Shown piece by piece: positions 1-64,000 of a DNA stretch of 64,000 nucleotides; the first letter of the stretch is position 1, and each line of letters begins with the position of its first letter. Made by a program: the position numbers and the translations under genes. The stretch is from an uncultured Acidobacteriota bacterium (GTDB taxonomy: Bacteria > Acidobacteriota > UBA6911). The DNA lies in contig CAWEJX010000020.1 of assembly GCA_963809485.1 (NCBI GenBank), positions 576,001 through 640,000 on the forward strand, written 5' to 3'. The notes under the pieces are model-generated. The model did no database searches. It was given only the letters and a program-made list of their open reading frames with translations, and was not told the DNA's origin.

Positions 1-75
1 GAGCCGGGTCTATCACGAAAAGCATAAAGTAAAATACAGGCTGACAGGACAAAACATTGCCCAGGAGAAGCAGAT

Positions 76-564
76 ATGAGTACGAATGAAAATCAATCGG
101 TATCAGGTAGGAAGCCAATTAGGGGAGCAATGACTAGAGAACAATTTCTGGAATATATTGCCTGCTTTAACAGAAAGGATTTCGGTGCCGTTGCCAGTTA
201 CTTCACCCCAACGATCACGGTGGAGTACTACGACAACGCTATAGGCCCCACAGTGCCGGCCCGGACGCTCCATGGCCCCCAGGAATTTATCGAAAGCTAT
301 AAACAGCTTTCTTCCGTTGTTAAAGAAGTCCTGGAATTGCGCGATTTTATGTCAAGCGAAGACCGGGTGTTCGCCGAGCTTTATACCGAATTCCATCCTT
401 TCAAGGATACGGAACCGGTTGTCGGACGGATACAGTGGAAAAAGGGGCAACCGGTTATTTCGACCAACTGGGTCCTGTACGAAATGGCGGACGGGAAAAT
501 GAACCGAATCCGAATCGCGCATTGGAGGCTTCACGATCCAAAAACTGCGAAATTCAAAGAATGA
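76..564 (+). CDS. SnoaL-like / NTF2-fold protein
   Basis: 162-aa ORF with AGGAG RBS; 'YIACFNRKDFGAVASYF...LHGPQEFIESY...RVFAEL' pattern typical of SnoaL-like domains. Confidence 0.7.
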   Translation: MSTNENQSVSGRKPIRGAMTREQFLEYIACFNRKDFGAVASYFTPTITVEYYDNAIGPTVPARTLHGPQEFIESYKQLSSVVKEVLELRDFMSSEDRVFAELYTEFHPFKDTEPVVGRIQWKKGQPVISTNWVLYEMADGKMNRIRIAHWRLHDPKTAKFKE

Positions 565-600
565 TCTAATTGTACGATGCCCCTCGTATGTGGATTAGGA

Positions 601-813
601 GTCAGGCACCTCCGGCTTTGCCGGAGGCTTGAAAGATTTGAACCGCTCAAAACGGTTGGAGGAGTTACGCCGGTCTTGAACGCTGACTTACGCGGGCAAA
701 AGCCGAACAAATCGGCGTTTGTCAGCGCTTTTATCAGCGTTTCTCAGCGTTTCAAAATACGGAGCTGTCAAACTCTTTGAGTCCCCCGGCAGAGCCGGGG
801 ATTTACCAATGTA
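601..813 (-). mobile_element. Non-autonomous IS200/IS605-type palindromic element, copy 1 (internally deleted, 213 bp)
   Basis: Subterminal hairpins CCTCCGGC-ttt-GCCGGAGG and CCCCGGC-aga-GCCGGGG; near-identical to copies at 5887, 8344, 11445, 40313, 55425. Confidence 0.85.
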
Positions 814-920
814 ATTAGCTCTTAAGGGGATACCCCTGCAGGGGATCCATCCCGACAATAATGGCCCCTTTGTCGCGCATCGAGGCCCGGGGCGAAAACT
901 CCCAATATCCACTTGACGGC

Positions 921-1298
921 TCAGTCAGGCAAGGCTTCCACGCGAATGCGCGCGCCGGCATGGACGCGGCGGAGTTGTGTCACATCGTCCAGCGCCCAGC
1001 CCCAGATATTTGTCGGCTCGACCAGGCGGATCTCAGTGCCTCGGGAAACCGGCGTCGGCCCGAAACCGATCGCGATGGAGTTCCCTGCCACCCAGAAAGC
1101 CAGTTCGCCGGGCTCCACCACGTCCCGGGCGTCCGGCTCGAGCTTCGCGGTCACCGGGGTTGAAAAATAGACTTCCTCGCCCCAAGTCTCCGCGCGAGAG
1201 TCCAACGGCAGCGCAGACCAAACTGCATCGGCGGTCGGCGTGCCGTACAACTCCGCATGGACGATCAAATCACCGATCGTCATTCTGAGTCTTCGCAT
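921..1298 (-). CDS. Cyclophilin-like fold protein (DUF369/TM1367-like)
   Basis: 'AETWGEEVYFSTPV...VEPGELAFW..GNSIAIGFGPTP' signature; start reassigned to ATG 1298 downstream of the hairpin. Confidence 0.75.
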   Translation of the reverse strand: MRRLRMTIGDLIVHAELYGTPTADAVWSALPLDSRAETWGEEVYFSTPVTAKLEPDARDVVEPGELAFWVAGNSIAIGFGPTPVSRGTEIRLVEPTNIWGWALDDVTQLRRVHAGARIRVEALPD

Positions 1299-1314
1299 TC
1301 CATGCCCCCGATTC

Positions 1315-1364
1315 AAAAAAAATGCCACGGATTTCATGGATTTAATGTCCATGAAATCCGTGGC
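1315..1364 (-). terminator. Intrinsic terminator after the flavoprotein operon
   Basis: Perfect 17-bp stem GCCACGGATTTCATGGA/TCCATGAAATCCGTGGC with 7-nt loop, followed by a T-run on the minus strand. Confidence 0.75.
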
Positions 1365-1393
1365 TGTGTTTTCACAGGATACATCCGCCGGAA

Positions 1394-2863
1394 CTAGACC
1401 AGCGCCCCAGCCTCGGGAGATACACCGTTCGGATCGATAGCCTGCTGGATCTTCTTCCACCACAGATGGAAGTTGGATAAACCCGGCCCCATTTGATCCA
1501 CCGGCCCCATCAACACCGCGAAGTAGCGCTCATTAAAGGCCCTCGCGCTCTGCTCTTTGCTCCAGGCCTCCACGGCGGCTTTCGCCTCCAGGTTCTGGGG
1601 ATCGAATTTGCAGAAAATCTCCGTTTTTCCCAGATGCCCCTGCTCGACGCCCCATCCGAAAAAGCCTCCGCCATCGTCCACGATCAGGCCTTTTTCTATC
1701 AGAGGCATCTTCGCTTTGCCGGCTCCCACGGCCCACCGGATGGTCAAATCCCGCTGTCCCATGACGGGAATAGAGCTGAAGGCTCCTCCGGGCCGGAAGG
1801 TCTCGCGGATCGAGGCGGAAATCCTCACGCACTGGCACATGATGATTCCCTCGGTCCTGGGATCCTCTATCGATTTCAGAGACTTCCCGCCGGCATCCTT
1901 GACGATCTGCTCGAGCGCCATTTTCTTATATTCGAAGTCGGCGGCCGAGTTGCCGGCCAATATCACGAAGAAACCAGGCCCCTGCACCTCCTGGCTCAAT
2001 TTCTTGAAGAGGGCCTCCTCTTCCTCATTGTTTTTGGCGATATTGGCGGCCACCATGGCCACGTTAAAGCCCATCAGTTCGAAGGCTATCTCGTTTTCAC
2101 CGAGCCTTATTTCAGCCTGCCACATCTTTTCCACCGACGGGAAGCTGTAATACCTCGCCATCATGTTCTTCGGTATTTCGCTCAGGGAATAATCCGGCGA
2201 TACCCCTTGCACGGGAAACTGCTTGGGGCCCGGCCAGTGATAGATCTTCAGCGCTGCCTTGGTGAACACGCCGGGCGTCACTCCCGGGGGCACGGCACTG
2301 GTCAGGATGGCCCTCAAGGATGGACCCGGTCCGTCGCCGCAGAACCACTCATCGGAGGATCCCAGCGAGCCGGATTTGACAATGTTCCCCTCCGGAGTGA
2401 CCCACTCGATCGCCAGGTGGTTGCGGTCATCGCCGCTTGTGGTTTGATCCAGATGCCCGTGTCCCCTGAGCATAGCCGCGCAGTTGGCCCCGGCCCCTTT
2501 GACATTCATGTGCAGCCCTCGCTTCATCAGCTCAGCCTGAAGCTGCGCGGTGATGACATAAGGCTCCACCACGGCATACATGTTCTTCTCGTTGATCTCG
2601 ATAATGCGGTTCATCCTCCTAAGATCGAGATAGACGATACCGGGAGGAAACATGCCCGTCCAGCCGGTGCATACAGCCCGCATTTTCAGCTTGTACTTGT
2701 TGCACAGCCTGACGATTGCCTGGACCTCGGCTGTGTTTCCCGGCAGGATTACCGCTGCGTGCTCGGTCGAGTGATACGAAGGCATGATGACCGGATCATC
2801 GCAGATATTTTCCTCTCCCACTACATCCTGGAAAGCCGCATAGATTTCCTTGCTCAAAGCCAT
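1394..2863 (-). CDS. FAD-binding oxidoreductase (VAO/PCMH, GlcD-like family)
   Basis: 'P.NTAEVQAIVRLCN', 'LDLRRMNRIIEINEKNMYAVVEPYV' and C-terminal 'IDPNG' motifs. Confidence 0.85.
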   Translation of the reverse strand: MALSKEIYAAFQDVVGEENICDDPVIMPSYHSTEHAAVILPGNTAEVQAIVRLCNKYKLKMRAVCTGWTGMFPPGIVYLDLRRMNRIIEINEKNMYAVVEPYVITAQLQAELMKRGLHMNVKGAGANCAAMLRGHGHLDQTTSGDDRNHLAIEWVTPEGNIVKSGSLGSSDEWFCGDGPGPSLRAILTSAVPPGVTPGVFTKAALKIYHWPGPKQFPVQGVSPDYSLSEIPKNMMARYYSFPSVEKMWQAEIRLGENEIAFELMGFNVAMVAANIAKNNEEEEALFKKLSQEVQGPGFFVILAGNSAADFEYKKMALEQIVKDAGGKSLKSIEDPRTEGIIMCQCVRISASIRETFRPGGAFSSIPVMGQRDLTIRWAVGAGKAKMPLIEKGLIVDDGGGFFGWGVEQGHLGKTEIFCKFDPQNLEAKAAVEAWSKEQSARAFNERYFAVLMGPVDQMGPGLSNFHLWWKKIQQAIDPNGVSPEAGALV

Positions 2864-2877
2864 GATTGGTCACCCCC

Positions 2878-4146
2878 TTATTGAATTGCCTGTTCGACGA
2901 GTTCGACGATATCGTAGACCTTCAGGTTGCTTCCGCTCCCCTGGACCGCTTCGTTGAAAGTCCGCTCGCACCAGGGACAGGCGGTAACAATCGCCTCGGC
3001 CCCTGTGGATCGGGCTTCCTCCAATCTCTCCTGCGCGGTCCACCCGGCGAATTCAGGATTTGAGTCGCGGACACCGCCGCCGGCGCCGCAACACCACGAG
3101 TATTCCTTGACCCTGGTCATTTCGCCAAATTTCAATCCCGGAATGCGCTTGAGGATACTCCTGGGCGGCTCATAAACTCCATGGCTGCCCCGCCGGTAAA
3201 TTTTGGGCGGATCGAAAACAAACCGGTCCCCCGGCTTCTTCTTGCCTTCCCAGTGTATCCACGGTTCACCCAGCCTGCCGAGCCGGCACGGGTCGTGATA
3301 CGTAACCGCGAGGTCGACCTTCCGGGACAGCTTCAGTTTGCCGCTCTGAACCAGGCTGTCGATGCATTCGGAAATATGGAGCACCTCGAGGTTGCCCTTC
3401 AGGCCGTACTGGTCATAAAGCACTTTGAAAGCCTGGTACCCGTCGGCACAGGCCGTCACGACGGTCTTAACGCCTGCTTCCTTGATCATGGCCATATTCT
3501 TTTTGGCCTGATTCAGGAAATCTTCTTTGTACCCCATCTGATAGGCCCGTCCGCCGCAGCATGTCTCGGCGTCGCCCGCGATACCGAAATTGACGCCCGC
3601 CTTCTGCAGGATCTTAGCGGTGGCCCTGGCCAGCTTCTGCATATTCTTATCGTAGCTGGTGAGGCAGCCGACGTGATAGAGAACATCCACTTTTTCCTTG
3701 GCAGCGTTCTTCAGGTTCAGGCCGGAAGCCCAGTCGCCCCTTTTGCCCGCCACCGGGACCATGGAGCCCTGCTGCCGGAGGCCGGCGATCACCTTGTCGA
3801 GCGCAGGACTCGTTTTGCCATCCTCGACACACTTGATCCGGAACTGCTGGATGGGCTCGGTGACTTCCATGTCCATGGCATAGTTGCAGGAAACACCGCA
3901 GGCGCCGCATACCTGGCAGTTGTACACTATGTGGAGAAGCTTGTCGCTGTATTTGAATCCGTCCTTCAGCATTGCCGCCCCGATATTTACGCGGCCGCCG
4001 CCTGAATAGCTGTGGAAATTGAATCTCGATATGCTGGGGCACACATTGGCAAACTGAAATCCGGCCACCTTTTGCAAGGGTATGAATTTGCAGGCTGAAC
4101 ACCGGCAGCACATCTCCATATCGCCTTTATACTGTTCAAGTCCCAT
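2878..4146 (-). CDS. (Fe-S)-binding protein with two CCG domains (GlcF/HdrD-like)
   Basis: N-terminal CxxCxxC / CxxCxxCxxxC motifs, 'TCCGG', 'TYHDPCRLGR', 'WCCGAGGG', 'TACPWC'. Confidence 0.9.
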   Translation of the reverse strand: MGLEQYKGDMEMCCRCSACKFIPLQKVAGFQFANVCPSISRFNFHSYSGGGRVNIGAAMLKDGFKYSDKLLHIVYNCQVCGACGVSCNYAMDMEVTEPIQQFRIKCVEDGKTSPALDKVIAGLRQQGSMVPVAGKRGDWASGLNLKNAAKEKVDVLYHVGCLTSYDKNMQKLARATAKILQKAGVNFGIAGDAETCCGGRAYQMGYKEDFLNQAKKNMAMIKEAGVKTVVTACADGYQAFKVLYDQYGLKGNLEVLHISECIDSLVQSGKLKLSRKVDLAVTYHDPCRLGRLGEPWIHWEGKKKPGDRFVFDPPKIYRRGSHGVYEPPRSILKRIPGLKFGEMTRVKEYSWCCGAGGGVRDSNPEFAGWTAQERLEEARSTGAEAIVTACPWCERTFNEAVQGSGSNLKVYDIVELVEQAIQ

Positions 4147-4189
4147 ATTCGGAACCTCCTAGGATCATTGGGTAAAGAGTCCAGCTCTG

Positions 4190-5656
4190 CTAAAAGCAGA
4201 CTTTCCCCGGATTCATAATGTTGTTGGGATCGAAAATCTTCTTAAACTTGCCCAGAACGGCGACGCTGGCCGCGTCTCTGTTCAGAATCATTCCCGCAGT
4301 TTCGCCATACGGCCGTGAAAAGAAGGCACCCCGGGCCATCAAGCTTCGGGTCGCCGAAATTGTCAGCTCCTGCACTCGCTCGACCTCTCTCGAGTTGCGG
4401 AGATCGTAAAAAAGATTGAACTCGCAGTGGCAGCTTGTGCCCTGCACGATCGGCTGTATGTAAGCTCCCATATCGGAAATGGCATAACCCGACTTGTCGG
4501 CCAGCTCATCCATGGTCTCGATTTGACTTTGCACCTTGTCGTTGATGGTCAGGAAGAATACATCCTGGCAGGCTCCTTTGCCGCGAAGCTTCCAATAGGG
4601 CTCCCGGGAAGGTTTCCGCACCACCTTCAGGATCTCGTTCGCGGAAAGCCCGCCGACAGCTTTAGCCGGTTCTATCCCCAGGCGCTGGGTCAAATCCGTA
4701 ATGTCCTTCAGGTATGCGTTAACCCTTTCCTCGGGCTTAAACTCGTAGCCAGCCACCGTGTAGAAGAGAATCCATTCCGGCAGAGCATCCTTGAGCGCCT
4801 GATAATCCGCGGGCCATTTTTCCGCAAAAATGGCCGCCAGGTTGGTGTTGTTGAGTATGAAACATTCGTTGACCATTCTGAGCCGGATCAGCCAGGAGGT
4901 GAGATCAAGCAGCGTGCCGATTTTGGCGGAACCAACCACAAAAGGCTCCTCGAGACTGGGCAGCAGTTCGCATCTCATGGATGCCCACGTGACCAGGCCC
5001 ATTGTCCCCTGAGCCCCCTGGATCAGCCTGTGCCAGGATGCCGTGCCGGGCCCATAGGGCGCTTTTTGCAGGCCGCCGACTGCCCACTGCTCTTCAATGG
5101 TTCCCGGCCCTGCGGCCTGGCCGGTTCTGAACTCCTCCCCGGATCCGAAGAAAATCCCGGTGCAGGCCAGGGGGTCCGAGATATCCCATTGATACTTGGG
5201 CATGATCACGGGTTCCCTTTCGAGTATGCTGCCCACGACAGACTTGGATTGTCGCGGAAGCAGCGGCATGTTGAGCCTTAGACCTTCCTTCTCCGCCGCC
5301 GGTATCAGTTCACCGAAAGTGACGCCCGGTTCTACCATGGCAACCCGGCGCGGCCTGTCGACCAGGATGATCTTTTTCATACCGCTGAGATCCACGACAA
5401 CAGCCCCTCCGGTGCCCGGAACGGTATCGCCCCGGAAATGGGGCGGGCCTGAACTCACTGGCACCAGCGGCGTCCGAGTTTCATTGGCCAGCTTCATGAT
5501 ATTCTGTATTTGATCGGCGTTGGCCGCCTTGACCACACACGACGGTTTCATAGCGGTGATGAAGCTTATGTCTCTGGAATATGCGTCCAGCGTGGCCTGG
5601 TCGTAACTCACGTTACCGGCCCCCAAAATGTTTACCAGCTTCTCCTTTTCAATCAT
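4190..5656 (-). CDS. FAD-binding oxidoreductase (VAO/PCMH, GlcD-like family)
   Basis: 'VDLSGMKKIILVD...VEPGVTF', 'GAQGTMGLVT', C-terminal 'FDPNNIMNPGK'. Confidence 0.85.
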   Translation of the reverse strand: MIEKEKLVNILGAGNVSYDQATLDAYSRDISFITAMKPSCVVKAANADQIQNIMKLANETRTPLVPVSSGPPHFRGDTVPGTGGAVVVDLSGMKKIILVDRPRRVAMVEPGVTFGELIPAAEKEGLRLNMPLLPRQSKSVVGSILEREPVIMPKYQWDISDPLACTGIFFGSGEEFRTGQAAGPGTIEEQWAVGGLQKAPYGPGTASWHRLIQGAQGTMGLVTWASMRCELLPSLEEPFVVGSAKIGTLLDLTSWLIRLRMVNECFILNNTNLAAIFAEKWPADYQALKDALPEWILFYTVAGYEFKPEERVNAYLKDITDLTQRLGIEPAKAVGGLSANEILKVVRKPSREPYWKLRGKGACQDVFFLTINDKVQSQIETMDELADKSGYAISDMGAYIQPIVQGTSCHCEFNLFYDLRNSREVERVQELTISATRSLMARGAFFSRPYGETAGMILNRDAASVAVLGKFKKIFDPNNIMNPGKVCF

Positions 5657-5886
5657 CCTTGCCCCCTTTCACTCGTAACCAGTCCGATTGGCACTGGCAA
5701 AAAAAGCAGATCCGCCTTCCTGTATGATGACGGCTTCCGTTTCAGACGGCGGATTGAAATTGTACAGCAGAACAGCCAGCCGGGATTCGAAATTGTTGCG
5801 TTCCTGTGCCTTCAAAGCCCTCCGTTGCGAAATCCCGGATACAAAAGGATCTCAAATCCGAAAACAACTGAAATTCCCGGATTAAT

Positions 5887-6284
5887 TACATTGGTAAACC
5901 TCCGGCTCTGCCGGGGGACTCAAAGAGTTTGACAGCTCCGTATTTTGAAACGCTGAGAAACGCTGATAAAAGCGCTAACAAACGCCGATTTGTTCGGCGA
6001 GGGTCGGCGAGCAAAAGCCGATGAGGCGCTTCCGATGGAGTTTTCTGCGGCGGCACTGTGGCAAACGCCCGGTTTCTCATACCCTTCATCTCCTTGCCGC
6101 ACGGCGCTTGCCACAGTGCCGCCGCAGAAAACTGTCCAGCGCGGAGCGCTGGCCCCTGCGGGGATCGGAAGCGCCTCATCGGCTTTTGCCCGCGTAAGTC
6201 AGCGTTCAAGACCGGCGTAACTCCTCCAACCGCTTTGAGCGGTTTAAATCTTTCAAGCCTCCGGCTTTGCCGGAGGTACCTGAC
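5887..6284 (+). mobile_element. Non-autonomous IS200/IS605-type palindromic element, copy 2 (full length, 398 bp)
   Basis: LE TACATTGGTAAA + hairpin after TAAT; nested internal inverted repeats; RE AACCGCTTTGAGCGGTT + CCTCCGGCTTTGCCGGAGG ending in TGAC. Confidence 0.88.
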
Positions 6285-6291
6285 TCAAATC

Positions 6292-8088
6292 TCAGCCCGA
6301 CATCGGGCTCGCCTCCGCATATTTTCGGCTGAAATCCGGTATGGATGCCAGCTCGATATATCCTACGCGCGAGGCAATCTGCCGGGCAAGCGCACGCTGG
6401 CTGTCGGAAATGAGCGCCAGACGCGCTCCCGTCCCTGCCGCATTGCCGACCTGTTTGAAACGCTCCAGCGGCAGCGGAGGAAGCATGCCGATCGTTGTGG
6501 CGCTCTCCACGTCGATAAACGTTCCGAAGGCACCGGCGATAATGACGGTGTCGATCTGACCTTCAGTCAGGCCTGCTGCTTCCGCCAGCGTCCTTATGCC
6601 CAGGCGTATGGCGGCTTTCGCCAGCTGAAGCTCCCGCACATCCTTTTGGGAAACCGTAATCGCATCCTTCCCCGGGCGTTCCACGAGCACGAACTCCATC
6701 TGCCCGTCTGGATTGCGTACCCTCGGGTGCGGAGCCATCCGACCCGTGACGTCCAGGATATGGTTCAGCCGGAGCTGCGCCACGACGTCCAGCAAGCCGG
6801 ATCCGCAGATGCCGACCGCCGGTTCGCCGCCGATGGTCTGGACGTCCAGCCTGTCACCCGACAGGCGCACATGCTCGATGGAGCCGGGCGCGGCGCGCAT
6901 CCCATACTTGATGTGGGCGCCCTCGAAGGCCGGGCCGGAAGCGCAGGAAACGCTGGTCATCCTGCCGTTGTGGTTCAGGCATATTTCGGTATTGGTGCCG
7001 ATGTCGATGGCAAGCACCGTGGTTTGAAAATCGGCTATCTGCGCCGCCAGAAGCATGGCCACATGGTCCGCTCCGACATATCCCGCGATATTCGGCAACA
7101 GGTGCACATAGCCGCCCGGAGCGATGCGCAGTCCGATATCCCGGGCCTTGATATCCACCGCCGATCGAACTGCCGGCACATAAGGGGACATCCCCAGCTG
7201 AAGCACCGGCAATCCCAAAAACAGGTGATGGATGGCAGTATTGCCGACGACAACCGCTTCAACGATATCCGACGGGCTGGCTCCGATTTCGGCGCACAGG
7301 CCGGAGGAGGTCTGATTCAGAGCATCCACCAGCAGGGCCTGAAGCTTGGCCGCATTCGAGGGAGCTTTGCTGGCGGCATAGATGCGCGCGACCACATCCT
7401 CCCCATAAGAAATTTGCGGATTCATCAATCCTCTGGACCCGAGGGTTTTTCCGCTCTCCATATCCACAAGGTACGCGGCAATCTTTGTGGTGCCGATATC
7501 CACGGCCAGGCCAAGCCATCGCGTGGATGACGCACCCAACGCGACGATTTCGTTGCCGCGCAGAGCCACACACGCGTTCCAATCCGTCTCGCGCAGCCGC
7601 GTTGATAGAGTTTGCTGGACTCGCAAATCGATCAGCCCGGATGGCACTCCATGCCGCTGTGCCAGCGCGGCCCAGAGGTTCTGATCATCCGACTCCGGAA
7701 CTCCGAGAGAGGGGACCGCCGGCTGCACATTCAGCGTTCGCACGGGAGGTTCCGGTTTGACGGCAAGTTCCAGGCCCTCAACCTGGGTGCGTTGCGGAGC
7801 CGTCAGGGATTCCGGCAGAACGTGCACCGTCACATCGCTCCGGGGATAGGTCCGGCAGGCCAGGCGGAAGTTCTGCGACCGTTCGCTCTCCGTGAAGATG
7901 GATGCGTCTTCCGAAGTCCGTTCCGAGACCTCTCCGGATACAACCTGCACTTTGCAGTGGCCGCATGTGCCCGCCCCACCGCAAATGCTTACAAGGTCCA
8001 CATTGAGCTCGCGGGCGCATTCCAGCAGCGATTGATCTCCGGAGCATTCGCCACGACGTCCGACAGGCTGGAAATCTATATCAAACAA
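6292..8088 (-). CDS. ASKHA-domain reductive activator of corrinoid proteins (RACo, DUF4445) with N-terminal 2Fe-2S ferredoxin
   Basis: 'CGGAGTCGHC...RLAC' 2Fe-2S domain; 'AVDIGTTK', 'NPQISYGEDV', 'IDIGTNTE', 'SGPAFEG', 'ITVSQKDVRELQLAKAAI'. Confidence 0.92.
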   Translation of the reverse strand: MFDIDFQPVGRRGECSGDQSLLECARELNVDLVSICGGAGTCGHCKVQVVSGEVSERTSEDASIFTESERSQNFRLACRTYPRSDVTVHVLPESLTAPQRTQVEGLELAVKPEPPVRTLNVQPAVPSLGVPESDDQNLWAALAQRHGVPSGLIDLRVQQTLSTRLRETDWNACVALRGNEIVALGASSTRWLGLAVDIGTTKIAAYLVDMESGKTLGSRGLMNPQISYGEDVVARIYAASKAPSNAAKLQALLVDALNQTSSGLCAEIGASPSDIVEAVVVGNTAIHHLFLGLPVLQLGMSPYVPAVRSAVDIKARDIGLRIAPGGYVHLLPNIAGYVGADHVAMLLAAQIADFQTTVLAIDIGTNTEICLNHNGRMTSVSCASGPAFEGAHIKYGMRAAPGSIEHVRLSGDRLDVQTIGGEPAVGICGSGLLDVVAQLRLNHILDVTGRMAPHPRVRNPDGQMEFVLVERPGKDAITVSQKDVRELQLAKAAIRLGIRTLAEAAGLTEGQIDTVIIAGAFGTFIDVESATTIGMLPPLPLERFKQVGNAAGTGARLALISDSQRALARQIASRVGYIELASIPDFSRKYAEASPMSG

Positions 8089-8343
8089 TGAAATTCTCCT
8101 TTACTTTGGAGATGAACACATACCGGACTGTTTACAGCAGGAAGGTACTATCTTATATCCCATTTGACCCGAAATGGGAACCAAAACCCCCAGCGGCATC
8201 AGCGGCGCCATGCCGGATGCCCGAGGAAAGCGGAAAGCCCACGGGAGGTGAAAGACCTTGCATAAAAATTATTGATGTGTGCGCCAAAGACGGCGGTTTC
8301 ATCATGTCGGTCAGATGTCCGATGGACGACGCCAGGGCTGAGA

Positions 8344-8584
8344 GACAGGTACCGGCAAAGCCGGAGGCTTGAATGATTTGAACCGCTCAAAGCGGTTGGA
8401 GGAGTTACGCCGGTCTTGAACGCTGACTTACGCGGGCAAAAGCCGATGAGGCGCTTCCGATCCCCGCCCCTCGCCGAACAAATCGGCGTTTGTCAGCGCT
8501 TTTATCAGCGTTTCTCAGCGTTTCAAAATAAGGAGCTGTCAAACTCTTTGAGTCCCCCGGCAGAGCCGGGGGTTTACCAATGGA
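8344..8584 (-). mobile_element. Non-autonomous IS200/IS605-type palindromic element, copy 3 (internally deleted)
   Basis: Same ends as other copies; flank TGAT; interior truncated after ...TTCCGATCCCCGC. Confidence 0.85.
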
Positions 8585-8770
8585 ATCATAAGGCCATGAG
8601 CGACTTCACCTGCAAATATGGCGTCTACCGATCGCCCGCAGCTCTCACAGCTTTCACCCTGCAAGGCCCCAGGCGGACAGAGATGATCTCCAGAGCCGTA
8701 CGGTGAGCGAATGCCTGGTTGTGGCTTCAAAACCACTGCCCCGAAAGGGTTGAGGCGCGGGCAGGGGCAC

Positions 8771-9547
8771 TTAGTTCCCCAGGAGCCGGCGGCAGAATTC
8801 CGCTGTCCCGGATGGGATGCTGCGCGGATCTTTGATCTTTTCCATTTCCGCAACAATGGCGCTGCCCACAACAGCTCCATCGGAGATTTCCCAGACCGAC
8901 CGCACCTGCTCCGGGCTGGATATGCCGAATCCGACGGCGACCGGAAGCTGTGTGTGCTGCCGTACACGTTCAACGGTCGGAAGTATGGAGGCAGACAATT
9001 CCTGCCGGGCTCCGGTGATTCCCGTGCGGGAAACCACATAAACGAAGCCGCGCGAGCATTGCGCGATCCTGGCGATACGCTTCGCGCCGCTGGTCGGCGC
9101 TGCCAGGAATACGCAATCCAAATCATGCTTTTCCATGCACTCGCGATACTCATCGCTCTCCTCGGGAGTCATGTCCGTCACCAGCACCCCGTCGATTCCC
9201 GAAGCCCGGGCGTCGCGCGCCAGGTCTTCAAGTCCGTACCGGAAGATCGGGTTGAAATAGCTGAAAAGGAGCATCGGCACGTCCGTCTGCTCCCTGATTT
9301 TCCTGACGGCTCCGAGGTAATCCGGAAAACCATATCGATGACGCAGGGCTCGGGCAACGGCGCGCTGGATGGTCGGCCCGTCAGCGACCGGATCGGAAAA
9401 AGGTATGCCCAGTTCGATCACGTGAGATCCTGCGCGCTCGAGTTCCGGCACAAGCCGCACCGTTGTCTCAAGGTCGGGATCCCCCGCCACAATAAAAGGG
9501 ATGAAGGCCTTTTCCCCGCGCGCCTTGAGCATCCTGGAACTTTTCAC
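8771..9547 (-). CDS. trpA: Tryptophan synthase alpha chain (true start may be ATG 9563 across a 1-nt insertion)
   Basis: 'IELGIPFSDPVADGPTIQRA', 'SRTGITG', 'VGFGIS', 'DGAVVGSA'. Confidence 0.95.
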   Translation of the reverse strand: MKSSRMLKARGEKAFIPFIVAGDPDLETTVRLVPELERAGSHVIELGIPFSDPVADGPTIQRAVARALRHRYGFPDYLGAVRKIREQTDVPMLLFSYFNPIFRYGLEDLARDARASGIDGVLVTDMTPEESDEYRECMEKHDLDCVFLAAPTSGAKRIARIAQCSRGFVYVVSRTGITGARQELSASILPTVERVRQHTQLPVAVGFGISSPEQVRSVWEISDGAVVGSAIVAEMEKIKDPRSIPSGTAEFCRRLLGN

Positions 9548-9606
9548 CTATCCTCCGGGTCATGATGGCTCCTGTCGATTCGAAATGCGGGATTCGAAAT
9601 TTGAAA

Positions 9607-10818
9607 TTAGAATAATTGGTCCTTTTGAAGAATTTCGGCGACCTGGTTTGCGTCCTTGTCTCCTCGGCCGGACAGGTTCACGATCACAACGGTGTCTTTG
9701 TCCAATTCGGGGGCCAGGCGGAGCAGCTCCGCGATCGCGTGCGCGCTTTCCAGGGCCGGGATTATTCCCTCCAGGCGGCTCAGGAGCTGAAACGCATCAA
9801 GCGCGCTGTCATCCCCAATCGAGGTATATTGCACGCGCCCGCTGTCATGCAGATAGGAGTGCTCGGGGCCGACAGCAGGATAGTCGAGGCCTGCCGAAAT
9901 GGAATGGGTGCCCGCAATCTGGCCGTTTTCATCCTGCAAGACATAGCTCAGAGTCCCCTGCAGGACGCCTTTCCTGCCGCCGCTGAAACGGGCCGCGTGC
10001 TGCCCAAGGGCCGTGCCCCTGCCGCCGGCCTCAACTCCAACCATGCGGATCCCGGGTTCACCGAGGAAATCATAAAAAAGGCCAATCGCGTTGCTTCCCC
10101 CGCCGACGCAGGCCAGGAGCAGATCCGGAAGCCTTCCTTCGGCTTCCAGAATTTGGGCGCGCGCTTCCCGGCCGATCACGGCCTGGAAATCGCGAACGAT
10201 CCAGGGGTAGGGATGAGCGCCCAGCACGGATCCCAACAGATAATGAGTGCTGGATACGTTGGTTACCCAGTCGCGCATCGCTTCGTTGATGGCATCCTTC
10301 AGGGTGCGGCTGCCGGAGTCCACGGGAATCACCTTTGCTCCCAGCAGGCGCATGCGGAAGACGTTCAGCGACTGGCGGCGCATATCTTCCGTGCCCATGT
10401 AGATGTCGCACTCCATGCCGAACAGGGCTGCAACGGTCGCGGTCGCCACTCCGTGCTGTCCCGCGCCGGTTTCGGCAATGATCCGTGTTTTGCCCATGCG
10501 TCTCGCCAGCAGGATCTGCCCCAGAGCGTTGTTGATTTTATGCGCGCCGGTATGGGTCAGGTCTTCACGTTTGAGGTAGATACGTCCTTTGCCGATGTGC
10601 GCGGAAAGGCGCCGGGCAAGCGTAAGCGGCGTCGGGCGGCCGGCGTATGTTCTGAAAAGATCTTCCAGTTCCGCCTGGAAGGCAGGATCCTGAATCGCCT
10701 GCCGATAAGCTTCTTCCAGCTCTTCCAGCGGGCCCATCAGCGTCTCGGGCACAAATCTGCCGCCATAGGAACCGTAGCGCCCGCGCTCGTCAGGGCCGGT
10801 TAAGGGGGTTTTCGGCAT
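9607..10818 (-). CDS. trpB: Tryptophan synthase beta chain
   Basis: '[16 protein letters not shown]', 'AETGAGQHG', 'CVGGGSNA', 'SAGLDYP', 'NLSGRGDKD'. Confidence 0.97.
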
Positions 10819-11425
10819 TTCTCACCTCGTTCATGAATTCCATCAACTTTCCGGCGTCCTTTTTCCCCGGAACGATCTCGACTCCGCTGCACACATCCAC
10901 CGCGTAAGGCGATACCGCGCGTATCGCCTCCCTCACATTGTCGGGCCGAAGCCCTCCTGCAAGGATAACGGGGCGGGTTCTTTTGATATTCCGGGCAAGG
11001 CCCCAGTCAAAGGATCGCCCTGTGCCGCCAAACAGGGCGTCGTCCCTGACATCCAGCAGGAAAGCCTGCACCTGAAATTCGTCCGGATTCTCCCGGAGGG
11101 GATCGGGCCCGATGCGAAGGGCTTTGATCAGGGGCCAGTCTGCCAGCTTCCGGCAATAGCCCGGGGATTCATCGCCATGCAGCTGAATCACCTGCACGCC
11201 GGCCAGACAGGCCGTCTCCGCAACTCCACCCGGCTCCGGAACATTTACAAATAGGCCCACCGCCGTTGCGAAGGGGGGCAGTCGACGGATAACGGAGCGC
11301 GCGGCCGCCGGATCGATATACCTGGGGCTGGATGGGTGGAAATTGAATCCCAACGCATCCGCGCCCAGGTCGAGAGCCATCGCGGCATCTTCATAGCAGG
11401 TGATCCCGCAAATTTTGACCTTCAT
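10790..11425 (-). CDS. trpF: Phosphoribosylanthranilate isomerase
   Basis: 'MKVKICGIT', 'QLHGDE', 'GGTGRSFDW', 'LAGGL.P.NV', 'VDVCSGVE'; the ORF-track N-terminal extension is element-derived. Confidence 0.95.
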
Positions 11426-11444
11426 CCGGAACTCCGAATCCAAA

Positions 11445-11842
11445 GTCAGGTACCTCCGGCAAAGCCGGAGGCCTGTAAGATTTGAACCGCTCAAAGCGGT
11501 TGGAGAAGTTACGCCGGTCTTGAACGCTGACTTACGCGGGCAAAAGCCGATGAGGCGCTTCCGATCCCCGCAGGGGCCAGCGCTCCGCGCCGGACAGTTT
11601 TCTGGGGCGGCACTGTGGCAAGCGCCCGGTTTCTCATACCCTAAATCTCCTTGCCGCACGGCGCTTGCCACAGTGCCGCCCCAGAAAATTCCATCGGAAG
11701 CGCCTCATCGGCTTTTGCTCGCCGACCCTCGCCGAACAAATCGGCGTTTGTCAGCGCCTTTATCAGCGTTTCTCAGCGTTTTAAAATACGGAGCTGTCAA
11801 ACTTTTTAAGTCCCCCGGCAGAGCCGGAAGTTTACCAATGTA
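11445..11842 (-). mobile_element. Non-autonomous IS200/IS605-type palindromic element, copy 4 (full length, 398 bp), between trpC and trpF
   Basis: Same length and ends as copy 2 in opposite orientation; inserted right after trpC stop (TGA-T). Confidence 0.88.
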
Positions 11843-11843
11843 A

Positions 11844-12683
11844 TCAAGCAGCCTTCCCTCGTAACCGGAGCAAAGCTTCGCCCGGGGACGAAGCCCGTAT
11901 GAGCTGTTCTCCCACAAGGAATCCGATGTAGCCGGCATCGGAAAGCTTGCGTATATCCTCCGCGCTGCGGATGCCGCTCTCGGCGACGGCCGTCACCTCC
12001 CCGGGCATATTTCGAGCCAGATCCAGGGATACATCCAGGCGGACCTCGAACGTCCGCAGGTCGCGGTTATTGACGCCAATCAGTGTGGCACCCGTATCGA
12101 GCGCCCGCTGGAGCTCCTCCCGGTTGTGGACCTCGACAAGCGCCTCCATGCCGTAGCGTTCTGCGTCCTCGCGGAGGTTGCGCAGCCCTGAAGCATCCAG
12201 CAGTGCGGCGATCAGCAGTACAGCATCCGCCCCCGCGTGGCGGGCTTCCAGGATCTGGTAGGAATCTATGATGAAGTCCTTGCGCAACAGCGGGATTCTT
12301 GTGCTCCAGCGCAAACGGGCAAGGATCTCGAGTCCGCCCTGGAAGTGCCTTACTTCGGTAACCACGGAAACGGCGGCTGCGCCGGCATCCTGGTATTCGC
12401 GAGCGATCGATTCCGGATCAAAATCCTTGCGGATCAAACCGGCCGACGGCGACGCCCGCTTGATCTCCGCAATTATGGCCGGCCTGTGCCTCGCCAGCGC
12501 CTTCCTGAAGGACCGTATCGCAGGGGCGCGGTCCAAAACGCTTTCGATGGACACGGCGGGCAGCTTCTGACGGGCAGCTATGAGTTCACGCACTTTATCA
12601 TGCATGATCTTTTCCAGGATAGTGTCCCTGAGCGGATCAGGCAGCCTGTAATCCAATGACGTTTGCAGTTTGTTCGTGTTCAT
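11844..12683 (-). CDS. trpC: Indole-3-glycerol phosphate synthase
   Basis: 'IIAEIKRASPSAG', 'LLRKDFII', 'LVEVH', 'IGVNNRDL', 'VAESGI'. Confidence 0.96.
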   Translation of the reverse strand: MNTNKLQTSLDYRLPDPLRDTILEKIMHDKVRELIAARQKLPAVSIESVLDRAPAIRSFRKALARHRPAIIAEIKRASPSAGLIRKDFDPESIAREYQDAGAAAVSVVTEVRHFQGGLEILARLRWSTRIPLLRKDFIIDSYQILEARHAGADAVLLIAALLDASGLRNLREDAERYGMEALVEVHNREELQRALDTGATLIGVNNRDLRTFEVRLDVSLDLARNMPGEVTAVAESGIRSAEDIRKLSDAGYIGFLVGEQLIRASSPGEALLRLRGKAA

Positions 12684-12686
12684 GTT

Positions 12687-13262
12687 TCACGCTCCCCTCT
12701 GAAGGTTCAGGAAGTTTGAAAGCACCTTCTTCCCTGTTTCCGTCAAAATGGATTCCGGATGAAACTGCACTCCTTCGACCGTCATCTCGCGATGGCGCAG
12801 TCCCATGATGACGCCGTCCCCGGTTTTTGCCGATACTTCCAGGCAGGCGGGAAGGGTCTCAGGAGCAACCACTAATGAATGATAGCGCGTCGCACGGAAT
12901 GGATTCGGCAAATCTGAAAAAATTGTCCGTCCATCATGAAAAATGTCGCTGGTTTTTCCATGCATGATTTGCGGCGCCTGAACGACGTCGCCGCCAAAAG
13001 CGGCGCCAATGGCCTGATGGCCGAGGCAGACCCCCAGAATCGGGATTTTCCCGGCAAATTCGCGGATCAGCGGGATGATGATGCCTGAATTTTCGGGGCG
13101 GCCGGGGCCGGGGGAAAGAACAATATTTGCCGGCGTCAGGCTTTCAATCTCAGACAGACTGATGGCATCATTGCGAAAAACCTTCAGTTCCTGCCCCATT
13201 TCACCCAAATACTGCACGAGATTGAAGGTAAAGGAATCATAATTATCAATAACAAGAATCAT
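12687..13262 (-). CDS. trpG: Anthranilate synthase component II (glutamine amidotransferase)
   Basis: '[15 protein letters not shown]', 'SPGPG', 'GVCLGHQ', 'RYHSL', 'QFHPES'. Confidence 0.95.
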
Positions 13263-13276
13263 GCCACCCCCCAACG

Positions 13277-13418
13277 GAATTACGAATTACGAATTACGAA
13301 TGACGAATAGGAGCACCATTCTCTATTGGAGTTGCCATTGGATTGTCCGGGAGCTTATTGAATAAATGGAGGCCGGCCCTTTTGTCATTTAATTCGTAAT
13401 TCGTCATTCGAAATTCGA
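13277..13418. repeat. Inverted heptamer tandem arrays (ACGAATT/ACGAATG)n ... (AATTCGT/CATTCGT)n between trpE and trpG
   Basis: gaattacgaattacgaattacgaatgacgaat ... aattcgtaattcgtcattcgaaattcg. Confidence 0.8.
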
Positions 13419-13421
13419 TAT

Positions 13422-14900
13422 TCATTTCAGGCCTTCGTGGGCGAATTTGACGGCCCGGATCAGCGCGCTGGCCTTGTTGATGGACTCTTCGTACTCACGC
13501 CTGGGTTCGGAGTCCGCCACGATTCCCCCGCCTGCCTGTATATAGGCCATACCGTCCTTGATGACGAGCGTGCGCAGCGCGATACACGTGTCGAGGTTGC
13601 CGGAGAAATCGACATACCCCACGGCGCCCCCATAAACTCCCCGGCGGCAGGGCTCGAAGTCCTCGATGATTTCCATGGCGCGCACTTTGGGAGCCCCGGA
13701 TACCGTGCCCGCCGGCAGGCAGGATTCCAGCGCATGGTAGCAGTCGAGACTCCCGCGCAGCTGACCTTCCACGCTGCTGACCAGATGCATGACATGGCTG
13801 TACTTTTCTATGCGCATCAAATCTGTCACCTGAACCGAGCCATACTTGCAGACCCGCCCCAGGTCGTTGCGTCCAAGGTCTACGAGCATGATGTGTTCCG
13901 CACGCTCCTTTTCGTCGGACAGTAACTCCCGGCCAAACCGCTCATCCTCCTCGGACGTGCTGCCCCTGGGACGCGTTCCGGCAATCGGTCCGTACTCGAC
14001 CCGGCCCTCGCGGACCTTTACCAGCATTTCAGGCGAAGCCCCCACGAGATGCAGGTTATCCAGACGAAGGAAGAACATGTAGGGAGAGGGATTGATGAAG
14101 CGGAGGGCACGGTAGATATCGAAGGGATCGCAGCTGATCTTCATCGCGAACCGCTGGGACAGCACCACTTGAAAAATGTCACCGGCCTGAATATAGGACT
14201 TGGCCGCCTCAACGTTGGCGGAATATTTCGACTCGCCCAGATTGGAAACGGGCTCTGGAATGCACTCCCGGGCTGCGGGCGAAGGGAGGGAAATCGGGAT
14301 CGTCAGGCGCTTCTCAATCTGCTCGATGCGCAGCAAAGCATCCTGGTACCTGGATTCCAGGCCTTGCCCGCCGCGATCGTCAATGATGTTGGCGATGATG
14401 TGAATCCTGTGCTTCAAATGATCGAAGGCAAGAATCGTGGAAAAATACATCACCTCGTAATCATCGATGTTCAGGTCATCCACGGCTCGGCAGGGCAGGT
14501 TCTCGAACTGGCGAACCAGGTCATAGGCAAAATATCCGACGCCGCCGCCCACGAACGGAGGCAGATCGGGAATGGGAACCGGCTTGAATTTCGCCGCGAT
14601 CTCCCTCAGCTTGGAAAGGCCGCGCGCTTTTTCACGGACAATTTCACCCTGGCATTCGCTCCAGACGGAATTCCCCTTGCCGCGCACAACGATGAAGGGA
14701 TCCCAGCCGATGAAAGAATACCTGGCAAGGCGCTCGCCGCCCTCAACGCTTTCCAGCAGAAAGACTCTCCGCCGTCCCTGAGCCAGCCTTAAAAATGCGG
14801 AGGCCGGCGTCAAGAGATCTCCCAGGATGTCCTTTCGGACAGGGATGACGGATCCCCGCCCTGCCATGATCAGCACTTCCTTCAGTGAAGGTTGAATCAT
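13422..14900 (-). CDS. trpE: Anthranilate synthase component I
   Basis: 'FLLESVEGGE..ARYS', 'GDIFQVVLSQR', 'NPSPYM', 'PIAGT', 'EHIMLVDLGRND', 'GTVSGAPK'. Confidence 0.97.
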   Translation of the reverse strand: MIQPSLKEVLIMAGRGSVIPVRKDILGDLLTPASAFLRLAQGRRRVFLLESVEGGERLARYSFIGWDPFIVVRGKGNSVWSECQGEIVREKARGLSKLREIAAKFKPVPIPDLPPFVGGGVGYFAYDLVRQFENLPCRAVDDLNIDDYEVMYFSTILAFDHLKHRIHIIANIIDDRGGQGLESRYQDALLRIEQIEKRLTIPISLPSPAARECIPEPVSNLGESKYSANVEAAKSYIQAGDIFQVVLSQRFAMKISCDPFDIYRALRFINPSPYMFFLRLDNLHLVGASPEMLVKVREGRVEYGPIAGTRPRGSTSEEDERFGRELLSDEKERAEHIMLVDLGRNDLGRVCKYGSVQVTDLMRIEKYSHVMHLVSSVEGQLRGSLDCYHALESCLPAGTVSGAPKVRAMEIIEDFEPCRRGVYGGAVGYVDFSGNLDTCIALRTLVIKDGMAYIQAGGGIVADSEPRREYEESINKASALIRAVKFAHEGLK

Positions 14901-14926
14901 ATCTCGCTCTCAGAATCGGATGCCGC

Positions 14927-14965
14927 AAAAAAAAAGCCGCAAACGCCTTGAGTCGTTCGCGGCTT
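14927..14965 (-). terminator. trp attenuator terminator
   Basis: Minus strand AAGCCGCGAACG-actcaagg-CGTTTGCGGC-T9, between the leader ORF and trpE. Confidence 0.85.
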
Positions 14966-14988
14966 CATCACCCTAATCGTTTCCGGTT

Positions 14989-15078
14989 TCAGGGGACTGG
15001 CGGCCAATCGACCCGGGATCTTCCTGTCACGCGCCACCACTGCCAGAAACCAATTCGATGGATAATTTCCCTGTTCAT
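14989..15078 (-). CDS. trpL: trp operon leader peptide (29 aa, MNREIIHRIGFWQWWRVTGRSRVDWPPVP)
   Basis: Hand-translated short ORF with a W-Q-W-W-R cluster directly upstream of a terminator hairpin and trpE. Confidence 0.85.
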   Translation of the reverse strand: MNREIIHRIGFWQWWRVTGRSRVDWPPVP

Positions 15079-15379
15079 TATGCCGCCTGATCCAATTATC
15101 AATAATTTCTATCACAAGACAGCCATAGGACGCAACCGCAATGCGGCCTGCAAATTTTTGAAGCCCCTTAATGGAATCCACACTCAACTGTGTCATATTT
15201 ACAACAAACCAAAGGACAGACCGAATATTTCAAATAATTCACATTTGCCATAAATTATTGCCCATCTATTAAATAAAGGGATTTTATGCAGGAACCCGCT
15301 CTTGGCATAAAATTTGCTAGCGAAGGAACTTACACGCGGGAAACCGTATCTACGGCTCATTTGACACAAGGAAAACTGC

Positions 15380-16264
15380 ATGCTGAAGCTCCAGAGGACG
15401 TTGCGCAGAGAGGTTCCGTTTGAGGGCACGGGCCTTCACACCGGCTATTCCGTCAAGCTGAGGTTGGTTCCGGCGCCGCCGGAAACGGGGATACGCTTCC
15501 GCCGTACAGACCTGAAGAATTTCGAAATCGAGGCGGTGCGCGCCCATGTAGCCAAGGTCAGCTACGCAACGACCCTGATGAAAAAGGGGGTCATGATCTC
15601 CACGGTAGAGCACCTCCTTTCGGCGCTCTACGGCCTGGGGATTGACAACCTGTATCTCGACATAAACTCTCTGGAAGTTCCGATCCTGGACGGCAGCGGA
15701 AAGCAATTCGTGGAAGAGATGCTGAAAGCCGGGATTGTCGAGCAGGCGGCGCTTCGCAACTACCTGGTGGTTGAGAAGCCCATCGAGGTACGCCAGGGCG
15801 ACAAGGTAGCCGGAGTGTATCCGGACCCGATTCCAAAAGCCACCTACATCATCGATTTCAGTCACGAGGCGATCGGGCACCAGGAAATACAGATGGAGTT
15901 GACGCCGGAGTCCTACTACCGCGAACTCGCCAGCGCCCGCACATTCGGTTTCGTTACGGACATTGAATATCTGAAAAGCCTCGGGCTCATTCAAGGCGGT
16001 TCCCTCGACAATGCCGTCGTGCTCGATTCCTCCGGGATCATCAACAACCATCTCCGCTTTCCCAACGAATTTGTGCGCCACAAACTGCTGGACCTGCTGG
16101 GAGACATTTCGCTGACGGGCTACCCCATCATCGGGCATTTGCACGCCGAGAGGGCGGGTCACGCCATTCACACCGCATTGGCCGAGAAGATTACGCGGCT
16201 AAAAAACCACTGCAGGATCTGCACCGCCCCGGAACTGGAACTCACCCTGGCCAAAGCCATCTGA
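15380..16264 (+). CDS. lpxC: UDP-3-O-acyl-N-acetylglucosamine deacetylase
   Basis: 'QRTL...GTGLHTG', 'STVEHLLSAL', 'EVPILDGS', 'ASARTFGF', 'EFVRHKLLDLLGD'. Confidence 0.96.
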   Translation: MLKLQRTLRREVPFEGTGLHTGYSVKLRLVPAPPETGIRFRRTDLKNFEIEAVRAHVAKVSYATTLMKKGVMISTVEHLLSALYGLGIDNLYLDINSLEVPILDGSGKQFVEEMLKAGIVEQAALRNYLVVEKPIEVRQGDKVAGVYPDPIPKATYIIDFSHEAIGHQEIQMELTPESYYRELASARTFGFVTDIEYLKSLGLIQGGSLDNAVVLDSSGIINNHLRFPNEFVRHKLLDLLGDISLTGYPIIGHLHAERAGHAIHTALAEKITRLKNHCRICTAPELELTLAKAI

Positions 16265-16399
16265 AAGCCGGGATCGGGCATTTTTTACCTTTTCATGCGC
16301 CGGGCACTGTATTTCGTCTGTGGTCCCCTTGCTTCCGGCTTCTGACGGGCGGAGCCGCATGAACGGGTGACAAAGGCAGGAGCCCATTATGGCCAGGCA

Positions 16400-17023
16400 T
16401 TACCTTTTTCGGAGAATGGCGCGGACGGGGGATCCGTCCAATCCGGCTAATTTCAAAGGCAGGCAAAAGAGTTCATAGTCTCCCGGCGGGACTTTTTCCA
16501 GTTGTGCGTCTTCGAGGATAACAGTTCCGCGGCCCAGCAGGATGGTGTGCGAGGGAAGGAGTTCGCTTTCGAAGGCATCGACCGATGGAGCGTCCGTTCC
16601 CACGAGATACATTTCATGACGGGCAAGAAATTCCGCCGCATCCTCTGCAAAATAAACGTAGCTGCGGCTGAACGGCTGCCCTTCCAACCCGCGGGACCCG
16701 GTCTTGAACAGTGCCCGTTCCACACCCCGCCAATCCAGCGCTTCGAGATCCGCAGCCCGTATGCATTTCTCTGCCGCTATCGAAAAAACGCGGGCGGGAC
16801 CGATGCAATTTCGTATCGGGATACTGGAGACGTCGACGCCGGAATCATCGAGGTGGAGAGGCGCATCGATGTGCGTCCCCGTGTGAACCCCCATGTGGAT
16901 TTCCGCGACATTGCAGGTTTCGCCGTCGCGAATCCGCATGGCCCACCGGGGAGAGAACTCCGGGTCGCCGGGCCAGACCTCAATGCCTTTATCAAGAGTC
17001 CGCGATATGTCGTAAATCTGCAT
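16400..17023 (-). CDS. kynB: Cyclase family protein / kynurenine formamidase-like
   Basis: 'VWPGDP', 'HTGTHIDAPLH', 'GTDAPSVD', 'DGSPVRAIL'. Confidence 0.75.
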   Translation of the reverse strand: MQIYDISRTLDKGIEVWPGDPEFSPRWAMRIRDGETCNVAEIHMGVHTGTHIDAPLHLDDSGVDVSSIPIRNCIGPARVFSIAAEKCIRAADLEALDWRGVERALFKTGSRGLEGQPFSRSYVYFAEDAAEFLARHEMYLVGTDAPSVDAFESELLPSHTILLGRGTVILEDAQLEKVPPGDYELFCLPLKLAGLDGSPVRAILRKR

Positions 17024-17064
17024 GTTGACGTCGCACCCGGCCAAAAAGCGATCCCAGCTGAAAG

Positions 17065-17832
17065 TCATTTCGGCGGAATAGGCTTTGAGAAAAAATCATC
17101 CAGAAGATTGTTGTTGTACGTGATCTTCAGGACAAAGCTCTGAAAGGAGCGGCGCTTGTTCACGTAGCCGTCCGTCCGCAGGGGCGTATTCACTCCCTGA
17201 ACAATATGCCACTGGCTGTACTCCTGCACGTGACGCTCGCGCACGCCCTTCCCATTGACGCTCCAGTATTCCGTTTTGGCAGGAAATTTGGAAATCCGGT
17301 CAAAGTAGACCGTCACCTCGTCGTTTTCCGGATCCACGATCTTGACCATTTCGAGAGTGACGTCCCTGTCCTCTCCCGGCCCCAGGTGGAACAGCTTGTT
17401 TTCGGGATCCTTGTATCGGAAACGGAATATCGTATCGATGCTGTGCTTCACGGCGGCCCTGAATTCCTTCATTTCATCGGGAGCGGCATCGCGCGTTTCC
17501 TTCTGTCCTTCGAGAATCCAGCCCTCGTCCTTCTCGAGGTTGAATACGGTTATATCCAGTTCCTTTTTCCTGTTCCCAAGCTCGAAACGGCTCTTATCGG
17601 GAAGTTTGGTGTAGTCGGTGAATTTGATGATGCCGGAAGAATTCCCTTCCCTGTCAAACACAAAATAATTGCCCATAGACACCATATCGGTGACTTTCAG
17701 GAAAGCATCGCCTCCCATGGCTTGTATTGCGTCCTCAAACAGGGTTCGGATAATCCCATCATCCTGGCTGTGAACAAACGGCGTCCAAACGAGAGTCATT
17801 AGAACCACCAACAACGCTTTCATCCTATGCAT
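17065..17832 (-). CDS. Secreted hypothetical protein (outer-membrane lipoprotein-sorting/LolA-like fold, inferred)
   Basis: Signal peptide then 'AIQAMGG' motif and beta-rich body. Confidence 0.55.
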   Translation of the reverse strand: MHRMKALLVVLMTLVWTPFVHSQDDGIIRTLFEDAIQAMGGDAFLKVTDMVSMGNYFVFDREGNSSGIIKFTDYTKLPDKSRFELGNRKKELDITVFNLEKDEGWILEGQKETRDAAPDEMKEFRAAVKHSIDTIFRFRYKDPENKLFHLGPGEDRDVTLEMVKIVDPENDEVTVYFDRISKFPAKTEYWSVNGKGVRERHVQEYSQWHIVQGVNTPLRTDGYVNKRRSFQSFVLKITYNNNLLDDFFSKPIPPK

Positions 17833-18185
17833 ATCGAACGGTCTCCGGGAACAATTCGGGCCCACACCCTCTTAGGATATCACAAAGAAATGAATGGTGT
17901 TGCAGGCGGAGGTGCTGATTAACAGAAGTTTCAGCGTTCCTCAGCGCATTTTTCGGCGTAAGTCCGCGTTCCGGGATCCTGCAGCCTTCGATTTCCTTCA
18001 TTTTCCCGTCTTTGCCAGTGGTCCTGTCGATGACCGGATCTGCTTTTGAGCTGCACTATCGGCAGAAGCTGCGGATGCCTTTCCCCTGATCTAATCCAGT
18101 CGGGCCGCGATTGAGCTTGCCCGGCGCCATGGAATCGCTTATATAGTATTCAAAGCGCCGCGACTGCTGCGGGAGGGCATACGCC

Positions 18186-18707
18186 ATGCAAAGCCTTTTG
18201 ATCATGACCATCATCGGCAAGGACAGAACAGGGCTGGTGGAATCCATCGCCGGGCTTATAGAAAGCCACGGCGGAAACTGGCTGGAGAGCCGGATGTGCC
18301 GGCTGGGCGGAGAATTTGCCGGCATCCTGAGGATCCGCGTGCCCAAAGAAAAAGAAAAGGTCCTGATAAAATCTTTGCAGGAACTGGATTCGCGGGGATT
18401 AACGGTGATCATCCGCCCGGATCAGCGGGAACCCGCGATCGGACCCCACAAGATCGCTCTGCTCAGCCTGATCGGAGCCGACCGGCCCGGCATCATTCAC
18501 CAGATTTCGGCGATCCTTGCGAACAAGGGAGTCAACGTGGAGGAACTGGAGACCGAATACACCAGTGCTCCAATGTCGGGAGAGGCGATTTTCCAGGCTC
18601 TAGCCCGGTTGCAGATACCCGCTTCCTGTGTTCTCGCGGAGCTCCGCAAAGAGCTGGAGATGATCGGCAGCGAATTGATGGTCGATATTACCTTCTCCGA
18701 AGCTTAG
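18186..18707 (+). CDS. Tandem ACT-domain protein (GcvR-like)
   Basis: 'IIGKDRTGLV...GGNWLESRM..LGGEFA' and 'IGADRPGII...VNVEEL'. Confidence 0.85.
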   Translation: MQSLLIMTIIGKDRTGLVESIAGLIESHGGNWLESRMCRLGGEFAGILRIRVPKEKEKVLIKSLQELDSRGLTVIIRPDQREPAIGPHKIALLSLIGADRPGIIHQISAILANKGVNVEELETEYTSAPMSGEAIFQALARLQIPASCVLAELRKELEMIGSELMVDITFSEA

Positions 18708-20080
18708 CTCCCCTCAGCGGCAGCATTCGGGCCCTCGGTCTTGCGCTTCAGGATCAGGCTCAGAAGCGGTGGCGTGATCAGTGTCGTCACGATAACCATG
18801 ATGACCAGCGCCGAAAAAACGGCGTCATCCACAACCTTCAGATTCTTGCCAATGGCGGCAAAGATCAGCCCGACTTCTCCGCGCGGGATCATTCCTACGC
18901 CTATCGCGGTCCGGTTCAGGTTTTTCTCCAGCACTCCCAGGCCGCAAATCTGTTTTCCCGCGATCGCCGCAACGGTCAATGCTGCAGCCAGCCCAAGGAT
19001 GGGAATGTTGGCGAAGGATTCGAGCCGGACCTGAATTCCCATCAACACAAAGAAAACCGGCACCAGGAATGTGGAAACCGGCCGGATGAGCTGTTCCAGC
19101 TGAACCTCGCCCTGAAATCCCCGAAAATGGACCGTTTCTAGCAGCAGTCCAGCCGCAAATGCCCCGACAATCGGCGCCAGGCCGACGGCATCTGCAAGAT
19201 AAGCCAGGGCAAACGCGAAAACGAGGGCAGAGATAAGCATGACGCCGCTTGTCCGCAGCCTCGCGGCCTGTTTCATCATACGCGGGACAAGGAATGAACC
19301 CGCGGCCAGCGTTCCTCCAAGAAAGAAAAAGGCCACAAAAATCAGGCGGAGAAGCTCCCCCATCGCCAGGGATTTCCCCAGTTCGGCGGCAGACACAATT
19401 CCGGAGACAATGGCCAGGATCATCAGTCCAAGGACATCGTCGATAACGGCGGCGCCCAGGATGATTTGCGCCTCTTTCGTCTGCAGCATTTTCAGGTCCT
19501 TGAATACCCGCGCGGTTATTCCCACACTCGTGGCGCACAGAACCGCCCCGACAAACAGATGGACATAATGGGTGCTGAAAGCTGGAGGCGCGATCGAGGT
19601 GAGTCCGGCCGGAAGCTGCCGGATAAAAATCCAGCTCGCCCCGAACCCAAGAATGAAAGGAGCGATCACCCCCAGCAACGCGACAAGCAAAGATGAGGCG
19701 CCAACATTCATCATACCTTTGACGGTGGATTCAAGCCCGACCTCGAAAAGCAGAATGATGACGCCGAGGCGGGCAAGGCTGTCTATGGCAATCGGCCAAT
19801 ATCCCTGAACGGGAGTCATGCGCAGGGGCTCGAAGAGCGCCCAGCCGGGATTGACCAGAACCAGGTTTCCCAGAACAATCCCCCCTATCAATTCCCCCAG
19901 GACCGAAGGCAGTCCCAGCCGTTCAAATAATTCCCCTCCCAACTTGGCTGCGACCAGGATGGCGATCAGGACCAGAAGAGCGGTTGATATCGGGTCGTTA
20001 TGGCCCGATCCTTCTGCGGCGAATGCGGCATTGCCCGCAAAAAGGAAAGAGCCCAAGGTGAATAGCCGGCCTTTTTTCAT
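18704..20080 (-). CDS. Cation:proton antiporter (CPA2/NapA-like)
   Basis: Multi-TM; 'VLGELIGG', 'ATSVGIT', 'GAAVIDDV', 'GMIPRGEV'. Confidence 0.9.
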   Translation of the reverse strand: MKKGRLFTLGSFLFAGNAAFAAEGSGHNDPISTALLVLIAILVAAKLGGELFERLGLPSVLGELIGGIVLGNLVLVNPGWALFEPLRMTPVQGYWPIAIDSLARLGVIILLFEVGLESTVKGMMNVGASSLLVALLGVIAPFILGFGASWIFIRQLPAGLTSIAPPAFSTHYVHLFVGAVLCATSVGITARVFKDLKMLQTKEAQIILGAAVIDDVLGLMILAIVSGIVSAAELGKSLAMGELLRLIFVAFFFLGGTLAAGSFLVPRMMKQAARLRTSGVMLISALVFAFALAYLADAVGLAPIVGAFAAGLLLETVHFRGFQGEVQLEQLIRPVSTFLVPVFFVLMGIQVRLESFANIPILGLAAALTVAAIAGKQICGLGVLEKNLNRTAIGVGMIPRGEVGLIFAAIGKNLKVVDDAVFSALVIMVIVTTLITPPLLSLILKRKTEGPNAAAEGS

Positions 20081-20286
20081 GACTTCAAAATATCTATCGG
20101 ACACGAAATTTTCCACCATAATCGGCATCCGCGAGACAAAAAGCGATCCGGCTCCGCTTCATCCAATAATTGTCATCGCTCAACGGCGCATCTGTCGGCG
20201 CACCTCCGTATCACCAGATTCTGAATTTCAATAAATCGAGTATTCAAGAGAGAGCTGTCCACTCTGCCGGCGCCGGCCGAATGCTA

Positions 20287-20315
20287 TTGACACAATGTCG
20301 GTGTTGGTTATTAAT
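20287..20315 (+). promoter_or_regulatory. Putative sigma70 promoter of the regulator-tupABC operon
   Basis: TTGACA-N16/17-TATTAA(T) about 50 bp upstream of ATG 20365. Confidence 0.55.
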
Positions 20316-20364
20316 TGTCGCAATTAGTGATATTTATTATTTTTGGAAGGGAGCCCTTGATCCT

Positions 20365-21270
20365 ATGGCTAAAGAGATGTTGACCACGAAAGAAGTCGCC
20401 GAGTATCTCAGCATCAATGAAAAGCAGGTTTACAGGCTCATCAAGGATAAAAAAATCCCGGCCACGCGTATTACGGGCAAATGGCTTTTCCCTAAAAACC
20501 TGATCGACGAATGGGTTATGAACAGCGCCCGGGAAAGCGTTTCTCTCGCCCCGAAAAGAAGCTCGATGGAAAATCAAATTGTCATTGCGGGAAGCAACGA
20601 TATCGCGCTCGAGCTTCTTACCAAGAACACAACCATTCAGTATCCGCGCTGCACCATTTCAATCTCCAATATCGGCAGCCTCGCCGGGCTGATTGCCCTC
20701 CAGAACGGGAATTGCCATATTGCGGCATCCCACCTCCTGGACAAGGAGACCGGCGAATACAACGGACCTTTTATTAAAAAGCATTTTCCTGAGATGAAAG
20801 TAGTGATCCTGACGCTGGCGCACAGGGAGCAGGGGCTGATTGTAAGGAAGGGCAATCCTTCAAATATCAGGTCGCTGAAGGATCTGGCCAACGAGAACCT
20901 GACCTTTGTGAACAGACAGGAGGGATCCGGAACGCGAGTGCTCCTGGATTACGGGCTCAAGGAAATCGGGATTGAACCGGCGGAAATTCCCGGATACGGC
21001 AGGATCGCCTACGCACACATGGAGGTGGCTCTGGAGGTATTCAGCGGACATGCGGATGTCGGGATCGGGATCCTTGCAGCCGCCAGGATGCTGGGCCTGG
21101 ATTTTGTGCCCCTGGCAACGGAGCGTTTTGACCTGATCATACCCTCGGAAAGCTATCAGACGGGCGCCGTCAAGGCCCTGCGCGGAGTCCTGTGCTCGGA
21201 AGCGTTCAAAACTCATATGGTGGAGATGGGCGGATACGATACGCGGGACACCGGAAAGATTGCGGAATAG
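20365..21270 (+). CDS. Excisionase-HTH + molybdate/tungstate-binding PBP transcription regulator (TaoR-like)
   Basis: 'MLTTKEVAEYLSINEKQVYRLI..IPATRITGKWLF' HTH_17; 'GSND', 'GSLAGL', 'NRQEGSGTR' PBP-like domain. Confidence 0.85.
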   Translation: MAKEMLTTKEVAEYLSINEKQVYRLIKDKKIPATRITGKWLFPKNLIDEWVMNSARESVSLAPKRSSMENQIVIAGSNDIALELLTKNTTIQYPRCTISISNIGSLAGLIALQNGNCHIAASHLLDKETGEYNGPFIKKHFPEMKVVILTLAHREQGLIVRKGNPSNIRSLKDLANENLTFVNRQEGSGTRVLLDYGLKEIGIEPAEIPGYGRIAYAHMEVALEVFSGHADVGIGILAAARMLGLDFVPLATERFDLIIPSESYQTGAVKALRGVLCSEAFKTHMVEMGGYDTRDTGKIAE

Positions 21271-21295
21271 GAACCTAATTCATGGAGAATCCCAC

Positions 21296-22093
21296 GTGAA
21301 ATATATCCCCTTGCTTTTGATGATGCTGCTGGCGCCGGCTGCGGCCCAGGAGCGGCTGCGCCTGGCGACCACAACCTCCGTGCAGGATTCGGGACTTATG
21401 CCGTTTTTGTTGAAGGATTTTGAGAGGCTGTGCGCCTGCAAGGTGGACGTTATTGCGGTCGGTAGCGGGCAGGCCCTGAAGCTGGCTTCCAACGGCGATG
21501 TCGACACGGTTCTCGTCCACGATCCGCCCGCCGAACAAAATTTTATACGCGGGGGCTTTGGAATCAACCGGCAAACCTTCATGGTCAACGATTTCGTCAT
21601 TCTGGGACCCGCATCGGATCCCGCGCGCGTCCTCGGCATGAAGGACGCATCTGTGGCACTTTCAAAGATTGCCAATACAGGCTCTGTCTTCGTCTCGAGA
21701 GGTGACGCTTCGGGCACGCACAAGAAAGAACTGGAACTCTGGGAAAAGGCCCGCGTCAAGCCGTCGGGATCCTGGTACCTGGAGGTGGGACAGGGCATGG
21801 GCGCCGTGTTGACCATGGCTGAAGAGAAAAACGGGTACACGATTGCCGATCGGGCCACCTATCTGAGCCGCATCCGGCAATTGAAGCTCAAGGTGCTCGT
21901 GGAGGGAGACCCGGTTCTGACCAACCATTATTCGGCGATCCAGGTCAATCCTGCGCGCTTTCCATCCGCCAAGTCGGCCCTTTCAAGGCGCTTCATCGGC
22001 TGGCTCTGTTCCCCCGAGGGGCAGAGGCTTATCGGCAGCTATACGGTGAACGGGCATAGATTGTTCAAGCCTGCATACGCCGGCGGGAAGTGA
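21296..22093 (+). CDS. tupA: Tungstate ABC transporter substrate-binding protein
   Basis: 'LRLATTTSVQDSGL', 'AVGSGQAL', 'FVSRGDASGTH'. Confidence 0.9.
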   Translation: MKYIPLLLMMLLAPAAAQERLRLATTTSVQDSGLMPFLLKDFERLCACKVDVIAVGSGQALKLASNGDVDTVLVHDPPAEQNFIRGGFGINRQTFMVNDFVILGPASDPARVLGMKDASVALSKIANTGSVFVSRGDASGTHKKELELWEKARVKPSGSWYLEVGQGMGAVLTMAEEKNGYTIADRATYLSRIRQLKLKVLVEGDPVLTNHYSAIQVNPARFPSAKSALSRRFIGWLCSPEGQRLIGSYTVNGHRLFKPAYAGGK

Positions 22094-22097
22094 CTGC

Positions 22098-22790
22098 TTG
22101 AGCGACCTGGAAAAAGCATTGGCGGAGGCCATCCGCCTGATTTTGTCGGCGGATAAGGATGTCACCACAATTGTTTTGGCATCGCTGCGCTTTGCGCTGA
22201 CCAGCACTCTGCTGGCTTCCCTCCTTGGTATCCCCGCCGGGATTGCGCTCGCCAATGCCCACTTCCGTTTCAAGCGGCTGCTTGAGGATATTCTGAATAC
22301 CCTTTTGGCCATGCCCACGGTCGTGGTAGGGCTTTTTGTCTACGCTCTGATTTTCAGCCAGGGTCCTCTCGGCCGATTGCAGCTTTTGTTCACTCCTGCG
22401 GCCATCATCCTTGGCCAGACAGTGCTGATTCTTCCGCTGGTGACTTCGCTGGCATGCGGCGCAGTCTCAGTCGTGAATCCTGTTGTGCGCGAGACGGCAT
22501 TCACACTCGGGGCGGGCAGGTTGAGAACCGTCCGGACCGTCGCCTCGGAAGCTCGGGCGGCGCTCCTGATTGCTTGCATAACCGCGTTCGGCCGCGTCGT
22601 CGGGGAGGTCGGGATATCCCTTCTGCTGGGCGGGAATATTCTGGGATATACGCGCACCATTACTACTGCCATCTCCCTGCAAACGAGCAAAGGTGAATTC
22701 GCGCTCGGACTGGCCCTCGGCATAATCCTCTTGTGTGCCGCTTTCGTCATAAGCGTTACGGTGCGCCGGCTTGGGAGAAGGTCGTTATGA
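22098..22790 (+). CDS. tupB: Tungstate ABC transporter permease
   Basis: 'PTVVVGL', 'GPLG', 'FGRVVGEVG', 'GGNI..YTRTITTAI'. Confidence 0.9.
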   Translation: MSDLEKALAEAIRLILSADKDVTTIVLASLRFALTSTLLASLLGIPAGIALANAHFRFKRLLEDILNTLLAMPTVVVGLFVYALIFSQGPLGRLQLLFTPAAIILGQTVLILPLVTSLACGAVSVVNPVVRETAFTLGAGRLRTVRTVASEARAALLIACITAFGRVVGEVGISLLLGGNILGYTRTITTAISLQTSKGEFALGLALGIILLCAAFVISVTVRRLGRRSL

Positions 22791-23467
22791 GCGGCGCTCC
22801 GGCATACAGCATTCGGTCTCTGAAGCACGCATATGACGGCCAGGCCGTCCTGGACATACCATTTCTCGAAATCCCTTCCGGCCGCATCGTCGCCTTCACG
22901 GGTCCCAATGGCTGCGGGAAAACCACCCTGCTCTCCATCCTGGCGCTGTTGACGGCACCGCGCGAAGGAAGCGTGCTGCTGCTCGGAACCGATACTGCGC
23001 ACGGAAATGATTTGCAGCTGCGGCGCCGGGTCACCCTGGTTCACCAGAAGCCCGTCCTCTTTTCCACATCGGTCCGGAAAAACATCGCTTACGGATTGCA
23101 GGCGCGGGGATATCCAGCACAGGAGATCAGGCAGCGCGTGCAGGCCATCATGGAAGAAATGAACCTGTCGGCGGTCGCCGAAAAGCATGCACGCAGGATA
23201 TCCGGCGGCGAAGCGCAGCGCGCCGTGCTGGCGCGAGCTCTGGTTCTGGAAACCCCGATTGTCCTCCTGGACGAACCCACGAATTCACTGGACGACGCAT
23301 CCAGGCCGCTGCTTACGCAGTTGCTCCGCAAAGCCAAACGGGAGCGATGCGCCACGATAGTCATCGCAACACACGACTTGGGCTTCGTGTCTTCAGTTGC
23401 GGATCAGGTTTTTCGAATGGACCATGGGGGGCTGCGGAGCAGCCACGAATCCCCTGAATCGGCGTGA
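22787..23467 (+). CDS. tupC: Tungstate ABC transporter ATP-binding protein
   Basis: Walker A GPNGCGKT, ISGGE signature, LLDEPT. Confidence 0.88.
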   Translation: MSGAPAYSIRSLKHAYDGQAVLDIPFLEIPSGRIVAFTGPNGCGKTTLLSILALLTAPREGSVLLLGTDTAHGNDLQLRRRVTLVHQKPVLFSTSVRKNIAYGLQARGYPAQEIRQRVQAIMEEMNLSAVAEKHARRISGGEAQRAVLARALVLETPIVLLDEPTNSLDDASRPLLTQLLRKAKRERCATIVIATHDLGFVSSVADQVFRMDHGGLRSSHESPESA

Positions 23468-23485
23468 TTCGTGGCTGCTTTTGCG

Positions 23486-25204
23486 TTAGGAATTGTGAAC
23501 GCTGTCCAAATCTTCTTCCGGGACATCAAAAACAAATCCCGGGGGCCCGAACTTTTCCTCGGTGAAGAATTTCGGCAGGCGGTCATCTTTTTCGGTCAAT
23601 CCTGCGGCTTTGTTAAACTCTCTCTCCATCCGCAAAACAGATTCGCCGAGGTCGAGAACATAATTTTCACCCGGTTCTTCGCCTGTGAGGGCGGAGACGC
23701 AGCCGATCACATTGCGGTCCATGTGCAATGTCTTTTCTTCCATGACCGGCATGGCGAGCATCATGCAAAATCCCAGACTATCCATGGCAGCCATCCAGCG
23801 CTGCATGAACCGTGATTCCGGCGCCTGACCCGTAGGGGCGACTGGAACGTATTCGGGATGGTGCGGACCGGGCAAAACGATGCCGCTCGTATGGTCGGCG
23901 CCCATGGGCGAAGTCGCAAACGTCACGCCGGTTCCTTTCAGGATCCTGGGATCGTATCCGGACATCGCCTGGCCCTTGACGTGAGGAATCCGTTTAACAC
24001 CCAGTTTCTCGCCGGTGAATTTGACCCCGTTGCCGATCATACGGCCGTTTTCCGTTCCCCTGGCGATCTCCTTCACAAGGTTCAAGGCTGCGTCAGCGTC
24101 TCCCCAGGGAATCAGGCCCCCTTCCATCGAGACAGCCAGCGCGGCCCCGATGTCCATCGTATCCACTCCGGCGTCATTGCATACACGGTTGATCCTGGCG
24201 ATAGCATCCAGGTCCCCGATGAGGCAGTTCGAGCCGATCAAAGCGATCGTTTCGTACTCAATGCTGGCAACGATAAACTCGCCCTTTTCATCCGTGTAGA
24301 TATTGGAGCAGCTGAGGATGCAACCGTTCATGCAGTTGTGCGTGGTTGCCGCATTGGGCCTCTTCTTGAGCATCTCCTCCATGTGCTCGCCGCAGATATT
24401 TTCCGCTTGGTCGAACTGTCCCATGGAGAAGTTTTTGGTCGGAAGGGCGCCGGCGGTTTGTGTGATCATGACGATCTGAGGCGTCCCCAGATTTCTCAAT
24501 CCCAGCGAGAAAGCATTCGAAAGAACGCCTTTGGTTATAGCAGAGACGTTTTCCTTGAATTTTTGCGGATCCTTGACTTCCACAAGATTGGATCCCGTAT
24601 CGTCCACGACCACGGACTTGAGGTTCTTGGAGCCCATCACCGCGCCAAGTCCGCCCCTTGCAGCGACCCTGATGTGAAAGTCCGGCGTTGTAAAGATGAT
24701 GCTCGCCGCCGTAAGCATCATGTCGCCGGCCGGCCCGATGCATGCAAGGCAGCTCTTGTCTCCGTGCTCCGCTTTCAGTTTTTCCACAATCTCGTAACAC
24801 CCAAGCCCGGCAAGCGGAGCCGCCGAGGCAAAATACACACCCAATTGGTCAATCTTGATCGATGTCGGCTCTTTTGCCTTACCTTCAAAAATCACGGCCT
24901 TGATTCCCAGTCGGGCCAGTTTCTGGCTCATGGCTCCGCCGGTGTTGGCCTCCTTGATTCCCTTTGTCAAAGGGCTTTTGGCGCCGACAGAAAGCCTGCC
25001 GCTGCAGGGCGCAGTGGTTCCCCCCAGTATGCCCGGCGCAAACACGAGCTTGTTTTCGGGGCCAAGGGGATCACACTTGGGGGGGACTTCCTTTTCGATG
25101 ATGCAGTCCGTTAAGCCTCTGCCGCCGAATTTTCGAAAATCCTGCGAGGCATCTTCGGTCCTGGCGGTCAAAGATGACATATCGATTCTTAGAATTTTAG
25201 CCAT
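23486..25204 (-). CDS. aor: Tungsten-dependent aldehyde:ferredoxin oxidoreductase
   Basis: 'KSPLTKGIKEAN.GG', 'ARGGLGAVMGSKNLK', 'CMNGCILSC', 'EYET', 'DTMD', 'YDPR', 'GADH'. Confidence 0.92.
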   Translation of the reverse strand: MAKILRIDMSSLTARTEDASQDFRKFGGRGLTDCIIEKEVPPKCDPLGPENKLVFAPGILGGTTAPCSGRLSVGAKSPLTKGIKEANTGGAMSQKLARLGIKAVIFEGKAKEPTSIKIDQLGVYFASAAPLAGLGCYEIVEKLKAEHGDKSCLACIGPAGDMMLTAASIIFTTPDFHIRVAARGGLGAVMGSKNLKSVVVDDTGSNLVEVKDPQKFKENVSAITKGVLSNAFSLGLRNLGTPQIVMITQTAGALPTKNFSMGQFDQAENICGEHMEEMLKKRPNAATTHNCMNGCILSCSNIYTDEKGEFIVASIEYETIALIGSNCLIGDLDAIARINRVCNDAGVDTMDIGAALAVSMEGGLIPWGDADAALNLVKEIARGTENGRMIGNGVKFTGEKLGVKRIPHVKGQAMSGYDPRILKGTGVTFATSPMGADHTSGIVLPGPHHPEYVPVAPTGQAPESRFMQRWMAAMDSLGFCMMLAMPVMEEKTLHMDRNVIGCVSALTGEEPGENYVLDLGESVLRMEREFNKAAGLTEKDDRLPKFFTEEKFGPPGFVFDVPEEDLDSVHNS

Positions 25205-25417
25205 TGGTAGTTCCTCACACTGAGTGTCGCTGACAAACATTCTCCTGCAGATACATGTGCTTGCATCTAAATCGTTATGCCGCGCCTTTGCTATATATTG
25301 GCACGGCTCCGATCTCTATCCACTATAGTCAGATCCGCTCGCTTTTGCCAGAGAAACATTAGGCTGAAATGGCGTAATTCACCCATTATTAATGACTTTC
25401 CGATGGCAAGTATCGCC

Positions 25418-25447
25418 TTGACGCTTCCGATGCGCACGCGGGATAAT
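25418..25447 (+). promoter_or_regulatory. Putative sigma70 promoter for the HD-domain gene (near-leaderless mRNA)
   Basis: TTGACG-N18-GATAAT, 9 nt before ATG 25457; no RBS visible. Confidence 0.45.
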
Positions 25448-25456
25448 GCCCTGCTT

Positions 25457-26350
25457 ATGGCGATGAGGAAATTTGATTTTGCCGCCGTGATCGAGTCCCG
25501 GTTCCCTGGTCTGCTGGAAGAGGTCCGGAAGGTCATCCAGGAATCGGAAAGGGCCTACGAGGGGAGCGATTCAGGCCAGGAGAGTTTTCTCTGGGAACAC
25601 ACCCTGCAGGTTGCTTCCTTCGCCTGCCGCCTGGCAGAAGACCAGAATACGGATCCCCTAATCCCTATGGTCGCTGCCCTGTTCCATGATGCCGGGAAAT
25701 TTTCGGGAGGCACCTACCACAGCGATGATACGATCGAGGAGGAGGAATCCGCCCGGATAGCGGAGCGGCTCCTGGGCCGGTTCGGCATGAATGCCGCAAG
25801 TATCCGCAAAGTTCTTGCGGGATTGAGGGCCTTGTATAATGAAAAATCCAGGAGAAATTCTGTCGCCGCCATTCTTCACGACGCCGACTTCCTTTCAAAA
25901 TTCGGGGCCCTGGGGATTGCGGGTTTTTTTACCAAATCCGCGCTGCGCGGCCGGCCGCTGCGTTCCGCAGTTCTGGGATATCTCAGCAAGGAATTGACTT
26001 ACGCGGCCTGCCTTCCCCTGAATATGCACACCGCCGCGGGGCGGAAACTGGCGTTGAAGAAATCGGCGGATTCGCTGAGGTTTTTTCGTTCGCTGCTTGC
26101 GGAACTGCGCAACACCCGGATGGCCGATCTCAGCATCCGGCGCATGAGGATACCTAATCCTTCATCGGCAAACCGGTTCATAGAAATTCATTTTGTGGCT
26201 TCATCCGTCTGCACGGAATGCGGCGGAAAATGGGAGATGGCCTGGGCTACGGAGAAGGGTCTCAAATGCCAGAAACTCAATATCGACTGGGCATGCATGC
26301 ACTGCGGCGAGAAGATCGAGACATCCTTCTGCCTGCCGGAAATCAAATAG
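25457..26350 (+). CDS. HD-domain phosphohydrolase with C-terminal Cys-rich (Zn-ribbon-like) domain
   Basis: 'WEHTLQV...ALFHDAGK...ILHDADFL' and C-terminal CTEC...C...CMHC...FC. Confidence 0.8.
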   Translation: MAMRKFDFAAVIESRFPGLLEEVRKVIQESERAYEGSDSGQESFLWEHTLQVASFACRLAEDQNTDPLIPMVAALFHDAGKFSGGTYHSDDTIEEEESARIAERLLGRFGMNAASIRKVLAGLRALYNEKSRRNSVAAILHDADFLSKFGALGIAGFFTKSALRGRPLRSAVLGYLSKELTYAACLPLNMHTAAGRKLALKKSADSLRFFRSLLAELRNTRMADLSIRRMRIPNPSSANRFIEIHFVASSVCTECGGKWEMAWATEKGLKCQKLNIDWACMHCGEKIETSFCLPEIK

Positions 26351-26358
26351 CAAAATTT

Positions 26359-26564
26359 CGAATGACGAATGACGAATGACGAATTTCGAATTGGAACAAA
26401 CACTTGAGATAATGGCAGATGAAGGACCATGGGCGGATTAGGGATTCGCCGATGTGTTCGTAGGATAGCTGCTTGACCATACGGACCTAATCATGAGATG
26501 GCATCAAAGGAACGATTAAAACGGTGTCCAGATCAGCAATTCGTCATTCGTCATTCGTCATTCG
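26359..26564. repeat. Perfect 27-bp inverted repeat made of (CGAATGA)n heptamers flanking a 152-bp spacer
   Basis: 26359-26385 cgaatgacgaatgacgaatgacgaatt vs 26538-26564 aattcgtcattcgtcattcgtcattcg. Confidence 0.85.
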
Positions 26565-26586
26565 TACTTCGAGAAGGGGTGGCTCC

Positions 26587-27822
26587 TTGGCGGAATTTCT
26601 TCACGTGATCACGGCCGATCAGTTTATAGAGTTGCTGGGCCGTTTTGGCCGGCTCTCACCCGAAAGAGTGCCGCTGGACGCATCGCTTGGCCGGATCCTG
26701 TCCGAGGATGTCCTCGCCTGTGAAGATCTGCCCGAAGGGGCTCGTTCCACCGTGGATGGTTACGCCGTGCGGGCTGAAGACACATTCGGGGCTTCCGACG
26801 CGATCCCGGCGTTTTTGGAGGTGGCGGCTGCGGTCCGGATGGGGACTCTGCCGGATTTTGCCATTCATCCCGGCCAGGCGGCCCAGATCCCGACAGGCGG
26901 ATTCCTGCCCGAAGGGACCGATGCCGTTGTTATGGTGGAATATACCAACCCGGCAGGCCCTCAGAGCATCGAGGTGACTCGTCCTGTAACGGTCAGAACG
27001 AATGTGCTGGGAAAGGGCGAGGATGCCAAATCAGGGCAAACCCTGCTTTCCGCCGGCAAGAAGATGCGCCCTCAGGAAATCGGCTTTCTCGCAGCCATAG
27101 GAATCACGAATCTTGCAGTGTACCGGCGGCCGCGCATTGCGGTGATTTCCTCGGGTGACGAGGTGATCCCCATAGATCACAGACCGCATCCGGGCCAGAT
27201 ACGTGATGCCAATGGTCATGCAATTTCCGCGCTGGCGCGAGCAGCCGGCGCCGAGCCGGTGCTGTTTGACATTGTTCCGGATAACGCGGCCATGCTCCGC
27301 GATACCCTTGAAAAAGGCCTGAAGCAGGCAGATGCCGTAGCCATTTCAGGCGGCAGCTCCGTCGGGACAAGGGATCTGATGGTGGAAGTCGTTTCCTCTT
27401 TGCCCGACGTCGAGATTCTAGCGCATGGCGTGGCCATACGCCCCGGGAAACCGACGCTGCTTGCCGAACAGAAGGGCAAGGCGATCTTTGGCCTGCCCGG
27501 GCACCCGGTTTCGGCCCTGGTTGTCGCCCAGGCATTCTTTGAGCCCTTCCTGCAATACCTGCAGGGTGGCGAGCTGGGCAAGGGCCCGCTGGGGCATCGG
27601 GTTCAGGCAGTGTTGGCCACCTCCATCCATTCCACCATAGGGCTGGAGGAGTTTGTCCGCGTCCGCCTGGAAGAACAGGCGGATGGCATGTTCGCGGCGC
27701 ATCCGGTTTTCGGTAAATCCGGCATGCTTTCCACGATGGTCAAAGCGAATGGCATAATCCTGATTCCCATGAACGTCGAGGGCTTTTCCAGGGGGGAAAT
27801 TGTTCAAGCTGTTCTGCTATAG
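26587..27822 (+). CDS. moeA: Molybdopterin molybdo(tungsto)transferase
   Basis: 'RSTVDGYAVRA', 'IPTGG.LPEGTDAVVMVE', 'SSGDE', 'SGGSSVG..D', 'IRPGKP', 'LPGHP'. Confidence 0.92.
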   Translation: MAEFLHVITADQFIELLGRFGRLSPERVPLDASLGRILSEDVLACEDLPEGARSTVDGYAVRAEDTFGASDAIPAFLEVAAAVRMGTLPDFAIHPGQAAQIPTGGFLPEGTDAVVMVEYTNPAGPQSIEVTRPVTVRTNVLGKGEDAKSGQTLLSAGKKMRPQEIGFLAAIGITNLAVYRRPRIAVISSGDEVIPIDHRPHPGQIRDANGHAISALARAAGAEPVLFDIVPDNAAMLRDTLEKGLKQADAVAISGGSSVGTRDLMVEVVSSLPDVEILAHGVAIRPGKPTLLAEQKGKAIFGLPGHPVSALVVAQAFFEPFLQYLQGGELGKGPLGHRVQAVLATSIHSTIGLEEFVRVRLEEQADGMFAAHPVFGKSGMLSTMVKANGIILIPMNVEGFSRGEIVQAVLL

Positions 27823-27849
27823 TTATTCATTCAAGCAGCCTGATGTTGA

Positions 27850-29781
27850 ATGGCCATGACAACCAGAAGACAGACTTACCGCAACCTGAAACCTCTCCAC
27901 GAAGCCCAGGAGATATTCTTCTCCCGTTTCAGAAATCTGCTCATGGAACCGGAAACCGTCCCGGTACGCCAGGCGCTGGGCCGCCTCCTGGTGGGCCCGG
28001 TCAAAGCTGCGAGATCGGTCCCCGCGTACAATGCCTCCGCGGTGGACGGCATGGCGGTCCGCGCGTCGGCAACTTTCTCGGCATTTCCCGAAACCCCGGT
28101 ATTGCTGTCTGCAGGCAGGGATGCCATCCAGGTCAATACGGGCGATCCACTCCCCGAGCAGACCGACGCAGTCGTAATGATCGAGAAAGTTGAGCTTTCG
28201 GATGACCGCTGCGAAATTCGTGAGTCGGTATATCCCTGGCAGAATGTTCGCAAGACAGGGGAGGATATCGTCAAAGGCGAAATCCTTCTCCCGGCCTATC
28301 ACCGCATACGTTCCTACGACCAGGGAGCGCTGCTCGCTGCAGGGATCCAGTCCGTCGAGGTATTTCGAAAACCCCGTGTGCTTATCATTCCTACGGGAGA
28401 TGAGATCGTGCCGCCGGAAGAAATCCGAGATCCTGTGCCGCCCGGAACCATCCTTGAAGTCAATGGCCAGGTCCTGGCGTCCATGGTTTCGGAATGCGGC
28501 GCAGAAGCGACCTTGGCCAAACCTGTACCCGATGACCTTGAAACGATCAAGCATGCGGTGACCTCCGGATATGCTGCCGGTTACGACGTCATCCTGACCA
28601 TTGCCGGTTCCTCCGCGGGTTCTGAAGATTTTACCCCGACGGCGTTTTCACAACTGGGTGAGTTGCTCGTCCACGGAGTCACCGTGATGCCCGGCAAACC
28701 AACCCTGCTGGCCGCAGTTCAGAACCGGCCGGCTGTGGGCATACCGGGGTATCCGGTTTCCGCCGTAATATCTTTCCGCGAATTTGTGCAGCCGCTGCTT
28801 TATCAAATGCAGGGATCGCCGGCTCCCGATCCCGAAAAAATCGACGCCTATATGGGCCGGAAGCTGCCGTCCAAACCCGGGCTTGAGGAGCATGTTCGCG
28901 TCATTCTGGGCAAGGTCCGGGATCGTGTCGTCGCCATTCCCCTTGCCGGCGGTGCGGGAATGATGACTTCACTCGTGCGCGCCGACGGCATTCTGAGGGT
29001 CACCCCGGAAATCAGCGGCTATTCCGAAGGCGAGCCGGTATCTGTGGAGCTGCTTACGCCCAGAAAGGCGCTCAACAGCAGGCTTCTGGCCATCGGTTCC
29101 CACGACCTCACGGTGGACCTGTTGGGCAGCCTGATCAAGGAAAAGTCCGAAGGCAGGATTACAATTTCATCCAGTAATGTCGGGAGCATGGGTGGGCTGC
29201 TCGCAATCGAGCGGGGAATCGCTCATCTGGCGGGCTCTCATTTACTGGATACGGAAACCGGCGACTACAATCGATCCTATTTAAAGCTTTATGTGAAGCA
29301 CACTCCCGTCAAACTGGTGACACTCGTCCACCGCTGGCAGGGATTCATGATCGCCAAGGGGAATCCCAAGGGGATTCAGGGTATCAGGGATCTCCTCCGG
29401 CCCGATATCTCTTTTATTAACCGTCAGGCGGGCTCCGGGACGCGCATCCTTCTCGATTACGAATTGCAGAAAGCAGCAATGGATTCGTCCGCCATCGCCG
29501 GATACAGGAGCGAGGAGTACACGCACATGAGCGTGGCGATGGCCGTTACATCGGGGCGGGCGGACGTCGGGCTCGGGATCCTGGCGGCCGCGAAGGCTTT
29601 GGATCTCGACTTCATTCCCGTCTCTCGCGAGCGCTACGATCTGGTCATTCCCGCGGACCTGTTTCAGGATGAACGCATCTCGCTGCTGCTGGAAATTGTC
29701 CGCTCCTCCGGCTTCATGGAGCAGGTGGTGGCGCTGGGCGGGTATGAAGTGGAGGAAACGGGCAAAATCCAGCCGCTGTAA
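27850..29781 (+). CDS. moeA: MoeA fused to a PBP-like molybdate/tungstate-binding domain
   Basis: MoeA motifs ('SAVDGMAV', 'PTGDE', 'MPGKP', 'PGYPVS') plus C-terminal 'GSHDL...GSMGGL...NRQAGSGTR'. Confidence 0.9.
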   Translation: MAMTTRRQTYRNLKPLHEAQEIFFSRFRNLLMEPETVPVRQALGRLLVGPVKAARSVPAYNASAVDGMAVRASATFSAFPETPVLLSAGRDAIQVNTGDPLPEQTDAVVMIEKVELSDDRCEIRESVYPWQNVRKTGEDIVKGEILLPAYHRIRSYDQGALLAAGIQSVEVFRKPRVLIIPTGDEIVPPEEIRDPVPPGTILEVNGQVLASMVSECGAEATLAKPVPDDLETIKHAVTSGYAAGYDVILTIAGSSAGSEDFTPTAFSQLGELLVHGVTVMPGKPTLLAAVQNRPAVGIPGYPVSAVISFREFVQPLLYQMQGSPAPDPEKIDAYMGRKLPSKPGLEEHVRVILGKVRDRVVAIPLAGGAGMMTSLVRADGILRVTPEISGYSEGEPVSVELLTPRKALNSRLLAIGSHDLTVDLLGSLIKEKSEGRITISSSNVGSMGGLLAIERGIAHLAGSHLLDTETGDYNRSYLKLYVKHTPVKLVTLVHRWQGFMIAKGNPKGIQGIRDLLRPDISFINRQAGSGTRILLDYELQKAAMDSSAIAGYRSEEYTHMSVAMAVTSGRADVGLGILAAAKALDLDFIPVSRERYDLVIPADLFQDERISLLLEIVRSSGFMEQVVALGGYEVEETGKIQPL

Positions 29782-29801
29782 AAAGCACTCCTTGAGGATC
29801 A

Positions 29802-29898
29802 GTTCGTCAGCGCTTTTATCAGCGTTTCTCAGCGTTTCAAAATACGGAGCGGTCAAACTCTTTGAGTCCCCCGGCAGAGCCGGGGGTTTACCATTGTA
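29802..29898 (-). mobile_element. Partial palindromic element, copy 5 (left end only)
   Basis: gtcagcgcttttatcagcg...gagtcccccggcagagccgggggtttaccattgta; flank TAAT. Confidence 0.8.
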
Positions 29899-29941
29899 AT
29901 TATTTCACGATCAGGATTCGTGTCCGCTGTCTTGCCGTCCG

Positions 29942-31102
29942 TTACGGCAGGTTGAGGTGGAGCGTGTAAGTGTATCCGGGCCCGCCGCTTTCATAAAAGT
30001 CAAACACCATTACATAATAGATGCCGTCCGCAGGCAACTGCATCCGAATAAAGGAATCGTCCTGCGGGTAAAGCCCCGGCGCCAGACCGTTCTGATCGTT
30101 GTAGGCCAGATAGCCCACCTGTTGATGGTTCCTGTCGAAAACGCCCAGCACCGGATCCAGGGAGGAATCGGTTCCCTGGGTGTCACAGATTATCGAAATG
30201 ATGTGGTCCTTTTTGCCGTTAAAATAAAAGATGTCCACGTCCCCGGGAACTCCGATCTTTCCTTTAACAATCTGGGATCCCCGGATTAATTGAGCGCTCA
30301 GGTCATAATCGTTCGACTCTTCTTCCTCGATGGCCGTACCGCTCAATACGAAGGGGCCTATAATTGGGCCGCCGTCCGAGGTAATACCGCCGAAGGCCTG
30401 CAGGTCCTGTCGAAAGGCCTGCACTCCAACACCGAGAGGGCTCGAGATGCTGATGCTTCCTGTGAAATTGTCCAGGCCGGGGAACATCCCGGCTTCATGA
30501 AGGTAGGCAGCGAAGTGTTCGCCGGATCTCAGCGGTATTGTGGCAGTGGCACGAATGCTTCCATCGGGATTGATCAGGCTGGCGATCAGGGTTTCAGAGG
30601 TATTATTGTATGCCGCGGGATTGACAACGGCGAGAGAAGTGAGGATTTCCTTGGCTGAATTGATTTCCACCGGAAAAGAAAAGTGTTCGCCCTGCTCCTG
30701 CTGGGGCACTCCCACTTTGGTTGACACAACCCCTCCGCTCTCAAAGCGAAACAGCTGTGAACCGCGAACCGGGCTATAAAAATACGGATAAGTGACCAAG
30801 GCGTAGCCGGTCACCAGGCCGCTGTCGGGAGTGACCTTTATTACCTCTGTGGCGCCGGCGTTCAGGTCGAAAGTATAGCTGGATCCTTTGCCCAGGTTGG
30901 ATTCAACGGAGAGGGCCGCCCCGTTGTTGTCAAAAAAATCGACCCGAATCCCCGACACAATGGAAATACCCTGGTTGGCGAAAAAATATTCGGAAGACCA
31001 TCCCCCGCCTGAAGCAAACTGAGGAAAGACCGCACGGCGCTGCGCAAAGCCAGGCGCAACCAAAGACATGATCAGCAACGTCATCACACAAAATCTTTGC
31101 AT
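29942..31102 (-). CDS. Secreted protein with C-terminal PPC (pre-peptidase C-terminal) domain
   Basis: Signal peptide, 'FPQFASGGGW', 'EEESND', 'GDVDIFYF', 'LDPVL...NDQ...DS.I...LPADG.YY'. Confidence 0.7.
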   Translation of the reverse strand: MQRFCVMTLLIMSLVAPGFAQRRAVFPQFASGGGWSSEYFFANQGISIVSGIRVDFFDNNGAALSVESNLGKGSSYTFDLNAGATEVIKVTPDSGLVTGYALVTYPYFYSPVRGSQLFRFESGGVVSTKVGVPQQEQGEHFSFPVEINSAKEILTSLAVVNPAAYNNTSETLIASLINPDGSIRATATIPLRSGEHFAAYLHEAGMFPGLDNFTGSISISSPLGVGVQAFRQDLQAFGGITSDGGPIIGPFVLSGTAIEEEESNDYDLSAQLIRGSQIVKGKIGVPGDVDIFYFNGKKDHIISIICDTQGTDSSLDPVLGVFDRNHQQVGYLAYNDQNGLAPGLYPQDDSFIRMQLPADGIYYVMVFDFYESGGPGYTYTLHLNLP

Positions 31103-31329
31103 TTCACATCCCTTCCGTTATCCCCGCGCAGCCGGAATTCATTCGTAGGAAGAACCGGCCGGCGGCCGTTGTCCCGGACGCCGGGAGAGCGGCGCAGCGC
31201 AGCAACGAAGCCGCTACCGCCATAATTGTTGCACGGCATCATCCTGTATCTCCAGTTTTGGTTCAGCTTCTGTATAAGGAGATGCATCGGGGAGCGGGAC
31301 AGGTTCAAATAAAGGTCTTTATGGATGCG

Positions 31330-32358
31330 TTATTTCAGGGTTTCAAACACCGACAGTTTTCGGAGTTGGGCCATTCTTTCAAAGAAGGGGATAGCCCTCC
31401 ACGCGGTGTGGGTGCTTATGAGGAAACTGCCCAGAGCGACGGGGAGCAGCGGCCGCGCGGCGGGGCAATTCAGGCAGGATTTATAGCTTTGCAGATTACC
31501 CTGAATGTGCGCTTCCCTCAAGCGCACCATTCTGTCCGAATTCCATACCTCTTTCAGGGTGCTTCTTCTCAGGTTTCCTATAGCCTCCTCCGGATAGGTG
31601 TAGCAGCATGGAAATACGGTGCCGTCGTAATGAATGTACATCGGCCCGCGCCAGAGCAGATAGCAGGGGCGATGCATCCGCGGCCGGTTCAGATTGTCGC
31701 CCGGGATGGCGCTGCCTTCATTGTGGACTTCGTCCTTTTTGATGCGGACCTCGTCGATGCCTTCCCTGCTCCACATGCGGACCAGCGCCTGACGCTCTTT
31801 GCGGTTTTCTTTCAGCGCCACCATCTGCACGATGCAGAAGATTTTTGACCTCATCGCTTTCTTGACACGGAGGAAAGCGAGGATATTGCCGCGCACAGCG
31901 TCGAAATCAGCCCCCTTTCGGTAAGTTTCAAAAATCTCCCTGCTGGCGCCGTCGAAGGCGAAAACAATGTAGCTCAGTCCCGCTTCAATCAGCCTGCGGC
32001 TGAAATCTTCGGACAGGATTGTGGCATTCGTCGAAATACCGGTGGGGATGCCCGATCGGGCGCAAAGCGCGATCATGTCGAAAATTTCAGGGTTCAGAAG
32101 CGGTTCGCCCACGCCGTAGGGGACCGCGAACTCCAAAAACTCTTTGCTTTCCCCGATGATCTTCCGGAAAAGGGAAAAATCCATATTGCGTGGAGGAAAG
32201 TAGACGCGTTCGCGCAGACACATCGGGCAGAACAGATTGCACTTCGCCGTGCTCTCGATGGTCAGGGTCAGTGGGCCGCCCGGCACGTGAGATTTTTGGG
32301 CGAGATAGCTTCTCAACAGGGTCAGCCGGTTACGTCTTTTTTCACGCTGGTTCTTCAA
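31330..32358 (-). CDS. Radical SAM protein with SPASM/twitch domain
   Basis: CNLFCPMC, 'GEPLLNP', 'STNA', 'DG.VFPCC', 'IGNL...EVWN', 'CLNC'. Confidence 0.9.
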   Translation of the reverse strand: MKNQREKRRNRLTLLRSYLAQKSHVPGGPLTLTIESTAKCNLFCPMCLRERVYFPPRNMDFSLFRKIIGESKEFLEFAVPYGVGEPLLNPEIFDMIALCARSGIPTGISTNATILSEDFSRRLIEAGLSYIVFAFDGASREIFETYRKGADFDAVRGNILAFLRVKKAMRSKIFCIVQMVALKENRKERQALVRMWSREGIDEVRIKKDEVHNEGSAIPGDNLNRPRMHRPCYLLWRGPMYIHYDGTVFPCCYTYPEEAIGNLRRSTLKEVWNSDRMVRLREAHIQGNLQSYKSCLNCPAARPLLPVALGSFLISTHTAWRAIPFFERMAQLRKLSVFETLK

Positions 32359-32733
32359 GCTTTAGACCTCAGAGGCGCATCCGATACTTTTAAAGTCGAT
32401 GTTTGTCAGCGCTTTTTTCGGCGTCTGCCTGCGTTGATTGATTCCGAAACGGTCCATTGCCGAATATTCCCAGGCAAAGCTGGGAGATCGCCTATGCCTT
32501 TCACTCCCATGCGCCATTTGCCAGACGCCGACCTCCTGCCGCAACCTGGAATTGTACCACCTCTGACGACGGTTCATGAGGCTTAGGCCGCTTTCCCTGC
32601 GGGTTTTTACGGGAGGCGGAGTTTCCCGGCATCAAGTGTGTGCGGAACAATCGATTTGCCTGTTAGCAGTTTGATTCGAAATCCACTAAGATATCGACGG
32701 GCCATTGAGGCAGGACGCAAAGGAGTATCCGCG

Positions 32734-34260
32734 GTGGGACGCAAAGTCATTTTGGTTTATCCCAATGCCGGGCAGGACGTAATGGGAATCAACGTCGGCC
32801 TGCCGCTGTCAGTGATCTGCCTGGGTACCGCCCTGAGGCACTCCGGATATGAAGTCGCCATCCTCGATGAACGTGTCCTCAAAGAATTCGATCCGGCTCT
32901 CAAAGAGGCCATGGATTCGACGCCTCTGTTCGTTGGAATTTCCTCCATGACCGGGTACCAGATACACCATGGTATCCGTATCGCCCGGAAGGTCCGCGAC
33001 CTGAATCCTCGCATCCCGATCGTGTGGGGCGGCGTCCATCCGACCATCCACCCCGATTCCACCATCAGGCACGCCCTGGTGGATGCGGTGGTTATCGGCG
33101 AAGGCGAAGAGACGGCCGTCGAGCTTGCGCGTTCGCTGGAGAGCGGCGGCAATCTGCGGGATGTGCGCGGCATCGTTTTCAAGGATGCCGGGAAGATTAT
33201 CCATACCCCCGTAAGACAGCCCCTGGAACTGGACACACTGCCCGAACCGGACTACGCGCTGGTCGATGCGAGCAATTACTATACCGTCGGCCACATCTCG
33301 CGGACCCGTCAGCTGCAGATTGTCACCAGCCGCGGCTGCCCGTTCCATTGCGGTTACTGCTACCTGCTGCTGCCCGAATTGCGCGGCTACCGGACCCTCT
33401 CGGCGCGGCGAGTTTATGACAGAATCCGCTATCTCAGGGAGAAATACGGCGTTCGATCAATTTTTTTCTATGACGACTACTTTTTCGGAAACCGCGCGCG
33501 CGTTCTGGAGCTTGTCGAGCTGATTGAAAAAGATCCCCTGGGCGTTCAGTTCGAGGTGAGCTGCCGCATCGATTTTCTTATCCGCGAAAGCGACGAATTC
33601 CTGGCGCGGCTGCGGGACGCGGGCTTCACGGAGCTCCTGATCGGCGTGGAATCAGGATCAGACCGCATCCTGAAGATGATCCGCAAGGGCTTTACAAAGG
33701 CTCAAATTCTTGAAGCCAACCGAAAACTGGCGAAGGCCGGAATCAGCTCAAAACTAAGCTGGATGGCGGGATTCCCTGCCGAAACCGAAGAAGACTTTTA
33801 TGAAACAGTAGACCTGATGCTGCAGCTTGCGCGCGAAAATCCTCTTTGCAGCCTCACGCCTCTCGGCATTTACACCCCGTACCCGGGCACCGAATTATAT
33901 GAAAGGTGCAAAAACACCTTCGGGACGGTTTTCCCGGACAGTCTTGACGGCTGGGCCGATTATCAGTGGCAAAAGAATAACAATTCCTTTCTCAGCCGGT
34001 GTGATTCCAGGTTATTGACCCGGCTGAATATTGCCTCGCGGTTCTTTGATCCGAAGCTTTTCCAGCGATTCGGCCAGAAGCGATTCAAATACCTGATTAT
34101 GGCCCTGTACTACACCTACGGATCGCTGATCCGTCTGCGCGTAAAACTGCGCAATTTCCGGCTGATGCCCGAGATTGAGGTTCTGAACTGGCTGCAAAAC
34201 TATTACATCAACTCCACTCATAAAAAGTACCAGAAGATGCAGAAGAATGCCGCAGGTTAA
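32734..34260 (+). CDS. Cobalamin-binding (class B) radical SAM protein
   Basis: B12-binding N-terminus ('VGISSMT', 'WGGVHPT', 'GEGE'), 'TSRGCPFHCGYC', 'GVESGS', 'TPYPGT'; GTG start with AGGAG RBS. Confidence 0.9.
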   Translation: MGRKVILVYPNAGQDVMGINVGLPLSVICLGTALRHSGYEVAILDERVLKEFDPALKEAMDSTPLFVGISSMTGYQIHHGIRIARKVRDLNPRIPIVWGGVHPTIHPDSTIRHALVDAVVIGEGEETAVELARSLESGGNLRDVRGIVFKDAGKIIHTPVRQPLELDTLPEPDYALVDASNYYTVGHISRTRQLQIVTSRGCPFHCGYCYLLLPELRGYRTLSARRVYDRIRYLREKYGVRSIFFYDDYFFGNRARVLELVELIEKDPLGVQFEVSCRIDFLIRESDEFLARLRDAGFTELLIGVESGSDRILKMIRKGFTKAQILEANRKLAKAGISSKLSWMAGFPAETEEDFYETVDLMLQLARENPLCSLTPLGIYTPYPGTELYERCKNTFGTVFPDSLDGWADYQWQKNNNSFLSRCDSRLLTRLNIASRFFDPKLFQRFGQKRFKYLIMALYYTYGSLIRLRVKLRNFRLMPEIEVLNWLQNYYINSTHKKYQKMQKNAAG

Positions 34261-34415
34261 GGGTCCCGGTCCCAGACCTGCAACCTGCGGCTTGCGAGCC
34301 GCGTCGACGCAGGTTGCGAGCGGGACATGCGGATGGCCCGGCTCAAATGCTCGCGGAAACTCCCCGGTTTTTGTATAATCACCTTTCTGTTTCAGTTTCC
34401 ATGCAAGGGAGACCC

Positions 34416-36827
34416 ATGCCCCCTTCGAAGACGAAGTCCCCCAATCCGAAGCCGAGCCGGAAATCCGGCCAGAAAAAAGCATGGAAGCTGGCCCTGCTGC
34501 TGCTTCTCATCCCTTTAATTGCCGCCGCCGCATTCCTGATACGTTATTACTACGTTTTCAATGCAATCATTGAAACGAAGATGCAGGAGTCCAGTTACCT
34601 GGCTGAGACCAGGATTTATGCCGCCCCGCTGGTCCTTTATCCCGGGAAGGCCATGAATTGCTCCGACCTGGAAAACAAAGTCCGGAGGCTGGGCTACGAG
34701 CAGAACCGTAACAATGCAGGAATGCCCTATTACGAGCGTTCCAGCCGTGACCGCCTGCTGATTCACAATGATGCATCGGTACCGGATGCTCCCAACAGTA
34801 AGGCGGAAATCCTGTGCACGGATAGGGCCCTCCGTTCCATCAGGGACCTGGCGACGGGGAGGGAGCTGGGAGAATTTCCGCTGAGACCGGAGCTGCTCAG
34901 CAATGCCATTGACAAAAACAGGGAAAAGCGCCGCTATGTCTCCTACCAGGAAATTCCCAAGGTTCTGGTCAACGCCGTACTCGCGGCCGAGGACAGGCGG
35001 TTTTTCAGCCACAGCGGAATCGACCCCATACGCATTTTCAAAGCGCTGCTCATAGGGGTTCGGGAGGGTGAAGCCACCCAGGGCGCCAGCACCCTGACCC
35101 AGCAGTTTGTAAAAAATTATTTCCTGACCCCGGAACGCACCTGGAAGCGAAAGCTGACGGATGCTTACATGGCGATCCTGCTTGAACAGCGTCTCTCCAA
35201 GACAAAGATTTTCGAGCTCTACAGCAACGAGGTGTACCTGGGACAGATGGGCTCGTTCAGCATCATGGGATTCGGCAAGGCGGCCGACGCTTTTTTCAAC
35301 AAAAGCATCCGGGACCTGACGCTGGCCGAGGCGGCTACTCTTGCCGGCATGATCACGGCGCCCAACCGCAACACACCCCTGCGCTACAAAGAGCGGGCTA
35401 CGATGCGGCGCAACATGGTTCTGGACAGCATGGCCGAGCTTCGGATGATTTCTCCGGCAGAACGCGATGAGGCCAAATCCCAGCCCGTGACCGTCGAAAA
35501 GACCTCAATCCTGAATTACTCGGACGCTCCCTATTTTGTGGACTACGTCCAGGACCTGCTCGTAAAAACCTACGGAGACACCGCGCTGGCCCGCTCCAAA
35601 TACCGGGTTTACACGACGCTCGATATGGATCTGCAGCAGGCGGGATTCGAGTCCATGCAGGCCGGGCTGGCCGAACTGGACGCCCATTTTGCCAAAAGCA
35701 AACAGCCGGCTGAGCCGGGATCCGTGCAAGCGAGCCTGATCGCGGTGGACCCCAAAAACGGGCGCATCCTGGCCATGATCGGCGGGAGGAACTACGGCGT
35801 CAGCCAGTTCAACCGCATTACACAGTCCAAGCGGCAGCCGGGAAGCATATTCAAGCCTTTCGTGTACGCCGCCGCTCTGGAAACCGCCTACAGCAGTTCC
35901 ACCCCGCTGACGGCAGCTTCGCTGGTGCTCGATCAGCCCACGCAATTCACCTTTGAAGACCTCGAATATGCGCCCAAGAATTACAAAGAGGAGTACGCGG
36001 GGCAAGTCACCCTGCGTCAGGCGATCACCCGGTCGCTGAATATCGCCACCATCAAGCTGGCTGAAAAGATCGGCTACGGCAAAGTCGCCGAAATGGCCCG
36101 AAGGCTCGGCCTGAATGAACAAATCAAACCCTATCCTGCCATGGCCATCGGCAGCTTTGAAATAACGCCTCTTGAAATGGTGCGGGCTTACACTGCTTTT
36201 GCCAATGGAGGATTGATCAACGAATTGACCCCGATCCTCAAAATCCACGACGGCACCGGCAACACGGTATATCTCGCACAACCCAAAACCGAACAGGTAT
36301 TGACGCCGCAAATCGCCTTCCTGGTCACTTCCCTGCTCGAATCCGTGGTGAATTACGGCACCGGTGCGGGGGTCCGTTCGCGCGGATTCACGCTTCCCGC
36401 CGCAGGAAAAACCGGGACCTCCCATGATGGCTGGTTTGCCGGCTATACGCCGGACCTGCTCTGTATCGTCTGGGTGGGGTTTGACGACAACCGCGAATTG
36501 AACCGCTCAGGGTCCCAGTCGGCGCTGCCGATCTGGACGGCATTCATGAAAAAGGCTATCCCGCTAAAGCCTTTAAAAGGAGAGGCTTTCGTGGTGCCCG
36601 AGGATGTCCTCCAGGTAGAAATCGATCCCGCCACAGGCTTGCTGGCCGCAGAACGCAGCCTTCAGCGGGAGGAAGAGTACTTCATAAAAGGGACAGAACC
36701 TGCAATATATTCCTACGGAAACAACTACGCTCCGGGACTCGGAGGCAGCGCCCCGACAAGCATCTATGCAACCCCTTCTAAAGAAACGGCATCAGGGGCC
36801 GATAACAAAAAAGAGCCTCGTGACTGA
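34416..36827 (+). CDS. Class A penicillin-binding protein (transglycosylase/transpeptidase, PBP1A/1B-like)
   Basis: 'AAEDRRFFSHSG', 'GASTLTQQFVKN', 'RQPGSIFKPF', 'SLN', 'GKTGT'. Confidence 0.93.
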   Translation: MPPSKTKSPNPKPSRKSGQKKAWKLALLLLLIPLIAAAAFLIRYYYVFNAIIETKMQESSYLAETRIYAAPLVLYPGKAMNCSDLENKVRRLGYEQNRNNAGMPYYERSSRDRLLIHNDASVPDAPNSKAEILCTDRALRSIRDLATGRELGEFPLRPELLSNAIDKNREKRRYVSYQEIPKVLVNAVLAAEDRRFFSHSGIDPIRIFKALLIGVREGEATQGASTLTQQFVKNYFLTPERTWKRKLTDAYMAILLEQRLSKTKIFELYSNEVYLGQMGSFSIMGFGKAADAFFNKSIRDLTLAEAATLAGMITAPNRNTPLRYKERATMRRNMVLDSMAELRMISPAERDEAKSQPVTVEKTSILNYSDAPYFVDYVQDLLVKTYGDTALARSKYRVYTTLDMDLQQAGFESMQAGLAELDAHFAKSKQPAEPGSVQASLIAVDPKNGRILAMIGGRNYGVSQFNRITQSKRQPGSIFKPFVYAAALETAYSSSTPLTAASLVLDQPTQFTFEDLEYAPKNYKEEYAGQVTLRQAITRSLNIATIKLAEKIGYGKVAEMARRLGLNEQIKPYPAMAIGSFEITPLEMVRAYTAFANGGLINELTPILKIHDGTGNTVYLAQPKTEQVLTPQIAFLVTSLLESVVNYGTGAGVRSRGFTLPAAGKTGTSHDGWFAGYTPDLLCIVWVGFDDNRELNRSGSQSALPIWTAFMKKAIPLKPLKGEAFVVPEDVLQVEIDPATGLLAAERSLQREEEYFIKGTEPAIYSYGNNYAPGLGGSAPTSIYATPSKETASGADNKKEPRD

Positions 36828-36890
36828 GATTCACCGGTAGCGGGGTGCGTGGGTGTTCTGCGCAACAGAGCAAAGAGAAAAAAAGCTCTT

Positions 36891-38663
36891 ATGAATATCG
36901 GCGACAATTTGATGCTTCAGCCCCAGAGTCCCTTGCAGGATCTGCCTTCCGCAGATCCAAAGGAAGATTCATTCCGGGAAAATCTCCAGCTGCAGATCCA
37001 AGACTGGATCCAGACCGAAATACCCTCCTGGAAGCCGGACCGGAATTCAGGCTTTCAGCGCACCTCGCAGGCATTGACGGCGACAATACCGGGGAGCAGC
37101 AAAATGCCGGCGGGGCTGGTTTTTTTCAAGAATGTTTTCGATTCCTACTGGTCCGAAAAGGATCTTGCCCGGCTGGATGCCGCTGCCTATCCATGGATAC
37201 TGATGATCCTCAATCCCTGTGAACGCTTCAATGAATTCGAGGCCAGGCTCAGGGAGATCGCATCCAGTCTTCAGACTCTGCTGATCTGGCATCCCGACAC
37301 GCCATCCCGAACTGAGCTGGAAACGCTGCGCCGGCTTGTTTTCCCCGATTCCGGGCAGGGTGAAGGAGGACCTCCCGGAAGCAGGAGCCGCGAAACCATC
37401 CACCAGATCCTCACAAACCTCTATATCACTCGCGGCCAATTGACTGGAATCTCGGGAAAACTTTCTATTTCCGCCGAACTGGGAGGCCGAAATGTATGCC
37501 AATTTCTCTCGGCCCAGCTCGAGGCCCTTTCCACTAGGAAAGGCATGCCGGTTGCGGGGAGCGACAGGAATTCACCAAACACGGATGATGAAAACCAGGC
37601 GCTGCAGTGGGCTGCGCTGCTTGTGAACCGGTCCGATATTCACGAAAACGGCGTGCAATACGCGCGGGACCAATTGATCGAGTGGTGGATGAATGCAGTG
37701 GAAGGACTGTCCCGGAAACTGCCGGATTTTCCCGAGGCGTTCAGGACCACCCGTTTTTGGAATGAGATAAAATTCGTCGAGGGTCATGCACAGGCACTGA
37801 AGCCTGTATTTTACAACCTGCGGGGGGGCGCCTCCTCGTTCCAGGAATCGATGGATCTTATTGGCCGCCATTTCGCCTGGGACAGAGGGCGGATGTTGAA
37901 ATGGAGGCAGGCGCTGGACAACCTGGGGGGAGTGGCCCTATGGCTGCCGGCCTTCCTGCATTCTCAGGAATACGTGCGCAATGCATTCCCTTTAGGGCAA
38001 GAGGGCCCCGACAGGCTGCGCGCATGGCTGCTCCAGTCCATGCATGACCCCCTGGGCTTTCTCGAGGCCAAAAACAGGCAGGAGTTTGACGCAAAATTCC
38101 TGGAATTCAAGAGGAGCTACATGGATTGCTATCACTCCCTTCACGAGGATGCTCTGCACGTCATGAGCGGCCTCCGAAGAGAGGAGTCAAAGATAGATCC
38201 GGTATCGCTGCGGAATCTCGATTTGCTTTCCGGGCTGCAGTACACCGACAAGAGCTACCTGAACCGCGTGAAGGTCCTGGCAAAGTGGATTCAGCGGAAT
38301 CAATGCACGCTCCCCTTAAGGGATATCCTGGAACGCTATCCCCGGTGTTTCTGCAATTTCAACCCGTGCGGGAATCAGCAGACGGCAGTTTCAGTTTCCC
38401 AGATTAATGGAATCATCGAGGACGGGATTGAGTATTTCAGGAACATCCTTCGCAGGTGCGGATACCTCATCGTCGAGGATTTGAAGAGCGACCCAGTAGA
38501 TGATGACAGCCTGAGACAAATCAACTCGTTGTTGGGCGACGGCCCTATGCTTGCGCTGAAATCCGAAACCATCAAGAGGCTGAACCGAGTTATTCTGAAA
38601 AATCCCAGCGAATTTCTGACCGAAATGCGAAAGATTCAAAAAATCACCGGCGCCTCCCGGTAA
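36891..38663 (+). CDS. Hypothetical protein, C-terminal half resembles DUF6079 (BREX BrxC-like) C-terminus
   Basis: Long ORF; 'FKRSYMDCYHSLH...SLRNLDLLSGL...NQC...LERYPRCFCNFNP'; similarity judged from memory. Confidence 0.5.
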   Translation: MNIGDNLMLQPQSPLQDLPSADPKEDSFRENLQLQIQDWIQTEIPSWKPDRNSGFQRTSQALTATIPGSSKMPAGLVFFKNVFDSYWSEKDLARLDAAAYPWILMILNPCERFNEFEARLREIASSLQTLLIWHPDTPSRTELETLRRLVFPDSGQGEGGPPGSRSRETIHQILTNLYITRGQLTGISGKLSISAELGGRNVCQFLSAQLEALSTRKGMPVAGSDRNSPNTDDENQALQWAALLVNRSDIHENGVQYARDQLIEWWMNAVEGLSRKLPDFPEAFRTTRFWNEIKFVEGHAQALKPVFYNLRGGASSFQESMDLIGRHFAWDRGRMLKWRQALDNLGGVALWLPAFLHSQEYVRNAFPLGQEGPDRLRAWLLQSMHDPLGFLEAKNRQEFDAKFLEFKRSYMDCYHSLHEDALHVMSGLRREESKIDPVSLRNLDLLSGLQYTDKSYLNRVKVLAKWIQRNQCTLPLRDILERYPRCFCNFNPCGNQQTAVSVSQINGIIEDGIEYFRNILRRCGYLIVEDLKSDPVDDDSLRQINSLLGDGPMLALKSETIKRLNRVILKNPSEFLTEMRKIQKITGASR

Positions 38664-38915
38664 TTCTCCGCCATTCGCCGGGGTATTCGACCATACCGCC
38701 CGATCCCAAATCCCTGGAACACGAATTTCACGCACTCGCAATCCTGGTGAGAAGGATGTATCTCCCTTCGATTTTTGTGAGAACGGGCCTCCAGAGACCG
38801 TCTCAAAACGATTGCCATGAGATCCTCGTCGGCAGTTTTGAGCAAGTCTCTCCAGACTCGTCCTTACAAAAAATTTCGGGTAAGGGTTTTTGTTATTTAC
38901 CGAAGGATTCAGTAC

Positions 38916-40097
38916 TCAGGCTCCCTGGCTTCCCTGGTAGAAAGCCGCGATGGAGCTTACGACATAGTCTTGCTGTTCTTCGGTGAGTTCGGGATATACC
39001 GGCAAAGCCAGGACTTCCTTCGAAGCGGCATGCGCGCGTGGCAGATCGCCGTAGCTATATCCGAGGTAGCGGAAACACTCCTGTTCGTGCAGCGAAACCG
39101 GGTAATACACATCGGTGCCAATTCCGGCAGCCTTCAAAGCGGCCTGCAATCCGTCGCGCCGTCTGCAACGGATCATGTATTGATGAAATATGTGAGAGCG
39201 ATTGGGCAGCATAACCGGAGGAGTCACAGAAGAGAGCAGGCCGGCGGACTTGATCTTTTCACCGTAGCGCAGCGCGTGTTGCCGGCGGCCATCGGACCAG
39301 GAGCGGAGATAAGGCAGTTTCACCCGCAGAACCGCTGCCTGGAGTTCGTCGAGCCGGCTGTTGAATCCGACCAGGGAATGATAGTACTTGGGCTGCATTC
39401 CATGAGTCCGCAGCAGGCGGACCCGTTCGGCCAGTTGAGGATCGGAGGTGATGACCATGCCGCCATCCCCGGCTCCGCCCAGGTTCTTGGATGGGAAAAA
39501 ACTGAAGCAGCCCAGGTCCCCCATGGATCCGGCGCATTGCTCCCCGTAAGTCGCGCCAATGGCCTGGCAGGCATCCTCAACGACAGGCAGGCTGTAACGC
39601 CGGGCTATTTCCAGAATTTCATCCATGTCCGCACATTGGCCATAAAGATGAACAGGCACCATCGCTTTGATGGCTGCGCCCGAGGCTTTATGAACCAGGC
39701 TGCCGGCTTTTGAGCCGGCCGTGCACTCCCGATCCAGGAATGAAGACAAGCTCAGCGGATCCATATTGAAACCGGCTTCTTCGATGTCCACAAATACGGG
39801 CCGGGCCCCCAGGTTCACGACCACGCCTGCCGTGGCAAAAAAAGTGAAGGGCACGGTTACAACCGCATCCCCGGGTCCCACACCAAGGGCTTTGAGAGAA
39901 AGCAGAAGTGCGTCGGTTCCCGACGCGACGCCTATGGCGAATGGAACTCCGCAATAATCCGCAATCTCCTTTTCGAGTGCGGCGACATGAGTTCCCAACA
40001 CGAAACGCTGGCTCGAAAAAACTTCGTCCACAGCAGCCTGTACTTTACCCTTGATCGTCGCATACTGAGCCTGCAGATCGAGCAACGGCACATTCAT
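38916..40097 (-). CDS. DegT/DnrJ/EryC1/StrS family aminotransferase
   Basis: 'VPLLDL', 'SGTDAL', 'VHLYGQ', 'EDACQAIG', 'SFFPSKNLG..GDGG', 'NSRLDELQAA'. Confidence 0.93.
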   Translation of the reverse strand: MNVPLLDLQAQYATIKGKVQAAVDEVFSSQRFVLGTHVAALEKEIADYCGVPFAIGVASGTDALLLSLKALGVGPGDAVVTVPFTFFATAGVVVNLGARPVFVDIEEAGFNMDPLSLSSFLDRECTAGSKAGSLVHKASGAAIKAMVPVHLYGQCADMDEILEIARRYSLPVVEDACQAIGATYGEQCAGSMGDLGCFSFFPSKNLGGAGDGGMVITSDPQLAERVRLLRTHGMQPKYYHSLVGFNSRLDELQAAVLRVKLPYLRSWSDGRRQHALRYGEKIKSAGLLSSVTPPVMLPNRSHIFHQYMIRCRRRDGLQAALKAAGIGTDVYYPVSLHEQECFRYLGYSYGDLPRAHAASKEVLALPVYPELTEEQQDYVVSSIAAFYQGSQGA

Positions 40098-40312
40098 GCA
40101 TCACCTCCGGCCGCAAGATCATATCACAGGCGGAAATGACTCAGGAGACAATTGGAATTCAGGGCGAAAAACAACAGCCGCGGCAAACAACTGAAAATCT
40201 GCCTGCCATCGGCCATCGTCGAGTGCTTCCGGCGCAAACCTGATTCCCGGTCCGCGGGCTTTTGACTTTTTTCCCTAAGAAAATGCCTCCATCCGGCGTC
40301 TAATAAGTAGTG

Positions 40313-40545
40313 GTCAGGTACCTCCGGCAAAGCCGGAGGCAAGATTTGAACCGCTCAAAGCGGTTGGACTAGTTACGCCGGTCTTGAACGCTGACGTACG
40401 CGGGCAAAAGCCGATGAGGCGCTTCCGACCCTCGCCGAACAAATCGGCGTTTGTCAGCGCTTTTATCAGCGTTTCTCAGCGTTTCAAAATACGGAGCTGT
40501 CAAACTCTTTGAGTCCCCCGGCAGAGCCGGGAGTTTACCAATGTA
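40313..40545 (-). mobile_element. Non-autonomous IS200/IS605-type palindromic element, copy 6 (internally deleted)
   Basis: Same ends; flank TAAT; small deletion removes the RE guide. Confidence 0.85.
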
Positions 40546-40582
40546 ATTATGAGGAACCACCTATTTTCGGAGGCGGCTGGCC

Positions 40583-43500
40583 ATGATCAAGAACAGATAC
40601 ACCCCGATTTTACTGATACTCGTTGCGCTGTTTCTGAGCCTCGGATTTGCGGCAAGCATGAAATGCGGCCCTTTTCTGGAAGGACGGGACCAGGGACCCG
40701 CCGCGGCCAAACCTGTGGACTGGAGCGGCAATTACACCGAGGGCTGGCAAAAATTCGAGGCGATGACCAAAGAGCAGAAATACGAAGCGGCTTCCGCCCT
40801 GGTGGAAAAGATGCTCACTGCAGCCCGAGCCGCGAAGAACAGCACCGAATGGACGCGCTGCCTGATTCGCTACACACAACTCCGCATGGCGCTGCACGGC
40901 TATGAAACGGCGGTACGCTTTTTGAAAGAACAGCCCTGGCCTGAGGACTGGGCCGGCGCTTCGGTTTTGAACCTGTTTTACGCCCAGTCTCTGGTCACTT
41001 ATGCCCGCAATTATTCCTGGGAGATCAACCAGCGCGAAAGGATGGATACAAAAGGCGTCGTGGACCTCAAGGCCTGGACGCGCGAACAGATTTACGAAGA
41101 GGCACAAAAGGCCTACGAATATGTCTGGAGCTTGCGCGGCCGCCTCGGCGCCCTGCCTGTCCAGCAATGGAAAGAATACATCACGCCCAACAGCTACCCG
41201 GCCGGCATCCGGCCTACGCTTCGGGATGCCATTTCCTATTTGCGGGTCGAAATGCTTGCCGACACGAACGGCTGGCGGCCCGAACAATTGAACGAGATCT
41301 ATCGTTTGAATCTGAAGGCCCTGGCCGGAAGCGCCCCTGAGGAGATTTCGCTCATCGATCCGGCCCGTCACCCGATTGAAAAGATCTGCTTGATCCTGAA
41401 CGACCTGGAACAATGGCACTTCGGCAGGAAAGAGCGGGAAGCCGCCCTGGAAGCGAGGCTCGAACGCTGCCGGCGCCTCCACGAGCATTTCAATGAGGCC
41501 GAAGACAGGCTATTTATCCGGAGTGATCTGGCGGAGAGGTTGAAAGCATTCACCGACGTGCCGTGGTGGTCCGAGGGAATGGCACAGCTGGCGGAATTTA
41601 TCCGGACCGGGGATGAGCCGGACGCTCTGGTGCGCGCCCGGCAGATAGCGCTCCGAGGCAAAGCGGCATTCCCGGAGTCCGTTGGAGGCAGGCACTGTCT
41701 TGCCATCGAGAAGACCATCGAGGCCCCCGACTATTCCATCAGCGGAATGCACAACGACAATCCGCTGAAAAAATCCATCCTGGTGACGCATAAAAACCTG
41801 GGGAAAGTCTATTTCAAAGCTTACCCCATCGACCTTCTGGAAACGATCGAGACCTCGAACGACTACAACCTCCTGCCCTCGGGCGGCGATCTCGAAAAGC
41901 TCATGGCCGGTGCCTCCCCGGTACAGCAATGGGAAGTGCCACTGCCGGCCACTACCGATTACGGGTTGCACAAGACCTATGTCATTCCCCCCATGACAAG
42001 GCCCGGAGCTTACCTGATCGTTGCCTCCGCCCGTCCGGGTTTTCCGAAATCCGAAAACAAACTGCAGGGACTCTATATGACGGTGGGCGACCTGGTTCTG
42101 GTTACCCGTCATGAGGGCACCGATGCTCAAGTCACGGTACTTTCCGGTTCCTCCGGCAATGCCGTGGCCGGAGCGGAGGTGATGCTGTATCGCTATGACT
42201 GGAACAAAAGCCATCAGCGGGTCCAGTCCATGAGGAGTGACCAACGCGGCATTGCTTCGTTCCATGTCGGGCAGGCGGGTTCCCCCTATTTTATTCTTGC
42301 CCGGAATGCCGATCAGGTTTCCTATGACCCTCAGCAGCTCTATTTTAATCAACAGAGCGCTCCGGGCGGACGAAGCGGAACGCTGCTTTTCACCGACCGC
42401 AGCATCTACCGGCCCCTGCAGAAGGTTTTATGGAAGGCCGTTTTTTACACCGGAAAGCCGGATGGGATTCACTTTGAAACCTTGCCTGCCGGAACATTCA
42501 CCGTTTCCCTGAAGGATCTCAATCACCAGGTTGTGGAATCCAAAACGGTGACGGCCAACAGCTACGGAACCGCCTCCGGGGAATTCAATATCCCTTCAGG
42601 CCGGGCGCTCGGGGAGTGGTACCTGGAAAGCTCCCGCAATGGCCAGACACGAATCCGCATCGAAGAGTACAAGCGGCCCACCTTCGAAACCAAAATGCTG
42701 GATCCGGAGGAACCGCTGCGTCTCAATCAGCCTGCCCGCTTGAAGGGTGAGGCCAAATATTATTTCGGCCTTCCCGTGACAAGCGGCCAGGTGAAATGGC
42801 TGGTGCGGCGCGAACCGGTATACCCCTGGTGGTGGAGCTACTGCTGGTGGGGGAATTATGGCCGCAGTTCTTCCGCGTCCCATGTGATCGCCAGCGGGAC
42901 TGCCGCTTTACGGGAAGATGGGACCTTCTCATTTTCCTTTTCACCGGAAATCGACGAGAGGCTGGGCCGGAACAAAGAGATTACCTACCGGTACTCTGTT
43001 TCCGCAGATGTGACGGATGAAGGGGGAGAAACACGTTCGGCCTCGCGATCTTTCCGGCTTGGGTTTGTTTCTGTTGAAGCTTCCGCCAGTCTGGGACGGT
43101 CCTTTTTCCTCCAGGATGATCCCATAAGTATTGGCATAATGCGCACCACCCTGGACGGCGTACCAAGAGCCGGCAAGGGAACCTGGCGGATTGCCGCCCT
43201 GAAAGGTCCATCGGAAGCACTTCTGCCCGCTGAACAGCCTCTGTTCATTCCCGAGGGCATAAAGGCAAAAAACGAGTACCAAATCCCGGGCGACCTGGAA
43301 CGGGAACGGTGGATTCATTCCTACAGCGCAGAGGCGGCACTTCTCCAATGGGAAGAAGGCTCGGTCCAGGCATCGGGCGCCGTTTCGCACGATTCAGGCG
43401 GAGAGACGAAAATCACGGTCCCTCATCTGCCTGCCGGCGCCCACCGCCTGATTTACGAGACAGTGGATGATTACGGTTCAAAATGCGAGATGCGCAAGAA

Positions 43501-46500
43501 TTTCGTTGTTGCCGCTCCCACTATGAAGCTGCCTCTGCCGGCGATGCTTTTGATTGAAAATGCCTCGGTCAACGTCGGGGGTACGGCCCGCATTCTGGCG
43601 CACACGGGAATCAGAAATCAGCATGTCGTCCTTGAGATCTACCGCGACGGGAAACGCATACAGCGCAGGGAGATGAGATCCGGGAAGGATCCCTCCATCA
43701 TCGAACTTGCCCTAGCGGAACAGGACCGCGGAGGGCTGGGCGTTACCATGACGCTTGTACGCGACAATCAGATGATGCAGCTCGAGAGCTCTTTGATGGT
43801 TCCCTGGGACGACAGGCAGCTCAAGGTTGAGTTCTCGACCTTCCGGGACCGCCTTCGTCCCGGTAAGCAGGAGAGCTGGAGCGTCAAGGTTACCGGGCCT
43901 GCGGGCAAAGATGTCGCAATCCCGGCAGCCGAACTGCTGGCCTATATGTACGACCGCAGCCTCGACGCCTTTGTCCCCCATTCCCCCGCCAATCCTCTGA
44001 GCCTGTTTCCCTACCGGGCGCGTTCGGTCCATGCCTATGCCAACCTTCGGGAGGCAGGCACTCTCTGGATTGACAGCCACGGGTTCAATCCAGTGGTTGC
44101 CGTACCGGCCCTTGCCGGAGATCAGCTGCAGTTTTACAGCGGCTACGGAATCGGCGGAGTGGGAAGGAGGATGAGAGGCCGGGGCGGGATTGTGGGAGGC
44201 AACGCGATGGAAATGGCTGCAGACATGGCCTACAAAGCGGCTCCCGCCCTGCAGGCAAGCACTGTTGCCGAGTCCGGGGAAAGAGAAAAAAAAGACGAGC
44301 AAGCGGAAGCAAGAACCAGCCCGCCCATCGAGCTGCGCAGCGACTTCAGCGAAACCGCTTTCTGGCATCCGCACCTTCTCACCAATGCGGATGGATCGGT
44401 GACCTTCGAATTCAAAGTCCCCGATTCGGTCACTTCCTGGAACGTCTGGGTTCACGCCGTCACACGCGACCTGAAATCGGGTTCCGTGACCCGGGAAGCC
44501 CGCAGTGTCAAAGAGCTGATGGTGCGTCCTTACCTGCCCCGCTTCCTGCGCGAAGGCGACCAGGCGGAAATCAAGGTGGTTGTGAACAATGCCTCCGAAA
44601 GGGAGCTGAAGGGAGAGCTAAAATTCGACATTATCGATGTGGCAACCGGGCAGAGCCTGCTTACTCAATTCGGTGTTTCTGAATCCTCAGCGGGCAACAG
44701 GCTTTTCACCGTTCCCGCAGGCGGGGGCACAAATCTCGTATTTCCCGTCACCACTCCATCCAAAGTGAGGCAGATTGCTTTCAAGGTCACGGCCACCTCC
44801 GGCGATTTTTCCGATGGTGAACTGCGCCCCGTGCCGATCCTTCCCGGGCGGATGCACCTCATGCAGTCCCGTTTCGTTACCCTGAAAGAACAGTCCAGGC
44901 GGGTGATGCGCTTTGATGACCTGGCGCGCAACGACGATCCGACGCGAATCAACGAGCAGATGGTGGTGACGCTGGATGCTCAGCTTTTCTATTCTGTGCT
45001 TTCGGCCCTTCCCTACCTGGTAAATTATCCATACGAATGCACCGAGCAGACGCTCAACCGCTTCGTCTCAACCGGCATCCTGTCGTCCCTGTACCGGCAA
45101 TACCCGGCTATCGATCGCATGGCGAAGGAATTCTCTTCCCGGCAGACCCGATTCGAGCAATGGGACGCCTCGGATCCCAACCGCAAGATGGCATTGGAGG
45201 AAACTCCCTGGCTGGAAATGGCACAGGGGGGCGCGGAAAAATCCTCCGACCTTATCAACGTGCTGGATTCCCGCGTCGCCAAAGCTCAGCGGGAAGCGGC
45301 GCTGGCTGCGCTGCGCAAAGCACAGACATCCAGCGGCGGATTTCCATGGTTCCCGGGCGGACCGCCTTCGCCTTACATGACGCTCTATATCCTTTATGGA
45401 TTCTCCAAGGCGCTCGAATTCGGCGTGGAGGTTCCGCGCGACACGGTGAAACCGGCCTGGGAGTATATGCACCGGCATTACCTGGACGAAATCGTCAAAG
45501 ACATGGTTTCCCGCGATTGCTGCTGGGAATTTGTCACGTTCATCAACTACGTTCTTTCCAACTATCCCGAAAGCTCCTGGTACGAGAGATTCTTTTACAC
45601 CGGCAGAGCGGAAAACCATGCTCGATTTCAGCTTCAAGCACTGGCGGTCTCACAGCCCCTATCTGAAAGGCTATCTGGCTCTCACCCTGAAACGCATGGA
45701 CCGTCCCCGGGACGCCATGCTGGTGTGGGAAAGCGTGATGGATTCCGCGAAAACCGCCGAAGATCAGGGGACCTTCTGGGCGCCGGAAGACCGCGCCTGG
45801 CTCTGGTACAACGACACCATCGAAACCCACGCTTTCGCAATCCGGACCGAGATGGAGCTGATCCCCCAGGACCCGAAACTGGACGGCCTGGTGCTCTGGA
45901 TTTTCCTGAACAAGAAGATGAACCACTGGAAATCCACCCGGGCTACCGCCGAGGTCATCTATTCTCTGGCACACTACCTGAAACAGTCCGGCCAGCTGGG
46001 ATTGCGTGAGGATGCAACCGTAACGGTGGGGGGTCAAAAAAGCTCGTTTGTATTCGAACCCGATCAATTCACGGGAAAGAAAAACCAGCTGGTCATCCCC
46101 GGAGAGAAGATCGATCCCTTAACGGCCTCGACTATTACGGTCGAGAAAACGGGCAAGACGCACCTGTTCGCATCGGCCACATGGCATTTTTCCACAGAAC
46201 AGCTCCCGGAGCAGGAGCAGGGGGATTACCTGCGGTTGTCCCGCAGATATTTCAAGAGATTAAACACCGGCAGGGAATTTGTTCTGCAGCCGCTGCAGGA
46301 AGGGGCGACCCTGGCTCCAGGCGACGAGGTGGAAGTCCAGCTGTCGCTGACAAGCAAACACCCGATGGAGTACGTTCACCTGCGCGACCCGCGCGCAGCG
46401 GGTTTCGAGCCCTCCTCGAACCTCTCGAAGCATAAATGGGACCTCGGCATCAGCTGGTATGAGGAAATCAGAGACTCCGGGACGAATTTCTTCTTCGAGA

Positions 46501-46649
46501 ATCTGCCGCAGGGCGAATACACTTTCAAGTACCGTATACGCGCGGCGACGGGGGGAACTTTCAAGGTGGCGCCCGCGACCGTGCAGCCCATGTACGCGCC
46601 TGAATTCGCCGCCTACAGCGCCGGAGCCGCGCTGAAGATAGCGAACTGA
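40583..46649 (+). CDS. Alpha-2-macroglobulin family protein, split by a +1 frameshift near 45592-45596
   Basis: 'TDRSIYRP', 'IEEYKRP.FE', 'LRSDFSETAFW', 'PRFLREGD', thioester 'YPYECTEQ', C-terminal 'DPRAAGFEP', 'MYAPEF'; frames 40583-46009 and 45531-46649 join at TTCTTTTACA. Confidence 0.88.
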
Positions 46650-47030
46650 ACTTGGGGCCGGAGCCGTCGAGTGTTTGGGTATGTGAGCCCGTCGTCATCC
46701 CTCGACGGTTCCGGCAGGCAGAAAAGCCTTTCAAGCAATCCGCACATCAAAATGCTTGAACAAAACCTTCGGTCATGAAATACTCGGCCGGTCTATGAAT
46801 ACGCTGCCAACATTTCTCTTCTCAGGATTCACCTGACGCTAGCCTCCAAGCGTCGGGCCGCCGTTTTTTATTAATCCCACATATCACCCAGGTCCTTCGG
46901 TTCGTCTCGAGAGCCGCTCTTTCACTTATCGACTCTTGTTCCAGACATCCCGGATCTGAATCGCAATGAACGGACATCCGGCCATGAAGCCAGGCAGCTT
47001 AGCTCATGTGTCCGGAGGGAGGGAATTCCA

Positions 47031-50000
47031 ATGAGTATGAGAGAGATTTCACGTAAAAGCGCACATTTATTTTGTCTTTATGCCGTATGCGCCCTTCTGG
47101 CAGCCCAGGCATATGCCCAGGTCACTTCCCTGTCAGGATCGGTAACGGATCCCAAAGGAGCCATAGTACCAGGGGTGACTCTTTCGCTGACCAGCGCCTC
47201 GGGCGCTGAACGTACGACCGTCACCAATGAAACCGGGGCCTATCGGTTTCTCCAACTGGCCCCCGGCCCCTATGCACTGAAAACGGAGCTGAAGGGATTC
47301 AAAACATTAAAGCAGAATGTCGACCTGCTCGTCGACACACCGGCTACTCTGGACCTTCACCTGGAGGTTGGCGAGATCAGCGAAACAGTAACCGTCGAGG
47401 CGGACGCCTCGATTCTGAATGTCCAGGATGCCGCGTTGGGCAATGCGTTTGAAGGCATGCGAATACGGCAGCTGCCGCTGCAGGACAGAAATGTCACGAA
47501 CCTTTTGACCCTTCAGGCCGGCGTCACACCCGAAGGATATGTGAGCGGCGCCCGCAGCGATCAGAACAATCTCACCCTGGACGGCATCGACATCAACGAT
47601 CAGCAGGGCGGAGACTGGACTAACTCCGTGCTGCGCGTGACACCCGATTCTGTCCAGGAATTCAAAATGACCACCAACATCGCGAATGCCGCGCAGGGAC
47701 GATCCGCCGGTGGACAGATATCCCTGATCACCCGGACGGGAACCAACGATTTCCACGGCTCGCTCTACTACTCCAACCGCAGCACAAGTACTACGGCCAA
47801 CGACTTCTTCAACAATCGGGCGGGATTGCCGCGTCCTGAGTTGAGGCGGGACCTGTTTGGCGGCTCCCTGGGAGGGCCGATCCTCAAGGACCGCGTTTTC
47901 TTCTTTTACAATTATGAAGGACGGAGGGACGACAAAGAAACCGTGGTCGGCCCGCAGGTTGTTCCGCTCGCGAGCCTTGGACAAGGCACCATTAAATACA
48001 CCAATACAGCGGGCGGCATCACCACTTTGACGGCGGAGGATCTTATCGATATTTACCCGGTCGGCCTCAATCCGGCAACCCTCGAGATGCTGGCCGATGC
48101 TGCACGAAAATATCCCGCCAACGACACGGGCGTCGGTGACGGGCTTAACATCAGCGGCTATCGTTTCAACGCGGCCACTCCGCTGCACTACAACGCGCAC
48201 ACAGCCACCATGAATTTCAACCTGACAAGAGATGCCCGCCACACTCTGCTGGTTCGGGGCAATTATCAGCACGATTTGACCGTTGGCGCCCCGCAATTCC
48301 CCGACACGCCGGGCAGCAACCTTTGGAGCCATCCCATAGCTATCGCAGCCCAGCACACCTGGACGGCAACCCCACGGCTGGTAAACACGCTTCGTGTCGG
48401 ATTGACACGCGAAGCCTATTCACAGCAAGGCGATTCGTCGGACAACCAGATCGGGTTCCGGTTCGTATATTGGCCCAAGGCTTACACGCGTACGCTGGAC
48501 AAAACCGTTCCCGTGTGGAATTTTGTAGACGATGTAGCCTGGGTGAAGGGAAATCACACTTTTGCGTTCGGCGGCAACGTCCGCATTGTGCGCAACCAAC
48601 GATCGTCGCTTGCGAGTTCGTTCGACGAAGCAAATACCAATCCGACCTGGTATGACGAATCCGGCGCCGTATTGACCGCCCCTTTCACCGATATTGCCGG
48701 GAGCGAATCCGACCTTCAGGGCGCCATCGCCGCGATCATAGGACGATATTCCTATTACAGCGGCAAATTCAACTTTGGTCCGAGTGGCAACCTCCTGCCC
48801 GCCGGCGCCGCGGTCGACAGGAATTTTGCCACCGAAGAATACGAGATGTACGCCCAGGACATATGGCGCGTGCGGCCGGACCTCACGCTCACGCTGGGAT
48901 TGCGTTACAGCCTGGACCGGCCTGTTTACGAAAGCAGCGGGCTGGAAGTGAAGCCTGCGCCGGGCCTCTCGGAGATTTTCGAAAATCGCTTTGCCTCAGC
49001 CGCCAACGGCGTTCCCTACAATGAACTCGTGACCCTTAATAAATCCGGGCCAGCGAACGGCGAACCCGGCATGTATGCGTGGGACAAGAACAATTTCGCC
49101 CCGCGCATGGGCTTTGCCTGGCAGCCAAGCTTCGACAATGGCGTTTTAAAAACAATCTTTGGCACCGGACAGAAATCGGTCATTCGGGGAGGCTTCAGCA
49201 TGGCCTATGATCATATCGGCAGCGCCCTGGCCGTCACCTTCGATCTGAACAACATGCTCGGCTTCTCATCTTCCCAGGAAATCACCGCCAATACTTACAA
49301 TGTCACCGATCGCCCCGGTCCTCTTTTCACCGGCTATAACCAGGATATCCGTGCTCTGCCCGGAATCGTCATCCCGTCCAGTCTGGAATTTCCATTGTCC
49401 CAACCGGCGGACGGCGAGGCTCGAATAGAGTGGTCGCTGGACGATTCCCTGAAATCGCCGGTAAATTACATGCTGAATTTTTCCATTGCGCGCGAGTTCT
49501 CCCGCGGTCTGACGGTGGAAGCCTCCTATGTAGGCCGCATGGCGCGGAACCTTATGGCTCAGCGGGATGCCATGATGCCGAACAACCTTGTGGATAAAAA
49601 ATCCGGTATGGACTGGTATACAGCTGCGGGCCTTCTTTACGACTTGCGCTGGAATAACGTGCCCATAGATCAGGTGCAGCCGATTGCCTACTTTGAAAAC
49701 CTGTTCCCGGATTATCGGAGGTGGGATTTGCCGACGGCGACTCAAAGCGTTTACAGCAGGGTATCGAGGGACGGATCCGATGTTCCAGACTGGACTTACA
49801 TTCAGCTGAAGCTCAACGATTCGGGGATTTATCCGGCGATGTTCTATCAGCCCCAATATGGAGCTCTTGCTGTGTGGAGCACCGTCGCGTATTCGGACTA
49901 TCATGCAGGAACCATCAGCGTGCGCGAGCGATTCAGGAACAGCCTCAATCTGGATTTCAACTATACCTTCGGCAAATCCATCGACAACGCCTCCGGGCTC

Positions 50001-50678
50001 CAGCGGGAAAGCGACTGGTCGGACAACATGATCGTCAACGCCATGCGGCCGGACGACAACAAGGCCCTTTCAAACTTTGACATGACACATATCATCAATG
50101 CCAATGCGCTCTGGAATCTTCCCATAGGGCAGGGGCGGCAATACTTCGGTTCCATGAGCCGTGCCGCGGATCTCTTCCTGGGAGGCTGGCAGTTGAGCGG
50201 CATTTTCCGCTGGAACTCGGGCATGCCCGAGGTTACGCCCTACGACGCTCAAACCTGGGCAACGGACTGGAAGAAGCCGAGCAACGGAGTCCGTATCCGG
50301 CCCATCGAGGCTTCCATCACGAAAGGCGGGGATTATCCGAACCTGTTCGAAGATCCGACCTACGCCTACCAGAGCTTCCGCAATGCCAGAGCCGGCGAAA
50401 TCGGAGATCGGAATGTTCTCCGCAGGCAAGGGTATGTGGCTCTGGATATGGGCCTGAGCAAGTCATTTGTGATAAGCGAGGGCCATCGGGTGCAGTTCCG
50501 CTGGGAGGTTTTCAACGCCACCAACACCCAGAGGCTTGGCGCCGCCAACGCGGACCACGCCGGTTTGGGGCTGAACGTTGATCCGCACATTACTACACCC
50601 AGTTCGAGCTTCGGGACAATTTCGCAGATTCAGGGAACTCCCAGGATCATGCAGTTCGGATTCAGGTATGATTTCTAG
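47031..50678 (+). CDS. TonB-dependent receptor with carboxypeptidase-regulatory-like N-domain (Oar-like)
   Basis: 'GSVTDPKGAIVPG', 'LDGIDIND', 'DSVQEF', 'GTNDFHGS', 'NNFAPR.GFAW', C-terminal 'PRIMQFGFRYDF'. Confidence 0.92.
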   Translation: MSMREISRKSAHLFCLYAVCALLAAQAYAQVTSLSGSVTDPKGAIVPGVTLSLTSASGAERTTVTNETGAYRFLQLAPGPYALKTELKGFKTLKQNVDLLVDTPATLDLHLEVGEISETVTVEADASILNVQDAALGNAFEGMRIRQLPLQDRNVTNLLTLQAGVTPEGYVSGARSDQNNLTLDGIDINDQQGGDWTNSVLRVTPDSVQEFKMTTNIANAAQGRSAGGQISLITRTGTNDFHGSLYYSNRSTSTTANDFFNNRAGLPRPELRRDLFGGSLGGPILKDRVFFFYNYEGRRDDKETVVGPQVVPLASLGQGTIKYTNTAGGITTLTAEDLIDIYPVGLNPATLEMLADAARKYPANDTGVGDGLNISGYRFNAATPLHYNAHTATMNFNLTRDARHTLLVRGNYQHDLTVGAPQFPDTPGSNLWSHPIAIAAQHTWTATPRLVNTLRVGLTREAYSQQGDSSDNQIGFRFVYWPKAYTRTLDKTVPVWNFVDDVAWVKGNHTFAFGGNVRIVRNQRSSLASSFDEANTNPTWYDESGAVLTAPFTDIAGSESDLQGAIAAIIGRYSYYSGKFNFGPSGNLLPAGAAVDRNFATEEYEMYAQDIWRVRPDLTLTLGLRYSLDRPVYESSGLEVKPAPGLSEIFENRFASAANGVPYNELVTLNKSGPANGEPGMYAWDKNNFAPRMGFAWQPSFDNGVLKTIFGTGQKSVIRGGFSMAYDHIGSALAVTFDLNNMLGFSSSQEITANTYNVTDRPGPLFTGYNQDIRALPGIVIPSSLEFPLSQPADGEARIEWSLDDSLKSPVNYMLNFSIAREFSRGLTVEASYVGRMARNLMAQRDAMMPNNLVDKKSGMDWYTAAGLLYDLRWNNVPIDQVQPIAYFENLFPDYRRWDLPTATQSVYSRVSRDGSDVPDWTYIQLKLNDSGIYPAMFYQPQYGALAVWSTVAYSDYHAGTISVRERFRNSLNLDFNYTFGKSIDNASGLQRESDWSDNMIVNAMRPDDNKALSNFDMTHIINANALWNLPIGQGRQYFGSMSRAADLFLGGWQLSGIFRWNSGMPEVTPYDAQTWATDWKKPSNGVRIRPIEASITKGGDYPNLFEDPTYAYQSFRNARAGEIGDRNVLRRQGYVALDMGLSKSFVISEGHRVQFRWEVFNATNTQRLGAANADHAGLGLNVDPHITTPSSSFGTISQIQGTPRIMQFGFRYDF

Positions 50679-50817
50679 GCTGCGGAAGCGAGTTCGAGTG
50701 CGGCAGTTCGCATCCCTCGCGGTAAAGAGGCGAGCGGGCCGCCGCACTTTCAAAATGCTCAGTCATCGAGTGCAAAATTGGATGACAAAACCCTCATCAT
50801 AAGGAGTCAAAAACAGG

Positions 50818-51925
50818 ATGCCGGTATTCGGACGCTTTTTCGCTTCCCGAAAGGGAATTATTCTCACGGGAGCCATTATAGGAGTCCTGGCTCCGGTTCT
50901 TGTCCGGCTGGGGAATCCCGGCAATATGGGTATCTGCGTAGCCTGCTTTAGCAGAGATATCGCCGGCGCGCTGGGATTGCACCGTGCCGCGGTGGTCCAA
51001 TACATACGTCCGGAGATCATCGGATTTGTGCTGGGCTCTTTTATAGCGGCACTGTTGTTCCGCGAGTTCAAACCACGAACAGGCTCGGCGCCGCTGGTAC
51101 GTTTTTTGCTGGGCATGCTGTCCATGATCGGAGCCCTGGTTTTCCTGGGCTGCCCCTGGCGCGCCTATCTGCGGCTGAGCGGGGGCGACTGGAATGCAAT
51201 ATGGGGCATTGCCGGACTTGCAGCGGGAATTTCGGCCGGCATCCTTTTCCTTAAAGCGGGTTACAGCCTCCGCCGGAGTTATCCGGCGCCCAAGGCTCTC
51301 GGCTGGATCATGCCTGTCTCTGATGATCGCGCTGCTGCTTTTGCTGATTTTCGCGCCGAAGTTCGGCCGCGACGCGGACGGCATTGCTTCCGGTCCTCTT
51401 TTCCACTCGGTCAAAGGACCGGGCAGCCAGTCCGCGCCCATCTGGATATCCCTGGGAGCCGGCCTGCTGATCGGTTTTCTGGCGCAGCGCAGCCGGTTCT
51501 GCACCGTTGGCGCGATCCGCGATATGGTCATGATGCGGGACCTGCATCTCTTCAGCGGCGTTCTGGCTCTCTTGGCATCGTCTTTCGTTATCAACATCCT
51601 GCTGGGACAATTCCGGCCGGGCTTTGCGGGACAGCCCGTGTCTCACACGGAAGCGCTGTGGAATTTCGGGGGGATGGCGTTGGCAGGCCTGGCTTTTACT
51701 CTCGCGGGGGGATGCCCTGGCCGGCAACTGTTCCTAAGCGGTGAAGGAGACGGCGATGCCGCAATCTTTACGCTGGGGATGGTCGCCGGAGCGGGATTCG
51801 CGCATAATTTCAGCTTCGCCAGTTCGGCGTCCGGAACAGGCGCATTCGGCCCGGCAGCCGTCATTGCTGGACTGATCGTGTGCATCCTGATCGGATGGAC
51901 CATGCGCGATCCCAAAACAGTGTGA
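50818..51925 (+). CDS. yedE: YedE-family putative selenium/sulfur transporter, +1 frameshift near 51319
   Basis: 'GNPGNMGICVACF.RDIAG', 'FLGCPWR', 'QRSRFCTVG', 'GGCPGRQ'; frames join at GTC-T-CTG. Confidence 0.85.
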
Positions 51926-51973
51926 CGAAGAAGGAGCGTTTCCGGGAGCGAATACCGGAACGGGAGAGCAACC

Positions 51974-52195
51974 ATGAATGAAAACAGGATTGTGGACGCC
52001 CGCGGGCTTTCCTGCCCGCAACCAGCCTTGCTTACTCAAAAGGCCCTTGAGTCATTGAAAGGTAGCGCAGTCCAGGTTTTGGTGGATTCCTGCACTGCGC
52101 GTGATAACGTAGTGAGGATTGCACGGAAGGCAGGCTGGCAGGCGGACATTCAGGATCGGCCGGATGGCGGCTTCCAGCTCATGTTAACAAAATGA
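51974..52195 (+). CDS. TusA/SirA-like sulfurtransferase (YedF-like)
   Basis: 'VDARGLSCPQP', 'VLVD...RDNV'. Confidence 0.88.
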   Translation: MNENRIVDARGLSCPQPALLTQKALESLKGSAVQVLVDSCTARDNVVRIARKAGWQADIQDRPDGGFQLMLTK

Positions 52196-53346
52196 TATAC
52201 CTCGATCACGCAGCCACTTCATGGCCCAAGCCCGCGGAAGTAATGCGCACCATGTCCGGTTTCCTCGAGAAGGCAGGAGGCAATCCCGGACGGTCGGGAC
52301 ACAGCCTGTCAATTGACGCCGGCCGTATTGTCTACAACGTTCGTGAAGAAATCGCGGAGCTGTTCCATGCACCCGATCCCATGAAGGTCATATTTACGCT
52401 GAACGGCACGCATGCCATCAACCTGGCTTTGTCCGGATTGCTGCGGGCCGGCGACCATGTCGTCACGAGCGGGATCGAGCACAATGCCGTCATGCGCCCC
52501 TTGCGCGCACTCGAGAAAAAGGGCGTTCTGGCCGCGATTGTTCCCTGCGCCCCGGATGGCTCGCTGGACCCGTCCGCTATTGAGCGCGCCATCAGGCCGG
52601 AGACAAAGCTCGTAGTCATCAATCACGCCAGTAACGTAACGGGAACACTGCTGCCGGTGGCGGAAATAGCCAAATCGGTTCGCCGCGCCGGTTCGTTGCT
52701 GCTTGTGGATGCCGCACAGACAGCGGGCGCTTTGCCGATAGACATTCAGGCGGAAGGCATCGATCTGCTGGCTTTCACCGGGCACAAGGGACTGCTGGGC
52801 CCACCCGGCATCGGCGGGCTCGTGATGGGCGACCGGCTGAATACGGAAGAAATGGAACCGCTGGTGCGCGGCGGCACAGGGAGTCGTTCTGAATCCGACA
52901 TCCAGCCGGAGGACCTGCCGGATAAATTTGAAAGCGGAACGCTGAATGGCGTGGGGATTGCCGGGCTGGGCGCGGGAATCCGCGTCGTCAGGCAACAGGG
53001 TATTGAGGAAATCCGCGCCCGGGAGATCGATCTGACTCGCGTTCTGGTGGAAGGCCTGGAGGAAATCCCGGGCATTACCGTTTATGGCCCTGCCGATCCC
53101 CGCTGCCGCACGGCAGTGGTTTCATTCACGGCGGCCGGAAGACGGGTCTCTGACATCGGGTTGCAGCTGGACGAGGAGTTCGGGATCCTTTGCCGCGTGG
53201 GATTGCACTGCGCTCCCGCCGCCCACCGCACAATTGGAACCTTCCCGGAAGGCACTGTGCGCCTGGCTCCCGGCTTTTCCACGACAGAACAAGATATTCA
53301 TGCAGTGCTCCAGGCGCTGAAACGCATTATGGGGAAAAGCCTGTGA
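52192..53346 (+). CDS. Class V PLP enzyme, cysteine desulfurase / selenocysteine lyase-like
   Basis: 'IYLDHAATSWPKP', 'GNPGRSGH', 'DAAQTAG', 'FTGHKGL', 'RVGLHCAP'. Confidence 0.9.
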   Translation: MIYLDHAATSWPKPAEVMRTMSGFLEKAGGNPGRSGHSLSIDAGRIVYNVREEIAELFHAPDPMKVIFTLNGTHAINLALSGLLRAGDHVVTSGIEHNAVMRPLRALEKKGVLAAIVPCAPDGSLDPSAIERAIRPETKLVVINHASNVTGTLLPVAEIAKSVRRAGSLLLVDAAQTAGALPIDIQAEGIDLLAFTGHKGLLGPPGIGGLVMGDRLNTEEMEPLVRGGTGSRSESDIQPEDLPDKFESGTLNGVGIAGLGAGIRVVRQQGIEEIRAREIDLTRVLVEGLEEIPGITVYGPADPRCRTAVVSFTAAGRRVSDIGLQLDEEFGILCRVGLHCAPAAHRTIGTFPEGTVRLAPGFSTTEQDIHAVLQALKRIMGKSL

Positions 53347-53380
53347 AGTGGAACTCCCGAATCCGGCGCGAGGCTGCAGC

Positions 53381-53605
53381 ATGAATTCCTATGGAGTGAT
53401 ATTGTTTCACACAACTTCGGCCGTGCTGCGCGCGGAGAAGATACTCCAGCGGGAAGGGATAACGGTGAAACTTGTGCCGACACCCCGCGAGTTTTCCACC
53501 GATTGCGGGATTGCGCTGCGTCTGGACTGGGAACAGTCTGCATCCGCTCAAGCGCTGCTGGAATCCGCAAAAGTTGAGATTGCCGGCATTCATAAAATGG
53601 AATAA
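53381..53605 (+). CDS. DUF3343 domain protein
   Basis: 'LFHTTSAVLRAEK.L...LVPTPREFSTDCG.AL'; typical neighbour of yedE/yedF. Confidence 0.85.
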   Translation: MNSYGVILFHTTSAVLRAEKILQREGITVKLVPTPREFSTDCGIALRLDWEQSASAQALLESAKVEIAGIHKME

Positions 53606-53641
53606 CCATCGCCAAAACAGCGTCAGAAGCTGAGGAATGTC

Positions 53642-54598
53642 ATGCGTCGACTTTTAGCCGTCTTTTTGCTGCTGGCGGCCACTGCAGCGGGCATCGCTGT
53701 CCCTGCCTTGCCGCAAAAGGTACAAACCGCCCGAATTTTGATCCTTTCCGCGAATCTCGCGGAGGAAGGCATTGGGGAGTGGGGCTTTGCTGCGCTGGTT
53801 GAGGCGGACGGCCAGCGCATTCTCTTCGACACGGGGGCCCGGCCGGAAACTGTGCTGAAAAACGCCCGGGATCTGGGTCTGAGCCTGTCGGACATCCGCG
53901 AAGTAGTGCTCAGCCACAGCGATGATGATCACACCGGAGGCCTCCTGGCCCTGCGCCGGGAACTTGCCCGCGTGAATGCCTCTGCCTTGTCGCGGGCGCA
54001 TGTCGCCCGCGGATTTTTCTATGAAAGGGAGGAGGATCCGGGAAGAAACGAACGGATTGCCGCCCTCAAATCCGAGTATGAAGGCGGCGGCGGGGTATTT
54101 GTGGAGCACGTCAAACCGGTGGCTTTGCTGCCCGGCGTCTGGATGCTCGGCCCGATCCCGCGCGTTCATCCGGAACGGAATTGGAGCAGCGACGGGAAGA
54201 TCCGGACTCCCGAAGGTCCCGTTGAAGATACCATTCCGGAGGACACATCCCTGGTGCTCGACACAGACCGCGGCCTGGTAGTCTTGTCCGGTTGCTGCCA
54301 TGCCGGGATCATCAATACGCTCGATTACGCCCGCAAGGCGATTCGACCGGCCCCCATATACGCGGCCGTGGGAGGGTTTCACCTGATGCGCGCAAGCGAC
54401 CAATCTCTGGACTGGACGGCGAAAATATTGCGGAAATTCGGCCTGGCCAATTTTATCGGGGCTCATTGCACCGGCATTGAACCTGTCTATCGTATCCGGC
54501 AAAAGGCCGGCCTGAGCAGGAAGACCTGCATTGTAGGAGCGGTGGGCAGTCAATTCGCGCTGGATAAAGGCATAACCGCCGGGCTGCTGACTCACTGA
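53642..54598 (+). CDS. Secreted MBL-fold metallo-hydrolase
   Basis: 'GEWGFAALVE', 'LFDTG', 'SHSDDDHTGG', 'GCCHAG', 'GGFHL', 'HCTG'. Confidence 0.85.
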   Translation: MRRLLAVFLLLAATAAGIAVPALPQKVQTARILILSANLAEEGIGEWGFAALVEADGQRILFDTGARPETVLKNARDLGLSLSDIREVVLSHSDDDHTGGLLALRRELARVNASALSRAHVARGFFYEREEDPGRNERIAALKSEYEGGGGVFVEHVKPVALLPGVWMLGPIPRVHPERNWSSDGKIRTPEGPVEDTIPEDTSLVLDTDRGLVVLSGCCHAGIINTLDYARKAIRPAPIYAAVGGFHLMRASDQSLDWTAKILRKFGLANFIGAHCTGIEPVYRIRQKAGLSRKTCIVGAVGSQFALDKGITAGLLTH

Positions 54599-54623
54599 AT
54601 CATCCCGCGGTCCGGAGATCGAC

Positions 54624-55412
54624 ATGAAAAAAATCATCGGTTTGCTTCTATTCCTCGGCCCAGTCGCGGCTTTGTGCGGAGATCGGGGCATTCTCCTGGA
54701 AAATCTTACATGGGTTGAAGCGGAGAAATTGCTGACGGCGGAAGCTGTCGTCGTCATACCCATCGGGGCCGCCGCCAAAGAGCACGGCCCTCACCTCAGA
54801 CTGAACAATGACTTGATTCTTGCGGAATACCTGAAAAAACGCGTACAGGCTCGAGCGGATGTCGTCATCGCACCCTCTATCCCGTATCACTTTTATCCTG
54901 CGTTCGTCGAGTATCCGGGATCGACCACGCTCCGTCTCGAGACAGCCAGAGACTTCATGGTGGATATATGCCGGAGCCTCGCCCGCTTCGGCCCAAAACG
55001 CTTCTACGCCCTGAACACCGGTATATCCACGCTGCGGGCTCTCGAACCGGCGGCCAGGATCCTGGCTTCGGAAAAAATCATTTTGCGATATACCGATCTC
55101 AATCAGGTTCTTGGCCCCGTGGAAAAAACGATTTTAAAACAGGAAGGCGGAAGCCATGCGGATGAAGGTGAAACCTCGATGATGCTATACATCGATCCCT
55201 CCACCGTCGACATGTCCAAGGCTGTGAGGGATTACGGCCCGGACGGAGGTCCGCTGACGCGGGATCCAAAGGGCCGCGGCACTTACTCGCCCACGGGCAT
55301 CTGGGGAGATCCCACCCTTGCTACGCGCGCCAAGGGAGAAAAGCTGGTTGAAGCTGCGGTTGCCGGCATACTGAAGGACATTGAGGCTTTGCGCCAGCAG
55401 CCGATACAATAG
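54624..55412 (+). CDS. Creatininase family protein
   Basis: 'IPIGAAAKEHGPHL', 'YPGS', 'HADEGETS', 'GIWGDP..AT..KG'. Confidence 0.88.
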   Translation: MKKIIGLLLFLGPVAALCGDRGILLENLTWVEAEKLLTAEAVVVIPIGAAAKEHGPHLRLNNDLILAEYLKKRVQARADVVIAPSIPYHFYPAFVEYPGSTTLRLETARDFMVDICRSLARFGPKRFYALNTGISTLRALEPAARILASEKIILRYTDLNQVLGPVEKTILKQEGGSHADEGETSMMLYIDPSTVDMSKAVRDYGPDGGPLTRDPKGRGTYSPTGIWGDPTLATRAKGEKLVEAAVAGILKDIEALRQQPIQ

Positions 55413-55424
55413 CGCGCCGCGACA

Positions 55425-55647
55425 ATCAGGTACCTCCGGCAAAGCCGGAGGCTTGAAGGATTTGAACCGCTCAAAGCGGTTGGAGGAGTTACGCCGGTCT
55501 TGAACGCTGACTTACGCGGGCAAAAGCCGATCCTCGCCGAACAAATCGACGTTTGTCAGCGCTTTTATCAGCGTTTTTCAGCGTTTCAAAATACGGAGCT
55601 GTCAGACTCTTTGAGTCCCCCGACAGAGCCGGGGGTTTACCAATGGA
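55425..55647 (-). mobile_element. Non-autonomous IS200/IS605-type palindromic element, copy 7 (internally deleted)
   Basis: Same ends; flank TGAT. Confidence 0.85.
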
Positions 55648-55675
55648 ATCAAGGTTCCAACACACGTTCCATAGC

Positions 55676-57136
55676 ATGATTCGACCCATTGCCAGATTTT
55701 CATTCATCCTGCTTCCTGCCGTAGCCATCTGTGTGTCCAGCTTTACCTTGTCAGGGTGCTCCATCCAGGATGCAGCTCACTTCGGCAATCACGAGCGAGC
55801 GCTCGTCCTGCTGGGCGGCACCATCATCGACACCTCGGATTTCGGAAGATCCGAAACCGATATAAAGGACTCGGCAGTTATCATTCGAGGCAATAAAATC
55901 AGCTCAGCCGGACCCAGAAAGAGCATACGGATCCCGGCCGGCTCAGAAGTGCTGGATATTTCCGGCAAGTATGTCCTGCCCGGTCTCAATGACGCATTTG
56001 CCGCACAAAACAATCAGGCGCATGCGAACGCCTACCTGTATATGGGAGTAACGTCTATTGTCGGCATAGACAATCCCGGAAGCAGGCGTGGCCCGCTTTA
56101 CCTCACGGCAAAACCGAGCCCGCACATCTACAGGCTGGAATCCATCTCCGGTTATGATGAGAGCAGTCTCTCGCCGCCTGCCTCTTCAACCGCCGACCTG
56201 CGCAGCCGCGGAAGGAGAATGTCCCCCCAGGAACTCAGCGACCAGGTTGACTCTCTCGGCCGCGCAGGCATCAGAGTGCTGCTTCTGCACTACGCCCTGG
56301 CGCCGGACCAGACCGAAGTGATCGTCCGGCGCGCACGGCTATGTGGGATGTCAACCATAGGCGAACTCGGATTCACCTCATATCCGGAGGCAATTCGCGC
56401 AGGCGTTCAGGCGTTTGTGCACGTCAGCCGATATTCGCTGGAACTTGCGCCGCCCGACATGCGCGCCCGCGTGGCAGGCGCCCCGTTCGGCACTCCGCGG
56501 GAAGAGTTTTACGCATACCTCACGCGAGTCGGCAGGAACGATCCGCGATTGAAGAGATATGCTCCGGTTCTTGGTTCCGCCTTTGCCGGTCTCATCCCGA
56601 CTTTGAGCTTTGAATACCTCGATTTGCCGGATCACGAGAATCCGTGGAAGGAGCCGGTCGCCGCAATCCTGGATCCAAAAGACATCCATCTTCCCGCCAA
56701 TCCGGCCACAGGCAGGCGTGACGGGGCATTTGCCGTCCCATCCTATGACTTCCCTGCCACGCTTTCCGAAAGCCTTTTTAGAATTGAAAAGGAGTATTGC
56801 AGGGCCGGGGCGAAGCATCTGGCAGGGAGCGGCACCTCAGCATTTGGTACTATGCCGGGGATTTCACTGCATACAGAACTAAAGCTGCTGACGGTTGTCG
56901 GGCTGACTCCGCGCCAGGCGCTGGCCGCGGCAACCGCCAATTTCGAGACGCTGTTCGGGTGGAAAGGTACGGGCCAAATCAAGGCCGGATATAATGCCGA
57001 CGTTTTGGTGCTCGACGAAAACCCCGTGAACAATATCGAAAACGCCAAAAAGATTTTTCGCGTGATTCTCAACGGCGAGGTTTTGGACAGGGAAAAGCTG
57101 CTTCTTATAAAGCAACCTGCCGGCCGGCGGGACTGA
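55676..57136 (+). CDS. Amidohydrolase-family lipoprotein (metal ligands degenerate)
   Basis: Lipobox LSGC; 'DISGKYVLPGLND', 'LHTELKLL..GLTP.QAL.AAT', 'G.IKAGYNAD.LVLD.NP'. Confidence 0.8.
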   Translation: MIRPIARFSFILLPAVAICVSSFTLSGCSIQDAAHFGNHERALVLLGGTIIDTSDFGRSETDIKDSAVIIRGNKISSAGPRKSIRIPAGSEVLDISGKYVLPGLNDAFAAQNNQAHANAYLYMGVTSIVGIDNPGSRRGPLYLTAKPSPHIYRLESISGYDESSLSPPASSTADLRSRGRRMSPQELSDQVDSLGRAGIRVLLLHYALAPDQTEVIVRRARLCGMSTIGELGFTSYPEAIRAGVQAFVHVSRYSLELAPPDMRARVAGAPFGTPREEFYAYLTRVGRNDPRLKRYAPVLGSAFAGLIPTLSFEYLDLPDHENPWKEPVAAILDPKDIHLPANPATGRRDGAFAVPSYDFPATLSESLFRIEKEYCRAGAKHLAGSGTSAFGTMPGISLHTELKLLTVVGLTPRQALAAATANFETLFGWKGTGQIKAGYNADVLVLDENPVNNIENAKKIFRVILNGEVLDREKLLLIKQPAGRRD

Positions 57137-57153
57137 TTCCCCGAAAAGGCGTT

Positions 57154-58101
57154 TCAGCTGTTCAGCTTTGATTTGAAGTGTTCGATAGTCCGGGTCAGTC
57201 CCTGTTCGATTTGAATTTTGGGACTCCATCCCAGCAGTTGCGTCGCGCGGGCCGTATCGGGGCGACGCACCTTGGGATCATCTTCCGGCAACGGCTCAAA
57301 TACGATTTTGCTTGAGGAACCGCTGAGCCGGATGATTTTTTCCGCTATTTCAACCACCGTGAGTTCGTGGGGATTGCCGATATTCACCGGCAGGTGCACG
57401 TCCTCCGATTGCGGCGCCAGCAGCAGCCGGACCAGCCCGTCGATCTCGTCGTCCACGTAACAGAAACTGCGCGTCTGCTTCCCTTCCCCGTAGACGGTCA
57501 ACGGCTCCCCCTTCAGAGCCTGGACTATAAAATTCGAGACTACACGGCCGTCATGCGGCCGCATCCTCGGGCCATAAGTATTGAAAATTCGCGCGATGCG
57601 TGTATCCACGCCGTGGTACCTGTGATAAGCCATCACCAAAGCTTCGGCGAACCTCTTGGCTTCATCGTAGACGCCCCGCAAGCCGATGGGATTCACATTT
57701 CCCCAGTAGGACTCCGGCTGGGGATTCACCAGGGGATCCCCGTAGGTTTCCGATGTGCTGGCCATCAGAAACCGCGCCTTCTTGTACTTGGCAAGGCCGA
57801 TGGTTTTGTGGGTTCCAAGCGCGCCCACTTTGAGCGTCTGGATCGGCATTTCCAGATAGTCGCGGGGGCTGGCGGGAGAGGCAAAATGCATCACGGCGTC
57901 CACCGGCGGCCCGATGTAGATGTATTCGGTGACGTCATGTTTGTAAAAACGGAACCGCTCGTGCCCCAGCAGGTGGGCAATATTGTCCACGCTTCCGGTG
58001 GAAAGATTGTCCAGACAAATAACTTCGTGGCCTAACCCCAAAAGATGGTCACACAAATGGCTGCCCAGGAACCCTGCTCCTCCAGTAACAACGATGCGCA
58101 T
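57154..58101 (-). CDS. UDP-glucuronate decarboxylase-like SDR
   Basis: '[12 protein letters not shown]', 'ASPASP', 'STSETYG', 'YDEAKR', 'RIFNTYGP'. Confidence 0.92.
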
Positions 58102-58422
58102 TATCGCCTCCCGCAAAGCGAGCATCTTATCAGAAACAGCGGAAAGGTTAACAGAACGATCCCGCCTTGCATATTTTACCGCCGCAGGAACCGGCAAATG
58201 CAGATTGTGGCTTGACTCGTACTTGCCAGAGCTTCTCTGCTACGGAGGCTTATGCGGGCTTGCATGGCCTTGATTGAAGGTCGCAGGTCCCAGCCTGCAA
58301 GCCGCAGGTGCAGATGGCTCAGGGTAGCACAGTGAAAAAACCGGGATGTGGAAGGATCGCCTTCCCACTGCGCGATTTCAATGATGCGGACGAAGAATTT
58401 TCGACCAGACCCGGGAGACCGG

Positions 58423-59778
58423 CTATGGCGCCAGCGGCTGGACCGCGCCCAGGGTTTCCATCGCGGGCTTCAATATGGAGGCCGGTCCCCGGATCAGGAT
58501 GACTTCTCCGCCGGGGAAGAGCCAGCTGTGGGCGGCCTGCCGCACCATGTCAGCGTCGCACCGTCGGATGAGATCCGGAAAATTGGCCGCATAGTTGCTG
58601 CCGAGGTGATAGAGTTCGGCGTCGAGCATTATTTTGCAGAGTCCGTCCACCGTCACCAGTTCGCGGTTGAACTCCTCGATCAGCCGGTTTTGAATCTGCG
58701 CCAGTTCCTCGGCGGAAACGGATGAATCCTTGATTTCCGCTGCGGCATTTTGAATCTTGCGGATATGGTCTAAAGTCTGATCGGCGGCTGCCTGTCCCTG
58801 GACATAGAAAGGGCTGGCCATGCGCCGGCCCAGGTTGCCCACCGTCAGCAGCGAAGTCGGCAGAAGTTTTGTCAAACGTTCCTGCAGGATGTGCGCCGCC
58901 AGCAGGGCAGGCAGGTAATCGGTATCCTCGCGCCGCGGGAAAAGATTTCCGAGAATAAACTGCGCCGCCGGAGAATTGGGATCATCTTCGATAAGAATTC
59001 TCCGCTCGATCAGCTTGCGCGGAGGCAGGAACGTGAAGGGGAAGGCATCGTTGCGGACCCAAACCCCCCATATGCGCGCGGTTTTCTGAATGACTTGCGG
59101 AGCGGGGACATTTCCCACAATCAGCAGGAAAGCCTGGTTGGGGGAAAAGTATTTTTTGTAAAACTGCCGGACATCGCCGATGGTTATCGACGCCAGGCTC
59201 GCCTGAGTCCCTTGACGGGGCCTTCCATAAGTCGTGCCGCCGAAAAGGTCCATTTCAAGCTGGGCATGAATCCTCTGGCGCGGATCATCGGGCTTCTTCA
59301 AATCCTCAAGGATGGCTTGTTTTTCTGCGGCAAAATCCGTTTCGTTGAACTGCGCCTCTCCCACGATCTGATATAAGAGAAGAAGCGATCGCTCGGAGCT
59401 CGAGCTTGGCCCCTTCAGCAGAAAACGGAATCCATCCCAATCGCAGATAATTTCGACGGATGCGCCCAGATATTCGAGTTCATCCTGAATGCCTTTCTGC
59501 GTCTTATCGAATGTGGCCTTCATGAACATCCGGGAAACAAGATTCGCCAATCCGCCTTTGTCTGCAGGGTCGAAAGCGGAACCATAGCGTACGAGCAGAC
59601 CGATCGTCATGTTCTCGCCAAGGTTGGGAGTTGCCGCCACGGTGATCTGAAGGTCGTTCAATAGCCGCTTGTGGCTCAATTCCGGAAGCGGGGCCGGCTT
59701 CTGGGCCGAAGCCCCAACGCAGGAGAAAATCATCCATGCTGTGCAGATAAACAGATTGCGCAAGCTGTGTCGTATCAT
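58423..59778 (-). CDS. M16 (pitrilysin) family protein, non-catalytic subunit type
   Basis: 'GSAFDP..K.GLANL' with no HxxEH; 'YFSPN', signal peptide. Confidence 0.85.
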   Translation of the reverse strand: MIRHSLRNLFICTAWMIFSCVGASAQKPAPLPELSHKRLLNDLQITVAATPNLGENMTIGLLVRYGSAFDPADKGGLANLVSRMFMKATFDKTQKGIQDELEYLGASVEIICDWDGFRFLLKGPSSSSERSLLLLYQIVGEAQFNETDFAAEKQAILEDLKKPDDPRQRIHAQLEMDLFGGTTYGRPRQGTQASLASITIGDVRQFYKKYFSPNQAFLLIVGNVPAPQVIQKTARIWGVWVRNDAFPFTFLPPRKLIERRILIEDDPNSPAAQFILGNLFPRREDTDYLPALLAAHILQERLTKLLPTSLLTVGNLGRRMASPFYVQGQAAADQTLDHIRKIQNAAAEIKDSSVSAEELAQIQNRLIEEFNRELVTVDGLCKIMLDAELYHLGSNYAANFPDLIRRCDADMVRQAAHSWLFPGGEVILIRGPASILKPAMETLGAVQPLAP

Positions 59779-59897
59779 TTCCTATCCCTGGATTCCGTAA
59801 ATTCTTATATTAACCTCCAGTGGTCCAAGACTCAATGTCTCTAAAGCAGCCATATCGGGTTTTTGGAAGGCCCTGAATCGAGGCACATCTCCATATC

Positions 59898-59906
59898 TGC
59901 TATAAT
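59898..59906 (+). promoter_or_regulatory. Extended -10 promoter
   Basis: TGcTATAAT about 60 bp upstream of ORF 59964. Confidence 0.5.
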
Positions 59907-59963
59907 GCGGGTTTGAAATCATAGGAGACGTATCCATCAACAGCCGAGCCAGAGGTCCATGCC

Positions 59964-60485
59964 ATGGTTGAATTCACTTCTGAGCCGCAAAAGAGCTTGC
60001 GCCCGAAAACACTCCTTATTGCCGCCATCGTTCTGGTTGTCCTCCTGGGCGGGGTTTTTCTTTATGTCCGCTGCCAGCGCAGCATGCAGCCTCGCACGGG
60101 CGGTTCTGCGGTCGTGGTACCCGATCTGCTGAGGCCGGGGAATACGAATTTCGAATACTACAAAACCAGGATTCGCATTGAGAACGTCAAGGCAAGCCTC
60201 GGAATCAGTTTCAATAACGCCAGGATCGCCATCATTTCGGGACAGATTCTCAATGATGGAGACCGCAAGCTGGAGGCCTTGGAACTGCATATTACCCTGT
60301 ATGACGCCTGGGGGAAGGTTTCCAAGGAGCGGACCGCTTTCGCGCTCCGGCCCGGTGCCGGATACAGCGGGAAACCCATGGAACCTTTGGAAAAGCGGCC
60401 CTTCACAATAGGAGTTGAGGCCGTGGAGTATTATTGGAACCCGAGGCAGATCACCTACGAAATAACCGGCCTGAAGTATAAATAA
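59964..60485 (+). CDS. Single-TM hypothetical protein with Ig-like (FxLYD/DUF3426-like) domain
   Basis: TM helix then 'G.ILNDGDRKL..LEL.ITLYD..G'. Confidence 0.6.
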   Translation: MVEFTSEPQKSLRPKTLLIAAIVLVVLLGGVFLYVRCQRSMQPRTGGSAVVVPDLLRPGNTNFEYYKTRIRIENVKASLGISFNNARIAIISGQILNDGDRKLEALELHITLYDAWGKVSKERTAFALRPGAGYSGKPMEPLEKRPFTIGVEAVEYYWNPRQITYEITGLKYK

Positions 60486-60492
60486 TTGACCA

Positions 60493-61788
60493 TTGAAAAC
60501 AGACATGAGGATTGAAGAAATCTGCAAGGCCGCTCGTGAACGCCGGTTTATCAAACATCAATCGTCAATCGTCAATCTTCAATTGTTTGCGGTTGTTCTG
60601 ATGGTCCTACCCCTTGCGGCCTGCGCGCGCTCGATATCCCGCGAGGAACGCGAGGCAAACCACTATTTCGCCGAAATTCTCAAACGCGAAGACCGCCGGT
60701 TTATGGGGGAGGATGGTTTTTGGGAAAAGAACCTGCTCTCCAACCCATCCATCGAGGTCAGGCAATGGTGCGCCCTGGCCCTCGGCCGCATTGCATCCCC
60801 CAGCGCGCTGCCCTGGCTCTACCGGTCTCTTCACGCAGTCGAGGCGTCCGTCCGCGCCACATCGGCTTTTGCCATCGGTGAAATCGAGGACCGTGAGCTT
60901 ACAGGTGCGCGGTTGAGGCCAGTGGATCTGCAGGCCGTGTCGGAGTTGAAAGCGATGCTGGACGATTCCTCCCTAATGGTGCGCATGCGCGTCACCGAAG
61001 CGCTGGGCAAAATCGGGGGACCGGCCGAAGCGGAGGAAATCGTAAAGCGCCTGGGGCGCTTTCCTTACCATGGACGGCCGGAGGAGCGCGCGTATCTTGG
61101 CTTCTGCATCACTGCCTTGATGCGGCTGAACGATCCCTGCGCAATTCCTGTCCTGGAAAAAATGACGGAGTTTGATGACCAGGAGATCAGGCGGCAGTCA
61201 GCGAATGCGCTTAAGCAAATGCGCATGGGCAACTCCCTCCCATCAATTCCCGCCGCCCATACTTCTAAAGATGTTCAAAATTCCAGTCCCTCAAATCCAA
61301 CCATCACCGATGCCCTCGCCTATGCTTTTGCCGCAGACCGCAAAAACAGCACTATCGCTATTCTGGATACCACGCAGGGCTCTATCGAAATCGAGCTGTT
61401 CCGCCAGGATGCTCCGGCCACGGCCGCCGGATTCGTTTTGCAGGCACAGGGAGGACGCCTCAACAGACTGGAGTTTACTCGCGAGAGCCCGTCTCTTTTG
61501 GTGGCTCGGATGCCTCAAGGCCTGCCTGCGGCCTGGACCTTGCGCTCCGAGGTTAATATGCGACCGTTTGAAAAAGGGAGCGTCGGCCTGATTCTGCTGC
61601 CAAAAGAATCTACAGTAGGCGGCGTTTTTATCGCGCTGGCGCCGCAACCGCAAATGGACGGCACGTACACTTGCTTCGGCAGGATTATCAGCGGCCTGCA
61701 GGCAGCCGAAAGGATGACGCCGGACGACCGCATCAGGCAGGTACGGATCAAGGAAACGATCAGTTTTCAAGATTACGGCCGTTATTGA
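60493..61788 (+). CDS. HEAT-repeat + cyclophilin-like lipoprotein (true start probably 60583-60601)
   Basis: Lipobox LAAC; HEAT repeats 'VR...ALALGRI'; 'TTQGSIEIELF..DAP.T', 'PQMDGTYTCFGRI..G'. Confidence 0.8.
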   Translation: MKTDMRIEEICKAARERRFIKHQSSIVNLQLFAVVLMVLPLAACARSISREEREANHYFAEILKREDRRFMGEDGFWEKNLLSNPSIEVRQWCALALGRIASPSALPWLYRSLHAVEASVRATSAFAIGEIEDRELTGARLRPVDLQAVSELKAMLDDSSLMVRMRVTEALGKIGGPAEAEEIVKRLGRFPYHGRPEERAYLGFCITALMRLNDPCAIPVLEKMTEFDDQEIRRQSANALKQMRMGNSLPSIPAAHTSKDVQNSSPSNPTITDALAYAFAADRKNSTIAILDTTQGSIEIELFRQDAPATAAGFVLQAQGGRLNRLEFTRESPSLLVARMPQGLPAAWTLRSEVNMRPFEKGSVGLILLPKESTVGGVFIALAPQPQMDGTYTCFGRIISGLQAAERMTPDDRIRQVRIKETISFQDYGRY

Positions 61789-61841
61789 CCCGGCGCGAAC
61801 AATGTGCCGTTCGCTCTTTTTTCAAGTTCCCGGGGGGCTCT

Positions 61842-62606
61842 ATGGCAGGCGGGGTGGAACTCATTTTCGCGGGATTGGCTGCCGTTGCGGCCGGCGCCGT
61901 CAATGCGCTGGCCGGAGGAGGCACGCTGATCACCTTCCCCACGCTTGTTGCCCTCGGCATTACGCCAGTCGCCGCCAATGTCACAAACACTGTTGCGCTC
62001 TGCCCCGGCTACCTGGGCGGGGCTATCGCACAATTGAGCGATTTGCAGGGCCAGAAGGCACGGCTGCGGATTCTCCTGATTGCCGGAGCAGCCGGAGGAA
62101 TCCTGGGAGGATGGCTGCTGCTTGTCTCCGGGGAGCGGATTTTTAAGACGCTTGTGCCCTTCCTGATCCTGTTTGCTTCCGGCCTGCTCGCAATGCGCAG
62201 CCCGATCCGGGCGTCGATTGCCGGCCGTTCAGGCAGGGCGGCAACCCGACCGATTGCCGGGATCTGGCTTGCCCTTCCTATTGCCCTGGCCGCGATTTAC
62301 GGGGGCTATTTCGGCGCCGGCCTCAGCATCATAGTTCTTTCGGTGCTCGGTCTGATGACCGGAGACTCGGTGACCCGGCTGAACGCGACCAAACAAGCCG
62401 TCAGCCTTGTTGTCAACACCGCCGCCGCCCTGCTATTCATGCTTTCCGGGCATGTTCTCTGGTCCTTCGCCATGGTAATGGCTCTCGGATCTCTGCTCGG
62501 CGGAGTCCTGGGAGGCCGTCTGGCCGGCCGCATCAATCCATCCGCACTCCAATGGACGGTCGTTGCCATCGGCATCACCGTCGCCATTATCTATTTCATC
62601 CGCTGA
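61842..62606 (+). CDS. Sulfite exporter TauE/SafE family protein
   Basis: 'AGAVNALAGGGTLITFP', 'ANVTN', 'YGGYFGAG'. Confidence 0.88.
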   Translation: MAGGVELIFAGLAAVAAGAVNALAGGGTLITFPTLVALGITPVAANVTNTVALCPGYLGGAIAQLSDLQGQKARLRILLIAGAAGGILGGWLLLVSGERIFKTLVPFLILFASGLLAMRSPIRASIAGRSGRAATRPIAGIWLALPIALAAIYGGYFGAGLSIIVLSVLGLMTGDSVTRLNATKQAVSLVVNTAAALLFMLSGHVLWSFAMVMALGSLLGGVLGGRLAGRINPSALQWTVVAIGITVAIIYFIR

Positions 62607-62913
62607 AACCATCGCGGGACAGCCGCCCCAGACTCCGTCAATCAGAACGATGGAAGCGGGTACATGCCGCAGCAGAAGGGGTAAAGGATCAGAGGGGCCA
62701 AGGATCAAAGGGTTTTAGGCAGTCCGGGCGATTTCGGGTCATTTTGTCATTCAACAAGCTTTGGCTTTGCTGGAGTCGCCGGGCATCTCCGCTTCGACGC
62801 GCCGCTTCGTCGTCTCGTAATGGCCGGCGCCGCCACGGCTCAAGGTCGGTTGTTCAGGAAGTGGATCCGGTCCAGTGTCAGGGGATGCTGCACGATAAGC
62901 ACGCCGGTGCCGC

Positions 62914-63177
62914 CTTGCTGGCACCGTCGCGCACCTCCCCGAAACCCGAAATGCCCTGATTGGCGTCGATCCTCAACAGGGTGACCCTAAATGGCGCCCC
63001 GGTAATCACGGCCGTGCGCAGATCGGTGATTCTCAGGTCCGAAGGTTTGGAGTTTGTTTTGGTGTTCTGCGGCACCGACGCCAGAGTTTCATCCGCCCAG
63101 AACGCCGCGCCCAGCGCACCGGCGCCTGCACGCAAAAGCGACCGGCGCCCAGTCGGCCTCGCCATGAATTTATCCAT
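62914..63177 (-). pseudogene. N-terminal fragment of a Tat-signal mandelate racemase/MLE family protein
   Basis: 'RRSLL' Tat motif; 'NSKPSDLRITDLR...LRIDANQGISGFGEVRDGASK', then homology stops and the ORF ends. Confidence 0.7.
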
Positions 63178-63405
63178 AAGCCTATTTCCTATAACGTAGG
63201 GTTCGCTGAGTTTTTAATATTTTGGGCCGATTCTATGGCGCTCGGCCCATAATTCCAATCCCATTCTAGCATTGGAATCATGGATGTCCGGATGAAGCGT
63301 GCTATATTCGGATCCATCCAGGCTTTGGGATCCTGGAGGGATAAAAACAACCTCGAAAATCGCGGTTGGCGGAAAGCAGCCCGGCGAAGCGAAAGGATTC
63401 GGTTT

Positions 63406-63834
63406 ATGCTTCCAGAAATCGTGCGCACGGTGATATCCAGGTTGGCACAGACTGTCAGGGGGGATACGAAGGCCGGTCGACCGCCGCTGTTTCTCGGGTT
63501 TGAACATTCCGGGCTGTATCCGCTTCGCACGAACGCGAAAACCCTGGCCTCCTGGTACAGGGACACCTTCGGATTTGAACTCACAGAGGAAAATGCATCG
63601 TACTTTCTCTCCGGGGCGGGTGCGGGACGTCTCGAAATCATGAAAAACACTTCGGGGGAAGCTCATGTTCACATTGCGATCCACGTATCCGATTTCGAGG
63701 AAGCTGTCGCCGCCCTGCGTGCGAAAAACGTGCGGATGAGGGAACCCATACTCCAGCCGGACCTGAAAATCGTTTACATCGAGGATCCGGATCCCGAGGG
63801 AAATCCCGTGCATTTGTGGTGGAGCGGCAAGTAA
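63406..63834 (+). CDS. VOC/glyoxalase family protein
   Basis: 'GFEHSGL', 'WYRDTFGF', 'HIAIHVSDFE', 'DPEGNPVHL'; AAAGGA RBS. Confidence 0.8.
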   Translation: MLPEIVRTVISRLAQTVRGDTKAGRPPLFLGFEHSGLYPLRTNAKTLASWYRDTFGFELTEENASYFLSGAGAGRLEIMKNTSGEAHVHIAIHVSDFEEAVAALRAKNVRMREPILQPDLKIVYIEDPDPEGNPVHLWWSGK

Positions 63835-63861
63835 GTATGCTCCGGCAGAGCCGGAGGCTTT
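63831..63861 (-). repeat. Orphan IS200/IS605-type right-end hairpin (variant)
   Basis: Minus strand AAAG-CCTCCGGCTCTGCCGGAG-CATAC-TTAC, same architecture as the RE of the main family. Confidence 0.65.
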
Positions 63862-64000
63862 ATGGTTGTATGCCTGCGCGATTCCCGGTTCCGTTGCCGT
63901 CCGCTGATGCGCCCATAATATCCCGAAGCTGCGTTCAATTCTTTTTGAGTTATCCTCACTGTCGGATACACTGGCACCGGAAGGTATGATCGTGGGTGAA

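Follow-up and report, generated by a model that had tools for sequence, protein, structure and literature searches.

Among the closest described counterparts of the element reported here is IS608 of Helicobacter pylori, which carries subterminal hairpins on one strand, each with a 4-nt guide on its 5' side. In those parts of the IS608 literature that we consulted, guide positions 1, 2 and 4 pair with positions 2, 1 and 4 of a cleavage tetramer (g1:c2, g2:c1, g4:c4), as A+16:T-3 and A+17:T-4 at the left end and as T-4:A-34 and C-3:G-35 at the right end. The first tetramer base is T, and the third, A, is unpaired. The guide and tetramer words are AAAG/TTAC and GAAT/TCAA, cleavage occurs 19 and 10 nt from the hairpins, and insertion takes place 3' of the target without duplication, next to a preferred +1 base (C) and on the lagging-strand template, a preference also described for the IS200/IS605 family. 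This rule was reportedly established by structures and mutagenesis on a single element.

Three further systems bear on the present case, each described here from excerpts of the relevant publications. ISDra2 of Deinococcus radiodurans carries tnpB and uses a pentanucleotide target; about 90% of its targets are TTGAT|G, and the G+1 pairs with a base of the guide region. REPs, the repeats of REP/REPIN systems served by a Y1 HUH protein (RAYT), reach high copy number and bear a 4-nt word, GT[AG]G, at the hairpin's 5' foot; they occur as inverted doublets and are not known to have a defined left/right pair or a target tetramer. In Geobacillus stearothermophilus, the target and end motifs of ISGst and of PATE-like minimal elements were reported in 2023 to covary with DNA guides (Meers et al., preprint PMC10055086); the minimal elements are non-coding, are mobilized in trans and tolerate a flexible spacing between motif and guide.

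We describe a comparable element at positions 5887-6284 of the window, the 64,000-nt stretch of DNA analysed here. It is very probably a non-autonomous deletion derivative (a MITE, or palindrome-associated transposable element) whose parent was an insertion sequence in the IS200 group of the IS200/IS605 family, and which was mobilized by an IS608-type mechanism.

Anatomy of the element

The copy at 5887-6284 (plus strand, as are all its oriented features given below) is a complete long form of 398 nt. Immediately upstream lies the target, or left cleavage tetramer, TAAT (5883-5886), which belongs to the flank. Inside the element, the left-end guide TAAA (5895-5898), found in 212 of 283 left ends genome-wide, directly abuts the foot of a subterminal hairpin with an 8-bp stem and a 3-nt loop (5899-5917). 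Folded as single-stranded DNA, the region 5883-5935 reached -10.4 kcal/mol (z -3.74), and 0 of 200 shuffled sequences folded as well. At the opposite end, the guide CAAG (6254-6257) precedes a second subterminal hairpin (6258-6276) of the same strand sense, which is part of a stronger single-stranded fold (6225-6290; -16.9 kcal/mol, z -5.64). Four nucleotides 3' of this hairpin, the right cleavage tetramer TGAC (6281-6284) closes the element and is followed by the +1 T of the target (6285), again part of the flank. The hairpin loops read TCT and TTT on one strand, and terminal inverted repeats are absent. A long internal palindrome (6007-6193) occupies the center. Its central loop can face either way, being forward in 68 and reversed in 23 of 92 long copies, and the region is deleted in short-form copies.

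Of this non-coding element, the window contains six complete copies, which span 213-398 bp, and a single fragment of the left end. The layout of the left end is the same in 7/7 cases: a 4-nt flank, an 8-nt spacer (TACATTGG, TCCATTGG or TACAATGG), TAAA and the hairpin. The six right ends consist of the guide, a 19-nt hairpin, a 4-nt spacer and the tetramer. The predicted cleavage positions lie 12 nt to the 5' side of the left hairpin and 8 nt to the 3' side of the right one. An Rfam gathering search of the window for a guide RNA or other known RNA family gave 0 matches, and no match to TnpB (PF07282) was found in the genome; neither tnpB nor a right-end guide-RNA scaffold, either of which would mark a TnpB/omega-RNA-bearing IS605 element, was found.

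All remaining copies in the window lie on the minus strand. The short-form copy at 601-813 (TAAT flank at 814-817) has the right-end hairpin loop AAA instead of TTT, and that at 8344-8584 (TGAT flank at 8585-8588) ends in TGTC and has a 3-nt deletion in the right-end hairpin. A second long-form copy (11445-11842; TGAT flank at 11843-11846) has its central loop inverted relative to 5887-6284. Two further short forms lie at 40313-40545 (TAAT flank at 40546-40549), which has lost its right-end guide to a 4-nt deletion, and at 55425-55647 (TGAT flank at 55648-55651), which ends in TGAT. The left-end fragment at 29802-29898 (TAAT flank at 29899-29902) is old, as the alignment with a congener runs through that place. 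The initial annotation had counted TAAT four times and TGAT three times among the left flanks, and TGAC four times, TGTC once and TGAT once among the right ends, all of which we reproduced. Its reading of the right-end guide as CAAG or CAGG is correct for four copies (CAAG) and for the copy at 11445 (CAGG), but the copy at 40313 reads CTTG at this position owing to its deletion.

Empty sites define the boundaries

A congener of about 90% identity lacks the element at four orthologous sites (601, 5887, 11445 and 40313). The empty site corresponding to 5887-6284 retains TAAT, and that corresponding to the copy at 11445 reads TAAT followed by T. By contrast, the copy at 55425-55647 is also present in the congener (84% identical), and the region orthologous to 8344-8584 could not be aligned. 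Flank lengths at the empty sites are equal only for an element that runs from TACATTGG to CCTGAC, that is, only if T 6285 is not counted as part of the element in addition to T 5887. Contigs from 4/4 metagenome runs skip the element exactly, joining position 5886 to 6285; the shorter arm of these joints measures 103-255 nt, and TAAT is intact. Twenty runs contained some of the sampled words, each of them fewer than half; only these four were used, and the others carry no evidential weight. Neither the congener sites nor the contig joints contain a target-site duplication. The claim that the exact boundaries are fixed is therefore borne out by both data sets up to an ambiguity of 1 nt: because the element begins with T and the +1 base of the target is also T, one letter fits on either side. 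A Tc1/IS630-type MITE with TA duplication, which we considered as a candidate, is ruled out by termini that are not inverted and by the lack of a duplication.

Target choice and strand bias across the genome

The genome harbors about 320 copies, complete ones making up 1.06% of its length; 283 left ends, all in register, and 250 right ends were available for comparison. A logo of the left flanks, which the initial annotation had proposed as a check, is strong for T-A/G-A-T (T 232, A 206 with G 57, A 256 and T 240 of 283), and no base is favored at the ten positions upstream. Right ends are similarly uniform, with the guide CAAG in 228 and a terminal TGAC in 211 of the 250. Of the 250 copies, 200 have a T directly after TGAC, yet TAATT makes up only 25% of TAAT sites. 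Target choice thus includes the +1 T, which the initial annotation had overlooked. Relative to the sites available, TAAT is used most (163/20,721), followed by TGAT (38/50,908), TTAT (2/29,181) and TCAT (2/48,746). The use of TGAT, about ten times below that of TAAT, is in line with the expectation for a wobble pair. The idea that the target begins like a stop codon (TAA/TGA) holds as a sequence pattern, but only 37 of 217 flanks terminate an open reading frame of at least 100 codons.

Element orientation follows the local GC skew in 240 of 322 cases (binomial p = 4e-19), the skew itself being weak (0.00-0.03). Individual contigs can be almost or entirely uniform, with 77 of 81 elements on the minus strand of contig C20 and 22 of 22 on the plus strand of contig C6. 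As far as skew can indicate the direction of replication, this bias appears to agree with the lagging-strand-template preference of the family.

Guides and cleavage tetramers match across lineages

The pairing scheme that the initial annotation had given for IS608 agrees with the literature consulted and fits the ends of the present element: all six pairs are Watson-Crick, and TGAT is accommodated by a wobble pair. Among left ends of this genome with a guide of the form N-A-A-N, g4 and c4 change together, with A facing T in 224 of 237, T facing A in 14 of 17 and G facing C in 2 of 2. In a minor subfamily B, with the guide TAAT or CAAT, 19 of 24 rows have NNAA flanks, and single copies combine the guide TAAG with TAAC and the guide CAAG with TGAC. 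However, the mutual information between flank position 4 and g4 (0.229) is matched by spacer position 5 (0.237) and equally by hairpin position 6; since these two positions are subfamily markers, covariation within the genome is statistically inseparable from subfamily descent. Support for the code consequently rests on independent lineages and not on within-genome mutual information.

To this end, the analysis was extended to 80 related IS200 loci spread over many phyla. The predicted tetramer was sought 9-11 nt 5' of the guide at left ends and 4-5 nt 3' of the hairpin at right ends, this allowed spacing range setting the boundaries, and 2000 guide shuffles served as the null. At the left, 52 of 55 unique ends carried the predicted tetramer (shuffled mean 18.8, maximum 29), and at the right, 32 of 39 did so (shuffled mean 11.6, maximum 19). 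These loci use 12 left and 10 right guide words, nine of each accompanied by the predicted tetramer. The rule derived from IS608 therefore extends to an IS200 lineage not studied before, whose ends and targets it predicts, and it holds for about 50 natural variants drawn from many phyla. This makes the rule usable for the exact annotation of such insertion sequences and their miniature derivatives.

Some guides depart from the rule. TAAC predicts G at c4, which was found in 0 of 11 copies here (T in 8, A in 3), and TAAC also lacks the predicted partner in a foreign locus (L047) and in four subfamily-B copies. Eight TAAC-guide copies have no other diagnostic base in common, so that common descent is neither shown nor excluded; the misfits reflect either mutation after insertion, beside a run of C, or a tolerated mismatch. 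At right ends, guide variants (CAAA in 3, CAAT in 3, TAAG in 3 and AAAG in 2) retain TGAC in 9 of 11 cases, the other two reading TGAT and TGCC. These variants look like decay without compensation, and right ends in this genome therefore provide no covariation support. Enrichment of TGAT with the guide CAAA was not significant (4/11 against 34/177, Fisher p = 0.24).

The minus-strand sequence at 63831-63861 indeed reads guide AAAG, hairpin, ATAC and TTAC, as the initial annotation had noted. The account given there of a compensatory pair needs one amendment: the sequence is an isolated right end belonging to a second, different IS200 lineage, and the same right end is also found on autonomous elements elsewhere. 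Ten hairpins of this type occur in the genome, TTAC is kept in only 2 of the 9 relatives aligned from it, and the fold is weak on its own (z -1.68).

A parent insertion sequence and the proposed mechanism

An intact parent insertion sequence with the same ends is present in a related record, titled as a Terriglobia MAG (locus L046). Its 629 bp are preceded by TAAT and comprise a 9-nt spacer, TAAA, a left-end hairpin identical to that of the present element, a gene for a 143-aa Y1_Tnp transposase (PF01797, 128.7 bits), CAAG, a right-end hairpin identical to its counterpart here, 4 nt and TGAC, after which T follows. The internal motifs beside each hairpin are likewise shared with the element studied here, which in contrast has a left spacer shorter by one nucleotide, possesses the long internal palindrome and lacks the transposase gene. 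Degenerate copies of the parent occur in two congeners (L022 and L026); for the insertion sequence at L001/L025, no convincing right-end hairpin could be defined. In the genome itself, three pairs of left and right ends lie 2.2-2.9 kb apart, and the transposase matches are located elsewhere; these pairs are probably neighboring elements.

With IS608 and ISDra2 as models, we propose that both top-strand hairpins would be bound by a Y1 HUH transposase provided in trans at a time when this strand is exposed as single-stranded lagging-strand template. The left guide TAAA would pair with the flanking TAAT, or with TGAT by wobble, and the right guide CAAG with the terminal TGAC, in each case through g1:c2, g2:c1 and g4:c4 and with A as the third cleavage base. 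Cuts 3' of both tetramers would then release a single-stranded circle and leave a donor resealed without a scar. Finally, the left guide would capture a new TAAT, preferably one followed by T, and insertion would occur 3' of it without duplication. The cleavage chemistry, the circle and the identity of the mobilizing transposase are inferred.

Alternative explanations

Whether the family still moves in this organism is a separate matter, and here the balance tips only slightly against a fossil family, in which anatomy and code hold but the copies became immobile after loss of the transposase; this reading competes with present activity and not with the mechanism. No intact cognate transposase was found in the assembly: the four Y1_Tnp matches include none that is both cognate and intact, and the nearest, 52% identical, contains an in-frame TAG. 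The family may therefore be at rest here. Many copies also have damaged ends, such as the guide and hairpin deletions at 40313 and 8344. On the other hand, the assembly consists of 21 contigs and is 95.7% complete, so that a copy of the insertion sequence could be unassembled. The fossil reading is further opposed by the many copies of 398-402 nt that are 98-99% identical to one another, by the absence of four of the six window copies from the congener and of the 5887 copy from metagenome contigs of about 97% identity, and by the 166 right-end matches in this genome compared with 26 in the nearest congener.

Two other readings concern the nature of the element and its code. The copies could be repeats of the REP/REPIN type on which a domesticated REP-associated tyrosine transposase acts, given their high number, their mostly intergenic location and a RAYT-like Y1 protein of 150 aa (L002) encoded between hairpins. 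Those hairpins are, however, unrelated in sequence, and the flanks of L002 have no blast match to the element. Together with the 5' words TAAA and CAAG in place of GT[AG]G, the two distinct, directly oriented ends that equal those of an autonomous IS200, the precise presence or absence of copies and the defined target, this makes a REP origin highly improbable. We give equally little credence to a coincidental fit of the code, with the target read by protein or TAAT forming part of the element. The confounding of covariation with descent within this genome and the misfit of TAAC guides speak for it, but TAAT remains at empty sites, nine left and nine right guide words in unrelated hosts accompany the predicted tetramers far more often than shuffles do, and the single TAAG copy lies beside TAAC, a flank seen just twice among 283 left ends.

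Relation to described systems and a possible extended code

Compared with IS608, the element shares the one-strand hairpins, the guide geometry, T at c1 and A at c3, insertion without duplication, selectivity at +1 and, apparently, the strand preference. It differs in its words (TAAA/TAAT and CAAG/TGAC), in its cleavage distances, in preferring T over C at +1 and in containing neither tnpB nor tnpA. Unlike ISGst, which is of the IS605 type with TnpB/IscB and guide RNAs and is present in about 50 copies (PMC10055086, as far as consulted), it belongs to a transposase-only family of the IS200 group, has far more copies (about 320) and resides in a probably acidobacterial host. The evidence supports well the view that it is an ordinary new example of a known mechanism, the understanding of which is unchanged. 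What it adds is a lineage-specific burst in an apparently acidobacterial soil or wetland organism, with one copy polymorphic in natural populations.

The strong +1 selectivity (T in 80%) resembles that of ISDra2, and since guide position 3 is A, an ISDra2-like pairing of g3 with the +1 T is possible. A fully predictive code of five positions could then operate in this IS200 clade, g3 pairing with the +1 T and g1 T accepting A or G at c2, the latter at a roughly tenfold penalty; we advance this tentatively, considering it somewhat more apt to fail than to hold. If it were true, the left end alone would reveal which target any member uses, the 12 left-end guide words of the related loci, nine of them beside the predicted tetramer, would constitute natural evidence of retargeting by single guide mutations, and the lone TAAG/TAAC copy would be an example of retargeting in the wild.

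Boundaries and anatomy of the element

The interval 5883–6284 (402 bases) comprises a TAAT flank and a 398-nt repeat, of which BLAST found seven copies in the window, six on the minus strand; they are named here by start coordinate. Their alignment recovered every count of the initial annotation, with left flanks TAAT in four copies and TGAT in three, and right-end tetramers (n = 6) TGAC in four, TGTC in one and TGAT in one. On the left, the flank is followed by an 8-nt spacer, the guide TAAA and a GC-rich hairpin. On the right, the guide is CAAG, except for one CAGG and one deletion among the six, followed by a hairpin nearly identical to the left one in the same strand sense and by a 4-nt spacer. 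Folded as single-stranded DNA, the end hairpins gave z scores of −3.74 and −5.64, far beyond shuffled controls.

The initial annotation had held that guides and tetramers fix the exact boundaries of the element. G006, a congener about 90% identical to the source genome, is syntenic with the window, and the alignment of the two is interrupted precisely at copies 601, 5887, 11445 and 40313. At these four empty sites the flank lengths are equal only for an element running from TACATTGG to CCTGAC without duplication, and they require the T[A/G]AT tetramer and the +1 T to be flank; the empty allele reads TAAT at the 5887 site and TAAT followed by T at the 11445 site. Copy 55425 and the fragment 29802–29898 are common to both genomes, and the 8344 site was not alignable. 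In addition, metagenome contigs in four runs labelled soil or wetland pass straight from 5886 to 6285, omitting 398 nt; the shorter of their two sides measures 103–255 nt, and they differ from the window by about 3%. Empty sites and skipping contigs thus bear out the boundaries to all but one base: since the element starts with a T and is also followed by one, the position of the cut is uncertain by one nucleotide, and by the family rule it would lie 3′ of TAAT and of TGAC.

Copies measure 213–398 nt and have no coding capacity, short forms differing from long ones by deletions within a long internal palindrome. The palindrome loop is opposite in copies 5887 and 11445 (6007–6193 versus 11536–11722), and of 92 long copies, 68 have it forward with respect to the element ends, 23 have it reversed and one is unclear; the two orientations suggest flip-flop inversion between the palindrome arms. 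In copy 601–813 the right-end hairpin (601–640, minus strand) has the loop AAA, not TTT, as if this small hairpin had been inverted. Diverged kin of the repeated AACGCTGA-type motif inside the element occur at 17928–17970 and 32393–32500; the latter adjoins a hairpin and probably represents an ancient, degraded copy of a related element.

Guide code and target choice

For IS608, the accounts of He et al. (2011; PMC3201880) and of Morero et al. (2018; PMC5934647) give the pairs T-4:A-34 and C-3:G-35 at the right end and T-4:A+17 and T-3:A+16 at the left end and target, leave A-2 unpaired, and list AAAG/TTAC and GAAT/TCAA as the guide/tetramer words. The scheme quoted in the initial annotation (g1:c2, g2:c1 and g4:c4, for guide bases g1–g4 and cleavage-tetramer bases c1–c4) matches these accounts. 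It predicts TA-N-T from TAAA and TG-N-C from CAAG; both were seen, with A at the free third position as in IS608.

In the source assembly (6.04 Mb, 21 contigs, the window lying on contig C20), BLAST hits were aligned semi-globally, which placed 283 left and 250 right ends in register. These formed 214 pairs, and the 211 pairs spanning less than 500 nt were taken to be complete elements; the latter fall into two size classes (about 220–240 and 390–400 nt) and sum to 63.8 kb, or 1.06% of the genome. Many long copies are 98–99% identical to one another. The genome-wide logo proposed in the initial annotation gave strongly T-A/G-A-T rather than random flanks over the 283 left ends (T 232; A 206 / G 57; A 256; T 240), and the ten positions upstream are flat. 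The left guide is TAAA in 212/283, the right guide CAAG in 228/250 and the right end TGAC in 211/250. The base after TGAC (+1), on which the initial annotation was silent, is T in 200/250 copies.

The reading of TGAT as a G-T wobble fits the counts per available site: TAAT was used at 163 of 20,721 sites, TGAT at 38 of 50,908, and the non-pairing TCAT and TTAT at 2 of 48,746 and 2 of 29,181. Per site, TGAT thus serves about ten times less often than TAAT and more than ten times as often as tetramers with a non-pairing base. TAATT accounts for only 25% of TAAT sites, and the element itself starts with T. The 80% preference for T at +1 is akin to the preferences given for IS608 (about 70% C) and ISDra2 (about 90% G, with G+1 pairing with a guide-region base) where Morero et al. 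(PMC5934647) treat this position. With A as the third guide base at both ends, a g3:+1 pair could form in the element as well. The proposed specificity for targets beginning with a stop codon stands as a flank pattern; the flanking TAA/TGA serves as the stop of an ORF of ≥100 codons in only 37 of 217 copies, against 6.3% of random T[AG]ATT sites, an enrichment that is soft because the control includes sites inside genes.

Natural covariants and a comparative test of the code

Among left ends with an N-A-A-N guide, c4 was T in 224 of 237 with g4 = A, A in 14 of 17 with g4 = T, and C in both with g4 = G; none of the 11 with g4 = C had G (T in eight, A in three). An older subfamily (B), with the spacer TAAACTGG, compensating stem changes in the hairpin and the guide TAAT or CAAT, has flanks of the form NNAA in 19 of 24 rows (TAAA in ten, TGAA in five, other such words in four). 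Its right end is still CAAG/TGAC, which is what control of the target by the left guide alone would predict. In one copy of the main subfamily the guide TAAG accompanies the flank TAAC, a flank seen in just 2 of 283 left ends.

The TAAC guides are the one clear exception to the code. The eight main-subfamily copies bearing them share no other marker, and A-to-C or T-to-C changes at guide position 4, beside a C run, recur in both subfamilies and at a foreign locus (L047) without the predicted change in flank. We read these guides as recurrent post-insertion mutation or a tolerated mismatch. Of 11 copies with variant right-end guides, nine retain TGAC, a pattern suggestive of decay.

Within this genome, g4 is statistically inseparable from other subfamily markers. 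A protein search of named genomes yielded 80 loci, which were scored by a single rule: the four bases 5′ of an 8-nt hairpin arm were taken as the guide, and the predicted tetramer was allowed 7–12 nt upstream of the left guide or 3–6 nt downstream of the right hairpin. The code fitted 52 of 55 unique left ends (2000 guide shuffles: mean 18.8, maximum 29) and 32 of 39 unique right ends (shuffled mean 11.6, maximum 19); the spacing range gives the test some freedom, for which the shuffles account. Left pairs were TAAA/TAAT, TAAT/TAAA, AGAC/CTAG, AGAT/CTAA, AAAT/TTAA, AGGC/CTAG, AGTT/CTAA, AGTC/CTAG and AAAA/TTAT, and right pairs AAAG/TTAC, CAAG/TGAC, CAAT/TGAA, AAAC/TTAG, AAAA/TTAT and GAAG/TCAC. 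The left misses were TAAC, GAAC and one out-of-register end; the seven right misses comprised six AAAG guides and one end out of register. At loci L045–L124 the two bases 3′ of the right hairpin track the guide (AT with AAAG, T plus any base with CAAG, AG with GAAG/GAGG); in the IS608 descriptions consulted, these two bases form triples with the g1:c2 and g2:c1 pairs.

The observation of the initial annotation is thus confirmed and its interpretation supported, with amendments. The element very probably moves by the mechanism of IS608 and ISDra2. That mechanism is already known: the guide rule is a property of the whole family (Quentin et al. 2018), and a preprint on Geobacillus (Meers et al., PMC10055086) reports that target/end motifs covary with the DNA guides, that minimal elements resembling PATEs occur, and that the distance between motif and guide is flexible. 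What appears new is an acidobacterial family using it, of which our searches of the main texts of open-access papers yielded no description.

Transposases and the parent element

Searching the source genome for Y1_Tnp gave four matches, and for TnpB none. Among the four is an IS200-type gene interrupted by a TAG in frame; the left end there (TAAT, 11 nt, TAAA, hairpin) has the plan of the element. An intact ortholog of this gene lies in G006 at a different TAAT site, and in two other congeners degenerate transposase genes are enclosed by ends matching the miniature element. We found no intact cognate transposase in the source genome, the best match being 52% identical and carrying the TAG; the family may now be either mobile or at rest there. 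The other matches include a 150-aa Y1 transposase-like gene (L002, G000:C15:224127–227471) with several unrelated GC-rich hairpins on both sides, in the manner of REP-associated transposases; a truncated 102-aa IS200-like ORF amid repeated gene fragments (L003, G000:C20:490861–494142), in an assembly scored at 7.3% contamination; and a 279-aa protein with a weak match (42 bits; L004, G000:C20:1131501–1134830), a longer type also present in most congeners.

A record titled Terriglobia MAG (L046) holds an intact 629-bp element with a 143-aa Y1_Tnp gene, in the order TAAT / 9 nt, TAAA, left hairpin, Y1_Tnp, CAAG, right hairpin, 4 nt, TGAC / T, and both its hairpins are identical to those of the miniature element. 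Another record contains eight identical element copies, all with TAAT on the left, TGAC then T on the right, and unrelated sequence beyond.

An orphan right end of a second lineage

The orphan end at 63861–63831 (minus strand) reads AAAG, hairpin, ATAC, TTAC, and had been interpreted as a compensatory guide/tetramer pair. Taken alone this copy is weak evidence, and its fold reached a z score of only −1.68. Among nine aligned hairpins, from the ten of this AAAG type in the source genome, the tetramer at the same spacing is TTAC in two and TT-N-C in four. Five of the nine hairpins terminate members of a second short repeat family of about 150–190 nt (C1:140934, C8:143854, C9:94599, C17:86835 and C19:19532), and four, including the orphan, are alike in the hairpin region only. 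AT-rich repeated cgaat(a/t)tcgaa motifs lie upstream in this family. The interpretation was nevertheless right in kind, because three congeners and many foreign loci carry this right end (AAAG, hairpin, 4–6 nt, TTAC) on intact IS200 elements: the orphan is the right end of a sister lineage under the same code.

Strand bias and distribution

As a rule, the lagging-strand template is the G-rich strand. Elements were co-oriented with local 50-kb GC skew in 240 of 322 cases (p = 4e-19), and the majority strand matches the sign of the contig skew on C20 (77/81 minus), C1 (21/22 minus) and C6 (22/22 plus). So far as GC skew, which is weak here, marks the lagging-strand template, the bias agrees with the preference for that template known for the IS200/IS605 family.

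A 24-nt right-end pattern (at most one mismatch) occurred 166 times in the source genome, and 26 times in G006; four other congeners had 7, 2, 1 and 1 occurrences, and 24 of the 30 genomes searched had none. In all four metagenome runs, contig depth over the element (5870–6292), summed over organisms, exceeded that of the flanks by a factor of hundreds to thousands, so that related copies appear very numerous in those soil and wetland metagenomes.
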